64,000 nt of DNA from an uncultured bacterium. Its GTDB lineage: Bacteria; Planctomycetota; UBA1135; GCA-002686595. Shown here one piece after another: positions 1 through 64,000 of the stretch. Numbering within the stretch: the first letter of the stretch is position 1; every line of letters starts with the position of its first letter. The notes beneath the pieces were generated by a model. It saw only the letters and a program-made list of their open reading frames with translations. It had not been told where the DNA came from and made no database searches. The stretch lies in assembly GCA_943787795.1 (NCBI GenBank), contig CALSNU010000007.1, forward strand, positions 113,046 through 177,045, given 5' to 3'. Made by a program: the position numbers and the translations under genes.

Positions 1-2
1 CC

Positions 3-2483
3 GATCCGGTCGGCCTTGGAGGCCCGTTCGTCGCGGCGCTGCAGGGTGCGGACGGGGAGCAGCGGCTGCTGGTGGCTGGGGGCGCGAACTTCCCGGAGGC
101 GCCGCCTTGGGAGGGCGGAGCCAAGGTCTGGTACGCAGGCACCTGGGTCTTCGACGGAGAGGGCTGGGCCTCCGGGCCGCCCCTGCCCGGACCGCGTGCC
201 TATGGCGCCGTCGTGCACCTCGACGGGCGCGCCCTGCTGATCGGCGGCGGGGACTCGAGCCAGGCCACGTCCGAGGTGCTCATCGCCGAGATGGATGGGA
301 GCGGCGCGGTGCGGTTCGCCGCGGGTCCCGCCCTGCCAGCGCCGTCCCAGTTCCTGGCGGCGGGCCTCGTGGACGGTCGCGTGATCGCGCTCGGCGCCCA
401 GCGAACCGGAGATCCATCCGACCTCGTACGGGCCACCTGGATCCTCGACCCGGAGGACATGGCGTCGGGTTGGACCGAGTCCGCGCCGTTCCCCGGACGC
501 GCTGGCCTCAAGTTCGTGGCTGCGCCCCAGCGCAACGCCGAAGGTAAGGAGGCGCTCTTCGTCTACTCGGGTGAGGTGCCGGGCCAGGGGCCGGAGAGCC
601 TCCCGGACGGGCGCCGCTTCCTGCCGGTCTCTAACGAACTCTGGAGCTTCGAGCCGGGTCGTGAGACCTGGACTCAGCACCGCTCTCCCTCCTCCCCGAG
701 GAGCGGAGCGCATGGCCAGGCGGTTGGCCGATCAGCGGGCTTGGCCTGGCCCACGGGCCAGTCGCACATCCTCTTCTTCTCAGGCGTGGCCGCCGTGCCG
801 CTCGACCTCCCACAGGCGACGCGCTCTGAGTTCACGGCCGACGTGGACGCCTACCACACGCTCACCGATACCTGGACCTGGGAAGGGTCCATGCCGCGGG
901 GAGTGGTCACCACGGGGATCGCGCCCTGGGACGGAGGCTTCGCCATCGCCAGCGGCGAGGTCCGGCCTGGCGTTCGTACGGCCGAGGTCCAGTGGGGGCG
1001 CGTGGACCGCGAGCCGGCGCGGCTGGCCACCCTCGACTACGCGGTGATGGCCCTCTATCTGCTCGGCATCCTGCTGCTCGGAGTCTTCTTCGCGCGACGC
1101 GAGCGCACGGCGGAGGACTTCTTCCTGGCGGGCCGGCGGATCCCCTGGTGGGCGGCAGGGCTCTCCATCTACGCCACGCAGCTCTCAGCGATCACCTACG
1201 TCGCGGTGCCGGCCAAGGCGTACATGGACGACTGGGTGTTCGCGCTGACGTCCATCACGATCCTCATCATGGCGCCGATCGTGATCGTCTTCTACCTGCC
1301 CTTCTTCCGGCGGCTGGAGATCTCCACCGCGTATGAGTACCTCGAGCGTCGCTTCGGGCTCTCCATTCGCCTCTTCGGCAGCGCCTCCTTCATGGCCTTC
1401 CAGGTGGCGCGGATGGCGATCGTGGTGTTCCTGCCGTCGCTGGCCCTCTCCACGGTGACTGGCGTCGACGTCTACACCTGCATCGCGACGATCGGCGTGA
1501 TGGCGACCGTGTACACGGTGCTCGGCGGCATGGAGGCCGTGGTCTGGACCGATGTGCTCCAGGTCTTCGTGTTGATCGGGGGCCTGTTCGTGGCGCTTGC
1601 GCTGGCGGTCGACGGGGCAGGAGGGCTTGAGCCTGCGCTCGAGATCGCGCGCTCCGGGGAGAAGCTGCGCTGGTTCGCGCCCGGGGCCTCGTGGACGGAC
1701 ACGGCCAGCTGGTCGGTGCTGCTCGGAGCCATGTTCCTTCAATTCGGCCCGTACACCACCGATCAGGCGGTGGTGCAGCGCTATCTGTCCACGAAGGACG
1801 AGCGGAGCGCCGCGCGCGGCATCCTCCTCAATGGGCTCGTGGCCATGCCCTTCACCCTGTGCTTCTACGCCCTGGGGTCCGCGCTCTTCGCCTACTTCAG
1901 CGCGCGGCCCGAAGCGCTTGATCTCGGGATGAAGAATGACGAGGTGTTCCCGCTCTTCGTGGCGCTGGAGCTGCCTGCAGGGCTCGCTGGCCTGGTGCTC
2001 GCGGGGATCTTCGCGGCGTCCATGTCGAGCCTGGACTCCTCCATGCACTCGATCGCCACGTCCTGGACGAATGACTGGCATAGGCGGCTTGGGATCGGCT
2101 CCGCCTCGGACCTCCAGACCGGACGCCGGGTGACGCTCTTGATGGGGGTGGTCGGGACCGGCACGGCTGCGCTCTTCGCGGCGTCGGACCTGCGCTCCCT
2201 CTTCGATACCTTTCAGAGCGTCCTCGGCCTGCTGATCAGCCCGCTGGCGGGGCTGTTCTTCCTGGGAATCTTCACGACCCGGACCTCCTCCCGGGGGGCG
2301 GCTCTCGGGGCGCTGCTCTCGATCGCGGTCCTGGCCTACGTGCAGAACGCGACCCCGCTCAACTTCATGCTCTACGGCGCCGTGGGGAGCACCACGTGCG
2401 TGGTGGTCGGATACCTCGCGAGCTTCGTGATGCGCGACGAACGCGACCTTGCGGGGCTCACCTGGTGGACGCGACCGAGCTAG
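3..2483 (+). CDS. Kelch-repeat (NanM-like mutarotase) domain fused to a sodium:solute symporter (SiaT-like); 5'-partial
   Basis: Frame is open from the window edge (DPVGLGGPFV..LLVAGGANFPEAPPWEGGAKVWY). Kelch blades with GG/W motifs end at SGEVRPGVRT. They are followed by SSS hallmarks DFFLAGR, WWAAGLSIYATQLSAIT, AYEYLERRF, GGMEAVVWTD, DQAVVQRYL, AASMSSLDS. Confidence 0.9.
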   Translation, partial: DPVGLGGPFVAALQGADGEQRLLVAGGANFPEAPPWEGGAKVWYAGTWVFDGEGWASGPPLPGPRAYGAVVHLDGRALLIGGGDSSQATSEVLIAEMDGSGAVRFAAGPALPAPSQFLAAGLVDGRVIALGAQRTGDPSDLVRATWILDPEDMASGWTESAPFPGRAGLKFVAAPQRNAEGKEALFVYSGEVPGQGPESLPDGRRFLPVSNELWSFEPGRETWTQHRSPSSPRSGAHGQAVGRSAGLAWPTGQSHILFFSGVAAVPLDLPQATRSEFTADVDAYHTLTDTWTWEGSMPRGVVTTGIAPWDGGFAIASGEVRPGVRTAEVQWGRVDREPARLATLDYAVMALYLLGILLLGVFFARRERTAEDFFLAGRRIPWWAAGLSIYATQLSAITYVAVPAKAYMDDWVFALTSITILIMAPIVIVFYLPFFRRLEISTAYEYLERRFGLSIRLFGSASFMAFQVARMAIVVFLPSLALSTVTGVDVYTCIATIGVMATVYTVLGGMEAVVWTDVLQVFVLIGGLFVALALAVDGAGGLEPALEIARSGEKLRWFAPGASWTDTASWSVLLGAMFLQFGPYTTDQAVVQRYLSTKDERSAARGILLNGLVAMPFTLCFYALGSALFAYFSARPEALDLGMKNDEVFPLFVALELPAGLAGLVLAGIFAASMSSLDSSMHSIATSWTNDWHRRLGIGSASDLQTGRRVTLLMGVVGTGTAALFAASDLRSLFDTFQSVLGLLISPLAGLFFLGIFTTRTSSRGAALGALLSIAVLAYVQNATPLNFMLYGAVGSTTCVVVGYLASFVMRDERDLAGLTWWTRPS

Positions 2484-5131
2484 CGGAACTCCACCGCCAG
2501 GGAGCCTGAGAGGTTGGAGGTGGCGGCGCCGCCGATCGAGGCGCGGTACCAGGCCTGAAAGCGCCAGGTCTCACCGGCCAGGACGCTGTGTGAGGAGAGC
2601 GGGCCGGGGATCGCCTCGAGGTCGACCCCGAGGGTCACCAGCCCGTCGGGGCCAGCGCTCTGGGCCTCCCCTGGCCCGTCGAAGCGGCCGATGCCGCCGC
2701 CGAGGCATAGCGTGCCCTGGCTCCCGCCGGGGGCCACCACGAAGCCGGGGGTCTCGCTGGTGAGGAAGAGCGTCAGCGACCCTGGAGGCAGGTGCGCAGC
2801 TCGGAGCTGCAGGGCGTTCGCGGAGCGCCACGGCGACCCCACCGCTTCGAGGCGTACGGGCGGCGTGCCAGCACCGACGCACTCTGCCGTCCCAAGGAAG
2901 CCCCGCCCGGTGCCGCGGAGAAGGGTCACGGAGTCGGCCCGTTCGGAGGTGAGGATGACGTCTGCATCACCGTCCGAGTCCACGTCGGCGACGAGGAATG
3001 AGGACACCCCCTCGGAGCGCTCGACGACCATCGGGGGCGCGCCAAAGGGCGCGGTGTACACCTTGAGCGCGAGGGGCTCGACGGAGGCATCGCGCGGCGT
3101 CGTGACGAGGTCGAGGTCTCCGTCGAGGTCGATATCGACCGCCTCGATGGAGGACCATCCCTGGACCGCGCTGCCCACGTAGTCGGCACCTCCAAATTGA
3201 CCTGGGGAGAGCTGCGGGATCCACTCGAGGAGGGGGAAGACGAAGCCAGCGCCCCCGACCACAAGGTCAAGGTCGCCGTCGCCATCCGCATCCATCGTGG
3301 CCACGTTGCGAGGCTGAAAGTTGATCGTGGGGATGGCGATCCGCGCGCTGAAGGTGCCAGAGCCCTGACCGGGGAACCACCCGACGGAGCCGCCGAAACC
3401 CGGGCCGGCGAGGATCAGATCCCTGTTTCCGTCCCCGTCCATGTCGCGGATCGTGAGGTCGGCCACCGCCGGCTGATCGCTGATGAGGATGCGCGGGGTG
3501 GGGTCGAGGAGCCCTGGGGTGCCGCGAAACCAGAGCACGTCGCCCTGGCCAGTAATGGAGAGGACGAGGTCCAGTCGTCCGTCTCCGTCCACGTCGGTCG
3601 GCGTGATGGTGCCGCCGGTCGCCGCCGAGAAGGACCGGAGCCTTGACGGCGGGGAGAACTGCCCCGAATCGAAGGTGTGCAAGTCGACCCAGCCTCCGCT
3701 GAAGGACGCGAGGACGAGGTCTTGATCCCCGTCGCCGTCGAGGTCAGCGGCGACCATCTCCTCCAGGTCGGGCGGGGTCTTGAAGCCCGCCTGGGGGATC
3801 GCGAAGTCGCCAGCGCCCAGGTTCTCGAGGGTCATGACCCGGCCCGCTCCGGTGGCCGCGACAAGCAGGTCGAGGTCGCCGTCAAGGTCGATGTCCGCTG
3901 CCGCGACAGCGCGCGCTCCATCCGCGCGCCGCGTGATCTCACGGAACGGGCCGAACGCTCCGGAGCCAAGCGCGGGGCTCCAGCCGACCTGCTCCGTGGA
4001 GCACGCCACGACGCGGTCGGGCAGGCCGTCGCGGTCGAGGTCGACGAGCTGTTGATCCAGCACGCTCCAGCCCGGCTCCGCGGCGAAGGGGCGGGGCTGG
4101 ACGTCGAACCCCGAGGTGAGGTTCTCTAACCAGTGGGGCGCGCCCATGGTGGCGGGGAACAGGAGGTCCAGGTCACCGTCGCCGTCCACGTCGCCGGTCG
4201 AGAGCGGGGAGGGCTCGATCCTGGGTTCGGTCGCGAGCGTGACCGGAGGCATGAACGCACCGCTGCTCGCCCCTCGGTAGAAGAGGACCTCCTGCCCGAA
4301 GTCGAGGCTGGACGACGTGCCGCTCGCGACCAGGTCCAGTCGACCGTCCCCGTCGAGATCAAGGGCCTCGACGGAGCACAGCTGGCTCAACTGATCGACG
4401 ATCAGCGGACCCTGCGCGAAGGTCGCGCCCTGGTTTCGGAACCAGACGATGCGGCGGAGGTCACGGTCGAGGACGAGGAGGTCGAGGTCGCCGTCGCTGT
4501 CGAGGTCTGCCAGTTGTTGCGAACCCGTGACGATCCCGGCGGCTCCCTGGCTTCCAGGGGTGAAGCGCGTGGGCCAGCCGAGGCCGCCGCCACCGATGCC
4601 TCGGAGGATGAAGTGTCCACGGTGGGCCGGGTGGATGGCATCGAATGCGATCAGGACGTCCTCGAGACCGTCCTGGTCGAGGTCGCCCACATCGAGGTCC
4701 AGGGCCTCACCCGAGAAGCCGGCGACGCGTCGAGCGGCGCGGTATCGGTCACCATCTCGCTCATGGACGTACAGCTGAGAGGGGGACCTCGTCAGCGCGA
4801 GGACATCGAGGTCGCCGTCGCCGTCGAGGTCGGAGAGGTCCCAGTAGGTGGAGGGAGACGGAGATTGCAGGAGCAGCGCCAGCTCGCCGGCGACCCCGGG
4901 GGCCTGTTCGATCCAGAAGAGGCGGTGGCCGCCAGCGTCGGTCACCAGGAGGTCGAGGTCCCCGTCGCCATCCACGTCCGCCGACGGGAGCAGCCTCGGG
5001 CCGTTCACGGTCGAGGTGAGCTCGACGGGCGCCGCGAGCTGTGCATTCGCGCCACCGGAGGTTGCGAGGACCGCCCAGAGGGCCGCTGCGAGCGCAGGGG
5101 CGCACGCGAGGGAGGGGCACCGAGGTCCCAT
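2480..5131 (-). CDS. Secreted FG-GAP/VCBS repeat protein (14 DxDGDGDxD repeats, probably two beta-propellers) with a C-terminal extra domain
   Basis: Signal-peptide-like N-terminus (..GANA/Q); 14 D[VLI]DxDGxxD motifs counted; C-terminal GFVVAPGGSQGTLCLGG..FQAWYR domain. Confidence 0.9.
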   Translation of the reverse strand: MGPRCPSLACAPALAAALWAVLATSGGANAQLAAPVELTSTVNGPRLLPSADVDGDGDLDLLVTDAGGHRLFWIEQAPGVAGELALLLQSPSPSTYWDLSDLDGDGDLDVLALTRSPSQLYVHERDGDRYRAARRVAGFSGEALDLDVGDLDQDGLEDVLIAFDAIHPAHRGHFILRGIGGGGLGWPTRFTPGSQGAAGIVTGSQQLADLDSDGDLDLLVLDRDLRRIVWFRNQGATFAQGPLIVDQLSQLCSVEALDLDGDGRLDLVASGTSSSLDFGQEVLFYRGASSGAFMPPVTLATEPRIEPSPLSTGDVDGDGDLDLLFPATMGAPHWLENLTSGFDVQPRPFAAEPGWSVLDQQLVDLDRDGLPDRVVACSTEQVGWSPALGSGAFGPFREITRRADGARAVAAADIDLDGDLDLLVAATGAGRVMTLENLGAGDFAIPQAGFKTPPDLEEMVAADLDGDGDQDLVLASFSGGWVDLHTFDSGQFSPPSRLRSFSAATGGTITPTDVDGDGRLDLVLSITGQGDVLWFRGTPGLLDPTPRILISDQPAVADLTIRDMDGDGNRDLILAGPGFGGSVGWFPGQGSGTFSARIAIPTINFQPRNVATMDADGDGDLDLVVGGAGFVFPLLEWIPQLSPGQFGGADYVGSAVQGWSSIEAVDIDLDGDLDLVTTPRDASVEPLALKVYTAPFGAPPMVVERSEGVSSFLVADVDSDGDADVILTSERADSVTLLRGTGRGFLGTAECVGAGTPPVRLEAVGSPWRSANALQLRAAHLPPGSLTLFLTSETPGFVVAPGGSQGTLCLGGGIGRFDGPGEAQSAGPDGLVTLGVDLEAIPGPLSSHSVLAGETWRFQAWYRASIGGAATSNLSGSLAVEFR

Positions 5132-5285
5132 GACCTCACCTTTGGTGAACCCCGGCAGGCTCGCCAGTCCCTTGGACGGGAAACTCTCGCGGCGCCCGGA
5201 GAGCGAGCCCTGGGGTCACTGGGGCACCGTCGACGGGCCGCTCGTCAGCGGGCTAGCGTCCCCCCGGCTGAAAGCGACGCTGGCC

Positions 5286-5386
5286 CAGCTGAGGGTCTTG
5301 ATGACTCAGCTGAGGGTCTCGATAACTCAGCCGAGGGTCTCGATAACTCAGTCGAGGGTCTTGATCACTCAGTCGAGGGTGATGAT
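5286..5386. repeat. Tandem 21-bp repeat, about 4.8 copies, overlapping the protease stop codon
   Basis: Units cagctgagggtcttgatgact / cagctgagggtctcgataact / cagccgagggtctcgataact / cagtcgagggtcttgatcact / cagtcgagggtgatgat. Confidence 0.95.
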
Positions 5387-6523
5387 GGCGCTCCCCGCGC
5401 CCTCGATGATGGAGGCGACTCCGCTACCGTCGATCCAGTCGTAGATCGCGCCGAGCGGCGTCACCAGACCCATGTGGGGGATGACGGTCGGCCGGATGGA
5501 CCCGTGCGTGTAGATCTTGGAGAAGATGCCCAGCAACTCGTGGGAGGTGAGCCCGTAGATGCCGCCGCCGGAGTTGCCGATGTAGGTGGGCGCGGAGATC
5601 ATCCAGAAGCGGGCATCAGCGACCTCGTGATGAAGGTCGGTGAGGTGCCCCTGGGTCGGAATGGGGTCGTTTCCAAGCGGGCAGCCGACGGCGACCACGT
5701 CCTCGAAGACCTCCGTGGAGGCCAGCCGATCGCGCGTGGGCAGCATGGCTCCAACGTCAAAGCGCTCGCATGAGTCGAGGATCAGGAGGGCAGAATCCAG
5801 CTCGACGCTGTGAGACAGGACCGTCGCCGTGAACTCGCTCTTGGCGCCGTCGAGATCTCGGACGATGACGGGGATCGGGCAGTCCGCGTCCTGGGAGTCC
5901 GCGCGGATGTCGCGGATCACGTGCCACGACGTGAGCATCAGCGTCCTGTAGGCCTCGGGGTTGGCCTCGGAGGGTCGGGACTGGAGCAGCACGCCGCTGC
6001 CAACGGTCGAAGCCCCTCGAAGCTGGACGGTGGGTCCCACCGTTGCCGACCAGAGTCCGCTGGAGTCCACCTGATCCTGCTCGCCGTCAGCAAGCTGCGA
6101 GCGGACGTCGCCGAGCTCGGCCCGTGTCTCATCGACCAGCGTCGTCGTGGCGTCCAGCGCTCGAACAAAGCCAGCCCACCGAGAGTTCATCCCCTGCTCA
6201 AGGTCATCGATCCGCCGGACTTTGAAGGCGATCTGTGAGACCTCGTCCAGAGCGTCGCGCTGGGACTCCAGCGTCCGTCGAGCGTCGGCGAGGCGAGCCT
6301 CGAGGGAGTGCAACCGAGACTGAAGGGCGGTGACCTGACCCTCTCCGGGCAGTCCATCGAGGCGTGACGAAAGCTGGTGGAGCTCCCGGTCCTGGCGGGC
6401 GGGGACCTGCTGGGTGAACTCTTCCAGTGAGACGAGGCGTCGCTCCAGGTTGGACTGACGGGTGACGCCCATGACCAACAGAGGGGAGGCGGCGGTGATA
6501 CCGATGAGCAGGGTGCGGTACAT
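5369..6523 (-). CDS. Membrane-anchored trypsin-like (S1) serine protease with N-terminal coiled coil and no PDZ domain
   Basis: GSGVLL, LTSWHVI (His), LDSALL (Asp), GNSGG (Ser). Hydrophobic N-terminus MYRTLLIGITAASPLLVMG, then a heptad-rich region. Start chosen at ATG 6523. Confidence 0.85.
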   Translation of the reverse strand: MYRTLLIGITAASPLLVMGVTRQSNLERRLVSLEEFTQQVPARQDRELHQLSSRLDGLPGEGQVTALQSRLHSLEARLADARRTLESQRDALDEVSQIAFKVRRIDDLEQGMNSRWAGFVRALDATTTLVDETRAELGDVRSQLADGEQDQVDSSGLWSATVGPTVQLRGASTVGSGVLLQSRPSEANPEAYRTLMLTSWHVIRDIRADSQDADCPIPVIVRDLDGAKSEFTATVLSHSVELDSALLILDSCERFDVGAMLPTRDRLASTEVFEDVVAVGCPLGNDPIPTQGHLTDLHHEVADARFWMISAPTYIGNSGGGIYGLTSHELLGIFSKIYTHGSIRPTVIPHMGLVTPLGAIYDWIDGSGVASIIEGAGSAIITLD

Positions 6524-6627
6524 CGAGGAGGGGACTGGGGACTGGGGCGGGCTGCAACCCCTGACGAGAAGGGGCAAGGGGGTCGCCACTTGTTTGCGAC
6601 TTCCTTTTCTCTCGTCATTACGGCCTC

Positions 6628-6967
6628 TGTGGAACGAGCCTTTCTCCTGTGGATCTCTTGTGGAGACACCGGACTTGGCCGTGCCAAGTCGAGCAGGCCT
6701 CTCACGCCTCCCTCGTCGTGTGCCGGGGAGTTCTCCACACCGCGTGGAGCGTTGTGGAATGGGCGTAACTCACTTATTTGATGTTGTTTATGTGCCCTTC
6801 TCCGAGCTTCTCCCCGAACTCTACCCACCTTTCCACTAGCTCGCTGCGATGGCCTAGGACTCTCCTTGCCCTCGGTGTATCGATGTTGGGGATATTACTA
6901 GGTTCTGCGTCGACGTCAGCCCGACGCCAATGGGAAGGAGCTGGGCAGAGATCGCAGCGGATCCACA
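6628..6967. promoter_or_regulatory. Cluster of DnaA-box-like motifs plus AT-rich tract (candidate oriC or DnaA-box cluster)
   Basis: TGTGGA/TCCACA cores at 6628, 6648, 6659, 6731 (TTCTCCACA), 6753 and 6959, with variants at 6829 and 6887; AT-rich 6766-6793. Confidence 0.5.
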
Positions 6968-7064
6968 GCGATAGCGGTCGGGTCGGAGCCCAGCGCGACC
7001 TAGGATGGCTCGCCAAAAGCCCCGTCAAATCTCCGCCAGAGTCCGCAACCGGTCCCGCCCCACC

Positions 7065-8345
7065 ATGCCCATCTACTCCATCCCCGAGATCATCGAAGAC
7101 CTGCAGAAGGGGCGCATGATCATCCTCGTCGATGACCCTGACCGCGAGAACGAGGGCGACCTCGCCATGCTCGCTGACAAGATCACGCCGGAGGCCGTGA
7201 ACTTCATGGCCAAGGAAGGGCGAGGTCTGATCTGCACGCCGATGTCGGGAGAGGTCTGCGACCGGCTGGACCTGCCGATGCAGGCGGCGCACAACACCAA
7301 TGCCCACGGGACGGCCTTCACGATCTCGATCGAGGCGACGACCGGGGTCTCGACGGGGATCAGCGCAGCCGACCGCGCCAGAACGATCGAGGTCGCAGCG
7401 GCTCCGACGTCCCAGGCCTCAGACCTTGCGCGGCCGGGGCACATCTTCCCCCTCCGGGCACGGGAAGGCGGGGTGCTCGTGCGCGGCGGTCAGACCGAGG
7501 GGATCGTGGATCTCGCCCAGCTGGCGGGCGGCTCCCCGGTCGGCGTCATCTGCGAGATCATGAACGACGACGGGACCATGTCGAGGATGCCCGAGCTCGA
7601 GGTCTTCGCTGCCCAGCACGACCTCAAGATCTGCACCATCGCGGACCTGATCGAGTATCGACGCAAGAACGAGCAGCTCGTGGAGCCCGTGGTCGAACGG
7701 CCGGTTCCCCTCCAGACGGACTACGGTCTGTTCCACACGCACCTCTTCCGCTCGAAGATCGACGGAAAGGAGCACGTGGCGCTCTCGCACGGTCTGGTCA
7801 CCGGGGACGAGGCTGAAGGAGCCTCTGAGCCCGTTGATGGGGAGGTCTTCGTCCGGGTCCACTCGGAGTGCCTGACGGGGGATGTGTTCGGCTCCCAGCG
7901 GTGTGACTGCGGGATGCAGCTCGACCAGGCCATGAAGATGCTGGCCTCCAAGGATCGCGGCGTGCTGGTCTACCTGCGCCAGGAGGGCCGCGGGATCGGC
8001 CTCGCGAACAAGCTCAAGGCGTACCACCTTCAGGACGGTGGCATGGACACCGTCGAGGCCAACGAGGCCCTCGGCCTGCCTGTGGACCTGCGCGAGTACG
8101 GGATCGGCGCTCAGATCCTGTTCCACCTCGGCGTTCGGAAGATGAGGCTCCTCACCAACAATCCCAAGAAGATCCATGGGCTTGCGGGCTACGGCCTGGA
8201 ATTGGCCGGCCAGGAGCCCCTTGAGGTTGAGCCTAACCCTAATAACCTTAAGTACTTGAGGACCAAGAAGGAGCGCATGGGGCACACCCTCAGGGCGCCC
8301 CTCCAGGCCCCCGCGGCCGCCGAATCTGCGCCCGACCGGGAATAG
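7065..8345 (+). CDS. ribBA: Bifunctional 3,4-dihydroxy-2-butanone-4-phosphate synthase / GTP cyclohydrolase II
   Basis: [63 protein letters not shown]. Confidence 0.98.
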
Positions 8346-8346
8346 C

Positions 8347-9009
8347 GTGTCCATCGAGGCGTCCACGCTTCCGAAGATGGGAGCGCTGATGCACAAACCG
8401 AGCCTCGAGAGACAGGACGACAGCTTGCTCGTTCAGGGGACCCTGGACGGGGACGCCCGTTGTTTTGAGGTGCTCGTGGAGCGGTACCAGCGGCGGTTGT
8501 TCGGGCTGGTCCGCCACTACACTCGCAGCGCGGTGGAGGTCGAGGACATCGTCCAGGACACCTTCCTGAAGGCGTTCAGCCGCCTGGAGACGTTCCAGCA
8601 ATCCTCCGCCTTCTACACCTGGCTGTACAGGATCGCGGTCAACACGGTCCTGGACTTCATGAAGCGCCAGGGGCGAAGCCCGATCAGGGCCGTGGAAGAC
8701 CCGGAGGCCGTCAGCAGCTCCGTCGACGAGACCACCGAGCGCAAGTCGATCCGCCCGGATGCCCGCCTCGAGCAGGCCGAGATCTCGGAGATCACTCGGA
8801 GCGTCATGGATGACCTCCCGGAGATCTTCCGGACGGTCCTGGTCATGCGAGAGCTCGAACAAATGCGCTACCAGGACATCGCCGATGTGCTGCAGGTGTC
8901 CATCGGGACCGTCGAGTCCCGTCTGTTCCGCGCGAGGGCCCGCTTCAAGAAGCGCCTCCTTCAGCTCCATCCGGAGTTCGCGGCCAGCCAGTCCAATCCT
9001 CCTGAGTAG
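8347..9009 (+). CDS. ECF RNA polymerase sigma factor (RpoE/SigW-like)
   Basis: EDIVQDTFLKAF, FYTWLYRIAVN, YQDIADVLQVSIGTVESRLFRAR. Start could be 8377 or 8389. Confidence 0.95.
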   Translation: MSIEASTLPKMGALMHKPSLERQDDSLLVQGTLDGDARCFEVLVERYQRRLFGLVRHYTRSAVEVEDIVQDTFLKAFSRLETFQQSSAFYTWLYRIAVNTVLDFMKRQGRSPIRAVEDPEAVSSSVDETTERKSIRPDARLEQAEISEITRSVMDDLPEIFRTVLVMRELEQMRYQDIADVLQVSIGTVESRLFRARARFKKRLLQLHPEFAASQSNPPE

Positions 9010-9020
9010 GAGACCGAGGT

Positions 9021-9566
9021 ATGAGTTCCACATCACCGATTCAGTGCGAGGTCGTTCTTGCGCTTGTTCCGACCTTCGTTGACGACGAGGTCACTGACGG
9101 CGTTGGTAGCACCGTACGACGCCACTTGATGGACTGCCCGGCCTGCCGTAAGGCGGTCCAGGAGGAGCAGACCCTCCGGCAGTGGTTCGTTGCGAGTCCA
9201 GAGGTCGAGGTGCCCGATGGCTTCGCAGCCCGCGTCGCCCGCAGGGCCTTGGCTGGCGATGTCGGCCTCATTCCTGCGGTCGCCCCGCGGTCCTCCAGCG
9301 AGCGTGAACTTCACGCTGAGGCTCCCGATGGGGCTCCCGATGGGGGACCCGCGGGGCGGGTCCTGGCCTTCTCGCGCGCCCTGGTCGCGGTGGCCGCCGC
9401 TGGCCTTGTGGTGACCACCCTCCTCCTCTCGGGTGGCGACCGACCCGAGGTCTCGGGGCTCGACGCGGGCAACGATCTTCAGGAGGCGCTCATGGAGCTC
9501 GATGAGGAGAATCAAAGGCTCGAGCTGGAGCTTGACGCCGCATCGACGCCCGCAGGTGGGCGCTGA
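9021..9566 (+). CDS. Zinc-finger (HxxxCxxC) transmembrane anti-sigma factor
   Basis: N-terminal Cys, HLMDCPAC motif and one TM segment; directly downstream of the ECF sigma. Confidence 0.9.
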   Translation: MSSTSPIQCEVVLALVPTFVDDEVTDGVGSTVRRHLMDCPACRKAVQEEQTLRQWFVASPEVEVPDGFAARVARRALAGDVGLIPAVAPRSSSERELHAEAPDGAPDGGPAGRVLAFSRALVAVAAAGLVVTTLLLSGGDRPEVSGLDAGNDLQEALMELDEENQRLELELDAASTPAGGR

Positions 9567-9575
9567 TCTTCAGCC

Positions 9576-9941
9576 GTGAAGGACATCCGCGCCTGGTCAC
9601 TCGCTCTGGCCGTCTCCTGGTTCCTCCTGGGCCTTGGGGCTGGGCTAGCGGTTTCCCGACAGACTCCGAGCCCGAGCCCTCTGGCCGGATACGCTGATGC
9701 GCTCTCAGAGGAGTTCGAACTCTCAGGACGCCGCCGCCGCGTCCTGAATCAACTGCTCGACGAATACGACAGCCGCCAGCGGGAGATCCGCGACCGGCAT
9801 CAGGTCGCCACGCTCGACGCGATGGAACCCGAGTTTCGGGCCCTCTGCGCCGAGTTCGACGACAAGATCCGAAACCGAATACTCCCCCCCGCCGCCCGCG
9901 CCCGCTACGACGCCCTCGCCCGTCCGCTGGCGGCTCGCTGA
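9576..9941 (+). CDS. Small membrane-anchored periplasmic helical protein (Spy/CpxP/heavy-metal-sensor-like)
   Basis: N-terminal TM FLLGLGAGL, helical LSEEFELS..IRNRILPP..RARYD pattern; third gene of the ECF module. Confidence 0.6.
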   Translation: MKDIRAWSLALAVSWFLLGLGAGLAVSRQTPSPSPLAGYADALSEEFELSGRRRRVLNQLLDEYDSRQREIRDRHQVATLDAMEPEFRALCAEFDDKIRNRILPPAARARYDALARPLAAR

Positions 9942-9966
9942 CCGCACGCCCCACCAAATCAACTGA

Positions 9967-11733
9967 ATGGCACGCTCTTGCGGAATCCGAATCGGTCCCC
10001 GAAGGTTCGAACTCGTCGTCCTGGACGGGAGTCCTAAGCGTCACAAGATCTCCGCGTACTACGCGGGTGAGTTCACCGCGGAGGAGACCACGGCATACCT
10101 GGCTGGGGACGTCTCCAAGGTGGCTGAAGTGCTGAAGGACGCGGCCGCTTCCCACCGCGTTCCCAAGGAGAACGTGTCGTTGGTCCTCCCGGCGGATCAC
10201 GCCGCGTACCGCCGGATCACCCTCCCCTTCGCTGACCGCGGGAAGATCGACCAGGTCATCAAGTTCGAGGTCGAGAACGAGCTGCCGCAGTTCGACATCG
10301 ATGACGTCGTCGTGGACTACCACGTGATGTCGGAGAACGACCAGGGGGCAGAGCTCCTCGTCTCCGCCGTCCCCAAGGACTGCGTCAGCCGCGCGATCCA
10401 GGCGATGGAGAAGGCGGGCCTCGAGCCGCTCGAGGCCGAGCTTGAGAGCTCGGCCATGGTCAACTCCGCGCTGGCCGCCGATATCAGCCACATTGACGAT
10501 GCCCAGCTCTTGGTCCACGTGGGCGAGCACTCGACGTGCGTCGCTGTCGTGGCCGGCGCCGAGCTGCGTGAGATGCGCGTGATCCACATCGGCGCCATGT
10601 CCCACCTCGGCGCGGAGCTGTCCGCGGCCTCCGCCGCGGCAGAGGAGTCGGGCAGCGATGCCGATGAGGGGGCCGCGGCGGATCAAGCAGCGGCCGAGGA
10701 GACGGCGGTGGACGCCCTCGATCCCATCGAAATGAACCGGCGGATCGACCAGGCGATCAGGCGCATTCGTCGCGAGATTGGACGCACGATCTCGGCCGCC
10801 CGGACGGCGCAGCCGATCGACGCCATCTACGCCTGTGGCATGGAACTCCCGGGGCTCATCGGGAGCACCGTGCTCGACGTCCCGGTCTATGTCCTCGATT
10901 GCTTCGAGGAGGATTCCGGGCAGCCGTCCGAGGGCTCCGGTCAGCTCGTGGCAGCCTACGGCGGCGCCTTCCGGCAGCTGGGCGGTGGTGTGATGGCGCC
11001 CTCTCTTCGGAGGGAGGAGCTGAGCTACTCCGGCGCCTGGGAGCGCCTCGAGTTCCCCATCGCGTTCGCCGCGCTGATGCTCACCACGTTCCTCGGGATG
11101 GTGAACATCGTCCAGATCCGGAAGATCGACGCCCTCAACTACACGGGCATCCTCCAGTACCTCCGGAACGTCAACGCCTTCATCGTCGGCAGCGAGGCCT
11201 CGCGCGGCCCGGCCATCCTGAACCCAGTCCCCAAGGATCTCGTCGTGAGGGCGAGGGCCTACGAGGGCAACGTGGAGTTCGGGGGCGATGTCCAGGAGCC
11301 CCTGGACGAGCTCGAGACGATCGAGCGGATGATCAACAAGAAGGTGCTCGACCTCAAACGCGAGGTCGGGGACATCCAGGAGGTTCCGCTGCCTCCGTCG
11401 GCGTTCACGGCCATGACCTGTGTCCTCGGCGTGTTGAACGGCAATGACGACTGGCGCCCTTCACTCCGCGCGCTCAAGGCGGACTACGTGAAGAAGAACA
11501 AGGACCTGCCCGAGCACACGAAGATCCGCCTGAGCGCGTCGTTCTTCGCCGATAGCGTTGCGGAGGCCAGCGATGACATCACGGCCTTCGATTCGGCGCT
11601 CCGAGAGCAGCCCTGGTGCCTTGAGGTCGAGCCGGCAACGCTGACCCCGACGGAGGGGGACCTTGGACTCAACTTCCGAGCGAAGGTTATCCTGGTGGAT
11701 CCTTCGAAGCTCTTCTCATCCCGCGCCGACTGA
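9967..11733 (+). CDS. PilM/GspL-like actin-fold cytoplasmic domain + TM + PilN-like periplasmic domain
   Basis: GIRIG start, RITLPF..KIDQVIKFEVENELPQFDIDDVVVDY, LLVSAVPK, LLVHVGEHST, single TM near aa 365. Confidence 0.8.
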   Translation: MARSCGIRIGPRRFELVVLDGSPKRHKISAYYAGEFTAEETTAYLAGDVSKVAEVLKDAAASHRVPKENVSLVLPADHAAYRRITLPFADRGKIDQVIKFEVENELPQFDIDDVVVDYHVMSENDQGAELLVSAVPKDCVSRAIQAMEKAGLEPLEAELESSAMVNSALAADISHIDDAQLLVHVGEHSTCVAVVAGAELREMRVIHIGAMSHLGAELSAASAAAEESGSDADEGAAADQAAAEETAVDALDPIEMNRRIDQAIRRIRREIGRTISAARTAQPIDAIYACGMELPGLIGSTVLDVPVYVLDCFEEDSGQPSEGSGQLVAAYGGAFRQLGGGVMAPSLRREELSYSGAWERLEFPIAFAALMLTTFLGMVNIVQIRKIDALNYTGILQYLRNVNAFIVGSEASRGPAILNPVPKDLVVRARAYEGNVEFGGDVQEPLDELETIERMINKKVLDLKREVGDIQEVPLPPSAFTAMTCVLGVLNGNDDWRPSLRALKADYVKKNKDLPEHTKIRLSASFFADSVAEASDDITAFDSALREQPWCLEVEPATLTPTEGDLGLNFRAKVILVDPSKLFSSRAD

Positions 11734-11761
11734 CGTCCCCCAGGAGAACAGGTAACAACCC

Positions 11762-12298
11762 ATGATTCGCATCATGATCGGCCTGCTGCTCGCAGGCTCA
11801 GCGTTCCTCGGCTGGCAAGCCACACAGCAGCGTGAGACCATCGCTCGGTATGAGGCTGCCGTGGCAGAAGGAGGAGCCGCGGAGAAGCTCGCCCAACGGA
11901 TCCTGCGGAGCGCCTTCAGCTACACCCAGTACAAGGAACGCAGCGCCAAGGAAGGCGTCAAGGGCGATGGAGCTGACCAGGTCAACTCCTACATCTTCGC
12001 CATCGCGGCCAACCCCAAGGTGCTGTGGGGCAACCCGAAGATTGAGAAGCCCAGGGACTCGAGCCCGCTCCCGGGCTACACAGACCTCACCTACAAGATC
12101 ACGCCGGCGGAGAAGGACGCCTGGTTCGACCGAGCGAGGATCGCCAACTTCTTCTATCTGCTCGAGTCGAGGAGCCGGAAGCTCCGGATCACGAGCATCG
12201 ACCTGCGGACCGCCGATAAGAAGGTCAAGCCACACGAGGTGCCCGAGGACCGGTGGGCGGTGGACCTCTCGGTGACCATGCGCGAGCGGTCCAAGTAG
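11762..12298 (+). CDS. GspM/PilO-like inner-membrane platform protein
   Basis: N-terminal TM; C-terminal IANFFYLLES..LRITSIDL..WAVDLSV pattern; follows the GspL-like gene. Confidence 0.6.
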   Translation: MIRIMIGLLLAGSAFLGWQATQQRETIARYEAAVAEGGAAEKLAQRILRSAFSYTQYKERSAKEGVKGDGADQVNSYIFAIAANPKVLWGNPKIEKPRDSSPLPGYTDLTYKITPAEKDAWFDRARIANFFYLLESRSRKLRITSIDLRTADKKVKPHEVPEDRWAVDLSVTMRERSK

Positions 12299-12309
12299 GA
12301 CGAGGACCC

Positions 12310-13845
12310 GTGGCGCTCAGCACTGCCTCGACCCTCGGTGGGTCCGGCCGCTCTCGTGCCCCTCGGCGCCACGCCGGCAGATCGAGATCTGTGGCGGCAG
12401 GTCATTCGAGCTGGCCCTCCAAGCTCGCCGTGGCTTGCTGGCTGGTGACGTCTGGATGCGGCGGCTCCGCGCCGCAGGGTGTGGCCTCCGGCGGCACGGA
12501 CTCGGAGGAGGGTCTGGAGAGGATCGCTCTCGCGGGTGGAGAGGTTCCGGAAGGGCTCCTCCGCGAGCGACCTAACCTCCTCGTGATCACCATCGACACG
12601 CTCCGCGCAGACCACCTCGGTGCGTACGGCTACATGCGGCCGACGAGCCCGCAGCTGGACGAACTGGCCGCGGAGTCGGTGCTCTTCGAGCGCGCCTTGG
12701 CCCCCGTGGCCACGACGCTTCCCAGCCACACGACGATGTTCACCGGGGTCTCTCCCCACGAGCACGGGGTGCTCGCCAACATCGCCGACGGCAAGACCTA
12801 CAGGCGGCGCCCCGACCTGCAGACCCTCGCGGAGCTCTTCTCGGAGAGCGGCTATCGCACGGACGCCGTTGTGGCGGCGTTCCCCCTCCGTCCGGAGTTC
12901 GGGCTCGACGCCGGGTTCGATGGCTACTCAGCGCCGGAGGCGAAGGCCCTTGTGGCGAAGGAGGTCACGACCGCCGCGTTGGAGGTCATGGAGCGCCAGG
13001 TGAGTCTGTCGGAGCCGGGCATGCTCTGGGTGCACTTCTTCGACCCTCACGGGCCGTACACGCCCCCGCTCAGGGTCGCGCGGGGCTTCATGATGGATGA
13101 TCCCACCCGTGCGTACCTGAGGGAGCGGCGATTCGCAGAGCGCGCGCAGCGCCCCACGGGGCAGTGGAACGAGCTAGAGAAGGGCATCGACGGCTATGAC
13201 GGTGAGGTCGCGTTCGTGGACCGCCAGGTCAAGCGCTTGCTCAGCAAGGGGACGGAGCTGGGCTGGGTGAGCGACGACTGTGTGATTGCGGTGCTAGGCG
13301 ACCACGGAGAGGGTCTCAATCAGCACGGCGCGCCGGGCCACGGCCAGCTCTGGGATGAGCAGCTCCACGTGCCCTGGATGATCCGGGCCCCGGGGGTCGC
13401 GCCGCGGCGGCTTCCCGAGCCAGTGACCCTCGCTGACTTTGCTCCGACGCTGCTGCACCTCTTCGACCTGCCGGGGAAGGAGGCGCTCCTCGAGCAGGTC
13501 ACCGGAGTGGATCGGTTCGCGCCGATGGTGGGGCACGCGGATCTGCGGATCCTCGCGCAGACGTCACCGCGGCAGTCGGTCGTGGATGGCATCGGCTACG
13601 CGATCCGCGCCGGCAGGTGGAAGCTACACCGAGGCGAGGATGGCGAGGTGCACCTCTTTGACCTCGACTCCGATCCGTTCGAGCTGGAGGACGTCTCCCA
13701 CCGCCGCCCGGAGGTCGTGGACCGCCTCTCCAATGACCTCGAGGCCGAACTTCAGCGGCAGATCTTGGGGGTGCGGACCGAGGCCGCGAGCGAGACCACG
13801 GCCGCCGAGCTGCGAGCGCTGGGCTACGGCGGCGACGACCGTTGA
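12310..13845 (+). CDS. Sulfatase/alkaline-phosphatase-superfamily hydrolase, probable lipoprotein
   Basis: PNLLVITIDTLRADHLG, TLPSHTTMFTG, HFFDPHGPY, YDGEVAFVD, GDHGE, LFDLDSDPFE, C-terminal LRALGY; lipobox-like VTSGC. Start uncertain. Confidence 0.9.
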   Translation: MALSTASTLGGSGRSRAPRRHAGRSRSVAAGHSSWPSKLAVACWLVTSGCGGSAPQGVASGGTDSEEGLERIALAGGEVPEGLLRERPNLLVITIDTLRADHLGAYGYMRPTSPQLDELAAESVLFERALAPVATTLPSHTTMFTGVSPHEHGVLANIADGKTYRRRPDLQTLAELFSESGYRTDAVVAAFPLRPEFGLDAGFDGYSAPEAKALVAKEVTTAALEVMERQVSLSEPGMLWVHFFDPHGPYTPPLRVARGFMMDDPTRAYLRERRFAERAQRPTGQWNELEKGIDGYDGEVAFVDRQVKRLLSKGTELGWVSDDCVIAVLGDHGEGLNQHGAPGHGQLWDEQLHVPWMIRAPGVAPRRLPEPVTLADFAPTLLHLFDLPGKEALLEQVTGVDRFAPMVGHADLRILAQTSPRQSVVDGIGYAIRAGRWKLHRGEDGEVHLFDLDSDPFELEDVSHRRPEVVDRLSNDLEAELQRQILGVRTEAASETTAAELRALGYGGDDR

Positions 13846-13849
13846 CCGT

Positions 13850-14866
13850 TCAGGCAACAGCTGCGCCGATGAGTCGGTAGAGCAAGCGAGCGCCGATGAT
13901 GGCGTCCCAGGAGGACCCGCCCGGGTCACCTCTGGGCCCGGGGCTCACCTCATTCAGGTCGAGGCCGACCACCCGCCGGTCGCTGGCCGCGAGCTCTTCC
14001 AGCCAGATCATGGCCTCGTCCCACCCGAGCCCGCCCGGGACTGGGGTCCCTGTGTTCGGGCAGAGCGCGGGGTCGAGGCCGTCCACGTCGAAGCTCACGA
14101 AGACGTGTTCCGGCAGGGAGGCGACGGCCTCCCGGGCCAGGGCCCGGGTGCCACTGCCGTGTCGGGCGGCGGCAAGCTCGTGACCGAAGTGCGTCCTGAC
14201 GCGTGGGTCGCCCTGAATGACGTCGTGTTCCTGCTCGCACAGATCCCTGACGCCCACCTGGAGCAGGCGGGAGATCCCGGCAGGACCGTGCAGGGCGTTG
14301 TGCATCACGGATGCGTGGGACCACTGGAAGCCTTCGTAGGAGGGGCGCAGGTCAGCGTGGGCGTCGAACTGGAGGACGGCCATGCCGGGGAAGCGGACAC
14401 CGCAGGCCTCCATTGCGCCCAGCGGCGTCGAGTGATCCCCGCCCAGGATGACCGGGAGCCCACCGTGCTCCAAGCAGCGCTCGGTGAAGGCGCGGACCTC
14501 GCCGCGGACAGCGTCGCACAGGAAATCCACCCGAGCGACCGCCGGAGCGTCGCTCGCCGTCGCGCCGCCTCGCTCGATGATCGGTGCCGCGAGCTCACGG
14601 GCCTCCAGGTTCCAGTCAGTGACCCGCGCGGCCAGGGGAGCCATCCAGATCCCGCGCTCGTAGGGCTTGTCGAAGTGAAGGTCAAAGAGATCGACCTGAC
14701 GGCTGGCGGCGAGGATGGCCTCGGGGGCGTGGCAGGTGCCCGCGCGGTAGGAGGTGGTCGCCTCGAAGGGCACGCCGAGCACGTGGACGTGCGCCTCCGC
14801 CGATCTGTGGGGCAGGCCGAAGAGGCCGCTATCGGCAGGCGAGGCGGCGTTGGCGTCGAAGTCCAT
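13850..14866 (-). CDS. speB: Agmatinase / ureohydrolase family protein
   Basis: GVPFEATTSY, LGGDHS, FDAHADLR, SFDVDGLDP, TGTPVPGGL. Confidence 0.85.
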   Translation of the reverse strand: MDFDANAASPADSGLFGLPHRSAEAHVHVLGVPFEATTSYRAGTCHAPEAILAASRQVDLFDLHFDKPYERGIWMAPLAARVTDWNLEARELAAPIIERGGATASDAPAVARVDFLCDAVRGEVRAFTERCLEHGGLPVILGGDHSTPLGAMEACGVRFPGMAVLQFDAHADLRPSYEGFQWSHASVMHNALHGPAGISRLLQVGVRDLCEQEHDVIQGDPRVRTHFGHELAAARHGSGTRALAREAVASLPEHVFVSFDVDGLDPALCPNTGTPVPGGLGWDEAMIWLEELAASDRRVVGLDLNEVSPGPRGDPGGSSWDAIIGARLLYRLIGAAVA

Positions 14867-15029
14867 GGCACGATTCTGACGGATTTGGCGGAGAAACGCC
14901 CGTGCGGGGGCTTCCTGAGGGCGGAGCCTCCCGAAGAGATCAGTGGGGCGGTGTGAATACAGCGAACCGGCTCGAGTACCTCTCTTCGTGAAACCGGCAC
15001 CCACCGGCTCCCAATGACCCTGTGAACCC

Positions 15030-16256
15030 ATGAGCACCGAGAACAACGAGGACGGCTGGCCCCCGTCCGGAAAGGCCCGCCGCCCCTCCGGCGGGGACAG
15101 CTTCGAGACCCCTTGGAGCAAGATGAAGTCCCGTCGAGGTGGCGGTGGCGGGGACTCCGGTCCCCCGACCGTGGTCAAGGTGATCGTGGGGGTCACGGTG
15201 GCCCTGGTCGTTGGGGTCGTCGGTCTCGGAGTCACAGGTCGCCTCGGCGTCACCAGCGTCGAGGCCAACGAGGTCGCTGTACGGGTCAACTACCTCACCG
15301 GCGTGGAGACCGTCATCACCACGCCGGGCTACCAGTTCTTCATCCCCTTCCTCGCGGACATCTACAAGTTCGATGGGACGACGCAGGAGTACGTGATGGC
15401 TGGCAACAGCTACCGCGGGACCAACGTGGCGCCCAACCTCACCGTGCGGGCGAAGGACGGCTCCAACTTCTGGTTCGACGAGCTGAAGATCCAGTACGAG
15501 CTGATCCCGGGCGCCGCCACCGAGGTCCTGCGGGACTCCGGGCTCGGGGACAACTACAAGGAGGAGTGGATCAAGGCCTACGCGCGCTCGATCCTGCGGG
15601 ACGAGTTCGGCCTCTACAGCGCCGTTGACGCCGCGGACCCCACGACCTACAAGGCCGCTCCCGAGCAGGCTCGTCAGCGCATGAACACGATCCTCGAGCC
15701 CCACGGCGTGAGCGTGGTGCGGATCATCACTCCGAACCCTCAGTTCGACGACCGCTACGAGAACGCGATCGAGCAGCGCAAGGAGGCCGACCAGGAGGTC
15801 GAGGAGCTGCGCGCGAGGGTCCAGCAGCTCGAGCAGGAGCGCGAGCAGCGCCTCGCGGCGGTCCGCAAGGACAAGGAGGTCGAGATGCAGGAGCTGACCG
15901 GCAACCTGCGCAAGGAGCTGCTCGCCGCCGAGCAGGAGGCGATCCGCCTGACCAGGAGCGCGGACGCCTACGCCACCGAGCGCACCGCTGAGGGCCAGGC
16001 CACCGAGGCCCGGTTCATCGCCGAGGCGAGCGGCCTGACCGCGAAGTACACCAAGGAGGCCGAGGGCATCGAGAGCCGCGCCAAGGCCCTGGAACAGCGC
16101 GGCGAGGTGGTCGTACGTGAGGCGCTCGTCGAGAAGCTCCTTGGCGTGAAATTCACCCTCGTGCCCTACAGCCGCGATCCAGCCCCTGAGCGGCTCGAGC
16201 ACAGCGGCTCCAGTGGCGTCCTTGAACCGGCCAAGGCCTCCGGAGGTCAACGATGA
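15030..16256 (+). CDS. SPFH/band-7 domain protein with long coiled coil (A)
   Basis: TM, PGYQFFIPF, LTVRAKDG, ARSILRDEFG, E/Q/A-rich coiled coil. Confidence 0.85.
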   Translation: MSTENNEDGWPPSGKARRPSGGDSFETPWSKMKSRRGGGGGDSGPPTVVKVIVGVTVALVVGVVGLGVTGRLGVTSVEANEVAVRVNYLTGVETVITTPGYQFFIPFLADIYKFDGTTQEYVMAGNSYRGTNVAPNLTVRAKDGSNFWFDELKIQYELIPGAATEVLRDSGLGDNYKEEWIKAYARSILRDEFGLYSAVDAADPTTYKAAPEQARQRMNTILEPHGVSVVRIITPNPQFDDRYENAIEQRKEADQEVEELRARVQQLEQEREQRLAAVRKDKEVEMQELTGNLRKELLAAEQEAIRLTRSADAYATERTAEGQATEARFIAEASGLTAKYTKEAEGIESRAKALEQRGEVVVREALVEKLLGVKFTLVPYSRDPAPERLEHSGSSGVLEPAKASGGQR

Positions 16257-17332
16257 ACCAGCTCTCCAAATTCCTCGTGGGGGCCTTCGTCCTCCTCATC
16301 CTGGCGCTGCTGGCGTCGACCACGCTCTTCGTGCGGATCCACCCCTGGGAGATCGGCGTGAAGCAGAACCTACTCGCCAAGGAGATCCTCCCCGAGGACT
16401 TCGGGACGGGCTTCGCGGTCCGGATCCCGGGCGTGCACCAGTGGCACCGGATGGACCGGAGGACGCACTTCGTGACCTTCGCTGAGAAGGACGTGAGGAC
16501 GTCACTGGGCATGAACCGGCCGGCGCTCGAGATTCGAACCAAGGACAACAACCTCGCCACCTACGACCTGTCGGTCTCCTACAAGATCATCGACGGCAGC
16601 GCGTACAAGATCGTGAGCGAGCGCCGCAAGGAGGTCTACCGCGAGCGGGTGCTCGCGACGGTCGAGGCGGTCATGCGTGAGGAGCTTGCGCAGCTCGCCT
16701 CGGAGGAGATCTTCAGCACCGAGGCTCGCCTCGCCGTGGCAGCCACCGCCCTCGATCGGCTCCGGACCGACCTGCTCGAGTTCCACTGCCTCCCGGACCA
16801 GGTCCTGATCCGCGCCGTCCGCTTTCCGGACGGCTACGAGGCCCGTCTCCAGGAGAAGCAGCTGACCTACCAGAAGCTCGAGCTGGCGGTGTCCAAGCGG
16901 GCGGTGGAAGATCAGACGGCGATCACAGACACGAGCGCTGCGGAGATCAGCGCGGCGGAGAAGGAGCTCCGTGGCGACTGGGACAAGCGTCTGCAGACGT
17001 CGATGTCCGAGAACGCCGTGGCGATCGCCTCTATCGTGGCCGAGGCCAACATCTACGACCAGCAAACCCGGGCCGAGGCGGACGCGCTCTACGAGACGTC
17101 CATCGCCAACGGCAACCTCGCCATCCAGAAGGCGGAGGCCCTGCGAAACGAGCTGCGCAACCAGGCGCTCGACACCAGGGGCGGCCGGATCTACCTCGCC
17201 CAGAAGGCGGCCGAGAACCTCGAGTTCGAGAGCGTCACCCTCAACAGCAACGACCCGCGGGTCCCCTCGATCATCGATCTCGGCGCGCTGACGCGCCTGC
17301 TGATCGGTGAGGACCCCGAAGACGACGAGTGA
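16253..17332 (+). CDS. SPFH/band-7 domain protein (B)
   Basis: TM, IHPWEIGVK, IRTKDNN..DLSVSY, VLIRAVRFP, coiled coil; ATGA overlap with the upstream paralog. Confidence 0.85.
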   Translation: MNQLSKFLVGAFVLLILALLASTTLFVRIHPWEIGVKQNLLAKEILPEDFGTGFAVRIPGVHQWHRMDRRTHFVTFAEKDVRTSLGMNRPALEIRTKDNNLATYDLSVSYKIIDGSAYKIVSERRKEVYRERVLATVEAVMREELAQLASEEIFSTEARLAVAATALDRLRTDLLEFHCLPDQVLIRAVRFPDGYEARLQEKQLTYQKLELAVSKRAVEDQTAITDTSAAEISAAEKELRGDWDKRLQTSMSENAVAIASIVAEANIYDQQTRAEADALYETSIANGNLAIQKAEALRNELRNQALDTRGGRIYLAQKAAENLEFESVTLNSNDPRVPSIIDLGALTRLLIGEDPEDDE

Positions 17333-17366
17333 CCACAGGCGCGGCCCCGCCGGGGCCGCGCCACCC

Positions 17367-17739
17367 TCAGCGGGCCGCGGCGGTGGCCTCGATCTCCACG
17401 AGGCAGCCCCCGTGGAGCGGGCCCGGTGGGCACCACGATGCGGGCGGGGCGGTGCGCCCCGAAGAACCCGGCGTAGGTCTCGTTCACCGCGCCCCACAGC
17501 TCCACGTCGCAGACGTAGATCCGCACCTGGATGATGTCCTCCAGGCGGCTCCCGGCGGCCTCCACGAGGCCCCGGACCTTGCCCAGCGCAGAGAGGGTCT
17601 GGGCCTCGATGCCCTCGGGGAAGGCGCCGTCCTCCTCGGCGGGGAGCTGGCCGGAGACGTACAGGACGCCCCCGTGCTCGACGATGGGGGAGTAATGCCC
17701 GGCGGGGGTGGGGATGTCGGGGTGCTGGATCGCTCTCAT
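17367..17739 (-). pseudogene. RidA/YjgF family protein with a +1 frameshift (possibly sequencing error)
   Basis: GHYS, LYVSGQLP, VNETYAGFF..RPAR. The family C-terminus PLHGGCLVEIEATAAAR* is in another frame after ACCGGGCCCG at about 17420; span is 373 nt = 124 codons + 1. Confidence 0.85.
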
Positions 17740-17867
17740 GGGGTGGAGGTTAGTGGTGACAGGGCCCGGGGGCGCCCGCTATGTGGGAGGGGCCTCCAGA
17801 AGTTCTGGATTCTCCCAAGGGGCCGGCTCCGCGCTCCGTTCCCCCCGCAAGACGCCCCCTCCCGCCC

Positions 17868-18449
17868 ATGAACGAGCAAGAACCCCCGACCCCCGAGCCC
17901 GGCGACGCCGAGCTCCTCGGCCGCTGGCGCGGCGGGGACCCGTCGGGCTTCGAGCTCCTCGTGAGGCGGTACGAAGGCCCGCTCCTCCGCCACGCCCGCA
18001 CCCTGCTCCGGCACGGCGGCGGCGCGGAGGACACGGTCCAGGAGGCGTTCCTGCGGCTGGCGAAGACCCCGCCGGACCTCGAGGGGCGCGAAGGCGTCCC
18101 CGGGGACCGGGAGCTCAGCGCCTGGCTGCATCGAGTCACGAGGAACCTGTGCCTGGATGTCATGCGATCAGAACAACGGAGACGCGCCCGCGAGGCGGAG
18201 CGAGCGAGCGAGGCGGACGCGGTCGAGGCGCGCGGCGTCGAGGCGCTGGATACCCGCTCCGCGGTGGAGCACTCGATCTCGAGCCTGCCGGACGACCAGC
18301 GAGAGGTGGTCAGCCTGCGGCTCCTCGAGGAGTGCAGCTACGCGGAGATCGCGTCCATCACGGGGCGCAACGTGGGCACGGTCGGCTGGCTGATCAGCGT
18401 CGGTATGAAGGCGCTCGCCCGGGACCTGAGCCCGCTCATGGAGGCCTGA
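17868..18449 (+). CDS. ECF RNA polymerase sigma factor
   Basis: AEDTVQEAFLRL, LSAWLHRVTRNLCLD, LPDDQREVV, SYAEIA..GTV. Confidence 0.92.
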   Translation: MNEQEPPTPEPGDAELLGRWRGGDPSGFELLVRRYEGPLLRHARTLLRHGGGAEDTVQEAFLRLAKTPPDLEGREGVPGDRELSAWLHRVTRNLCLDVMRSEQRRRAREAERASEADAVEARGVEALDTRSAVEHSISSLPDDQREVVSLRLLEECSYAEIASITGRNVGTVGWLISVGMKALARDLSPLMEA

Positions 18450-18453
18450 GGAG

Positions 18454-21273
18454 ATGAACATGGAATCGAACGACGACCGGACGGGCGCCGACGGGGCGCA
18501 GCGCGATCACCAGCACGAGCTGCTCTGCAAGCTCGTCTTCGGCGAGGCCAGCGACGCGGAGCGCGCCGAGATCGAGGAGGCCCTGGCGGCCTCCGAGCAC
18601 CTCCGCGAGCAGCGAGCAGAGCTGGAGGCCACGGTCCAACTGGTGGCCGGCGTCCGGGGCTCGGCGACGAGCTCCGCGAGCGAGACGCTCTCCGCTGACC
18701 GCCACGCGGCGATCCTCGAGGCGGCGACCCCGCCGGGCAAGACCCTGGGCGGTGAGGCCTGGTTCCGGCGTCCGGCCGCGCGGGTGGCCGCCGCGGTCAC
18801 GCTCCTGGTGGGGATGGGCGTCGCGGTCATGGAGATCAGGCAAGACCCCTGGGTCGCCCACGACCAGAGCGTCACGGCGAGCGCCGAGGTGCCGCAGGAC
18901 GCTCGGACGGACGCGGAGCCCGCGATGAAGCGGTCCTCCGAGGAGCTCCTCGCCGGGTACGGATACAGCGGGAACGCCTCAGGCGGGCTCCCGCCGGCTG
19001 ACTTCGGGGTCGAGGTCGCCCAGGGAGCGGTTCTCCTGGGGGCTGCAACGGAGAACCGCCGCGGTGCCGGCGGCGGTGGCGGAGTCACCGGTTCGGACAC
19101 CCGCTTCGACTGGCAGCAAGGTGCCCCCACGGTCGAGTCCACCATGGTGGGGGAGAGGCCCGCAGCTGGAGGTGGATTACCGCGGCCTTGGAGCGCCCGC
19201 TCCGCCCGTGGAGAGCGAGGCGCTCAAGTCGCTCGGCTATGGAGGGAGCGGTGAGACCGTTCCGCCTGGCGGCGGTGGTGGCGGCGGCGGTTCCTCCTCC
19301 CCTGGCCCGTCCGGTCCCTCCTCCCCCGGGGCCCCCTTGGGGGCTGTGGCTGGTGGGCCCTCGTCACCGGGCCCCGTGGGCCCCGCGGGGACCGTTCTGC
19401 CCGGGATCCCCCACGCGGGCGCCATGATCATCAAGAAGGCGCCTGGCGAGGCGGCCGGGTCCCCAGCGGCTGGCTCCGAGCCACCCGCGCTGTCGGGGGA
19501 GACCAGCGTGGTTCCGCCGACGGAGAGGCTTCGGCGCCGGAGTCCCGGGTCTTGCTGTCGACGCACGATCGGCCGCCGACCTGGGGTTGGACCGTCACCT
19601 CTCTCGGCAGGAGCGCTGCTCCTCGGGTGATTTCTGCCGCGGAAGGGGCGCCATGGTGCCGGCCTGAGGAGGCGGTCAGCGTCGCCCCGTGGCGGGGGGC
19701 TGGGCGACTGCCTCCCCGAGCCGCTCGACCGGGTGAGAGCCCGCGGGACATGTACTTCCGCTTCTGGGGGGACAACCCCTTCGTCCCCACCCGCCAGGAC
19801 GGCCTCTCGACCTTCGCCGCGGACGTGGACACGGCCAGCTACGGCCTCGCGCGGCGGATGCTGCGGGAGGGCTTCCTGCCGCCCCGCGAGCAGGTCCGGA
19901 CCGAGGAGTTCGTCAACGCCGCGAAGCCCGACCTCGCCGCTCCGGAAGACGGGGCCTTCGCCCTCCACGCCGAGCTCGCGCCTTCGCCCTTCGGGGGGCG
20001 GGAGGACCGCTGGCTCCTGCGCCTGGGCGTGCGCGCCCGGGAGGTCGACCGCGACGCGCGGCCGCCCCTGGCGCTGACCTTCGTGGTCGACACCTCGGGC
20101 TCCATGCGCCAGGGGAACCGCCTCGAGCTCGTGAAGCACGCGATCCGCCTCCTGGTGGGGGAGCTGGACAGCCGCGACTCCATCGCCATCGTGCGCTTCT
20201 CCAAGGAGGCCACTGAGGCGCTGCCCCCCACTTCGGCGACGTCCCGTGACGCCATCGAGACGGCGCTCTTCTCCCTGCAACCCGGCGGCGGCACCAACGC
20301 CGAGGCCGGCCTGGAGCTGGGCTACTCCCTCGCCTCCATGACGCTCATGGAGGGGGTGCAGACCCGCGTGGTCTTCCTCTCCGACGGCGTCGCCAACCTG
20401 GGCGAGACGGACCAGAAGCGCCTCGCCGACGAGGTCGCCGACAGCGTGGGCCGCGGCATCTTCCTGAACACCATCGGCGTCGGGATGGCGAACCACAACG
20501 ACGTGTTCCTCGAGCAGCTCGCGGACCGCGGTCAGGGCGTGTGCGACTACGTGGGCGACGCCGCCGATGCCCGGCGCGCCATCGTCGAGCGCTTCGTCGG
20601 CAGCTTCGTCACCGTGGCCCGGGACGTGAAGATCCAGGTGGAGTTCGACCCGAACCAGGTCGTCCGCTGGCGTCAGCTCGGTTACGAGAACCGGGCGGTC
20701 GCGGACCGCGACTTCCGCAATGACGCCGTGGACGCGGGCGAGATCGGCGCGGGCCACCAGGTGACCTGCCTCTACGAGCTCGAGCTCCCCGGGGGCGAGG
20801 TCTCCCGCGAGGCTGCCCTCGCAAGGCTCCGGGTCCGCTGGAAGCCGGTGGTCTCCGGCGAGCAGCCGCGCGCCGTCGAGGCGCTCGAGCTGGAGCGGCC
20901 GGTGACCTACGAGGGCGCGGCCTGCGCCTCCTTCGACGCGGCGCCCCGAGGCTTCCGCCGCGCGGCTCTCGCCGCGCAGCTCGCCGAGTGCCTGCGCCGC
21001 TCCACCCACGCCCGAGGAGACTCTGTGGAGGCCGTGGGCAAGGCGATCGGGGCGCTCCTCGCCGAGGACCGCTCTGACGAGAGCGCCCAGCTGGCGGAGA
21101 TGGCCCAAGCGGCCATCCAGCTCGATCTCCAGAGCCAGATCCCGGCCGTGGGCCCGGACGACGGGGACGCCGCCCACCGCAAGGCCTACCTGGACGCCCT
21201 CATCCAGAGCCTGGGCGGCGACCCGGAGTCGGCGTCAGGCGAGGACCCGCTCTCCGAGATCCTGGGTCGTTGA
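18454..21273 (+). pseudogene. Anti-sigma-like N-terminus + TM + Gly/Pro linker + YfbK-type vWA domain; interrupted by frameshifts
   Basis: Frame 1: LVFGEAS..EIEEAL + TM. Frame 2: LKSLGYGG..VPPGGGG linker. Frame 1 again: STFAADVDTASY, VRTEEFVN, MIDAS DTSGSM, GGTN, LSDG, QLGYENR, DAGEIGAGH. Confidence 0.8.
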
Positions 21274-21449
21274 GCGCTGAAAGGGGCGAAGTCTCACTCC
21301 TGGACTCTCGGCGAGGCCCTCTCCCTTGAGGAGGAAGAGGCTCTCCTGGTGCCTGGAGGGCCCTTCAGGGGAGCGCAGGGCGTGAGGCCTCGGAGAGCCC
21401 CCGACCTTTCGGGGAAATGAGCGTGGAGGTAGGTTTATATCCTAGGGGT

Positions 21450-21570
21450 ATGTAGGTACTGTGTGGGTCCGAGATCTGCGCACCGGATGGCTGTAGCTAT
21501 CAGGAGTGCAGGGAAGGATGGAGAAGGAAGGCCGCCAGCGATCTTGTCGCGGGTGGCCTTTCTCCTTTTC
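21450..21570 (+). ncRNA. Candidate small RNA (hairpin + GGA-rich tract + intrinsic terminator)
   Basis: -10-like TATCCT at 21438-21443; hairpin 21476-21511 with G.U pairs on the + strand; terminator stem 21525-21563 followed by CCTTTTC. Confidence 0.45.
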
Positions 21571-21938
21571 AGGGTCCATGCGGGGCCTCGATCCGCTGGG
21601 AACGACGGCGGAGCCTCGCAGTGGGGCCCTGAGGTCCTTGAGCCCTCGAGCTTGGTGCCACGGCCGCGGCGGGTATCCAGCTCGCCCTGGCCCGTGCGGG
21701 CGCTTCCTGGTCACTGGACCGTCTCGGGCTTCGAGGTGGAGCCTCCCGCTCATGGCCGCGTCCGAGCGTCAGGGTCGATCCCAGGAGCAGGGTCTGCCCA
21801 GCGTCCAAGCTCGGACCAGGTATCAGCGGCCGACGAGGCGTCAATGTTTGGCCGAGACTCCGTGTGGACTCCCGTGTCGGTGTCCGACCTCGGGTCCCGA
21901 GCAGCGCCGGGTCCTGCCCGTCGTGGAGGGTCCCGTCC

Positions 21939-23276
21939 TCAGGGAGCGATGGTCCAGTCGGACCAGCCCGCGCCCGCCGTCTCGTGGAGGGTCACGGTGC
22001 CCGAGGCGGCATCGTAGGTCCACGCTGAGGTCGACACGCCCCGGCGGAGGACGTTCATGGGCGGCTGGGGGAATCCCATGAGGACGACGTCGGGCGTGGA
22101 GGTGTCGGTGACCTGGAGCACGACGCGGACGTCGGCGCTGCTGTCGAGGGCCATGTCGTCGAGGTGTGCGCCGATCGATTGGGCGTTGGCCATCTCGATC
22201 AGGTACAGCATGTTGCTGGTCGGCTGGCTGCTCCAGACCACCGGGGTGAACTGGCCTTGCTGGTCCTGGGTCACGTTGAGCTGATGCCAGCGGCCGTCGC
22301 GGTCGGCCACGGTCTGGACCACCTCACCGGGGGCGGGGAGCTGCGCCCGCTCTTGACCGAGCCAGTCCATCACCGCCACAGCGTCAAGGGTCTCCCACTC
22401 GTGCTGGTTGGACTGGACGATGTGCCGGGCGGAATCGGCGCCGTGAGAGAGCATCTGGGTGTGCAGTTGCTCGGTCTGCTCCACGATGTAGGGGTTGGGA
22501 TCGAAGTCGGCGTTCCAGTGTCGGGTGGGGACGTGGGAGAGGTTCGAGGCCATCTCTCCCTCGGAGATGAGCTGGCCGCTGAGGGCGTCGAGGTCGATCG
22601 TGGAGCTCCGCTGGTAGGCGAACGGATCCTCGGAGGGCGTCGCGCCGAACATCAGCGGGCTGCGGAACAGCATGGTGTCGTTGGACTGCTGATAAGTGGC
22701 GCGCAGGGAATTGGTCCCCGTGTGGTTCACCACCGCCGCGATTCGAAGGCCGGCGGGGTCCATGTGGCGAGCCGCGAAGCTGGCGGCCGCACCGCCGCCC
22801 ATGGAGAAGCCTGCGGCGTAGATCCGGTCGAGGTCGATGGGGAGCCTGGCGGACAGGAACTCGAAGGCGAGCTCGATATTCCGCTGGGAGTACTCGATGC
22901 CGTAGTTGTACTTGTGGGCGCCGAGGGGGATGAAGACGATGTAGCCGCGGGACATGGCCTCTCCGACCAGCGGCTTGGCGATGAGGTCCGAAGGTTCTTC
23001 CCCGTAGCCGTGGAAGAGCGTCAGCATCGGAGCGGGCCACACCACGGTGGAGGGGATCGCGAGGATGAACTCCTCTTGCCAGGCCTGGGTGGGCAGGTTG
23101 AGCGTCACGTTCAGCATGCGTGCGCCGACGAGGTTGGCCTGCATGGTCGGCGCAAAGGGCGTCACGGACAGGCCGCCGAGCGAGGCCTGCGTCGGGGCTC
23201 CCTGGTTCGAGGGGCTCTGGGCAGACGCGGGAGCGCCCTGGAATGCGGCAAGACTTAGAGCGAGAGCGAAGATCAT
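21939..23276 (-). CDS. Secreted alpha/beta hydrolase (esterase/PHB-depolymerase-like)
   Basis: Signal peptide MIFALALSLAAFQ, LFHGYG, IDLDRIYAAGFSMGG nucleophile elbow, HEW. Confidence 0.8.
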   Translation of the reverse strand: MIFALALSLAAFQGAPASAQSPSNQGAPTQASLGGLSVTPFAPTMQANLVGARMLNVTLNLPTQAWQEEFILAIPSTVVWPAPMLTLFHGYGEEPSDLIAKPLVGEAMSRGYIVFIPLGAHKYNYGIEYSQRNIELAFEFLSARLPIDLDRIYAAGFSMGGGAAASFAARHMDPAGLRIAAVVNHTGTNSLRATYQQSNDTMLFRSPLMFGATPSEDPFAYQRSSTIDLDALSGQLISEGEMASNLSHVPTRHWNADFDPNPYIVEQTEQLHTQMLSHGADSARHIVQSNQHEWETLDAVAVMDWLGQERAQLPAPGEVVQTVADRDGRWHQLNVTQDQQGQFTPVVWSSQPTSNMLYLIEMANAQSIGAHLDDMALDSSADVRVVLQVTDTSTPDVVLMGFPQPPMNVLRRGVSTSAWTYDAASGTVTLHETAGAGWSDWTIAP

Positions 23277-23387
23277 CGAGGCAGAATCGGTGCGGTGTGA
23301 CGGCGCGCGGAGCGGCGCAGCTTCCCCCACTGCAACCCCCTCCAAAGAAACCTATCCCGCCCATGAAGGGCGGCTTCGGAATCCCTG

Positions 23388-23783
23388 ATGACTCCCAGAA
23401 TGAACCCGATCGCCGCCACAGGAGCGACACTCTCGTGCCTCGGAGTGGGAATGGGAGCCTTCGGTGCCCATGGCCTCGAGTCCTTGCTGGAGGGTGCACC
23501 GGAGGCTGCGAAGCGGATGGCCTGGTGGACCACTGCCGGCGAATACCACCTGCTCCATGGGGTGGCGCTGATCGCAATCGGGGCGGCTGCCGGGAGGCGG
23601 GTCGGATTCGTCGCGCCGGTCTGGTGTCTCGTGCTGGGAACGGTCGTCTTCTCGGGCACGCTCTACGCCATGGCGCTGGGCGCACCTCGGATTCTGGGCG
23701 CGGTGACGCCTCTGGGGGGGCTCGCGCTCATGGTCGGATGGGCCTGGCTGGGGCTGCGGTTCATGAAGCCAGCGGACGCCTGA
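23388..23783 (+). CDS. DUF423 (YgdD/TMEM256) membrane protein
   Basis: GAFGAHGL, TAGEYHLLH, GTVVFSGTLY, GAVTPLGG. Confidence 0.92.
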   Translation: MTPRMNPIAATGATLSCLGVGMGAFGAHGLESLLEGAPEAAKRMAWWTTAGEYHLLHGVALIAIGAAAGRRVGFVAPVWCLVLGTVVFSGTLYAMALGAPRILGAVTPLGGLALMVGWAWLGLRFMKPADA

Positions 23784-23859
23784 GTCGCGAGCCGTCAGGC
23801 GGCTGCATCATCCCCTGCCCCAGCGGGGTGCGGATGGCTCGCACGTCAACCCACGGGGG

Positions 23860-24789
23860 TCAGTAGCGCGCCTGCTCGCGCGCCGCCGGGTCGGCGGCGT
23901 CCGACGCCGTGAGCTGGTCGTAGAGCGCGCTGAGGCGCAGCGTCAGCGGCCCTGGGGCCCCGAAGTGCACATCGTCGATGCTCTGAATCGGCACGACGCT
24001 TCGCACGGAGGTGGTCATGAAGGCCTCGTCGAAGCTTGGGAGGCTGCTGACGGGTACGAAGCGCTCGTGGACCGCGATTCCCGCGGCGCGAGCGAGGTCG
24101 AGCACGGCTCGTACCGTGACCCCCGGGAGGACGCCAGTGGGCGCGTGATAGACCTCGCCACCCTGTACAAGGACGAGGTTGCTCTGAGTTCCCTCGAGCA
24201 ACATCTGGTCCTCGGAGAGCATGACGTGCTCGTACGCCTCTGAGTCGCCGTGCGCGTTGATCCAGGCTTCTCTGAGGGGGATGAAGTCGGAGGTCTTCAC
24301 GGCCGGGTCAGGACGGCGCAGGCCCGGGGCGGTCCGGAGCCTCGCGCCGTGGGCCAGCACGTCCTCTGGAGTCCCGTGGTAGGCGCTGGCTGCGATCACG
24401 ATGTTGCTCTCGGCGCCGAAGGCAAGCGCGGGGCCCGACGCGACGTCGAGTCGCAGGCGTGCCTCGGCGTCGAAGGCGTGAGTCGCCTGACGGGCCGCTG
24501 ACTTGAGCGTGCGGACGAGCCGCTCCTCGTCGTAGCGCAGGGGCGTCTTGAAATGAGCGGCGGACTCCCGGAGCCGTGAGAGATGGGTCCGCAGGCCAAA
24601 GAAGCGGCTCCTCCCGAAGGTCCGCAATCCCTCGTACACGCCAGGAGGGATCACGTCGAGGGCCCGAGACGCTGTACCGAACGCCGCCGGGAAGTGGACG
24701 GCCGTGGCCCCGTCAGGGCCTCCGACGAAGAGGAGCTGATCCCGGGTGGTCTCAGCCGGCAGCATGGGGAGGGTGGCGCGATGGTGCAT
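23860..24789 (-). CDS. Aminotransferase class IV (IlvE/PabC/D-amino-acid aminotransferase-like)
   Basis: GVYEGLRT, HLSRLRESA, VKT (PLP Lys), EGTQSN, LPGVT, DEAFMTTS. Start 24789 or 24765. Confidence 0.88.
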   Translation of the reverse strand: MHHRATLPMLPAETTRDQLLFVGGPDGATAVHFPAAFGTASRALDVIPPGVYEGLRTFGRSRFFGLRTHLSRLRESAAHFKTPLRYDEERLVRTLKSAARQATHAFDAEARLRLDVASGPALAFGAESNIVIAASAYHGTPEDVLAHGARLRTAPGLRRPDPAVKTSDFIPLREAWINAHGDSEAYEHVMLSEDQMLLEGTQSNLVLVQGGEVYHAPTGVLPGVTVRAVLDLARAAGIAVHERFVPVSSLPSFDEAFMTTSVRSVVPIQSIDDVHFGAPGPLTLRLSALYDQLTASDAADPAAREQARY

Positions 24790-24900
24790 ATAGGGGACGT
24801 CCTGCTGTAGGGGGCTTGTGAGCCCGCGGACCGCCCCTATGATCCGCGCCCTGTGTTCGAACTGAAGCCTCATTCGGAGGTTCCCGATCAGCGCGCCTCC

Positions 24901-25533
24901 ATGCTCCCTGCCCGACTCCCCCAACTGGCTCTACTCGCCGTGGCGCTGTGCCTCGTGGGCTGTGCTGGACACGCGACGGACGCGGATTATCGGTTACCAC
25001 CGCGACTCGACGCCGAGCCGCTCGGCGGTGTGAAGCGCTCGCTGACCTACGGCGGTGACTGGGTGGGTGGCGCGCCCACCGACGGGTCTGTCGAGGCGAC
25101 GATCAACCTCGCGCGCCGTCGAGGCGTGGAGATGGTGGTGGACCTGAGGCGCGCCTCGGAGGCCAGCGGGCTCGTGGAGTCGATCGCGCGCGAGGCGGGC
25201 CTGGAGTTCGTCGCAGTGGACCCCACAGGTGACGAGTGCGCGGCTGGGGAGGCGTCGACCTCGGTCGAGGATCACGGCGTCCTCCTCGCGGACGGGGCGC
25301 TCGGACAGCTCCGGCGCATGCTCAACGCGCCTGCTCGACCCAGGGTCCTGATCCTCGACGACGACGGGACCCTGGCCGCGGTGATGTACGGCGTCTACCT
25401 CGCCCAGGACGTCGGACTTGAGGAGGGGGCTGTGATCGATGCCCTGCGGACGACCGGGCTCTCGAGCGAGGAGCTTCATGCGATCCTCAAGGCTGCTGCT
25501 GGGGGCGACAGCCCATCCCCTGGGGCAAATTAG
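24901..25533 (+). CDS. Lipoprotein with degenerate PTP/DUF442-like fold
   Basis: Lipobox LVGC; GGAP..ARRRGVEMVVDLR..E..AREAGLEFV..RPRVLILDDDGT..AL..GL pattern lacking CX5R. Confidence 0.55.
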   Translation: MLPARLPQLALLAVALCLVGCAGHATDADYRLPPRLDAEPLGGVKRSLTYGGDWVGGAPTDGSVEATINLARRRGVEMVVDLRRASEASGLVESIAREAGLEFVAVDPTGDECAAGEASTSVEDHGVLLADGALGQLRRMLNAPARPRVLILDDDGTLAAVMYGVYLAQDVGLEEGAVIDALRTTGLSSEELHAILKAAAGGDSPSPGAN

Positions 25534-25581
25534 AGCCCCTGGATCATCCGGCCCGACCCAGCGGCCGAACCGCCCAACACT

Positions 25582-26403
25582 GTGACCGACCGCGTTCTCT
25601 CCTTCTTACACGTCACGCTCCTGCTCTCGGTGGCAGCTCTGACCGTGGGAGGCCGGTCGCCAGACGACCCGTTTGACCACGCGCACGCTGGCCTTGGAGC
25701 TGTTCTTGACAGGGTGCTTGAGGAGGGGCTGGTGGACTACGCCGAGCTTCGTCGGTCACCTGAGGCCCTGGATAGCTACCTCGCTTCGCTCGCTGATGTG
25801 ACGCCGCGTGAGCTTGGGAGCTGGAGCCGCTCCGAGCGCTTCGCCTACTGGATCAACGCCTACAACGCCTTCACGCTCCAGCTGGTGAGGGACGAGGGGC
25901 CGGTCAAGAGCATCAAGAAGATCGGCGGCTGGTTCGGTTCACCCTGGAAGAAGCGCTTCATCCCGATGGCAGGCTTTGATCCGAAGGGCAAGGGACGCAA
26001 GCTCTGTCTGGACGACATCGAGCACGGGATCCTCCGGCCGCAGTTCGTCGACGCGCGGCTGCACGCGGCCGTCAACTGCGCGTCGCTGGGGTGCCCACCC
26101 CTGCGCGCAGAGCCTTACCGAGGTACCGTGCTCGACCGGCAGCTGAGGGACCAGGTCCGTAGCTGGCTAATGGACGCTGACCGGAACAACCTCAGGCAGG
26201 TCAAGGGCGCCATCCGGGTATCGAAGATCTTCGATTGGTTCGAGGAGGACTTCGGGGGTAAGGACGAGGCTGTCGTGAACTGGATCGCGGAGCAGCTCGG
26301 TGATCCCGAGCTTGCAGGCGCGCTCCGCCGCGCTTCTCCCGAGCTCAGGGTCCGCTACATGGACTACGACTGGGGCCTCAATGCGCTGCCCGAGCGGCGC
26401 TGA
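25582..26403 (+). CDS. DUF547 domain protein
   Basis: VDYA, AYWINAYNA, LDDIEHGILR, RLHAAVNCASLGCP, SKIFDWF, YDWGLN. Confidence 0.93.
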   Translation: MTDRVLSFLHVTLLLSVAALTVGGRSPDDPFDHAHAGLGAVLDRVLEEGLVDYAELRRSPEALDSYLASLADVTPRELGSWSRSERFAYWINAYNAFTLQLVRDEGPVKSIKKIGGWFGSPWKKRFIPMAGFDPKGKGRKLCLDDIEHGILRPQFVDARLHAAVNCASLGCPPLRAEPYRGTVLDRQLRDQVRSWLMDADRNNLRQVKGAIRVSKIFDWFEEDFGGKDEAVVNWIAEQLGDPELAGALRRASPELRVRYMDYDWGLNALPERR

Positions 26404-26483
26404 CGCCACCGACGAGCCGTCCTCCCCGGAACCACCCCGTCGGCCAGTATCGCCGCGCTCCATGGAGAGTATTCTCGCTCCCC

Positions 26484-27608
26484 ATGAAGCCAGCTCCGAC
26501 CACGTACTGGGACTACATCCGGGTTGAAGAACTCCTCTCGCTCCAGCAAGGGCTGGCCGCTGATGACGAGGAGATCTCGAACGAGGAGGCGTTGTTCGTC
26601 ACGGTCCACCAGGTCTACGAGCTCTGGTTCAAGCTCATCCTTCGCGACCTGCGGAGCGCCCGTGACTTGTTCATGTCACCCCGTGTCGCCGAGCAGGAGC
26701 TCTCAAGTGCCGTCGAGCGGCTCCGACGAATCGCGACGATCTTCAGGGTCGCCGTGGCGCACTTCGAGGTCGTCGAGACCATCTCCACGCGGTCCTATCT
26801 CGGGTTCCGCGACAAGCTCATGCCGGCGAGCGGGTTTCAGAGCGCACAGCTGCGTCAGATCGAGGTTCTGTTCGGCCTCGAGGAGGCCGATCGGATCCCC
26901 CTGGGGCCGCCGGGCAGTCACCTGGCAGCGCTCGAGAAGCCCGGAGGTGGGTCGAGCCCTGCACTGCGCCGGGTCGAGGAGACCATGGCCGACGGGCCCA
27001 ACCTCAAGGAGGCGATCGAGGCCTGGCTCGCCCGGACGCCCATCGATGCCACGCGGAACGCGAGCGGCGAGGTCGAGAGCGATGCGCTGGGGTTCGTCGA
27101 GCGGTACCTCGCCGCCCACCGCGAGGTCATCGGGCGTACTCGCGATCACGCCGGTGCCGTGGCCGCGGAGACCGGCCGGGACGTGAAGGTCGCCCAGGAA
27201 CGACTCGCTGCAAACTACGAGCGGGAACGCGCCTCCGTGGAGGAGTTCCTGGCTCCCGCCGACCCACAGGTCCGGGCGTCAACCGGGGTCGTTCGTGCTG
27301 CGCTGGTGTTCCTCGAGTCTTATCGTGAGCTGCCGCTGCTCGCGTGGCCGCGCGAGGTGCTCGCTGCTCTCCTCGAGGTCGAGCAGGGGTTTGTGATCTT
27401 CCGTCAGCGTCACGCGCGGATGGTGGAGCGCGTTATCGGGCGGCGAACCGGCACGGGCGGGAGCGCCGGCGTCGAGTATCTCGACAAGACCGCCGTCGAG
27501 TATCGGATCTTCAAGGACATCTGGGCCGTGCGAACGGTCCTGCTTCCCGTGGAGGATGTCCCCCCGCTCAGGGACCCAGCCTTCTACGGCTTCGGCGCTC
27601 TCGATTGA
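26484..27608 (+). CDS. kynA: Tryptophan 2,3-dioxygenase
   Basis: YWDYI..LLSLQ, HQVYELWFK, FRDKL.PASGFQS, RHARMVERVIG..GTGGSAG..YL. Confidence 0.95.
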   Translation: MKPAPTTYWDYIRVEELLSLQQGLAADDEEISNEEALFVTVHQVYELWFKLILRDLRSARDLFMSPRVAEQELSSAVERLRRIATIFRVAVAHFEVVETISTRSYLGFRDKLMPASGFQSAQLRQIEVLFGLEEADRIPLGPPGSHLAALEKPGGGSSPALRRVEETMADGPNLKEAIEAWLARTPIDATRNASGEVESDALGFVERYLAAHREVIGRTRDHAGAVAAETGRDVKVAQERLAANYERERASVEEFLAPADPQVRASTGVVRAALVFLESYRELPLLAWPREVLAALLEVEQGFVIFRQRHARMVERVIGRRTGTGGSAGVEYLDKTAVEYRIFKDIWAVRTVLLPVEDVPPLRDPAFYGFGALD

Positions 27609-27704
27609 GGACCCTGGCGCATCGGTCTAGCTCGAATCTGTGCTGAGCTTCACACTCCCTTGATGCTTCAGCCGCACATTGGGCTGCAGATCACCGAAGA
27701 TCCC

Positions 27705-28388
27705 ATGGGCAAAGAGACCATCCTTATCGTCGAAGACGACCCCGATATCGTCGAGCTCCTTGAGTACACCCTCGAGCGGGAGGGCTACTCCGTCCTGATC
27801 GCCCGCAACGGCGAAAAGGGGCTCTCCGAGGCCAAGCGGCGCAAACCGTCGATGGTCATCCTCGACCTGATGCTGCCGGGGCTGGACGGGCTCCAGGTCT
27901 GCCGGGCCATGAAGGAGGACGGCGGCACCAAGGCCATCCCCGTGATGATGCTCACGGCGCGGGGGGAGGAGAGCGACGTGATCGTGGGGCTTGAGTTTGG
28001 GGCCGATGACTACGTCCGCAAGCCGTTCAGCCCGAGGGAATTAATCGCGCGCATTCGGGCCGTCCTCCGCCGCGGCCGGCCTGCGGCCGAGGCGCGCCTT
28101 CGTATCGAGCTGGGCCCGGTGACGCTCGACAAGGAGCGCCATGAGGTCACGATCGACGACGCGGTCGTAGTCTTCACTCGTTCCGAGTTCCGGCTGCTCT
28201 GGCGCCTCGCCAAGTACCCAGGTCGGGTCTACACAAGGGACGAGCTCGTGGAGAGCCTCACTGATGGTGAAGCCGTGATCCTCGACCGGAATATCGACGT
28301 CCACGTGAGCGCGATCCGGAAGAAGCTGGGGCCCCACGGTGGCACGATCGTCACGGTTCGAGGCGTCGGCTACAAGGTGCTGGACTGA
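27705..28388 (+). CDS. phoB: OmpR/PhoB-family response regulator
   Basis: ILIVEDD, LDLMLPGLDG, LTARGEESD, GADDYVRKPF, winged helix TVRGVGY; paired with a PhoR-type kinase. Confidence 0.8.
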   Translation: MGKETILIVEDDPDIVELLEYTLEREGYSVLIARNGEKGLSEAKRRKPSMVILDLMLPGLDGLQVCRAMKEDGGTKAIPVMMLTARGEESDVIVGLEFGADDYVRKPFSPRELIARIRAVLRRGRPAAEARLRIELGPVTLDKERHEVTIDDAVVVFTRSEFRLLWRLAKYPGRVYTRDELVESLTDGEAVILDRNIDVHVSAIRKKLGPHGGTIVTVRGVGYKVLD

Positions 28389-28509
28389 GGCCTAAGGTCT
28401 GCCCTGCCCGTGGGACCGGGCGAGGTGATCCTCAGGGGGCGCGCCGCTCTGCTGGCACACGCCGAAGTCCTTCACCCTCCAGCGGCCCAGGCGGTAGCTT
28501 GTGATCGCG

Positions 28510-30297
28510 ATGTTCCGCTCGAAGTTCTTCTGGAGGCTGTTCAGCTCCTACACGCTCCTCATCTTCCTCACGGTCGGAGCGGTCGGGGTCCTCGTCCACG
28601 ACAAGTACAGTCGTAGCCTCCAGGAGCAGGTGGCGACGGACCTTCGCAACGTGGCGATCGCGCTCGGCGAGCTCTCCAAGGACGACTTCGGCGGAGTGGA
28701 CCGCCGCTATCTCCAGCGTCGTGTGGCCGAGGTCAGCCTGCGGACCGGTCGGCGTATCACGATGATCCGTCGCGATGGCCAGGTGCTCGCAGACTCCGAG
28801 GAGGAGCCCGATGAGATGGAGAACCACCTCGTCGGCCGGCGTGAGATCCTGGACGCCATCACCCTGGGCGAGGGCCTCGCCGTCCGCAAGAGCGCGACCA
28901 CGGGCGTCGAGACCCTCTACGTGGCGGTGTGCCGGGACCACGACCGAGACCTCGGTGGGCTCGTTCGGGTCGCCGCCCTCACCGAGTCTCTTGAGGAGAG
29001 GAAGCGCGAGGTGGCGCGGCTCCTGTTCCTCGGCGCCTTGATCGCGAGTCTGCCGGCCCTCCTCGTGGGTGCGCTGCTGGTCCGCCGCGTCTCGACCCCA
29101 TTGGTCCAGATGCGTGCGGTGGCCGTCGCCATGGGAGAGGGAGACTATGAGGCCGCGGCGAGGCTCCCGCGGGGTGCCCGCGACGGGGATGAGGTTGGCG
29201 ACCTCGCCCGGTCCTTCCAGCAGCTAGGGCATGACATCAATCAGCAGGTCGCCGACCTGACCGCGGAGCAGGAGAGGCTCAGGGCCATGGTGGCGGGCAT
29301 GACCGAGGGGGTCGTCGCGCTCGACGTCGACGATCAGGTGACCTTCTCCAATCACGCGGCGCGGAGCCTCCTGGGAATCCGCGAGGATGAGCGCGACCCG
29401 ACCGCGTGGCGTGAGGGGACACTCGCGGGCCTGGACGAGCTGGTGCACCGCGCCCGTACGACGGAGATCCCGGCGCGTCAGGAGCTGGAGCTGAGTCAGA
29501 CGGATGACACGGCGATCGTCAACGCCGAAGCGCGGAGCTTCCAGGACGGTGACGCCGTGGGCGTGGTCGTCGTCCTGAACGATGTCTCCGAGGTGCGTCG
29601 GCTGGAGCGCATTCGCCGCGACTTCGTGGCCAACGTCAGCCATGAGCTCAAGACGCCCCTCACCAACATCCGTGGATACGTTGAGATGCTGCTGGACGGG
29701 GCGGCGGCGGATGAGGAGCGTGTCCAGCGGTTCCTCGCGATCGTCCAGAAGAACGTGCTCCGGCTCAACCACCTCGTCATGGACCTGCTGAGCCTGGCGC
29801 GAATCGAAGAGAACGTGAGCCGTCCCGTCCTCTCGCCGCTCGATCTCCGGGCCTTCGTGGAGGAGGGCGTGCGCCGGCATGACCCGACTTCGATCGGACG
29901 GAATCAGAGCGTGAGCTTGGAGAGCATCGACGGCGAGGTCTGGGCGATGGCCGACCGGGAAGCGCTCCGGCAGATCTTCGACAACCTCCTCGATAATGCG
30001 CTGAAGTACACGCCGACCGGCGGCCGGGTGGTGGTCAGCGTGCGGATGGAAGAGGGGAAGGCGGTGCTGGCGGTCACGGACAACGGCCTGGGAATTCCAG
30101 AAGAGGATCAGGCGCGGATCTTCGAGCGGTTCTACCGCGTGGACAAGGCGCGCTCGCTCGAGGTGGGGGGGACAGGTCTGGGACTCTCCATCGTGAAGCA
30201 CCTGGTCCAGTGGCTCGACGGCACCATCGAGCTGGACAGCACGCCTGGCTCGGGGAGCACCTTCCGCGTGTACCTGAACCTGGCCGCCGTCGACTAG
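28510..30297 (+). CDS. phoR: PhoR-type sensor histidine kinase (TM-sensor-HAMP-PAS-HisKA-HATPase)
   Basis: RRDFVANVSHELKTPLT, NLLDNALKY, DNGLGI, IFERFYRVDKARS, GGTGLGLSIVKH. Confidence 0.85.
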   Translation: MFRSKFFWRLFSSYTLLIFLTVGAVGVLVHDKYSRSLQEQVATDLRNVAIALGELSKDDFGGVDRRYLQRRVAEVSLRTGRRITMIRRDGQVLADSEEEPDEMENHLVGRREILDAITLGEGLAVRKSATTGVETLYVAVCRDHDRDLGGLVRVAALTESLEERKREVARLLFLGALIASLPALLVGALLVRRVSTPLVQMRAVAVAMGEGDYEAAARLPRGARDGDEVGDLARSFQQLGHDINQQVADLTAEQERLRAMVAGMTEGVVALDVDDQVTFSNHAARSLLGIREDERDPTAWREGTLAGLDELVHRARTTEIPARQELELSQTDDTAIVNAEARSFQDGDAVGVVVVLNDVSEVRRLERIRRDFVANVSHELKTPLTNIRGYVEMLLDGAAADEERVQRFLAIVQKNVLRLNHLVMDLLSLARIEENVSRPVLSPLDLRAFVEEGVRRHDPTSIGRNQSVSLESIDGEVWAMADREALRQIFDNLLDNALKYTPTGGRVVVSVRMEEGKAVLAVTDNGLGIPEEDQARIFERFYRVDKARSLEVGGTGLGLSIVKHLVQWLDGTIELDSTPGSGSTFRVYLNLAAVD

Positions 30298-31538
30298 ATC
30301 TGGATCTGGAGACGGCCCAGGACCGCCCAGCCCTCATCGCGCGGACCGTCTGCGGGCTCTGCGCTGATCCCGACCCAGTGCAGCATCAGCCGCGTTGTCG
30401 GGCTGACGTAGAAGTTCAGCCCGGTCTCCAGGTCGAGAACCTGGCCCGCCTGAATCGCCCCCCCGGTCAGGTCGGTGTAGCTGATGCGAGCAACGGCCTC
30501 CAGGGCCTGCAGGCCCCCGCCGCCCCGACGCATCGCGCCCTCGATCTTCGGGGGCCCCAGCGCCCCGCGACCGCGTGACCAGCTGGTCTCGCCAGCGCCC
30601 AGGAAGCGTGAGAGCGAGAGGTAGCCGCCCGACAGGAATGACTCGCCGGGGACCCCGTTGGCGCCGTTGACCCAGACGCCGAAGGCCTCGGACTGCGCGG
30701 TCCACGGTCCCTGCCGGTAGAGCGCCTCGAGGCCGCTGGAGACGGCACGGTCAGCGTCGATGGAGCCGGTGTCGGCAATCCGCTCAAGGAGCCTCGAGCC
30801 GGTCGTCCCACGGAAGATGAGCAGGTCGCCCCCCGGGTCTCGCAGGGAGATGGAGGCTCCCGCCTGGGTCAGCCCCTGCCCGTCGCCTTGCCAGACAGCG
30901 CGAGCGGTGAGCGCGCGTTCATCGAGGGTCTCATCCGGAAATGGACGACCGTCGGTACGCCGGAAGGCGCCTGCCTGGAAGAGGCCGTGGGCGGATCGAA
31001 GGGTGGCCTGGCCGCCGCGGGATCGGCCGGGCGTGAAGGTGTTGGTGGCGGTGGAGCGCTCGATGAACGGCAAGTAGCTGACGCTGGTCATCGCCTCGAG
31101 CCCAAACGGTTCGCGGAACTCACCCGCCCGGAGGTCGCTCGCGATCACCGCGCCCCCCGAGAAAAGGCCGTCGTAGCGCGCGTAGAGGTCGAGCCAGCGC
31201 ACCTCCAGGTCCTTGAAGTCCACCTGGGCGCGGAGCCGGAACGGCCTCAGGGCGGAGCCCTCTGCACCTCGGATGTCCAGGAGGGCTCGCGCCCGACGGA
31301 ACTCGGTCGAGCCCTCGGCGGTGGCTCCTGACGCTCCGCCGAGGTCACCGAATCGGGGCTCCACGAGGTCAGCGTGCAGGCGGAGGCGGAGGCGGGCCTC
31401 GAGGTCCCATCCGGTCGCGGTCAGCCCGTCTCCCAGGGCGTAGCCCGGTCCCTCCTCACCCCCGTTCGAGTCTTGAGCCAGGGCCATCGCTGACGATAGC
31501 GCGCCGAGGCACGCGAAGGCTCGGAGGAGGCGCCGCAC
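30294..31538 (-). CDS. Phosphate-selective porin (OprO/OprP family)
   Basis: EFRRARA, GEFREPFGLEAMTS..LPFIERS, ARISYTDL, GLNFY, terminal RLQIQI. GTG start 6 nt after TACCCT. Confidence 0.88.
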   Translation of the reverse strand: MRRLLRAFACLGALSSAMALAQDSNGGEEGPGYALGDGLTATGWDLEARLRLRLHADLVEPRFGDLGGASGATAEGSTEFRRARALLDIRGAEGSALRPFRLRAQVDFKDLEVRWLDLYARYDGLFSGGAVIASDLRAGEFREPFGLEAMTSVSYLPFIERSTATNTFTPGRSRGGQATLRSAHGLFQAGAFRRTDGRPFPDETLDERALTARAVWQGDGQGLTQAGASISLRDPGGDLLIFRGTTGSRLLERIADTGSIDADRAVSSGLEALYRQGPWTAQSEAFGVWVNGANGVPGESFLSGGYLSLSRFLGAGETSWSRGRGALGPPKIEGAMRRGGGGLQALEAVARISYTDLTGGAIQAGQVLDLETGLNFYVSPTTRLMLHWVGISAEPADGPRDEGWAVLGRLQIQI

Positions 31539-31570
31539 CCGCCGAGGGTAGCAGGCCAGAGCGGAAGGCC

Positions 31571-33385
31571 TCACCCGGAGAGATGCCCGAGGTCGGAGTC
31601 TCCCATCTCGATACCGCCGCCCGGGAAGTACTCCTTCCAGCGGCGGTCCACGGTCGCCGCGGTCTCGGGGTCACAGAACAACTCGGCCGGATAGTCGGGC
31701 TTCATCCGTGCGTCGATGACGATCGGCGGCGTGAAGGATGGGTGGTGGTGCACCAGCTCGACCTCTCTCGCGAAGAGGTCCCGCGCGGGGTCAAAGCGCG
31801 TGAACGTCGTCCAGAGGAAGTTCATCGCGCTGCGGCTCGCCGCCTCCGCGTCGTCCACCACGACCACCAGGGGCCAGCCCTCGAAGGCAGGGTCGCGCGC
31901 GATGGAGGCCGCAGCGTCCGGAGCGTCCGCATGGGCGGGGGCCTCGACGCAGAGCGCGCCGTCCGTGAACACCTCCACGCGCCCCGCCGGGCGCGCGGGG
32001 GTCCCCGTGAACGTGTCGGGGAGCTTGCGCCGAGGCTCGCCGAGGCCGAGCAGGACTCCCTTGCTGCCCTCGTTGATCTTGGGCCCCGCGTAGTCCAGCG
32101 AGTCCATGGAGACGTTCGAAAGCACGAAGAGGTCCGTGCGGAAGTCGGCGCGCTCCAGGACGTGCCGGAGCGTTGTGGCGAAGTCCTTCAACTCCACGGG
32201 CCGATCCGTGGCGAGCAGGAACTTCGTCAGGGAGAGTTGGCCCTCGCCCAGGATCCTGAAGGCAGAGACCATGGCCTCACGTCGATATCGCTCCCGGACC
32301 ACCGCTGCGGCGAGCGCGTGGTAGCCGGTCTCCCCGTAGCTCCACAGGTCCAGGACGCCGGGCATCGCGACCTTGGCGAGGGGCTTGAGGAGCTCCTGCA
32401 GGTAGTCGCCGATGAAGAAGTCCTCCTGGCGAGGCTTTCCGACCACCGTGGCGGGCCAGACCGCGTCCCGCCGGCGATAGAGCGTGTCGCACTGGAACCA
32501 GGGGTAGTCGTGCGTCTCCGAGTAGTACCCGTAGTGATCACCGAAGGGCCCCTCGGGGCGGCGAGCGCCGGGCGCGATCTTGCCAGCGAGGACGAACTCG
32601 GAGCGCGCGACCAGCGGCAGGCCTCCGCTGTCGATCGCCCGGCACAGCTCCAGTCGCCGCCCGAGGACGAGGCTGGCGAGCAGGACCTCGGGGACGTTCT
32701 CGGGCAGCGGTGCGATCGCCGCAAGGACCAGCGCCGGCGGGCCGCCCACGTGCACGTGGACGGGCAGCGGTTGTCCGATCCGCTCGGCCTCCGCGAGGTG
32801 GAAGCCGCCGCCCTTGCCGATCTGGGCGTGCATGCCGACGCCGCCGTCCTCGAACAGCTGCGCCCGGTACATACCGAGGTTGAGCCCGCCATTCTCGGGG
32901 TGCCCGGTCAGGACGAGGGGCAGCGTCACGAAGGGGCCGCCGTCCCGCGACCAGGTGGTGAGCGCGGGGAGCGTGGAGAGGTCTGGGGACCGATCGACGA
33001 TCTCGGTGACCGGGCCGCGGCGGCCCCGCTTCAGCCCGACCCGGGCCAGCGAGGCGAACAGGGACCGTTGGGCCCACAGCTTCTTCGGCGTGGGCGGGAG
33101 GGCCTCTTCGGGTAGAGCGGCGATGCGTTCGACCACGGCCTCCGGACGATCCCCGAAGGCGAGCTGGACGCGGCGGGCCGTCCCGAAGAGATTGGTCACC
33201 GCCGGGAACGAGGCGCCGCGGGGGCGCTTGAAGAGGACGGCCGGGCCCCCAGCTGCGATGACCCGCCGGTGGATCTCGGCCATCTCGAGCTTCGGGTCGA
33301 CCTCTGTCTCGACCTCCACGAGCTCACCCTCCGCCCGCAAACGGTCCAGGAAGGCGGGTAGATCGACGGGTGCAGAGTGAGGCAT
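31571..33385 (-). CDS. UbiD-family (prFMN) decarboxylase, menaquinone-pathway type
   Basis: EMAEIHRR, TNLFGT, DGGPFVT, NLGMYR, EGPFGDHYGYY, VGKPRQED, DARMKP. Confidence 0.93.
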   Translation of the reverse strand: MPHSAPVDLPAFLDRLRAEGELVEVETEVDPKLEMAEIHRRVIAAGGPAVLFKRPRGASFPAVTNLFGTARRVQLAFGDRPEAVVERIAALPEEALPPTPKKLWAQRSLFASLARVGLKRGRRGPVTEIVDRSPDLSTLPALTTWSRDGGPFVTLPLVLTGHPENGGLNLGMYRAQLFEDGGVGMHAQIGKGGGFHLAEAERIGQPLPVHVHVGGPPALVLAAIAPLPENVPEVLLASLVLGRRLELCRAIDSGGLPLVARSEFVLAGKIAPGARRPEGPFGDHYGYYSETHDYPWFQCDTLYRRRDAVWPATVVGKPRQEDFFIGDYLQELLKPLAKVAMPGVLDLWSYGETGYHALAAAVVRERYRREAMVSAFRILGEGQLSLTKFLLATDRPVELKDFATTLRHVLERADFRTDLFVLSNVSMDSLDYAGPKINEGSKGVLLGLGEPRRKLPDTFTGTPARPAGRVEVFTDGALCVEAPAHADAPDAAASIARDPAFEGWPLVVVVDDAEAASRSAMNFLWTTFTRFDPARDLFAREVELVHHHPSFTPPIVIDARMKPDYPAELFCDPETAATVDRRWKEYFPGGGIEMGDSDLGHLSG

Positions 33386-33517
33386 GGGCGTGAGAGGCAG
33401 GTTCAAGGGGAGTCTAGTCCCATGACGGTCCTCACCGGAACCCGGGGGGGAGCGTAGTGTTGGATAGACTGATACGCGCCGCGCCGGCGCGGGTCTCCAG
33501 ATGCGACGCTTCGTCCG

Positions 33518-35269
33518 ATGATCCAACTTCAACCGTCCGCTGCAGTGCTCCGAACTCTGCTCGCCACTCTGTGCTTCATGGGGGCCTCCCTTGAGGGTCT
33601 TGCGGCATCGGGAGCCTCCTCAGCTGAGCCCTTCGTCGGCAGCGAGGGGTCCGAGGGCTCGGGGTCGACGGCGGACGTCGGCTTCGACGACATCCCCTGG
33701 GACCGCCGCGCCGTGGAGCACGTCTGGAACCGAGCGGGATTCGGCATCCGCGCGGAGCAGGTCGATGAATGGGTCGAGGCCGGCCCCCGCGCACTGGTGG
33801 AGCACCTGGTCCGGCCGCGCCCTACCGTCGGTGAGGGCGCGTGGGTGCCCCACGAGTACGAGCGGCTCCCGTACAGCGCTGAAGCGTTCAACCGGGCATC
33901 GGACGGGGAGAAGCGGGAGCTCCGCAAGCGCCGCAACCGCTGGTACCGAGATCAGTTCGCCGCCCTGCGTGAGGGCTGGGTCGAGAGCATGCTCGCCGGA
34001 GACGATCCGCTCCGCGACCGGATGACCCTGATGTGGCACGGCGTGTTCACCTCGTCCCTCGAGACGGTGAAGCGGCCCGCGCTGATGATCGAGCAGCACA
34101 ACACGATCCGAGCGCAGGCGCTGGGGAGCTACTCCGAGCTGTTGCACGCGATGCTGGAGGACCCCGCGCTCCTCGTCTATCTGGACAACGACGACAACCG
34201 GAAGGGTCGTCCCAACGAGAACCTCGCTCGAGAGGTCATGGAGCTCTTCTCTCTGGGCGAGGGCAACTATGGCGAGGTGGACATCCGCGAGGCCGCCCGC
34301 AGCCTCACTGGCGCTGGCGTGGCGCCGGCGCTGGACGTCGCCACCTACCGGTTCAATCCCAAGCGGCACGATGACGAGCCCAAGGTCATCCTCGGAGTCA
34401 GAGGGAACCACGGCCCCGCAGACCTGGCAGACATTCTCCTGGGCCAGCCGGCCTGCGCGACGTACGTCGCGCGCACCGTGATCGAGTACCTCGAGGGCGT
34501 CCCGGCCACGGATGAGCGGGTCGAGGAGTACGCGGCGCGGCTGCGGGAGACGGGCTACGACGTGGGCTATCTCGTCGAGCGCCTGCTCCTCGACCCGCGC
34601 TTCTATCGGGATGAGGTGATCGGCGCACGGGTGGCGAGTCCGGTCGACTTCCTGGTCGGAAGCGCCATCCGCCTCGAAGCGGAGCTCCCCCCCGCCTTCA
34701 TCGTCGAGGCGGCGGCGGACCTGGGTCAGGACCTGTTTCAGCCGCCCAACGTGAAGGGTTGGGACGAGGGCCTCGCGTGGATCACCACCTCGACCTTCAT
34801 GATGCGCGGCAACATCGCCGGTGCGATCGTGGGCGCGGTGGACATCGAGACGCTGCGGGCGGATGCCTCGGACATGATGGACATGTCGGGGGCCATGGAC
34901 GAGATGGGCCCGATGACCGGCAAGGAGAAGCGCAAGGCCGAGGGGCAGCAGGTCAAGCGCTACGAGGTGGCTGGGCTGGCGAACATCTTGCGCCGGGCGA
35001 AGTACGAGCCCAGTTCCATGGAGGCTCGGGTGGTGCGCGACGCGAACGCCAGCAGCGACCGCGAGGTCGTCGCGCTGCTGACGGGCCGGCTACTCGCCAT
35101 CGAGCCGCCGGTGGAGACGCTCCAGATGCTCGAGCTCCAGCTGGGTCAGATCCGGGAGAAGTACGAGGTGGAGGAGGCAGACATGCCCCGCTTCCGCCGC
35201 AAGAACCAGCGCGTCTTCCACGACTTCACTCACCTCGTCCTGTCCTTGCCTGAGGCGCAGCTCCATTGA
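33518..35269 (+). CDS. DUF1800 domain protein
   Basis: RAGFG, LRDRMTLMWHGVF, YLDN, PNENLAREVMELFSLG, PPNVKGW, LSLPEAQL. Confidence 0.93.
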   Translation: MIQLQPSAAVLRTLLATLCFMGASLEGLAASGASSAEPFVGSEGSEGSGSTADVGFDDIPWDRRAVEHVWNRAGFGIRAEQVDEWVEAGPRALVEHLVRPRPTVGEGAWVPHEYERLPYSAEAFNRASDGEKRELRKRRNRWYRDQFAALREGWVESMLAGDDPLRDRMTLMWHGVFTSSLETVKRPALMIEQHNTIRAQALGSYSELLHAMLEDPALLVYLDNDDNRKGRPNENLAREVMELFSLGEGNYGEVDIREAARSLTGAGVAPALDVATYRFNPKRHDDEPKVILGVRGNHGPADLADILLGQPACATYVARTVIEYLEGVPATDERVEEYAARLRETGYDVGYLVERLLLDPRFYRDEVIGARVASPVDFLVGSAIRLEAELPPAFIVEAAADLGQDLFQPPNVKGWDEGLAWITTSTFMMRGNIAGAIVGAVDIETLRADASDMMDMSGAMDEMGPMTGKEKRKAEGQQVKRYEVAGLANILRRAKYEPSSMEARVVRDANASSDREVVALLTGRLLAIEPPVETLQMLELQLGQIREKYEVEEADMPRFRRKNQRVFHDFTHLVLSLPEAQLH

Positions 35270-35298
35270 CATCGTCCGGTCGCCCAGAGGGCCACGCC

Positions 35299-36537
35299 AT
35301 GAACTTGCCCAAGCCTGACCGTCGCGCCTTCCTTCGAGCCGCCGCTGCATCTGCGGCGGGCTTCAGCCTGTTGCCTGAGGTCCTCGCCGGAGGGGTGCAG
35401 CTTCAGAGCTTGCCCGGGTCGGGTGGCAAGAACCTCGTCCTCATTCAGCTGTCTGGGGGGAACGACGGGCTCGCGACGGTGGTGCCTTACGGAGACGACC
35501 AGCTGCGCCGACACCGCCGTTCCACCGCTCACAAGACCTCGGACCTGCTGAAGATCGACGACTATCGGGGCTTCAACCCTGGGCTCGAGGCGCTCCGCCG
35601 CCGCTTTGATGAGGGGCAGATGGCCATCGTCGAGGGCTGCGGCTATCCGGAGGCGATTCGCTCTCACTTCAAGTCCTACGAGGTCTGGCACACCGCGCAC
35701 CGAGCGGGCCGGATCTCTGGCGACGGCTGGATCGGCCGCCTCGCCGCTTCGCAGTGGGCGGAGGAGCCACGACCGGATCGCGTGGTTCACTTCGGTGGCA
35801 AGGCGCCCTACTCGCTGTTCTCCCGGGAGCAGCCGCCCGTTGCTCTCGCTTCGCCCACCGGCTATCGGTGGTTCGGAGATGAGGAGGCCTACGCCCGCGG
35901 CGGCGCGGCGATCTGTGAGCATGAGATGGAGCGTGACCCCCGCCATGTGGGCCGGGACGGCGCCCTCGACCGGCTGCGGGAGACCCTCGACGACGCTCGC
36001 GAGTCCTCTGGTCGGATCCGCCGCGCGGCGGCGACCTATCGCACGGGCGTGGAGTATCCCAAGACCCGGCTGTCCGCAGAGCTGCGTGACGTCGCCGCTC
36101 TGGTGAGCGCTCGTTCGGGCACGCAGATCTTCTCCGTCACCGATAACGGATACGACACGCACTCCAAGCAGCGGCAGGCCCACGACCGCAAGATCAAGGA
36201 CCTCGGAGACGCTCTTGGTGCATTCATGGCGGACCTGGATCGCAGCGAGGTCGGCCGGGAGACAGTGGTGCTCGTCTTCAGCGAATTTGGCCGGAGGGTG
36301 GCAGAGAACGGCTCAGCGGGGCACGACCACGGCAAGGCGGGTCCGATGTTCCTGCTGGGGCACTCGGTGAAGGGAGGCCTCTATGGCGCACACCCTTCGC
36401 TCACCGAGCTGGACGCAGGCGACCTCGCCTTCACAACGGACTTTCGATCGGTCTACGCCACGCTCATTCAGGGGCTGTTTGACGCGGACCCCGTCGCCGT
36501 TCTGGGGACGGAGTATCCGCTCCTGCCGCTGATCTGA
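35299..36537 (+). CDS. DUF1501 domain protein, Tat-exported
   Basis: DRRAFLR twin-arginine motif, QLSGGNDG, RSHF, GYDTH, FSEFGRR..ENG..G.DHG, TDFRSVY. Confidence 0.93.
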   Translation: MNLPKPDRRAFLRAAAASAAGFSLLPEVLAGGVQLQSLPGSGGKNLVLIQLSGGNDGLATVVPYGDDQLRRHRRSTAHKTSDLLKIDDYRGFNPGLEALRRRFDEGQMAIVEGCGYPEAIRSHFKSYEVWHTAHRAGRISGDGWIGRLAASQWAEEPRPDRVVHFGGKAPYSLFSREQPPVALASPTGYRWFGDEEAYARGGAAICEHEMERDPRHVGRDGALDRLRETLDDARESSGRIRRAAATYRTGVEYPKTRLSAELRDVAALVSARSGTQIFSVTDNGYDTHSKQRQAHDRKIKDLGDALGAFMADLDRSEVGRETVVLVFSEFGRRVAENGSAGHDHGKAGPMFLLGHSVKGGLYGAHPSLTELDAGDLAFTTDFRSVYATLIQGLFDADPVAVLGTEYPLLPLI

Positions 36538-36568
36538 CCCCGCGCGCCTTCGTAAGCCTGTGCTCTCC

Positions 36569-36646
36569 GCTGCGAGGACCTCAGCTTCGGGTTGCGAGGA
36601 CCTCAGCCTCGGGCTGCAAAGACCTCAGCCTCAGGCCGCAAGGACC
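36569..36646. repeat. Tandem 22-bp repeat, about 3.5 copies, overlapping the Nudix-like gene stop
   Basis: gctgcgaggacctcagcttcgg / gttgcgaggacctcagcctcgg / gctgcaaagacctcagcctcag / gccgcaaggacc. Confidence 0.9.
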
Positions 36647-37053
36647 TTGGTGTGCAGGCGCATCACGGCGGCGCGGTCGAGCTCGAAGCCGAGGCTGCGA
36701 TAGGCGTCGTCGAAGGTGGCCCAGCGGTGAGCTGCCCAGTCGGGTGAGATGCTCTCGGGGCGCACGATGTCCTCGGTCCGGACGCCGAACATCCACTCGA
36801 TCACCTCCTCGTCCCCGATACTCCAGCGGCCCGGCATCTCGAGATCCAGCAGGCGCTCCGGGGTGGAGAGCCCGATACCCTCGTGGACCTGGTGCCGGAT
36901 GGCCGTCTCGAGCTTGTCTCCGAAGCCCAGTGAGGCCTGGAGGGGACCCCACATCGCCTCCAGTCCCTGGTCGCGCTTCAACAGCAGGTAGCTCGGCTTG
37001 GTCTCGGCGAAGCGGTAGACGAAGATCTTGATGCGGTGGATGAGTTCGCTCAT
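36631..37053 (-). CDS. Nudix-fold protein (NudB-like) with degenerate Nudix box
   Basis: YLLLKR..MW..G..LETAIRHQVHEGIGL..E.MFGV..AAHRWATFDDA. Confidence 0.7.
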   Translation of the reverse strand: MSELIHRIKIFVYRFAETKPSYLLLKRDQGLEAMWGPLQASLGFGDKLETAIRHQVHEGIGLSTPERLLDLEMPGRWSIGDEEVIEWMFGVRTEDIVRPESISPDWAAHRWATFDDAYRSLGFELDRAAVMRLHTKVLAA

Positions 37054-37207
37054 CTTTTCGTGGCGTCGGGCCTCAGGGATGGGTCGGAGCACCCGAGGTG
37101 AGGCCCTGCTCTCGCAACGCCCCGAGGACACAGCGGGAGGGCGCCCGCGGACCGCACGCACCAATACGAGACGGCGTCTCCCAACGAGCCAGCGCTCGCT
37201 CACCCAC

Positions 37208-38548
37208 ATGTCGGACCCGCTCCCCCTCGAACACGTGCTCGACCAGCTCGAGGCTCGCATCAATTGGGAGCGTAAGGACCGGGCCAGCGGGTGGCGTGTG
37301 GACCTCGCTCCGATCGAGGACCTCGTGGCCCGGGCCGGTGCCCCAGGGCGCGACCTTGGCCTGTGCCACGTCGCGGGCTCGAAGGGCAAGGGGTCGGTGG
37401 CCACTCTCATCGCGGCGGGGCTGACACGTGCGGGGTTCCGGGTGGGGGTCTTCGGGTCACCGCACGTGGAGCGGATCAACGAGCGGATCCAGATCGATGG
37501 TCAACCCATCTCGGATGACGCCTTGGCGGCGGCTCTCTCAGTCGCGCTCCGGCTGGTGGCAGAGGCCGAGGAGGCCGGGACGAGCGGGGCAGAGGCGTCG
37601 TGGTTCGATCTCGTCACGCTGGCGGGGCTCTGGGCGTTCCGTGAGGCTGGCGTGGACTGGGCGGTCCTCGAGGTGGGGCTCGGCGGGCGGCTGGACTCCA
37701 CCAACGTGATCGACCCTCCGGAGGTGGCCGTGGTGACGACCATCGCGCTGGAGCACACGGCCATCTTGGGCGACACCCTGGCGGCGATCGCGCAGGAGAA
37801 GGGTGGGATCGTCAAGCCGGGGTCGAGGTTGGTCACAGGGACACCGCCGGGGGGCGAGGCTCACGCGGTGCTCGCGGGGATCGCTGAGGCCCAGGGGGTC
37901 GAGCACCGGGTCGCCTGGAGCGAGGCGGATCGGACGTTCGAGGAGGCCAACGTCACGGTGGCCCGAGCGGCCCTCGATGTCCTGGGACAAGGCCTTCAGG
38001 TTCGCAGCCTTCAGGTTCGCAGCCTTCAGGGCCACGGCGTCCCGGAAATCGGGGGCGGGCTCCTCACGCCAGAGGTCATCGCCGGCGCGCGGCTGCCAGG
38101 GCGCATGGAGTGGTTCGACTCGGGCTCGAACCGTGTGCTGCTGGACGGGGCTCACGTCCCTGGTTCCCTCAGAATGGCCTGCGACGAGGCCCTCGCCGCC
38201 TTGGACGGCCCGTGGGGAGTGGTCGTGGCCGTGCACGGAGAGAAGGACGTGGCGGAGCTACTGGAGCCGCTGTCGGGGGCGGGCTTCGGGCGCGTCTTCG
38301 CGACCACGGTGCCCGGCTCAGGGGTCCACCACCCCGCGACGGCGGTGGCGGAGGCCGCCGCCTCCTGGGGGCTCGAGGCCGAGGTTCATGACCTGCCCAG
38401 GTCGGCCCTCGCCGCGGCGCTGCGCTGGGCCGAGGCTGCGGGCGCGGAACCACCCGGCGGTGCATCGGCGGGCGTCATGGTGACCGGCTCGCTCTATCTC
38501 GTTGGAGCCCTCCGGCCTGGGCTCAGGGACCCTCGCGGCTTCCAATGA
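37208..38548 (+). CDS. folC: Folylpolyglutamate synthase / dihydrofolate synthase
   Basis: HVAGSKGKGS, SPH..INERI, EVGLGGRLDSTNV, IAQEKGGI, PGRME, LDGAH, TGSLYLVG. Confidence 0.95.
   Translation: MSDPLPLEHVLDQLEARINWERKDRASGWRVDLAPIEDLVARAGAPGRDLGLCHVAGSKGKGSVATLIAAGLTRAGFRVGVFGSPHVERINERIQIDGQPISDDALAAALSVALRLVAEAEEAGTSGAEASWFDLVTLAGLWAFREAGVDWAVLEVGLGGRLDSTNVIDPPEVAVVTTIALEHTAILGDTLAAIAQEKGGIVKPGSRLVTGTPPGGEAHAVLAGIAEAQGVEHRVAWSEADRTFEEANVTVARAALDVLGQGLQVRSLQVRSLQGHGVPEIGGGLLTPEVIAGARLPGRMEWFDSGSNRVLLDGAHVPGSLRMACDEALAALDGPWGVVVAVHGEKDVAELLEPLSGAGFGRVFATTVPGSGVHHPATAVAEAAASWGLEAEVHDLPRSALAAALRWAEAAGAEPPGGASAGVMVTGSLYLVGALRPGLRDPRGFQ
37992..38030. repeat. In-frame 15-bp tandem repeat (LQVRS x2.6) within folC
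   Basis: gccttcaggttcgca x2 + gccttcagg. Confidence 0.9.
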
Positions 38549-38663
38549 GAGCCACTGGCCGGTCCTGGAAGGGGCCTTGCCGGTCCTATAAGGGGATTGC
38601 ACGCCACTGCGTAGGCGGCTCAAGGCCGCGCGGGCCAGGGGTCGATACTCCCGGACGCACGCC

Positions 38664-39161
38664 ATGCTTTGCTCTGACCTCTTCCTGACCGACGCCTTCC
38701 TCATCAAGGGGAACGTCGAGAACAAGTACACGCGGCTGTCCAAGATCCTGGACGAGCATCGAAAGACGTTCCTCCGGATCCGGGACTGCACGCTCGTGGA
38801 CCTGAAGTCGCGAGACCAGATCCACACGCCGCTGCTCCACATCAACCTCGACGAGGTGCTGATCGCCCACGAGTTCCTCGATGAGGCCGGGGATGGCGTG
38901 ATGGCTGAGATCTCCCGTGAGGCGGACCTCGACAAGGTGCGTGTCTTCTACACAGGGCACCTCAACATCGAGCTGGCGGGCTTCATTCGGCCGGGTTCCT
39001 ACGACGTGTCGGACACGTCCACGCGCCGCTTCTTCGTGATGCGGGAGCCCGAGCTGCGCGGCTTCAACGATCAGGGCGACGACGAGCTCCGGAAGCTCAC
39101 GGACCTCTCCTACGCGATCGTCAACAAGCAGCGCCTGAGCTACGTCTACGACTTCAATTGA
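38664..39161 (+). CDS. Hypothetical protein with two tandem small beta-domains (DUF6812-like)
   Basis: Strong GC3 codon bias. Halves LIKG..RLSKILD..FL.I.D..LHIN and IELAG..RFFVM..AIVNK resemble each other. Confidence 0.65.
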   Translation: MLCSDLFLTDAFLIKGNVENKYTRLSKILDEHRKTFLRIRDCTLVDLKSRDQIHTPLLHINLDEVLIAHEFLDEAGDGVMAEISREADLDKVRVFYTGHLNIELAGFIRPGSYDVSDTSTRRFFVMREPELRGFNDQGDDELRKLTDLSYAIVNKQRLSYVYDFN

Positions 39162-39204
39162 GTCGTCGGCGGTCGGGCAGGCGTCTCCGCGCCCGACCCA
39201 CGGG

Positions 39205-40218
39205 CTACTCTTCGGGAGCCTCGCTCGAGTCGTCCGGGTCATAGGCCCCCTCGGGGTCGACCTCGTCCAGCAGGCTCAGGTAGCTCGCATAGCGCGTGTC
39301 CGCGAGGAGCCCCTCTTCCGACGCGTCGGCCACCCCGCAGCCCGGCTCATGGTCGTGGGTGCAGTCGGTGTACTGGCAGCTCGCCTGGAAGGGCGCGAGG
39401 TCAGGGAACAGGTCCCGAACCTGGGGGCGCTCCAGCCCGTGCAGGCGGAACACACGGATCCCGGGGGTGTCGACCACGTAGCCGCCCATCTCGAGGCGGT
39501 GGAGCCGTGAGTAGGTGGTCGTGTGCTTGCCCTGCTTCCAGTAAGAGCTGATCTTCCCCTCCTTGATGTTGAGTCCCGGCTGAATCCGGTTCAGGAGGGT
39601 CGACTTCCCCGCCCCGCTCGGCCCGTAGAACACCGACACCCGATCCTTGAGGAGCGCGCACATCTCCTCCACGCCATCACCGGACTTGGCAGAGGTGACG
39701 AGGACGCGCAGGTCCGGGACGTCCTGATAGGTCGAGACGTAGCGATCGACGAACGTGCCCTTCTTGTCGAGGTCCGCCTTGTTGAACACCAGCACCGCCG
39801 GGATCTGGTGCCAGCTACAGGCGGCGAGGATCCTGTCGGTCCGATTGCTCGAGAAGCCGGGGCTCCGGAGAGAGCCGATGACGAACAGCTGGTCCACGTT
39901 CGAGACGAGGACCTGCTCGCGCGGGTCGTGGGAGGAGGCGACCCTGCCGAGGTAGTTCCGCCTGGGCAGGACCTCCTCGAGGCTCGCGGGGTCCGTGGAG
40001 AGGTCCAGCCGGACCCGGTCGCCCACCGCGACGGGGTTCTTCTGCCCCTGGAGGTCCTCGAACAGCGCGCCGCGCAGGGCCGCGAGGATGGGCTCCCCCG
40101 GGGCGGTCTCGCGTACGGCAGACGACCCTGCGGTGACGGTCTCCTCGTCCACGTCCACGTGGACCACCTTGGCGTCCACGCGGACGACTCTCCCGAGAGC
40201 GTTGGCGCCAGCAGTCAT
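39205..40218 (-). CDS. rsgA: Ribosome small subunit-dependent GTPase A
   Basis: AVGDRV, NKAD, GPSGAGKSTLLN, GKHTT, DTPG, zinc finger CQYTDCTHDHEPGC. Confidence 0.96.
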   Translation of the reverse strand: MTAGANALGRVVRVDAKVVHVDVDEETVTAGSSAVRETAPGEPILAALRGALFEDLQGQKNPVAVGDRVRLDLSTDPASLEEVLPRRNYLGRVASSHDPREQVLVSNVDQLFVIGSLRSPGFSSNRTDRILAACSWHQIPAVLVFNKADLDKKGTFVDRYVSTYQDVPDLRVLVTSAKSGDGVEEMCALLKDRVSVFYGPSGAGKSTLLNRIQPGLNIKEGKISSYWKQGKHTTTYSRLHRLEMGGYVVDTPGIRVFRLHGLERPQVRDLFPDLAPFQASCQYTDCTHDHEPGCGVADASEEGLLADTRYASYLSLLDEVDPEGAYDPDDSSEAPEE

Positions 40219-40249
40219 TGGCGACAAGGGTACGCGGTATCCTCTCACC

Positions 40250-41023
40250 ATGGATGAGGGACAGGAGGTGATCCGTTCACGGGCCAACCCGGCCCTGAAG
40301 CGCGTCGACCGCGTGGCGCGGGGCAAGGAGCCCGAGGCCATGCTCCTGGAGGGTGAGCGGCTGGTGCTCGATGGGCTAGGTGCCGGGCTGGAGCCGGAGC
40401 TGCTCCTGGTGCGGGACGATCGCTTGGAGTTGATGGAGCGGCTCCAGGGTCCCAGTACGCGGGCCGTTGCCGCCCCGCTGTTCGAGCGCCTCGGCACTCT
40501 CTCCACGCCGCCCGGGGTCCTGGGCGTGTTCCCACGGCCTGCGCAGCTCGATGAGGTCGACCTCGAGGGGTCCCTTCAGCGCCACGGGCTGGTGCTCGGC
40601 GTCGCCGGGGTGGCCGATCCGGGCAACCTCGGAGCCCTCGCGCGCAGCGCCGAGGCCGCTGGTGCCACGGCGCTCGTCGTGGCAACGGGGGGCGCTCGAC
40701 CCTTCACTCCCAAGGCGCTCCGGGGCTCCATGGGGAGCCTGCTTCGTCTGCCGGTGTACGAGATCTCGGACCTTGGTCGCGCCGTGGGAGCGCTCGAGCG
40801 CGGTGGGTTCCGCCAGCACATCGCCGCGACCCGCGGCGGCGCTCCGCTCGACTCGACGTCGTTCTCCAAGCGGGTGGTCGTCTGGATGTCGGGAGAGACC
40901 GGGGAGGCTCCGGCCGAGCTGCGCGGCTGCGAGCCGGTCACCATCCCCATGGCGGGCCAGGTGGAGTCCCTCAACGTCACCGTCGCCGGCGCGCTCATGC
41001 TGTTCGCCGCCGGGCGTCGCTGA
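40250..41023 (+). CDS. TrmH/SpoU-family RNA 2'-O-methyltransferase
   Basis: IRSRANP, LEGERL, DPGNLGALARSA, IPM..VESLNV. Confidence 0.93.
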   Translation: MDEGQEVIRSRANPALKRVDRVARGKEPEAMLLEGERLVLDGLGAGLEPELLLVRDDRLELMERLQGPSTRAVAAPLFERLGTLSTPPGVLGVFPRPAQLDEVDLEGSLQRHGLVLGVAGVADPGNLGALARSAEAAGATALVVATGGARPFTPKALRGSMGSLLRLPVYEISDLGRAVGALERGGFRQHIAATRGGAPLDSTSFSKRVVVWMSGETGEAPAELRGCEPVTIPMAGQVESLNVTVAGALMLFAAGRR

Positions 41024-41143
41024 GGAGCCTTCAGGCCCGGACCGCTTGTGGCTCGGGGTGCCGCGGGCCACACTCAATCCGGGGTCGCGTGCCCGCGGCA
41101 CCTTCGTCGCACGGCGACCTGGAACCCGGGTGGGAGAGCGACG

Positions 41144-42463
41144 ATGGAATCACGACGATGCGCGCTGGCCGGATCCTTCCTCTCACTGGTGGGTGCGGTC
41201 CAGCTCCCCGCTCAGGAGGCGGCTGCCCCCGCCACCGGCGCTCCCGATGCGACCATTGGGCCGGTCCTCGGGGACCTGCGCCCCGACGGCGCGAAGGTGT
41301 GGCTCCGGCTCGACGGCGGCCGCACGGCGCGGCGCACGCTGTTCGAGGACGGCGCCCCCCGCAGCCGGGGCCCGCTCAAGCCGCGGGTCGACGCGGACGG
41401 GACGGCGGTGCTCGAGCTCGAGCGGCTCCGGCCAGGGACGGACTACCGGGTCCTCCTCGAGGTGGAGGGAGAGGCCGACCTGGAGGTCACCTTCACCACG
41501 CCGAGGCCCCACGCCGAGGTGACGTCCGCGCGGGTGGTGTTCGGCTCCTGCGCGAGCCACGACCGCTTTGAGGCCCAGCCCATCTGGACGTCCATGGCGG
41601 CCGTGGAGCCTGACGCCGTGGTGCTGCTGGGGGACACGCCCTATATCGACAGCACGGAGCTCGCGCGGCAGCGCCGCCGCTATCGGGAGTTCTGGTCCAT
41701 CCCCGAGCTGCGTCCGCTCGCAGCGAGCGTCCCGGTCTACGCCACATGGGACGACCACGACTTCGCCACCAACGACCAGGTGGGGGCCCAGCCGGGGCGG
41801 GAGCGGTCGCGGCGTGCGTTCATCGAGTATCACCCCCAGCCCTCCTTCGGCGACGGCGAGGGCGGGATCTACACGTCCTTCCGGCGGGGACCCATGGAGG
41901 TCTTCCTGGTGGATACTCGGTGGTTCGGAGACGAGGAGGCGTTTGGTGAACCGGGCTCGGGGCAGACCTCCTTGCTCGGCGCCGTGCAGCGGGAGCAGCT
42001 GATCGCTGAGGTCTCCGCGTCGGAGGCGGACGTCAAGGTGCTGGCGTGCGGGATGGTCTGGAACGGGGCGGTCCGGCCGGGCAAGCGCGACTGCTGGTGG
42101 ACCTGGCGCCACGAGCTCGACGGGATCCTCTCCGCCCTCGGTGCGGCCAAGGTCAAGGGCGTCGTGCTGGTGGGCGGGGATGTCCACAGGCCCCGCATCA
42201 TCCGGCACGGAGACGCGCGAGAGCGCCTGGGGTATGCGCCGATCGAGTTCGTCTCGTCTCCCATGGCGAATCACCCGATCGCCGCGGCCGCAGCGCCGCA
42301 CCCTGGTCTGCTCTGGGACGCGACCGCGGACTCGGTGGCCTTCGTCCTCGAGGTCGAGGTCGAGGTCGGTGAGTCGGCGCCGAGGGTGGAGGGGCGGATG
42401 ATCGGCCCCAAGAACGAAGTCCTCCGGACCCACCTGGTGGATCCAGAGGACCTCGGCTACTGA
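41144..42463 (+). CDS. phoD: Alkaline phosphatase D family protein
   Basis: FGSC, LLGDTPYID, ATWDDHDF, DTRWF, LLG..Q, GDVH; signal-peptide-like N-terminus. Confidence 0.85.
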   Translation: MESRRCALAGSFLSLVGAVQLPAQEAAAPATGAPDATIGPVLGDLRPDGAKVWLRLDGGRTARRTLFEDGAPRSRGPLKPRVDADGTAVLELERLRPGTDYRVLLEVEGEADLEVTFTTPRPHAEVTSARVVFGSCASHDRFEAQPIWTSMAAVEPDAVVLLGDTPYIDSTELARQRRRYREFWSIPELRPLAASVPVYATWDDHDFATNDQVGAQPGRERSRRAFIEYHPQPSFGDGEGGIYTSFRRGPMEVFLVDTRWFGDEEAFGEPGSGQTSLLGAVQREQLIAEVSASEADVKVLACGMVWNGAVRPGKRDCWWTWRHELDGILSALGAAKVKGVVLVGGDVHRPRIIRHGDARERLGYAPIEFVSSPMANHPIAAAAAPHPGLLWDATADSVAFVLEVEVEVGESAPRVEGRMIGPKNEVLRTHLVDPEDLGY

Positions 42464-42472
42464 GCTCCTGCG

Positions 42473-43156
42473 CTAGCGGCGAGAGCGCCTGGATCCCGTG
42501 CGTCCCTTGAGGGCGCTCGAGCCGCGTCGCTGGGGCTGCCGCTGGACTCGTTCAGGGAAGCGGCCGGTGCCGCCCCGGGCTCCGGCGCGGCGCTCATCAG
42601 AGCGCTGCCACCGGGACCGCTGGTTGTCGGAGGGCCCGACGGCGCCTCGGGGCGCGCGCTGAGCGCGGGCCGGGCGCTGCCCTTGGGCCTTCGACCGTCC
42701 GCGCGCGTCGCCCAGCCGTCGGGCGGCGCGCCCGCGCTTCATCCGCGCCTGAGCACGCGCGGACCTGACGCGGGTGGAGCGGTCGCGGCTCGGTCGGGCC
42801 GACCCAGCGCGGGTCGACTCAGCGCGGGTCGACTCAGCGCGGGCCGACCCAGGGCGAGCGTTGGGCCTGCGACGAGCTCCCGCTTCCTCCCGTTGACCGG
42901 CGCGCCTGCCCTCCGCGCGGCGCGCTCCCTGGACGTCCCTGCGGGACCTGAGCTTCGAGCTTGAGCCCCGGACTCGTCGTCCCTCCCGGGCGTCGAGGCC
43001 GTCGAGGCCGTCGAGGCCGTCGGGGGTGGCCGGCGTCTCCGACGTGACGGGCGCCTTCTGGCCACCGCGACGCGTCTCCTGGGGCTGCGCCTCGGCGGAC
43101 GGGGAGAGCGAGATGACGAGCGCCCAGGCGAGCAGCGCGAGTGAGATGTGCTTCAT
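42473..43156 (-). CDS. Secreted Arg-rich low-complexity hypothetical protein
   Basis: Classical signal peptide MKHISLALLAWALVISLSPSAEA/Q, then an R/G/A/S-rich region with internal repeats. Confidence 0.55.
   Translation of the reverse strand: MKHISLALLAWALVISLSPSAEAQPQETRRGGQKAPVTSETPATPDGLDGLDGLDAREGRRVRGSSSKLRSRRDVQGARRAEGRRAGQREEAGARRRPNARPGSARAESTRAESTRAGSARPSRDRSTRVRSARAQARMKRGRAARRLGDARGRSKAQGQRPARAQRAPRGAVGPSDNQRSRWQRSDERRAGARGGTGRFPERVQRQPQRRGSSALKGRTGSRRSRR
42795..42854. repeat. 15-bp tandem repeat x4 within the Arg-rich ORF
   Basis: cgggccgacccagcg / cgggtcgactcagcg x2 / cgggccgacccaggg. Confidence 0.85.
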
Positions 43157-43292
43157 GTGTCGTTCCTGTTCAGGGTCCATTCGATGCCGCGACTGGTGGG
43201 CGGCACGAGGGAGGAACCGGGGGGAACGAGCGTGGGTTTGCGCCGATACGTCAGCGGAGGGGTCGCTGTTGCCAGCGGTCGAGAACGGACCG

Positions 43293-43769
43293 TCAGGGGG
43301 GCGGCGCCTCGTCCGGCGTCTCGTCCGGAGCCACGTTGACCATCCAGGTGGAGAAGCCGTCGAGGAACGCCCGGAACCCCTCCACGTGCTCGGCGGGGAA
43401 GCCGTAGTTCGCCGGCGCCTCGTCGATCACCCGGTGGAACGCGTCCAGCCAAATGCCCCTGGCCGCCTCGTCGATCTCGAAGGGGAAGTGCCGCATCCTC
43501 ATGCGCGGCGGCCCGTACCGCTCGTTGAACAGTGGTGGCCCCCCGAGCAGCTGTACGAAGAAGGCCGCCGAGCGCTCGGAGGCGGCCTTCATGTCGTCAG
43601 GGAACCAGCGCCGCAGGTCCGACTGCTCCAGCTCCCCGTAGAAGTCGGCGAGCATCCGGAAGACGCCCTCCTGACCGATCGCCTCGAGGATCTCGGGGGA
43701 CGGCCGGGTCATCTGGGGCGGCCCAGAGGCGGGGACGTGAATCGGGCGTGTGCGTTCAGGCGCGGACAT
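43293..43769 (-). CDS. Truncated (2/2) hemoglobin, group II-like
   Basis: IG..G..DFY, FP.D, QLLGGPPLF, G.PRMRMRHFPFEID..WL, WMVN. Confidence 0.9.
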   Translation of the reverse strand: MSAPERTRPIHVPASGPPQMTRPSPEILEAIGQEGVFRMLADFYGELEQSDLRRWFPDDMKAASERSAAFFVQLLGGPPLFNERYGPPRMRMRHFPFEIDEAARGIWLDAFHRVIDEAPANYGFPAEHVEGFRAFLDGFSTWMVNVAPDETPDEAPPP

Positions 43770-43969
43770 GGTGGGAGTCTAGGGCCTCTCCGCCGGACGT
43801 CGCCCCCCATGCTCCAGAGTCATGGATACGCCGGCGGAGGAGGGATGGGCGCTGGACCTCCTCACGCCTTCTCCGTCCTTGCTGGCGGCTCTCTTCTTCG
43901 AGTCATGGTCCCGTCCGGGGGGGGGGCGTACCATCGACCCCGAGGCGCCGACGGAGGTCCTCGATCACC

Positions 43970-45265
43970 ATGACCGCAGCCCTCTTCGATGATGACGATC
44001 CGCGTGGGCGTGATCGTGAGGACCCGGTCGCGGAGGCGCCCGCCGACGCGCCCCTGGCCGAGCGCGTCCGGCCGCGACGGGCGGGGGAGGTCTTCGGACA
44101 ATCGCACCTGCTGGGCGAAGGGAAGCTCCTGCAGCGTGTCCTCGACGGGGAGGTCCAGCAGAGCCTGCTCCTCTGGGGGCCGCCGGGCGTGGGGAAGACC
44201 ACCCTCGCGCGCCTTGTGGCCGACGCTTCGGGTGCGCGTTTTGTGCCGTTCTCGGCCGTGCTCTCCGGGGTGAAGGAGGTCCGCGCGGTGATGGGAGAGG
44301 CGCGGGACCGCCGCGCGCGGACCGGCGATCGCACGCTGCTCTTCGTGGACGAGATTCACCGCTTCAACAAGGCGCAGCAGGACGCCTTCCTGCCGTTTGT
44401 CGAGCGGGGGGACGTGCTGCTCATCGGTGCGACCACGGAGAACCCGTCCTTCGAGCTCAACGCGGCGCTGCTCTCGCGCTGCCGCGTGCTGGTGCTGGAG
44501 CCGCTCTCGTCGGAGGAGACGGTCGGGCTCATCCAGAGCGCCTGCCAGTCGGAGCGGGGCCTGGGCGGCCGGATCGAGCTGGATGACGAGCAGGTCAAGC
44601 GGATCGCCAACGCCAGTGACGGGGACGCCCGGCGGGCGTTGACCCTGCTGGAGACCGTGGCCGCGGTGAGCCTGAGCGGCGGCAGGGTGGACGACGACGC
44701 CCTCGCCGAGGCGCTCCAGCGCAAGTCTGTGCGCTACGACCGCTCGGGAGATCAGCACTTCGACCTGGTCAGCGCGCTCCACAAGAGCATCCGCAACTCG
44801 GACCAGAACGCCGCCATCTACTGGCTGGCGCGGATGCTGGAGGGAGGAGAAGACCGGCGCTACCTCTCCCGGCGCCTGGTCCGGATCGCCTCCGAGGACA
44901 TCGGCCTGGCTGACCCCTTTGCGCTCCGGGTGGCGCTCGATGCCGCGGATGCGTTCGATCGCCTCGGGGTTCCCGAGGGCGACCTGGCCCTCGCCCAGGC
45001 GGCCGTGTACCTCGCCAGGGCGCCCAAGAGCAACGCCGTCTACAAGGCGCTGGCGGCCGCCCAGCGGGATGTGCAGGACACCGCGAGTGAACCCGTCCCC
45101 CTGCACCTGCGGAATGCCCCGACGGCCCTGATGAAGGGGCTGGGTCACGGCCAAGGCTACCGGTACGTGCACGACGACCCCAAGGCTCGCGAGGAGATGA
45201 AGTGCATGCCGCCGGGGCTCGAGGGCCGCAAGTACCTCGAGGACGATCCTCCGGCGCGTTTCTGA
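43970..45265 (+). CDS. rarA: Replication-associated recombination protein A (MgsA)
   Basis: PLAERVRP, WGPPGVGKTT, DEIHRFNKAQQD, GATTENPSF, SALHKSIR, SEDIGLAD, VPLHLRNAPT. Confidence 0.97.
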   Translation: MTAALFDDDDPRGRDREDPVAEAPADAPLAERVRPRRAGEVFGQSHLLGEGKLLQRVLDGEVQQSLLLWGPPGVGKTTLARLVADASGARFVPFSAVLSGVKEVRAVMGEARDRRARTGDRTLLFVDEIHRFNKAQQDAFLPFVERGDVLLIGATTENPSFELNAALLSRCRVLVLEPLSSEETVGLIQSACQSERGLGGRIELDDEQVKRIANASDGDARRALTLLETVAAVSLSGGRVDDDALAEALQRKSVRYDRSGDQHFDLVSALHKSIRNSDQNAAIYWLARMLEGGEDRRYLSRRLVRIASEDIGLADPFALRVALDAADAFDRLGVPEGDLALAQAAVYLARAPKSNAVYKALAAAQRDVQDTASEPVPLHLRNAPTALMKGLGHGQGYRYVHDDPKAREEMKCMPPGLEGRKYLEDDPPARF

Positions 45266-45300
45266 GCGGCTACAGGCCCCTCGAATCGAGCACTAGAGCC

Positions 45301-45329
45301 TTGTCTGAGGCATCTGAGGGCTCTACAAC
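45301..45329 (+). promoter_or_regulatory. Sigma70-type promoter for the candidate sRNA
   Basis: TTGTCT (45301-45306) - 17 nt - TACAAC (45324-45329). Confidence 0.5.
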
Positions 45330-45335
45330 CTCGCA

Positions 45336-45437
45336 ACCCGCAGGTGACTGTGGGCGCGGAGGACGGCGTGTTGCCGTTCCTTCCGTAACGCAAGCCACGG
45401 GGCTGCGGCGCTTGCGTCGTGGCCCCGTGACTTTTCA
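45336..45437 (+). ncRNA. Candidate ~100-nt structured small RNA
   Basis: Three consecutive hairpins (GUGA GNRA loop; bulged stem; 15-bp stem with CUUG loop + ACUUUU); G.U pairs specify the + strand. Confidence 0.6.
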
Positions 45438-45480
45438 TGCGCCGCGTCCCTCGACGGTGGAACGTCGATGCGTACGGCGG

Positions 45481-46368
45481 CTACTCGATCCGGAGGGCCA
45501 GCACCGGACCGCTGGCCTGCTTGAGGACGGCGTGGGTGACTCCCCCGAGGATCGCGGCGCTCAGGCCGGTATGGCCTTGGGTGCCCATGACCGTCAGGTC
45601 GCCTTCCTGTCGAGCCTCCTCGATGGCGCTGATCGTGGGGCCGACGACAAACTCAGTGGTGTGCTCGACACCCTGCCAGTCGACCTCGTCCATCCGCGCT
45701 TCAAAGCTCGCCTTGATGGACTCGTGAAGTCCTTCGACGACATAGGCGGGGACCATGAGGTCTGCGCTCCCCTGCGTCATGGGGTCGAAGAGCGCCGGGG
45801 GCTGGCTCACGTGCAGCACCGAGAGCGGCAGCTTGAGGTGAAGCGCCAGGTCGCGTGCCATCTCGAGCGCCGTCATGCCACGGGTGGAGAGGTCACAGGG
45901 CGCCAGGATCCGCGTGAGCGGGCGGGGCTCGGTGGGCTGGCTCCAAACATGGCAGTGGGCGCCGGCAAAGACCGCGCGCTGGGTTCCGCCGAGATCGAAG
46001 AAGTGCTGCTTCGTGTGCGGCCCAAGGATGACCAGGTCAGCCCCGATGGACCGCGCGGCGCGCAGCAGCGCAGCGTGGGGGCGACCGAGCTCCACGTGGA
46101 CCTCACTGGCGCCCCGGCCGAGGCGTGCGTCCGATCGTTCTCGCATGCGATGGGTGGCGGCCTCGGCGAGCTTCACCGTGTGATCGACGATCTCGGTGAT
46201 CGGGCCGCTCGTGTCATCGACCAGCGGCACGTCGAGGGCATGGACAACGTGGAGCTGCGCCCCGAAGGCCGCGGCGATCTTCGCCGCTGCGTGCAGCGCG
46301 CGGTCGCCTCCGGCGCGGCCGTCGTCTCCAACGACCGCGGACGCGATGGGCAGGAGAGTCTTCGTCAT
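45481..46368 (-). CDS. Universal stress protein (tandem UspA domains)
   Basis: LHVVH, G.P..L..A..ADLVILG, ILAPCDLS, DLTVMGTQGHTGL..ILGGVT.AVL..PVL. Confidence 0.93.
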   Translation of the reverse strand: MTKTLLPIASAVVGDDGRAGGDRALHAAAKIAAAFGAQLHVVHALDVPLVDDTSGPITEIVDHTVKLAEAATHRMRERSDARLGRGASEVHVELGRPHAALLRAARSIGADLVILGPHTKQHFFDLGGTQRAVFAGAHCHVWSQPTEPRPLTRILAPCDLSTRGMTALEMARDLALHLKLPLSVLHVSQPPALFDPMTQGSADLMVPAYVVEGLHESIKASFEARMDEVDWQGVEHTTEFVVGPTISAIEEARQEGDLTVMGTQGHTGLSAAILGGVTHAVLKQASGPVLALRIE

Positions 46369-46375
46369 GGCAGGT

Positions 46376-48730
46376 TCAGTCCGAGGTGTCAGCGGCGTCT
46401 CTCAGACGTGCGGACAGAAGGCTGAGCCGGCTGGACTGCTCTGCGTTTTCGACCGCACGCTGAAGCGCCCTGCGCTCTCCGACGAGCACAACGAGGCGCT
46501 TGGCCCGCGTCATCGCAGTGTAGAAGAGGTTCCTCTGGAGCATGTGTGCGTGCTGTGTCGAGAGCGGGAACACGACGCAGGGGAACTCTCCTCCCTGGCT
46601 GCGGTGGACCGTCATGGCGAAGGCGGGCCGCAGATCGCCGAGCGCACCGCGCTCGTAGACGACCTCTCGTTCGGGAAATTTCACGGTCACCGTCCCGTCC
46701 GCGTCGACCTGCGAGATGCGCCCGAGGTCTCCGTTGAAGACCTCGCGCTCGTAGTCGTTGCGGGTCTGGACGACCCGGTCGCCGGTGCGCCACGTCTTTC
46801 CGTCGAAGAGGACCTCTCGGCCTCCCTCGCCGAGGGCGTCGCGCAGGCGCTCGTTGAGGGAGTCCACCCCGGCGGGGCCCTTGTACATGGGAGCCAGGAC
46901 CTGCACGTCCCGGGCCCAGTCGAGCCCAAAGGTCTTGGGGACCCTCTCGGTCGCGACCTCGACGAGGCGCTCGGCCAGCCGCTCCTGTCCCTCCTCGACC
47001 GGGAAGAAGTAGAAGTCGGCGTCCTGCACGCCGCGGGGCGGTAGCTCCGGGAGCCGGCCCTCAAGGACTCGGTGTGCGTTCGTGATGATCAGGCTCTCGG
47101 TCGACTGCCTGAAGACCTGACTGAGTCGAGCCACCGGGACCACGCCGGACGCGAGCAGGTCGGCGAGGACGTTGCCAGCGCCCACGCTCGGCAGCTGATC
47201 GGGGTCACCTACGAGGATGAGACGAGTGGGAGATGCGACCGCGTCCACGAGCCGGCGTGCGAGGGCCGCGTCGAGCATGGACACCTCGTCCACGATGACC
47301 AGGCCCCCCTCGAGGGGCTTGTCCAGACCGTGCTCGAAGCCTCCCTCGCCCGGGATGAACTTCAGCAGGCGGTGGAGCGTGCTGGCCGGACGGCCGGTCG
47401 CCTCCGAGAGCCGCTTGGCGGCGCGCCCCGTGGGTGAGGCGAGCAGGACCTTGGCGCCGCCAGCTTCGGCGAGCTGGGCCACGAACTGAACGATGGTGGT
47501 CTTGCCCACGCCGGGGCCTCCGGTGAGGAGCGTGACCGGTTGCTTGAGGAGCTCGAGGACCGCGCTGCGCTGTCCCGGGTGGAGCTCGATGGAGGCGGCC
47601 GCCTCCGCGCGCTCGAGGTCCTCCGCCTGGGCGAGGGGCGAGGCGGGGCCCGCGAGTAGTCGCGCGAGACCGCGGGCGAGGCGCACCTCGTGCACGTGCT
47701 GCCGCGGCAGATAACAGGGGAGCTCTGCGCGAAAGCGTCCGCTTCCGTCGAGCGCATCGGAACGGTGCTCGTCCAGGGGGGGCGGCTCAGGGAGGACCTC
47801 CCGGTCGATGATGATATGGAGGCCGTCCTCCATCTCGTCGAGGGCGCGCACGAAGGCCTCCTTGGGCGCGGCACCCTCGAGCGTGTTGGCGGAGCGGCGC
47901 AGGAGATCCCCGAGGGGGAGCATCACGTGGCCCTCGCTCGTCGCGCGGTCGAGCACGTGGCGGGTCACGGCGCGCAGCCGGCGAGGGTCATCAGGAGCGA
48001 GCCCCAGCCGTTTGGCGACCCGATCAGCGGTGAGGAACCCCACGGAGGGGACGATCGAGAGGACAAAGGGGTTGTCGCGGATCATCGACTCGCACTCGGC
48101 CCCAAGCTTGGCGAGGACGGCCTGAGCCGTCAGCGGCCCCAGCCCCAGCTGTGCGAGGAACCCCTGCAGCTGATGGAGGCCCGCCTGGGCGACGACCGCG
48201 GTCCCGAGGCCCTCGGCGATCTCCGGCCGCAGGCCCTTGACGCCGACGAGGGCGCCCTTGGGGTCCTCCGCGATGCGCTCGAGCGCGTCGGTCCCGAGCT
48301 TTTCGACGATCCGCCGGGCGATGGTGGGGCCCACGCCCTCGAAGGCCTTGGACGAGAGGTAGCGGACGAGGCCCTCCTCGGTGGCGGGGGCGAGGGGCTC
48401 CGAGGCGGTGAATTCGAACTGGGCGCCGTGGTTGGGGTGGCGGCCCCACTTCCCCGAGAGGCGCACGCGGGCGCCCTCCACCGGGTCAGCGATCTTCCCG
48501 ATCGCCGTCACGCGGCCCGGAGAGAAGAGGGAACCGTCCTCAGGGGCCTGAAAACCAGGGTCTGGGTCGAGCCGGAGCACGCCGAAGAGGCTCGAGTCGT
48601 CGTGATACGTGATCGTCTCGATGGTCCCCTGGAATGTCTCCTCGCCGTCGGGTGCGGCTCGGTCGCCCGAACCAGGCCGGTCCTGGGGGCCTGTTCTGCG
48701 GGTCTGGGAGGGGTCTCTAGGCTCCTGCAA
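46376..48730 (-). CDS. recD2: ATP-dependent RecD2-like DNA helicase
   Basis: HPNHGAQF, YLSS..GVGP, LTGGPGVGKTT, SPTGRAAKRL, DEVSM, GDPDQLPSVG, FNGD, AMTVHRSQGGEF, YTAMTRAK. Start (TTG) uncertain. Confidence 0.95.
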   Translation of the reverse strand: MQEPRDPSQTRRTGPQDRPGSGDRAAPDGEETFQGTIETITYHDDSSLFGVLRLDPDPGFQAPEDGSLFSPGRVTAIGKIADPVEGARVRLSGKWGRHPNHGAQFEFTASEPLAPATEEGLVRYLSSKAFEGVGPTIARRIVEKLGTDALERIAEDPKGALVGVKGLRPEIAEGLGTAVVAQAGLHQLQGFLAQLGLGPLTAQAVLAKLGAECESMIRDNPFVLSIVPSVGFLTADRVAKRLGLAPDDPRRLRAVTRHVLDRATSEGHVMLPLGDLLRRSANTLEGAAPKEAFVRALDEMEDGLHIIIDREVLPEPPPLDEHRSDALDGSGRFRAELPCYLPRQHVHEVRLARGLARLLAGPASPLAQAEDLERAEAAASIELHPGQRSAVLELLKQPVTLLTGGPGVGKTTIVQFVAQLAEAGGAKVLLASPTGRAAKRLSEATGRPASTLHRLLKFIPGEGGFEHGLDKPLEGGLVIVDEVSMLDAALARRLVDAVASPTRLILVGDPDQLPSVGAGNVLADLLASGVVPVARLSQVFRQSTESLIITNAHRVLEGRLPELPPRGVQDADFYFFPVEEGQERLAERLVEVATERVPKTFGLDWARDVQVLAPMYKGPAGVDSLNERLRDALGEGGREVLFDGKTWRTGDRVVQTRNDYEREVFNGDLGRISQVDADGTVTVKFPEREVVYERGALGDLRPAFAMTVHRSQGGEFPCVVFPLSTQHAHMLQRNLFYTAMTRAKRLVVLVGERRALQRAVENAEQSSRLSLLSARLRDAADTSD

Positions 48731-48923
48731 GATGACCGAAGGATACCGGATCCACGCCTTCGATCGTCTCTGGCCCCTCCTCAGGTTGCGGCCAGCGCCG
48801 ACCCTCCGTATCCTTCTGCGCCCCAATCACCGCCCGGCCTGCCCGGCCCGATGGCCTCGCTGCCGCGCGGATCACAGTTCAACACCCCCACGCCCCTCGC
48901 CGCCTCATTGCGGCCCAGATCCC

Positions 48924-49166
48924 TTGATCAAGGTCTCCGTTCGTTCCAACGAGTCGCTCGAAGCAGCGCTCCGCCGCTTCAAGCGCCAGTGCAACTTCAG
49001 CGGCATCTTCCGTCTCGCCAAGGCCAACACCTGGCACGAGAAGCGCTCCGACCGTCGCCGCCGCGAGCGCCGCGAGCGCCTTCGCACCGTGCAGAAGGCC
49101 ACCCGGAAGAACGACCCGAACCGTCGTCGTCGTCGTCGCCCCGGCGGCGCTCCCAAGAAGCGCTGA
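48924..49166 (+). CDS. rpsU: 30S ribosomal protein bS21
   Basis: (TTG)IKVSVRSNESLEAALRRFKRQC..GI..HEKRSDRRRR. Confidence 0.92.
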   Translation: MIKVSVRSNESLEAALRRFKRQCNFSGIFRLAKANTWHEKRSDRRRRERRERLRTVQKATRKNDPNRRRRRRPGGAPKKR

Positions 49167-49201
49167 CGTGACCCCCGTCCTCTGGGCGGGCGAACCGAAC
49201 A

Positions 49202-49250
49202 GACAGGCCGCGTGATCCCCTCCCGGGTCACGCGGCCTGTCATTGTCTTA
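49202..49250 (+). terminator. Probable terminator hairpin after rpsU
   Basis: Perfect 14-bp stem GACAGGCCGCGTGA / TCACGCGGCCTGTC followed by ATTGTCTT. Confidence 0.75.
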
Positions 49251-49306
49251 CGCTGGAGCGAAGCCCATCGGCGGAATCGTCGACCACGGGTGAGGCCGAC
49301 GCACAC

Positions 49307-50368
49307 ATGGGAATCTTCGAGAAGGACAGGGACCTCACCGAGGCGCCGGAAGAGGCGCGCTTGGTTGTGGACGCCAGCTCGTTCCGCGAGAAGGCGAGGG
49401 GCTTCTCCATGCGCCTCGACCACTTCCTGAGCCACCACCTGAAGTGGCGCTCTCGGTCGAGCGTTCAGACGCTGGTGAAGGGCGGATACGTCGAGCTCGA
49501 CCTCGCACGGCCCGACGCTCCCGAGGGCACCGGTGAGCGACGGGTCGAGCGCCGACCTGGCGTGCGCCTCCAGCATGGGACGCGCGTCTACGTGCGCGTC
49601 CCGGAGGAGTACCGCGCGCTGCTCACCGGTGAGACCAGCGACGAGCTCGAGGTCCTCCACGAGGACCGCGACTGCCTCGCCGTCAACAAGCCGCCGCTGA
49701 TCGCCGTCCACCCCAGCGGTCGGCACATGACCGACACGCTCATCCAGCGCGTGCACAAGCGCTTCCAGGCCGAGATCGAGGGTGGGCAGATGCTGCCGCG
49801 CCTGTGCCATCGCCTGGACCGAGAGACCAGCGGCATCGTCCTCGTGGGCAAGCGCCCCGCCACCCAGGGCGCGCTCACCTCTCAGTTCGAGGATCGACTG
49901 GTGGAGAAGGAGTACCTCGCGATCGTCGAGGGAACCCCCGAGCAGGCCGAGGGGTCGATCGACGCCCCGATTCGACTCTCCACGACGTCGCCGGTGGAAC
50001 TCGAGATGACCACCGCGGCGGACGGCCTGCCTTGCAAGACGGACTGGCGCGTGGAGGCGAGCGCAGGCGGTTACTCGCGCCTGCGGCTCAGGATCCACAC
50101 CGGTCGGCAGCACCAGATCCGAGTCCACATGGCGGCCATCGGCACGCCGATTGTCGGAGACAAGCTTTATGGCCCCGACCGGGAGATCTTCCTCCGCTCA
50201 GCAGCGGGGGCGCTCACGGACTGGGACAGGGAGCAGCTTGTCCTGGACCGACACGCGCTGCACAGCGCCCGGCTCGTGTTCAGATCGCCGGCGGCCCACG
50301 AGCCGACCTGCATCGAGAGCGGCCTGCCTGATGATCTCACCGAGGCCTTTCCCCAGTTCGCGGGATGA
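49307..50368 (+). CDS. RluA-family pseudouridine synthase (RluD-like, S4 N-terminus)
   Basis: RLDHFL, VNKP, HRLDRETSG, KEYLAIV, TGRQHQIRVHM, GDKLYG, ALHS. Confidence 0.95.
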   Translation: MGIFEKDRDLTEAPEEARLVVDASSFREKARGFSMRLDHFLSHHLKWRSRSSVQTLVKGGYVELDLARPDAPEGTGERRVERRPGVRLQHGTRVYVRVPEEYRALLTGETSDELEVLHEDRDCLAVNKPPLIAVHPSGRHMTDTLIQRVHKRFQAEIEGGQMLPRLCHRLDRETSGIVLVGKRPATQGALTSQFEDRLVEKEYLAIVEGTPEQAEGSIDAPIRLSTTSPVELEMTTAADGLPCKTDWRVEASAGGYSRLRLRIHTGRQHQIRVHMAAIGTPIVGDKLYGPDREIFLRSAAGALTDWDREQLVLDRHALHSARLVFRSPAAHEPTCIESGLPDDLTEAFPQFAG

Positions 50369-50406
50369 CCCTTCCCGCGCTCCTCGACTCCTGTTTCACT
50401 CCTCCC

Positions 50407-50940
50407 ATGCGCCTCCTCACCTGCCTGATCACCGCCACCCTCGTCGCCGCGTGCGGTGAGGCTCCCAAGCCCATCACTCCCTCTAGCCCCGAAGGCACCG
50501 TGACCCTCGAAGACGTCAACGTCCCCAACCAGAGCACCGCCATGGAGGGCGTGCTCACCGCTGGCCAGCTGAGCGAGGAGCAGATGGTCGCCCTCGCCGG
50601 CCTCGGCTACGAGAGCTTCGTGAGCCTCCGCGAGGCGGACGAGGGGGGCTCCGGCTGGGAGGAGGCCTTCGCCGCCGAGAAGGGCATCCACTTCGTGCGC
50701 CTGCCGATCGCCGGCGCGGACGGGATCGACGAGGCTCACGCCCGCAAGCTCGACGAGCTCATGGCGGCCGAGGCACGCCCGATGGTGCTCTACTGCGGCA
50801 GCAGCAACCGCGTCGGCGCGCTGCTCGCGCTGAGGGCCTTCCATGTGGAGGGCCAGGGTCCTGCAGAGTGCCTCGAGCTTGGCAAGAGCACCGGGGTCAC
50901 CGGTCTCGAGGGCATGCTCGCCGAGAAGCTCGGACTCTGA
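50407..50940 (+). CDS. Lipoprotein with PTP-like/DUF442 sulfur-transferase domain
   Basis: Lipobox VAAC; TAGQ, VSLR..E, GIHFVRLPI, VLYCGSSNRVG (CX4R-type loop). Confidence 0.85.
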   Translation: MRLLTCLITATLVAACGEAPKPITPSSPEGTVTLEDVNVPNQSTAMEGVLTAGQLSEEQMVALAGLGYESFVSLREADEGGSGWEEAFAAEKGIHFVRLPIAGADGIDEAHARKLDELMAAEARPMVLYCGSSNRVGALLALRAFHVEGQGPAECLELGKSTGVTGLEGMLAEKLGL

Positions 50941-50969
50941 GTCAGGCGGACTCTGAGTCAGGCGGGCTC
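50931..50969. repeat. Perfect 16-bp tandem duplication spanning two convergent stop codons
   Basis: cggactctgagtcagg x2 + cgggctc. Confidence 0.9.
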
Positions 50970-51764
50970 CAGGCCGAAGACGGCGTGGGTCGCCTCCCAC
51001 GCCGCCGCCGCGACCGCGCCCGGCGTCTCTCCCCGAAGCGCCGCAACGGCGGCGAGCACGGCGGGGAGGTGCCGGGGTTCATTTCGGCGTGAAGCAGGCC
51101 TGGGGTCGAGGTTGCGGGGGAGCAGGTAGGGGGCGTCGGTCTCCAGCAAGAGCCGGTCGGCGGGGATCTCGGCCACGGCCCGGCGGAGGTCTCCCCCCCG
51201 GCGTTCGTCGCAGACCCAACCTGTGATGCCCAGGTGGCAGCCGAGCTCCAGGTAGTCGGCGGCGGCCTCGGGCCCCTCGGTGAAGCAGTGCACCACGGCC
51301 CCCCTCGCGAGGGAGGGCCAGGCGTTGCGTAGGACGGCCAGGAACTCGTCGTGGGCGTCGCGCTGGTGGAGGAAGACGGGCAGCCCGGCCTCTGCGGCGA
51401 GGCCGAGCTGGGCCTCGAAGGCCGCCAGCTGCGCCTCGCGGGGGCTGAAGTTCCGGTTGTAGTCGAGCCCGCATTCGCCAACGGCGACGACCCGGCCCTC
51501 GCGGTGGAGCTCCCTCAGCCGCGCCGCGGTGGCGTCGTCGAAGTCAGAGGCGTGGTGCGGGTGGACGCCCGCGGTCGACCAGAGCTCGACGCCCTGGCCC
51601 GCGCGCCTTGCGGCCTCGGCGGCGGCCTCGCTGGAGCGGAGATCGGTCCCGGTGAGGACCATCCGCTCGACGCCAGCCTGGCGGGCGCGTTGGAGGACCT
51701 CGTCGCGGTCGCCCTCGAACTGACGGCTCATCAGGTTGACGCCGATATCGACCAATCTCATCAC
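50958..51764 (-). CDS. tatD: TatD-family deoxyribonuclease
   Basis: DIGVNL, TAGVHPH, VGECGLDY, FLHQRDA, VHCFT, LETDAPYL. Confidence 0.95.
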   Translation of the reverse strand: MMRLVDIGVNLMSRQFEGDRDEVLQRARQAGVERMVLTGTDLRSSEAAAEAARRAGQGVELWSTAGVHPHHASDFDDATAARLRELHREGRVVAVGECGLDYNRNFSPREAQLAAFEAQLGLAAEAGLPVFLHQRDAHDEFLAVLRNAWPSLARGAVVHCFTEGPEAAADYLELGCHLGITGWVCDERRGGDLRRAVAEIPADRLLLETDAPYLLPRNLDPRPASRRNEPRHLPAVLAAVAALRGETPGAVAAAAWEATHAVFGLEPA

Positions 51765-51790
51765 GGCCAGACGATAGCCTCGATCCTGTC

Positions 51791-52174
51791 ATGAGCGAAT
51801 CCTCTGCCCCCGAACCGGTCGACCTGCACGCGAAGATGCGCGAGGTCACTCCCCTCTGGACACCCCACCGTGTCGGCCGTTTCGACGGCCACCAGCTCCT
51901 GCTCGCGCGGGTGGACGGCGAGTTCGTCTGGCACCAGCACGACGACCACGACGAGGTCTTCATTCCCCTGCGCGGCACCTTGCTCCTGGACTTCGAGGGC
52001 GGCGTCACCCGTGAGGTCCGCCCGGGGAGCCTCCTGGTCGTCCCCGCTGGCGTGGCGCACCGGCCCAGGACCGACGGAGGTGAGGTCGAGATGTTGGTGC
52101 TCGACCCCATGGGCGTGAAGCACACGGGGGACGTCAAGGACGAGCTCACCGTGGACGAGTACCCCGAGATCTGA
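51791..52174 (+). CDS. Cupin domain protein
   Basis: WTP..VG, GEFVWHQHDDHDE, VPAGVAHRP, HTGD. Confidence 0.92.
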   Translation: MSESSAPEPVDLHAKMREVTPLWTPHRVGRFDGHQLLLARVDGEFVWHQHDDHDEVFIPLRGTLLLDFEGGVTREVRPGSLLVVPAGVAHRPRTDGGEVEMLVLDPMGVKHTGDVKDELTVDEYPEI

Positions 52175-52339
52175 GGGAGCGAGCCGTGAAATGAGTGAGG
52201 GCGCCTTCACAAGAACAGGCGCGGGCTCTGATCGTAGGGTCGAAGACCGCTCACCCAAACGAACCACGCAGCATGAGCATCGAACCTCCCAGGACAAGGA
52301 CGAGCTCACCCCGGACCACCCCAAGCTAGAGATCCCTTC

Positions 52340-52711
52340 ATGACCAATCTGACCGACGTCGAACGTCCTGAGATGGACCAGCGCGAGATCAACCAGTGGT
52401 GCATGTTCATGCACCTGGGGCTGCTCGCGGGATACGCCATTCCCCTCGGCGGATTGGTGGTGCCAATCGTCCTCTGGCAGCTCAAGAAGGACGTCTCTCC
52501 CCAGATCGATCAGCACGGGCGGATGGTGGCGAGCGCGATCGTGGCGTTCGTGCTCTACGGCATCCTCGCGGGGATCCTCTGCCTTGTCCTGGTCGGCTTC
52601 GTCCTCCTGCCCGTGGTCGGAATCTGCGGCATCGTCTTCCCGATCATCGGGGGCATCAAGGCCAACGACGGGGAGTCCTGGCCCTACCCGCTCGTCCCGA
52701 AGATCTTCTGA
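52340..52711 (+). CDS. DUF4870 membrane protein
   Basis: W.MFMHL, PIVLW..KK..IDQHG, IIGGIKANDG..YP. Confidence 0.9.
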   Translation: MTNLTDVERPEMDQREINQWCMFMHLGLLAGYAIPLGGLVVPIVLWQLKKDVSPQIDQHGRMVASAIVAFVLYGILAGILCLVLVGFVLLPVVGICGIVFPIIGGIKANDGESWPYPLVPKIF

Positions 52712-52747
52712 TCGCGGACCGTGCCCGCCGGCCCCGAGGCCGTGCGC

Positions 52748-54196
52748 TCAGGTGGCGCGCGCGCGGGCCGTGGCGGTCCCTGTGACGGCGATCGCTGCCA
52801 TTGCGCCCAACAGGGCCCACCCCGGGCCCGCAGCGGGCAACTTCTGCCAGCTGACGACCGCGAGGAGCGTCATGCCGATGGCGACGGTGAGGAGGTCCCC
52901 GCCGAGCCCGCTGGCGCCCGTGCTCTGGAGCTCTTGAGCTTCTGTCGAGAGCGGTCTCGGCCCGCCGGGTCGCCACAGGAGCTTGAGCACCAGTAGCCCT
53001 GAGGCGAGCGCCACGGGCCAGAGCCGGAGCGCCAGGGCCGGGGAAGCCAGCGCGGCGACGAGGGCGCCCATGGCGAGGTACAGCGGGAGCAGCAGCCGGA
53101 CGGCCACGGCCTTGCGCGCGCCGCCGTCCTCGGCCCGCGGGTCTGCGGGGGACGTGTCGACGATCCAGCGGGCCGCCGGGGTCGCCGAGGTCGGCACGTG
53201 CATCAGGACGAACGGCAGGTAGGCGCCCGGGGCGAAGAGGAGGAGGGCATAGAGGCCCTCACCCTCCACGGTCGTCGCGTCAGCGCCCATGAGCACCAGC
53301 AGCAGGGGCGCCGCCACGAGAGGGTAGGTCCGGACCACGAAGTCGCGCTCCGCGGGCAGCGCGTCGAAGATGAAGCCGAAGGGGCCGCGCTCCTCGGGGG
53401 TCACCCAGAGGCGTTCGGCCAGGATGCGGGCCGGCGTGAGGAGCGTCCCGAGCACGGAGCTCGTGGAGCGTGCTCGGGGCGCCGGTGGGAAGGGCGCGAG
53501 GGCGAGGACGGCCGCCGCGAGCAGGACAGCGCCCGCGGCGATCACACCCGCTGTCCCTGGACCAGCCGCTGCGAACGGCGCGGAGAACCACGCCGGAGGG
53601 AGGAGAAGCCAGACGCCGGTGGGCCCCTCGATCGCCGCGAGGGCGCCGAGGCTTCGCAGGCCCACCAGGACGCCGACCATGATCGCCACGAAGAGCACGG
53701 TCTGGAGGGCAACCATGACCGTGTCGCCGCCGCGCCCGAGGACGACCTGGAGGAGCAGGAGCGCCGCCGCGACCGTCCAGGTCTGCAGGACGCCCATCAC
53801 CACCAGCAGCGGCCGCTCAGCGACGCTCATGGAGCCTGGCGCGAGGATGGCGGCGGGGATCAGGGAGGCGGCAGCGAGCGCGCCCATGATGAGCAGCAGC
53901 GTCATCACCCGCGACAGCCGCAGGTCCCGTGGGGTCACGGGGAGGGCCCCGACCCACTCGGTGGCGGGGTCGGCTCGAAGGAGCGGCGCGAGCTCTCCCA
54001 GGAGCGGCACCGTCGTCAGGGCGAGCGGGAGGCAGAGGGCGAAGACGGCGTACCCGAAGCCGCCGACCTCGCCGCGGACCACCGCGCACAGCAGCGCCGA
54101 GATCACCACCTGCATGGCGAGGGCGGCGACGGGGGTTCGCTCGCCGAGGACCTCCCCGGAGAGCTGGGCGCGGACGAGACTGGTGAGGCGATTCAA
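52748..54196 (-). CDS. Polytopic membrane protein, ABC-exporter permease-like
   Basis: About 12 hydrophobic segments; LPVTPR.L..R, PPAWF, ERDF..RTYP motifs. Start (TTG) uncertain. Confidence 0.65.
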   Translation of the reverse strand: MNRLTSLVRAQLSGEVLGERTPVAALAMQVVISALLCAVVRGEVGGFGYAVFALCLPLALTTVPLLGELAPLLRADPATEWVGALPVTPRDLRLSRVMTLLLIMGALAAASLIPAAILAPGSMSVAERPLLVVMGVLQTWTVAAALLLLQVVLGRGGDTVMVALQTVLFVAIMVGVLVGLRSLGALAAIEGPTGVWLLLPPAWFSAPFAAAGPGTAGVIAAGAVLLAAAVLALAPFPPAPRARSTSSVLGTLLTPARILAERLWVTPEERGPFGFIFDALPAERDFVVRTYPLVAAPLLLVLMGADATTVEGEGLYALLLFAPGAYLPFVLMHVPTSATPAARWIVDTSPADPRAEDGGARKAVAVRLLLPLYLAMGALVAALASPALALRLWPVALASGLLVLKLLWRPGGPRPLSTEAQELQSTGASGLGGDLLTVAIGMTLLAVVSWQKLPAAGPGWALLGAMAAIAVTGTATARARAT

Positions 54197-54263
54197 TGGA
54201 CGGACGCGACTTGCGCGACGCGAAGGGTACCGCGATCGGGCTCCGAGCCCATACTCAGCCCCG

Positions 54264-54902
54264 ATGTCGAACAAGGTGACGATCCAGGGGCCGGTCGGAA
54301 GGCTGGAGGGGGAGCTGTGGCTCCCGGAGGACGGGAGCGCCCCCGTGGCGGCGGCGGTGGTGTGCCACCCGCACCCGCTGCACGGCGGGACCATGAAGAA
54401 CAACGTGGTCCATCGCACGGCGCGCGGCCTCAACGACGCGGGCCTCGCGGTCCTTCGCTTCAACTTCCGCGGCGTGGGCGCCAGCGAGGGGGTGCACGAC
54501 GGCCACGGCGCGGAGGAGGAGGACCTCGCCGCGGCGCTCACCTTCCTGGGGGAGGCCTGCCCTGGCATCCCGCTGTGGGCGGGCGGGTTCTCCTTCGGCT
54601 CACGGACCCTGGTGGGGCTCGCGCCGAGGGAGCCGCGCATCCAGCGCGTGCTGCTGGTGGCGCTCCCGGTGATCGCCTACGACTGCAGCGCCGCTCTCGA
54701 GGTGACCCAGCCGGGCGCCATCATCATGGCGGGAGACGACACCTTCGGGACTCTTGAGGTCCTCACCAGGCAGTTGCCCGGGCTCATGAGCCGCTTCCAC
54801 GTCGAGGAGATTCCCGGCGTCGACCACTTCTTCACCGGCAAGTTGGATGAGCTGCGCCTGCGCGTCCGCGACTGGGCGACCAGCCAGCTCCAGACCCCCT
54901 GA
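54264..54902 (+). CDS. Alpha/beta hydrolase
   Basis: GPVGRLEG, CHPHPLHGGTM.N.VV, LRFNFRGVG.SEG, GFSFG, DHFF. Confidence 0.93.
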   Translation: MSNKVTIQGPVGRLEGELWLPEDGSAPVAAAVVCHPHPLHGGTMKNNVVHRTARGLNDAGLAVLRFNFRGVGASEGVHDGHGAEEEDLAAALTFLGEACPGIPLWAGGFSFGSRTLVGLAPREPRIQRVLLVALPVIAYDCSAALEVTQPGAIIMAGDDTFGTLEVLTRQLPGLMSRFHVEEIPGVDHFFTGKLDELRLRVRDWATSQLQTP

Positions 54903-54910
54903 GACGAGCC

Positions 54911-55342
54911 ATGACCGTGATCCAAGAGCAATTCCCCGCGGACAAGATCCCCTCCATCAAGCGGGTGATGATGCCGCGGGACACCAACGCGGTCGGGACC
55001 ATCTTCGGCGGCGTCATCCTCGCCGAGATCGACCTCGCTGCGGCCACCGAGGCGCACCATCACCACCAGGGCATGGTCGTCACCGTGTCGATGGATAAGA
55101 TCGACTTCAAGGCGCCGGTGCGGGTCGGCGATCTCGTCTCGTTCTTCACGGAGACGCTCCGCATCGGGCGGTCGTCCATCAAGGTCAAGGTGGCGGTGTG
55201 GGCCTGCCGCCGCTTCGGTGGGGGGACCCACGAGTACGTGACCGAGGCGGAGGTCACCATGGTCGCTGTGGACGACCAGTTCCGTCCCACGCCTGTCGCC
55301 GGCAAGGGCGGCGGCGACCACCAAGGTCCCGCCGAGAGCTGA
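54911..55342 (+). CDS. Acyl-CoA thioesterase (YciA hotdog family)
   Basis: MPRDTNAVGTIFGGVIL..IDLAA, F.APV.VGD, GRSS, VAVD. Confidence 0.92.
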   Translation: MTVIQEQFPADKIPSIKRVMMPRDTNAVGTIFGGVILAEIDLAAATEAHHHHQGMVVTVSMDKIDFKAPVRVGDLVSFFTETLRIGRSSIKVKVAVWACRRFGGGTHEYVTEAEVTMVAVDDQFRPTPVAGKGGGDHQGPAES

Positions 55343-55345
55343 CTC

Positions 55346-56137
55346 TTAACCGAGGATGGCCGCGGCGCGCGCGGCGGGATCCTCGGTGCTTGTCAGGGTC
55401 TGGAAGATCTCCTCGAGGCTCTGGTCCCCGGTCCCGGCGGCCCGGAGTTCCTCAAGGGCGCCGACGGCGATCAGCTTCGACTTCGCCATGACGGCGACCC
55501 GGTCGCACACGCGCTCGACCACATCGAGCAGGTGGGAGGTGTACAGGACAGCCCCGCCGCGGTCGGCCCAGCCACGGAGCACCGCCTTGAGCATCGCCGC
55601 GCTGGGCGCGTCGAGGCCGCTCAGGGGTTCATCGAGGACGAGCAGGTCGGGCCGCGGGAGCAGCGCGCAGGCCAGCGCTGTCTTCTGGCGCATGCCTCGC
55701 GAGAACGAGCCGACGGGGTCGTCAATGCGGTCGGCGAGCTCGAGGTGCCCGAGGAGGCGGACCGCCTCGGCCAGGGTCTCAGAGTCGTCCTGGCCGTGCA
55801 GCCGCCCCACCAGCATGAGGTGCTGGCGAGGGGAGAGGTTGGGGTAGAGGGGGGCCCCGTCGGGGACGTAGCCCAGGGACCTGCGTGCCCCGAGCGGGTC
55901 CTCAGATACGGAGCGCCCGGCGATCTGGACGTCCCCCGCGGACGGATCCAGGAGGCCGCAGAGCATGCGAACCGTGGTGGTCTTTCCGGCGCCGTTGGGG
56001 CCAACGAGCCCCAGGACCTCTCCGGGCATCACGTCGATGGAAAGGTCGTCGACGGCCACCAGTTCATCGAACCGGCGGCTGACCCCAGCGAGGGAGGCGA
56101 CAGGTCTCGCCGAACCGGCTGCTCGCGGCTCACTCAC
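55346..56137 (-). CDS. ABC transporter ATP-binding protein
   Basis: GPNGAGKTT, FSRGMRQK, LDEP, SH. Confidence 0.95.
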   Translation of the reverse strand: MSEPRAAGSARPVASLAGVSRRFDELVAVDDLSIDVMPGEVLGLVGPNGAGKTTTVRMLCGLLDPSAGDVQIAGRSVSEDPLGARRSLGYVPDGAPLYPNLSPRQHLMLVGRLHGQDDSETLAEAVRLLGHLELADRIDDPVGSFSRGMRQKTALACALLPRPDLLVLDEPLSGLDAPSAAMLKAVLRGWADRGGAVLYTSHLLDVVERVCDRVAVMAKSKLIAVGALEELRAAGTGDQSLEEIFQTLTSTEDPAARAAAILG

Positions 56138-56143
56138 GCGTGC

Positions 56144-56893
56144 TCAGCTCGGGAGGAGGACCTCGTAGTCCTCCGGCTGGACCGAGATTCCGGTGGCCTC
56201 GGCGAGCTGGTCCGCGATCTTGTCGCGCTGGGACTTGGTGGCGGCCTTCGCGCCCTTCTTCCCCGTGACCGAGCCGGTGGCGCACATCACGAGGATCTCC
56301 TGGGGCTTCATGACCTGGAACTTCTTCCCCATGGCCGTGATCTCGTTCGCGGCGGTGTTGTCGATCGGCGCACGGAAGAGGGAGACCTCGAGGACGAGGT
56401 GGTCAAAGTGATGGCAGTCATCGACCAGTGCGGCAAACGCGGGCCCCTTCTCGCCGGTCGCCGACGTCCAGTTCTTGGCCGTTCCCCAGTCAAACTCGAG
56501 GTGCACCGCGCTGTACATGGCGAGCGTGGCGCGCACGTCGTAGTTGCTGAGGTCCCTTGTCTTCGTGAAGACCAGGAGCTTGGTCCGGGAGAACCACTTG
56601 TCCCTCAGGGCTCGGAGGTTCTCGGTGATCTCGCGCAGGTCCGGATGATCGGCGGGGTCGGTCTCGCTGCCCACCACGAGGATCGTGTCGACCTTGATGC
56701 CCTCCTTGGAGAGCGCGATGATCTGCCGAGCGCAGGTGGTGACCACCACGGAGGCTCGGGGAAGAGAGCTGCCTCTCTCCACGACAAGCCCGAGCTGCGG
56801 GGCCGAGATGTCGATGGTGATGGTCCTTCCGAAGCGGCGCGTTTCGTAGGGACCGTGGAGGATCTGGGACGTGGCGTCCTTGGTCTTGGCCAT
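56144..56893 (-). CDS. Radical-SAM-fold protein lacking the CX3CX2C cluster motif
   Basis: GPYETRRFGRTITIDI, VGSETDPADHPD..EI..LRDKWF resemble the GPVxSRRLGxSLGI / GEPTLHP radical SAM subfamily; no Cys triad. Confidence 0.6.
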   Translation of the reverse strand: MAKTKDATSQILHGPYETRRFGRTITIDISAPQLGLVVERGSSLPRASVVVTTCARQIIALSKEGIKVDTILVVGSETDPADHPDLREITENLRALRDKWFSRTKLLVFTKTRDLSNYDVRATLAMYSAVHLEFDWGTAKNWTSATGEKGPAFAALVDDCHHFDHLVLEVSLFRAPIDNTAANEITAMGKKFQVMKPQEILVMCATGSVTGKKGAKAATKSQRDKIADQLAEATGISVQPEDYEVLLPS

Positions 56894-57353
56894 GAGCCTG
56901 ACGCGCGGTGGGCGCGCCCAAGTGCAAGCCCGTGATGACGGGCGAAAGGGGCATTCGCCGCAGTCGCGGCGTTGAGAGAGCGGGACTATACCGCACCTGC
57001 GGGCTCCTCTGGCCGGTCCCCTGTCAAGGTTGAGGACGAATCGAGCTCCGAGAGCCGCTCAGGGGCGCTCCGGCGTGGCCCCGTGAGCGCCTCGACGATC
57101 AACGCGGCCGCCAGAGCTGTTCGCCCGGGATGGCTCGAGAGGCCAAATAGAGGCCACCCAAGCAGGGCCTTGGGTGGCAGCAAGGCCAGCAGGACCGCTG
57201 CTCCGGCTCGGAGGCCAAGGATGAGGGTCAGCAGCCGCCGGAGGCGACTCCGAAGGTCGGGGGGATCGCTCTCCACCCCTGTGGGACGAACGGGCCCGGC
57301 GTTGGTCTCGGCCGACGATGCTCCGCCTCGGTCTGAGCGGCCCGCTCGGATTC

Positions 57354-58037
57354 TCAGCGCGTCGCCCGGATCCAGAGGACGCCGACGTCCTTGAGGGCGG
57401 CGTCGCGCGTCGCCTCGTCCGGGGCGATGGGCGTGGCCTCGAAGGCCGCCGCCTCTCGGCTGTCCTTGAGCGCCTCGGTCCCGACGACGGTGAAGCCAGC
57501 GGCCTCCAGCACCGAGGACCAGCCCTCGGCGTCGAGCCGGTGCATCGGGACACCGTCGGGCTCGGACCAGGCCTTCGCCTGGGGAGCGCTGGCGTGGCGG
57601 TGAACGACGAGCTCGAGGCAGCCGCCCACCTTGGTCACGCGCGCCAAGGATGCCGCGGCGGCCGCGAGATCCTCAACGTACTCGAGGGCGTCCAGCGCGA
57701 ACACGTGGTCGAAGCGGCCGTCGGGAAAGTCGATGTCCTCGATCGTCATGCACTCGAAGCGCGCCCTTGAGGTCCAGTCCGACACATCGTCGGCGCGTGT
57801 GATCATGGCCTTGGAGGCGTCGATGCCGACAGCCTGGGCCCCAGGGGCCTTCTTACCGAGGCGGCGGGTGACCCATCCGGCCCCACAGCCCGCGTCCAGC
57901 AGTTGGTGGCCGGGGCGGACCTCCATCGCCTCCAGGACCTGCCGGGCCACGTCGTCGTGGAGCGCCTCGTAGCGATCCGCGGTGCCATCGGCTGCGAGCC
58001 GGTCGAACAGAGAGACGAGGGCGTCTTGGTGTGTCAT
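57354..58037 (-). CDS. Class I SAM-dependent methyltransferase
   Basis: LLDAGCGAGW, GIDAS..M, FPDGRFD, KVGG. Confidence 0.92.
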   Translation of the reverse strand: MTHQDALVSLFDRLAADGTADRYEALHDDVARQVLEAMEVRPGHQLLDAGCGAGWVTRRLGKKAPGAQAVGIDASKAMITRADDVSDWTSRARFECMTIEDIDFPDGRFDHVFALDALEYVEDLAAAAASLARVTKVGGCLELVVHRHASAPQAKAWSEPDGVPMHRLDAEGWSSVLEAAGFTVVGTEALKDSREAAAFEATPIAPDEATRDAALKDVGVLWIRATR

Positions 58038-59233
58038 GAAGGTTCGTGGCCTTGGGCCTTGTTCGTGATCCCTTCCAGGACCTCATCCAGCGGTGAGAGG
58101 CAGTTGTCCCACCTGTACTTCTCCTCGACAAAGGCCCGGGCACGATCACCGAGGGCCCGGCCCTCCGCAGGGTCCAGCAGCAAGCGCACGACCTCGTCGG
58201 CGAACGCCTGGCCCTCGTCGGCCACGAGGTAGTCCGTGCCCGGCGTGCCCTCGACCCCCTGGGTGGCGCTGGTGGTCCCCACCGTTGGGAGGCCCATGGC
58301 GAGGGCCTCGAGCACCTTGTTCTGGATGCCGCGCGCCACCCGGAGGGGGGCCACGCTGACCGCCGCCCGTCGCAGGTAGTCCCGCGTGTCGTCCACATAG
58401 CCGGTCACCTCGACGCCGTCGAGCCTGGCGAGCGCCTTGACCTCGGGGGTGGGCTTGGAGCCCACGATGGTGAAGTGGGCCTGGGGAACCTTCGCTCGAA
58501 TGAGGGGCAGGATCTCCTGGGCGAACCAGACGCACCCGTCCACATTAGGGAAGTAGTCCATGACGCCGGTGAAGACCAAGTGCCCGGGCTCGGCGCAGGC
58601 GGGGTCCGGCGTGTAGTGGTCGATCGCGACGCCGTTGCGGATCACCATCGACGGCAGGCCGGGCAGCTCCTTGCGGAAGATGTCGTCTTCGAGGGGCGTA
58701 CAGAGCACGTTTGTCACCGCGTCCGCGGCGACTCGCTTCTCGAAGCTCCGCAGGGTCTTCCACTCGCGCCGGTACAGGGCACTCATAGGGAAGGGGTGAC
58801 GCTCGGCGTATTGGCGCCACTTGTCGGAGTCGAGCTCGGCGATGTGCAGGACCCAGGGCGTGCCGCGATCCAGGATGAAGGCCGCCATCGAGGAGGAGAA
58901 GGCGTAGGCCATATCCGCGCGAGGCAGCTCCTGGTCGACGACGCGCTGCAGCTCGCGCGACCCGAAGACGCCGAGCGTCAGCGCCTTGCCCGTGAGGAGC
59001 AGCGGCAGGGACTGGACCTTCTTGCTCCGAAGGTTGATCGGGACGGTGATCGTCTTGATCCCTTTCTCCTCACGGAGGAAGCGTGCGGCCTCCTCGTCAT
59101 CCTGATCGTGCGAGAAACACGCGATCGTCACCTCGTGCTCACGCGAGAAGCGCTCCACGAGCCGCCAGGTGATGATCTTGTCCCCGCGGTTGGGCGGATA
59201 GGGGACGCGCTGGGAGAGGAAGAGAATGCGCAA
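58034..59233 (-). CDS. GT4 glycosyltransferase (TIGR03087-like)
   Basis: QRVPYPPNRGDKI, DSDKWRQY, FTGVMDYFPNVDG, APLRVARGIQNKVLEALAMG. Confidence 0.92.
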   Translation of the reverse strand: MRILFLSQRVPYPPNRGDKIITWRLVERFSREHEVTIACFSHDQDDEEAARFLREEKGIKTITVPINLRSKKVQSLPLLLTGKALTLGVFGSRELQRVVDQELPRADMAYAFSSSMAAFILDRGTPWVLHIAELDSDKWRQYAERHPFPMSALYRREWKTLRSFEKRVAADAVTNVLCTPLEDDIFRKELPGLPSMVIRNGVAIDHYTPDPACAEPGHLVFTGVMDYFPNVDGCVWFAQEILPLIRAKVPQAHFTIVGSKPTPEVKALARLDGVEVTGYVDDTRDYLRRAAVSVAPLRVARGIQNKVLEALAMGLPTVGTTSATQGVEGTPGTDYLVADEGQAFADEVVRLLLDPAEGRALGDRARAFVEEKYRWDNCLSPLDEVLEGITNKAQGHEPS

Positions 59234-59334
59234 GGGAACCTCGGGCTTCGGCAGGCGCAGAGAGAATAGCCCCGTCGGCCCACCCGTGGGGCAGGATCAA
59301 CCCTCGGTGCCCGCCAAGGTTGAACCTGATCCTC

Positions 59335-59418
59335 GCTGAGCCCATGCGGCTGAGTCCATTCGGCTGAGTCCATTCGGCTGAGTCCGTTCGGCTGAGTCCA
59401 TGCAGTTGAGCCCATGCC
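59335..59418. repeat. Intergenic 14-bp tandem repeat x6
   Basis: gctgagcccatgcg / gctgagtccattcg x2 / gctgagtccgttcg / gctgagtccatgca / gttgagcccatgcc. Confidence 0.95.
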
Positions 59419-59481
59419 GCTTGGTTGAGGCCGCAGCGAGCGGAGCGACCCGGACCCGGTCACGGGGCGGCGCCGGGAGCG

Positions 59482-61062
59482 TCAGCCGCTCCGGTCCGCA
59501 TCCTCGGCGACGACCGCCACTCGCCCGGATCTCAGGTCGAGGACCGTGCGCTGCCCACGCAGTAGCCGCGTCCCCACATTGCCAGCGATCCAAGGGTCGG
59601 ACAGCGGGCCAGGGAGGTCGTCTCGCAACAGGGTGATCACCTGGCGCCCCATGTTGGCGCCAGCGAGGAGGACGACGCTCGCGCTGGTGCGCCAGCCCCG
59701 GACCTCTCCGAACGGACCCGCGAGCTGGCGCGGTGCGAGGCCCGCCCGATCCCCGGCGAGCCCGTGGGCCCGGACCGCCCAGCGTGACACGGTCAGGGTG
59801 TCGTCCGAGCCGGTGTCCAATCGAAACCAGAGCAGGGGGGTGTCCGCTCCATTGGCTCGTACTTGACCTGGTACGCAGGGTGCCGTTCCATCGAATCTCA
59901 CCGGTTGCCACGGGAGACCTGGAGCGTCGAAACGATCCGGGTCGTGGACCTCGACCTGGCCGCGCAGGTCATCGATCACGACGACGGTACGGTCGAAGAG
60001 CGGGGCCCCCAGCACACCGTCCACGATGAAGCCAGCGCGCTCCGAGAGGAAGGCCGTGTCCAGCTCGACGAACGTGGGAGCGCGCTGCGTGAGGGCCCCC
60101 AGCCGGAGGGACTCGCCCTGGAGTCGGGCGGTTCGGGCCGTGCCGCTGACGCCGTGGAGGGCCACGGAGGACAGGGGGCGAAGGGAGAGCCGCGCGGCGC
60201 CGGCCTTGGAGATCACGTGGGAGCCGAAGCCCGTGTCCAGGAGCATCCAGGCGTCACGCTTGCCGTCGACGTTCGCGCTCACGTAGGCCCTACCGCCCCG
60301 GTCGAAGCGAACGTTTGAGCGGGGAAGTACTCCTCCCGCGCCCTGGAAGGCCACGTCTTGAGGTCTCGAGGCCGGGCGCCGGGCCACGGCGCGGCGGGGG
60401 CGGCTGCGCCGATCAAACCGGTCGACCAGGACCACCTCGCCGTCCACGGTCTCGGTGACCGTCATGGGGAGCCACAGGCCGCCTTGCTGGCTCCAGTCCT
60501 CGAGGGCGATGGCTCGACGGCGGCCGAGCCGCTGCCATGAGAAGCGAGCCGGACGCCGGGACACCGGGTCCAGGGTCACGGTCACCTGCACGCCGCTGGT
60601 CCGATGAACCAGCCGCAGCGCGTCCGGCGTATCAGGGTCCGGTCGGGCGCTCCATCGGCGGCGTGCGAGCTCTCCGAGCCATTGCTGCGTGCGAGCCCAC
60701 CCCTCCAGCATCAGGAATTCGCCGCCCCCGAGCTCTTGCTTCCTGGTCACTCCCCGCGTGTCCGTGGCCCAGGCCTCCGCGCCGTCAAAACCCCGCACGC
60801 TTCGCGCGTTGCCTTCGCCGACCACCAGTTGAAAGGCGCTCCCCGGCCAGGCGCTGAGTTCCACAGGGGTGGACGTCCCGGCGCGCTCCCGGGCGCCTTG
60901 GAGCGAGACGCCGGGGGCCCCGGCACCGAGACGGTCGACGCCCAGGGCGCATTGAACCGCTACGAGCGCTTCGTCCGAAGGGCCCGCGGCTCGAGCCGCG
61001 GACTGGCAGCCGGTGACCAGGACGGGCAGCCCGGCGAGGAGGAGGAAGAGCAGCGCCCGCAT
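59482..61062 (-). CDS. Lipoprotein with two retropepsin-like aspartyl protease domains
   Basis: Lipobox VTGC; MLLDTGF..DGVLG and FRLDTGS..GNVG. Confidence 0.85.
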   Translation of the reverse strand: MRALLFLLLAGLPVLVTGCQSAARAAGPSDEALVAVQCALGVDRLGAGAPGVSLQGARERAGTSTPVELSAWPGSAFQLVVGEGNARSVRGFDGAEAWATDTRGVTRKQELGGGEFLMLEGWARTQQWLGELARRRWSARPDPDTPDALRLVHRTSGVQVTVTLDPVSRRPARFSWQRLGRRRAIALEDWSQQGGLWLPMTVTETVDGEVVLVDRFDRRSRPRRAVARRPASRPQDVAFQGAGGVLPRSNVRFDRGGRAYVSANVDGKRDAWMLLDTGFGSHVISKAGAARLSLRPLSSVALHGVSGTARTARLQGESLRLGALTQRAPTFVELDTAFLSERAGFIVDGVLGAPLFDRTVVVIDDLRGQVEVHDPDRFDAPGLPWQPVRFDGTAPCVPGQVRANGADTPLLWFRLDTGSDDTLTVSRWAVRAHGLAGDRAGLAPRQLAGPFGEVRGWRTSASVVLLAGANMGRQVITLLRDDLPGPLSDPWIAGNVGTRLLRGQRTVLDLRSGRVAVVAEDADRSG

Positions 61063-61558
61063 GGCCTCCAAGGCAACAGGTGAGACCTCGGAAGGCAAGG
61101 CCGGACGCGGTTCGGCAGTTCACTTGTGGCGGCGGCTTCCGGACGTGGTGCCGTCTCGTCGACCGGCTTCAGGTCCCGAATCCGCCCTGGAGGCCACCCT
61201 CGCAGGAGACCCCTGGTCGTAGCCTTGGAGGTGTTCAAGAGGTGGACATGCGCCTCCCTTGGGGTCCCGGTGACGCCAGCTGCGGGCGAGGTCGCTGCCG
61301 TCATGGGTTGAGCTCCATTGCCGGCCTCGCGGCCCACGGGCCTTGCCACCCAGGGCAAGCCGCTCCGCCTCGGCGACCACCAGGTCGCCCTTGAGCTCGA
61401 CTCCCGTCAGCGTCTTGGCCAAGCTCCGGGCTCACGCCGGCGAGGAGGCCGCCGGTTGAATCGGGTCGCTGGAGCACGCGGCTCGTGAGCTCCGATCGAT
61501 GACCGATCAGCTCCTCGAGGCCGTCCGTTGAGGAGGGGTGGCACCACCCACGGATCGC

Positions 61559-62491
61559 TCAAGCAGGATGACCCACGAAGGTCATCCAGCGGCCCAGCAG
61601 GTGCTCCTCGTCGATCCGAAGTCCGGCCTCGAGGATGCTCCTTCGAGTCGCGTCCACGTGGTCGAAGCGGCAGCCGCTGAAGCAGAACCAGCCGGTCGGC
61701 GCGAGCCGCTGGGCCAGGTCATGGGCGTGGGTCATGAGCACGTCGGCGTAGATGTTCGCGCACACAACGTCGAACAGGCCATCCACCTCCTCAAGGCGGC
61801 GGAAGTCGCCCTCGCGGAAGGCGCAGCGATCCTCGACGCCGTTGTCCTGCGCGAGCAGATCCGCGGTCGGCTTCGAGGCGGGATCCAGGTCGAAGCCGTA
61901 GGTCTCCCGCGCGCCGAGCAGGGCGGCGCCCACCGAGAGGATCCCGCTCCCAGCGCCGGCGTCGAGCAGCCGCTCGCCGCCCTGGATCCGGCGGCTCAGG
62001 GCTCGCAGGCACGTTCGCGTCGTCGCGTGTCTGCCCGAGCCGAAGGAGCCCACTGGCTCGATCGTGAGGCGCACGTCCGTGGCGCGCGGCGGGTCGGACT
62101 CATACCAGGGGGGGAGGAGCGCGAGCCGGCCGACGCGGAAGGGCTTCCAGTCCTTTCGCCAGGAGGTGGCGTAGTCCTCGGGGGGGAGACGCTTGAAGTG
62201 CACCTCGAGGCCGGCGAGCTCCGGATCGCCCACGCGCTCTTCAAGGGCCAGGAGGCGCTGCTCTACCTCGGCGCGCAGCGCTGGTGTGTCGTCGCCCTCA
62301 AGCACGAACGAACGGACGGCCTCTTGGTCCGGGCCAGGCTGACGCGCGGCCAGCGAGGTGGTGCCGAGGGTGACCGAGGTGCAGGGCCCGAAGATGAGCG
62401 TCTCGGCCACCACCTCGTGCCAGCCCCGTGGCACATCGACGCGGACCTCTGTCCACGCGAGACGTCGCTTCCCCTCTGCTCTGGCGGTCAT
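61559..62491 (-). CDS. prmA: Ribosomal protein L11 methyltransferase
   Basis: W..WKPFRVG..PPW, FGSGRHATT, LDAGAGSGIL, ANI, SG. Confidence 0.92.
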   Translation of the reverse strand: MTARAEGKRRLAWTEVRVDVPRGWHEVVAETLIFGPCTSVTLGTTSLAARQPGPDQEAVRSFVLEGDDTPALRAEVEQRLLALEERVGDPELAGLEVHFKRLPPEDYATSWRKDWKPFRVGRLALLPPWYESDPPRATDVRLTIEPVGSFGSGRHATTRTCLRALSRRIQGGERLLDAGAGSGILSVGAALLGARETYGFDLDPASKPTADLLAQDNGVEDRCAFREGDFRRLEEVDGLFDVVCANIYADVLMTHAHDLAQRLAPTGWFCFSGCRFDHVDATRRSILEAGLRIDEEHLLGRWMTFVGHPA

Positions 62492-62620
62492 GGGGAGGAT
62501 CCTACCCACGAGGACAACGCTTCCGCGCCCTGTCCGGTTGATCCCTGACCGGGGGCATGCACAATCCCGGCGCGAACGGCCGCCCCAGCGGCCGCGCTAA
62601 CCAGAAATCCCTCCCACGAC

Positions 62621-63514
62621 ATGTCTTCTTTCGACAACCAACTTCACAAGGCCCGGACCCAGGACGGCTTCATCGCGGCCCTCGACCAGAGCGGCGGCAG
62701 CACCCCGAAGGCGCTCCTCAGCTACGGCGTCGAGGAGAGCGAGTACTCGGGCGACGAGGAAATGTTCACCAAGGTCCACGAGATGCGGACCCGCATCATC
62801 ACGAGCTCGGCCTTCAACGGTGACCGCATCCTCGGCGCGATCCTGTTCGAGAACACCATGGATCGCGAGATCTGCGGCAAGGGCTCGGCACAGTTCCTCT
62901 GGGAAGACAAGCGCGTGGTCCCGTTCCTCAAGGTCGACAAGGGCCTCGCGGACGAGGCGGACGGCGTCCAGCTCATGAAGCCGATCCCCGGTCTCGACGA
63001 CCTCCTCGGGCGCGCCAAGGCGAAGGGCGTCTTCGGCACGAAGATGCGCTCGGTCATCAAGTCGGCGAACGCCGCCGGCGTGAAGGCCATCGTCGAGCAG
63101 CAGTTCGAGGTTGGCAAGCAGATCATCGCCGCCGGCCTGATCCCGATCATCGAGCCCGAGGTCGACATCAACGCGACCGACAAGGCGGAGGCCGAGGCGC
63201 TGCTGCTGGCCGCCATGACCGAGGAGCTCAACAAGCTCGGCGCGGATCAGCACGTGATGCTCAAGCTCACGCTGCCCGAGGCCAACGGGTTCTACACCCC
63301 CTGCATCGAGCACCCCCAGGTGCTGCGCGTCGTGGCGCTCTCCGGCGGCTACAGCCGCGAGGAGTCCAACCGCCGCCTGACGCTCAACGAGGGCATGATC
63401 GCGAGCTTCTCGCGCGCGCTCTCCGAAGGCCTCTCCGCGAAGCAGTCCGGCGACGAGTTCGACGGCATGCTCAACGGTGCGATCCAGAGCATCTTCGAGG
63501 CGTCGAGGACCTGA
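62621..63514 (+). CDS. fda: Fructose-1,6-bisphosphate aldolase class I
   Basis: [59 protein letters not shown]. Confidence 0.95.
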
Positions 63515-63540
63515 TCCTCAGCCGTGGCACCCGGTAGGCG

Positions 63541-63999
63541 CTAGCCGTCCGCCGGATCAGCGAGCACTCGCAGGAGCGCGGCGACCGCCAGGTCGGCGCG
63601 CTCCTGTCTTCGTTCCGGGCCGCTCTCCGGGTCGATGGCGCCGACGATCGAGCCCTTCCAGAGCAACCGATTGGCGCGCGGCTCGCTGATGGCGAGGATC
63701 AGCGTGCCCACCGGCAGTTCACGGTCCTCACCGGCCTTGGGAGGGGGCATGCCAATGGTAGACATGGCCTCTGCGACCATGGCGCCCTCGTTGGCCGTGA
63801 CCAGATAGCCCACGAGATAGTCCGGCGCTGCTCCGGAGGCCGCCGTGAGCTGGAGGTCGCGGAGCCTCCGCGCCAGCGCGGAGCGGAGCAGCCCCTCGAT
63901 CTCGAAGGAGTCGAATCGGTTGTCGGCGAGGTGGACGGTGGAGCCCTGGGCGTACGCGAAGGTCGCCGGGGTCTTCAGCGGGACGGCGGGCGCATCGGC
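63541..63999 (-). CDS. DUF4136-like protein, 5'-partial
   Basis: Frame open to the window edge: TFAY..LRSALARRL..PDYLVGY..GTLILAI..LLWKG. Confidence 0.75.
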   Translation of the reverse strand, partial: ADAPAVPLKTPATFAYAQGSTVHLADNRFDSFEIEGLLRSALARRLRDLQLTAASGAAPDYLVGYLVTANEGAMVAEAMSTIGMPPPKAGEDRELPVGTLILAISEPRANRLLWKGSIVGAIDPESGPERRQERADLAVAALLRVLADPADG

Positions 64000-64000
64000 G

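Follow-up and report, generated by a model that had tools for sequence, protein, structure and literature searches.

A conserved small RNA gene beside rarA in one Planctomycetota family, predicted to pair with the 5' end of a bacterial histone mRNA

The short interval between the convergent rarA and usp genes of this planctomycete raises the question of what a compact, hairpin-rich segment with its own promoter might be doing there. A preliminary description had read it as a self-contained structured RNA gene of about 100 nt, and further as an anti-terminator-like switch from which read-through would produce RNA antisense to usp. We analyzed the segment in its window, i.e. the whole stretch of 64,000 nucleotides to which coordinates refer unless a contig is named, in the remainder of the source genome (G000; 4.7 Mb, 69.6% GC, 85% complete) and in related genomes. 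The promoter, the three hairpins, their loops and the terminal ACUUUU were all present at the positions described, and the features of the locus are listed here (A1 and A2 being alignments of homologs):

43970..45265, + strand: rarA/mgsA, an AAA+ ATPase gene (Pfam MgsA_C, E 4e-59), the usual upstream neighbour in most homolog loci
45282..45299, + strand: A/T-rich tracts 5' of the -35 element; phased tracts recur in homologs and are GAATTC..GAAA-like in relatives
45301..45306, + strand: -35 element TTGTCT; CTTG is invariant in 49/49 rows of A2
45324..45329, + strand: -10 element TACAAC, 17 nt after TTGTCT; T-A-x-A-A is invariant in A2 (conservation of CTTG-N20-TAVAA is partly imposed by the search patterns, and was first seen in the rarA-anchored homolog set)
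45336..45435, + strand: predicted small RNA of ~100 nt, its 5' end placed from the -10 element; z -5.67
45337..45354, + strand: hairpin 1, with a GUGA loop and variable sequence; 5 of 7 pairs compensatory in A1
45356..45386, + strand: hairpin 2; 95.7% of cells paired and 3 compensatory pairs in A1
45381..45391, + strand: seed UUCCGUAACGC, the exact complement of GCGUUACGGAA, predicted +1..+11 of the histone mRNA
45396..45429, + strand: hairpin 3, a terminator-like stem of 15 bp with three G.U pairs and a CUUG loop, followed by ACUUUU
45432..45435, + strand: short U tract; 3-7 T in the 10 nt after the stem in 50/56 homologs
45481..46368, - strand: usp, convergent, with two Usp domains (Pfam Usp)
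46376..48730, - strand: recD2 helicase gene (Pfam HHH_RecD2/AAA_30), the usual convergent downstream neighbour in the family

Folding of 45336-45437 gives three hairpins and an energy of -62.1 kcal/mol (z = -5.67), which none of 200 shuffled sequences equalled. A scan with consensus promoter elements reported no promoter at the RNA site, because the -10 element lacks the final T; the A/T tracts at 45282..45299 we take to be, possibly, an UP element. The pattern TTG[TCA]-N19-TA[ACG]AA occurs only three times in the 4.7-Mb genome, and its two intergenic occurrences are the promoter of the RNA and that of tRNA-Arg(ACG), which have CTACAACCTCGC in common and share the same -10 element. The RNA gene is single-copy in this genome. 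Past the usp stop codon a fourth, weaker hairpin (45441-45479) was observed, which is not conserved in relatives and is possibly the usp terminator.

The RNA had been said to match no recognized family, and in particular not to be an SRP, 6S, tmRNA or tRNA. This held throughout: Rfam returned no match at the gathering score in the whole window, with just three chance-level matches (E 0.99-6.1) within 45100-45600, and neither family models nor ARAGORN matched any of these four classes, or RNase P RNA, in the window. Likewise, 14 homolog loci searched against Rfam 15 gave two unrelated weak matches, neither of which recurred. The SRP, tmRNA and RNase P RNAs of G000 are each encoded elsewhere, as is its 6S RNA (C1:1108174-1108339), and the present gene specifies a three-hairpin fold instead of a rod with a central bubble. 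The 6S RNA itself (C1:1,108,174-1,108,339; L032) scores 47.1 against an Rfam cut-off of 46.4 bits, and lies directly downstream of a 1070-aa gene resembling a tRNA synthetase.

DNA, covariance-model and pattern searches, together with inspection of the roughly 1 kb that follows rarA in 94 additional genomes, recovered homologs of the RNA in 60/174 genomes and 22/68 genera of one Planctomycetota family, a lower bound that includes one copy (G005) cut by a contig end. The nearest named match to RarA, at 77% identity (L034), belongs to a Planctomycetota genome in which the RNA is also present. The homologs span 92-148 nt with a median z of -4.7 (below -2 in 52/56), and share an architecture of a 5' helix, a variable middle, a linker, a long 3' hairpin and a modest U tract. 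The 5' helix often begins GUUC(G)..(C)GAAC, and GTTC is found near the -10 element in 28/56 homologs; hairpin 3 is more stable on the + strand in 43/56. The linker is near-invariant as CCGU(R)ACGC, with the family-wide form (C/U)(C/U)GU(R)ACGC. In alignment A1, comprising 18 sequences of genera g1 and g4, two-sided changes were seen at 20/34 pairs, and in hairpin 3 the pairs are compensatory at 12/15 positions of A1 and at 11/11 positions of A3 (36 sequences). The covariation score was reached by 0/500 shuffles and slid controls scored far lower, though relatedness remains in these controls. Thus, the check on homologs that had been proposed came out in favor of a structure beyond chance, and the conserved promoter, conserved core and covarying hairpins bear out the self-contained RNA gene of about 100 nt.

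The usual gene order is rarA, RNA and convergent recD2. Among the loci seen, genera g1 and g4 alone have usp next to the RNA, and this gene, a lineage-specific insertion, lies outside the RNA system. In three genomes (G011, G067 and G089) either one gene or 6-8 kb lies between rarA and the RNA, which keeps its promoter and core, and the gene is therefore not just the rarA terminator region, the reading that would have undone the original proposal. Some loci depart from the common form: in L017 (G012), at about 1190-1260, a near-duplicate of the RNA's 3' hairpin comes after the original; in L464 and L466 (G142 and G162) the middle domain is expanded, bringing the whole RNA to as much as ~148 nt, with the ends and the seed kept; and in L007 (G017) rarA is in two overlapping pieces about 100 nt apart, either a partial duplication or an assembly artefact.

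Searches beyond the family gave no convincing homolog among the matches inspected: a strict pattern matched 0/162 other genomes of the order, and a looser one matched 15/165, of which nine were inspected and none was homologous. Model R2 gave matches at E<=0.05 in 28/110 genomes outside the family (12 inspected, none convincing), and a viral scan gave 15 matches, none of them convincing. A metagenome scan contained at least one clear homolog among the 117 stretches listed. Contigs of four marine RNA runs from one study cover the RNA region patchily, at a depth of 0-16.

What, then, accounts for the near-invariance of the linker? The anti-terminator-like switch had been proposed from the observation that ACGCAAGC (45388-45395) is exactly complementary to 45410-45417 in hairpin 3. 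In this genome the complementarity is indeed exact. However, the 8-bp complement is present in 1/56 homologs, the remaining ones offering 2-6 bp. Forcing 45388-45395 onto 45410-45417 costs 14.6 kcal/mol, with a probability of ~0 in the full-length RNA, and this pairing is dominant only in transcripts ending at 45417-45421. Like the tetraloop sequences, the linker/hairpin-3 complement is not conserved in homologs, and it is a chance feature of the G000 genome. The downstream genes being convergent, and the alternative pairing being found in a single homolog, the locus does not have the make-up of a riboswitch or attenuator; antisense read-through into usp is likewise unsupported, since usp is an insertion of certain lineages and the usual convergent neighbour is recD2. 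A pseudoknot between the hairpin-2 loop (NYGUU) and the linker was also considered: it is 100% paired in the 18 g1/g4 rows with no two-sided change, and across 56 homologs its loop/core complement is 3.25 against 3.06 for shuffles, so that it too lacks support. The conserved linker is better explained as a putative seed that would pair in trans with the 5' end of a histone mRNA.

The candidate partner is GCGTTACGGAA, an 11-nt perfect match to the RNA core situated 77 nt upstream of an 87-aa lysine-rich gene (G000:C4:314598-314861; complementary site C4:314938-314928, minus strand, on a different contig from the RNA). Of the 33 intergenic stretches in G000 that are complementary to the core, this one was chosen by eye and then tested in relatives. 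It directly follows a TTGACA-17-CAnnCT promoter, and among 217 promoter-like sites of this genome it is the best partner of the seed, at -19.1 kcal/mol against -16.1 for the next. A scan of start-codon regions (-45..+25 of 3503 gene calls), whose best energies were no better than those of shuffled seeds, missed the histone site because at -77 it falls outside the scanned interval. A profile of 19 homologs of the encoded protein matches PDB 9F2C (E 3e-7) and 9QT0 (E 1e-5), and the residues R43, N47, R49, T51 and D56, which make up the R/N dyad and the RxTxxxxD motif, are invariant in 19/19; the Pfam DUF1931 model falls below its cut-off, at E 0.084. On these matches the target protein is assigned as a face-to-face-type histone with a lysine-rich tail. 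Planctomycetota have been reported to possess such histones, in many cases with basic tails, and the RxTxxxxD motif, the R/N dyad and a basic N-terminal tail are shared with HTkC (PDB 9F2C) and the DUF1931 protein of PDB 9QT0, whereas the target is known here by sequence alone; RNA regulation of face-to-face histones is not described in the parts of that account drawn on here (PMC11390915). The histone gene was found in 107/174 genomes of the family. The RNase P RNA gene is some 6 kb away from it (G000:C4:314,598-321,010), and matches on shared contigs suggest that this linkage holds in several relatives as well.

The principal evidence for the partnership is that the two loci change together. 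The first 8-15 nt predicted for the histone mRNA have the linker as their reverse complement, and both loci carry the match in 42/42 genomes in which both were seen (25 computed and 17 by eye). With the histone mRNA +1 predicted from the -10 element, GCGU begins 6-7 nt after that element in 25/25 genomes, which is where the transcript is expected to start. ACGC pairs with GCGU in 25/25 and the next position outward in 0/25; conservation of the RNA stops after ACGC because the pairing ends at that next position. Position 5 is A-U in nine and G-C in 13 genomes with no mismatch, the other three of the 25 being of the bulged g86/g64 type, and position 8 is C-G in 20/25 and U-A in four (genus g39). 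Contiguous seed pairing extends over 7-11 bp in 21/25 and is interrupted in four. The three g86/g64 RNAs are without one nucleotide and pair across a one-base bulge, such that in g86, g64 and g40 the RNA GAGAUCCG-UACGC pairs with GCGUA(N)CGGAUCUC. Lineage-specific matched variants are also encountered, as in g9 (CCUGACGCA with UGCGUCAGG) and in g79, where UGAAAGA faces UCUUUCA and the pairing comprises 5 plus 8 bp. The 17 further pairs, seen by eye in a family-wide pattern search, match with one U.U mismatch (G068), and G.U wobbles are found at core positions in G102 and G073. In G073 the mRNA site GCGUUACGU predicted the RNA, which was then found beside rarA as ACGUGACGC, with a matched A-U at position 9.

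On a RarA tree of 34 taxa the G-C state at position 5 needs five changes, of which well-supported branches require at least three, and the state of this position is concordant between the partners in 28/28 labelled genomes; the tree omits g86, g40, g64, G017, G005, G089, G109, G073, G197 and G165. The mean energy is -21.0 kcal/mol for cognate duplexes and -17.3 for non-cognate ones, and 0/100000 permutations were as low, a figure that kinship inflates. Certain observations count against the pairing or blur it. The cognate site ranks 5th or lower of 25 sites in 10/25 genomes, because many sites are alike. The RNA is present and the histone was not found with this query in all four g65 genomes, G003 and G193. 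The GCGT pattern at the histone promoter is seen in 38/53 genomes with both RNA and histone, against 14/54 histone-bearing genomes without a known RNA; in 12 RNA-bearing genomes the histone promoter was missed by the pattern, and in most of the 14 genomes that have the site and no RNA seen, 1-1.5 kb beside rarA was examined. G061 (g39), in which no RNA was seen, has a decayed histone site, GCGUAAGC, and G092 and G132 have no site at the histone promoter. In G132 (L620), where no RNA was seen, the histone mRNA is nearly leaderless, with its ATG 6-7 nt after the -10 element, and the tail is short.

Taken at face value, these patterns make it very probable that the RNA pairs in trans with the histone mRNA. 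As to the consequence, we favor a stabilizing effect of pairing at the mRNA 5' end, a reading to which we give a probability of roughly 0.55. Both RNAs would be transcribed from their predicted starts, the small RNA from its own housekeeping-type promoter. The AACGC toehold, which is free in the predicted fold of G000 (unpaired probability 0.82-1.0 for 45387-45391), would then bind GCGUU and displace the lower stem of hairpin 2, which in this genus masks the 5' part of the seed. Such binding by toehold and strand displacement is suggested because the toehold is unpaired and freeing the whole seed costs 7.3 kcal/mol, less than the -19.1 kcal/mol gained in the duplex. Ending flush with +1, the duplex would leave no single-stranded 5' end of the kind that decay enzymes require. 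In the least certain steps, it could shield the mRNA from 5'-end-dependent decay, i.e. pyrophosphate removal followed by RNase E/G, and might thereby raise histone output, in the manner of FasX on ska and RoxS on yflS. Pairing at 5' ends has been proposed to shield from RppH, RNase J1 or RNase E (PMC5419742). Occlusion of the ribosome-binding site (RBS) is unlikely, because the pairing ends at the predicted +1, with the AUG 46-224 nt away, and RBS accessibility is unchanged when the site is blocked (0.558 versus 0.554, over 22 UTRs). RNase E/G was found in 5/5 genomes tested, and RNase J (TIGR00649) was not found in 4/4 genomes of the family, each 85-91% complete; as RNase J is the enzyme that RoxS blocks, the stabilizing step is drawn by analogy.

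No matchmaker protein is known for the RNA, since Hfq and CsrA were not found (0/6 and 0/5 of the incomplete genomes tested), and the small RNA is apparently Hfq-independent. Ro60 (TROVE) was detected in 1/5 genomes, G000 not being the one. Two single-RRM proteins of G000 (C4:583,137-583,445 and C1:210,100-210,407), one with a glycine-rich tail, are candidate RNA chaperones, and 2-3 copies of RRM proteins are found in each of five relatives without detectable Hfq. By analogy with RbpB (PMC11697453), these could possibly act as chaperones for the present RNA.

The same trans pairing could instead be repressive, by recruiting a nuclease or promoting mRNA decay, or the abundant 5' end of the mRNA could act as a sponge that draws the small RNA off other targets. 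All of the covariation evidence fits this equally, and there are precedents in s-SodF, whose pairing with sodN begins at the 5' end of that mRNA and reduces the mRNA half-life (PMC3919588), and in the destabilization of hns mRNA by DsrA (PMC12152304). Retention of the RNA in g65, where the histone was not found, also hints at other partners. We nonetheless hold a repressive or sponging role to be unlikely, though deserving of some weight: the duplex core is only 9-15 bp and ends at +1, far from the RBS that s-SodF reaches, and neither the start-region scan nor a genus-wide 11-mer search yielded another conserved target. A quite improbable variant places the action at the promoter, with the RNA pairing with nascent or abortive +1..+11 RNA or with the non-template strand of the open complex and altering transcription. 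The pairing does start at the predicted start and spans the length of the initial RNA-DNA hybrid, and the seed sequence equals the template strand at +1..+11. Against this, the 5' end of a transcript is buried in RNA polymerase until about 14 nt have been made, lineage-specific extensions of the pairing reach +15 to +25, and no guide-binding protein was identified.

The coincidence could instead lie in the DNA, if a site for one transcription factor were present in opposite orientations at both loci and drifted with its factor. GCGTYACGG is conserved at both, and one copy overlaps the start site, where repressors often bind. Yet the copies in g86, g64 and g40 differ by a one-base insertion, tolerable as a bulge in RNA but a change of spacing in DNA; G.U-type differences are seen in G102, G073 and G142; and the copy in the RNA gene sits between covarying hairpins, all of which make a shared DNA site highly unlikely. 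Least credible to us is the original switch, or a role only in terminating transcription from both sides, rarA and usp/recD2. Hairpin 3 does look like a terminator and is placed between convergent genes, and the alternative pairing is available in the 45417-45421 intermediate of G000, but its restriction to one homolog, the persistence of promoter and core away from rarA and the covariation of the seed with a distant locus speak against both. We thus retain trans pairing at the 5' end of the histone mRNA with a stabilizing effect. A more speculative extension, which we consider doubtful, is that an RNA encoded between two genes of the replication fork, rarA and recD2, would control how much histone is made by acting at the very start of the histone transcript, either at the promoter or by tying mRNA lifetime to replication or growth state.

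Comparison with known systems places the proposed mechanism in an existing class. RoxS/yflS of Bacillus subtilis and FasX/ska of Streptococcus pyogenes likewise cap an mRNA 5' end (PMC5419742), and as in that type the RNA here has an independent gene with its own promoter and terminator, as judged by sequence conservation only, and a seed that complements an mRNA encoded in trans at its very first nucleotides, counted from the predicted +1. There is no sequence relation to either (no Rfam match), the seed does not take the form of a C-rich run, the mRNA targeted would be that of a histone, and the pairing is known by covariation between loci alone; moreover RoxS blocks RNase J (PMC5419742), whereas in this family RNase J was not found and RNase E/G is present. 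s-SodF/sodN of Streptomyces coelicolor similarly involves an RNA of ~90 nt with a conserved stretch complementary to its target from the 5' end, but s-SodF is processed from a 3' UTR, covers the target as far as the RBS and destabilizes it (PMC3919588), unlike the present RNA with its own promoter and its pairing 46-224 nt from the AUG. [quoted passage not shown] Cyanobacterial Yfr1 is also lineage-wide, with stem-loops around an ultraconserved single-stranded motif, though with a different motif (ACUCCUCACAC), a length of 54-69 nt and another phylum (PMC2190773). The 6S RNA of lactic acid bacteria lies in the same order of rarA, RNA and downstream uspA (PMC8414754). Unlike it, the present RNA has no central-bubble rod, usp is a local insertion and the 6S RNA of G000 is elsewhere, and this synteny looks coincidental.

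Bacterial histones have been recognized only recently, and RNA-based control of histone mRNAs exists in animals. The conserved RNA gene suggests a dedicated, predicted RNA control of histone supply in bacteria, which if true would be a bacterial counterpart, independently reached, of the animal control. The mechanism class is known, the RNA family and the target class are new, and the two-locus covariation is unusually clear; support for a target from covariation between two distant loci in uncultured genomes is uncommon for sRNAs. No sRNA-target pair in Planctomycetota and no sRNA for a bacterial histone was found in the literature searched, to which subscription journals were outside scope, and ncRNA discovery papers had no mention of Planctomycet, rarA or recD in their main texts, their supplements being where the motif could be listed. 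The present pair, if true, would be a Planctomycetota sRNA and its target in genomes without detected Hfq, CsrA or RNase J. It would further test a stated prediction that 5'-end shielding works with RppH/RNase E (PMC5419742). Regulator, target and exact base pairs are named, and natural compensatory variants are available for mutational tests.

Other candidate partners of the RNA were considered and rejected. A complement of 13 nt located 5' of an M1 aminopeptidase gene (C5:251427) recurred neither among 30 loci nor in the genus 11-mer search, a motif seen in the 3' UTR of a gene for an RRM protein recurred in 0/11 RRM genes of relatives, pairing with 6S, SRP, tmRNA or RNase P RNA is weak, and a CGTAACGCA copy downstream of the RNase P RNA is limited to four close genomes. 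Within the window, upstream of the RNA, a minus-strand ORF without a Pfam match (42473-43180) has a signal-peptide-like start and repeated ESTRA motifs. Lastly, conserved palindromes, CCACGACATCTTGCGTGG and ACCACAAGATGTGGTGT among them, lie in the interval from the RNase P RNA to the gene that follows, immediately 5' of a TTGACG promoter (G000:C4:320,900-321,250, L301:2011-2250; relatives L340-L364), and we take them to resemble NrdR boxes.
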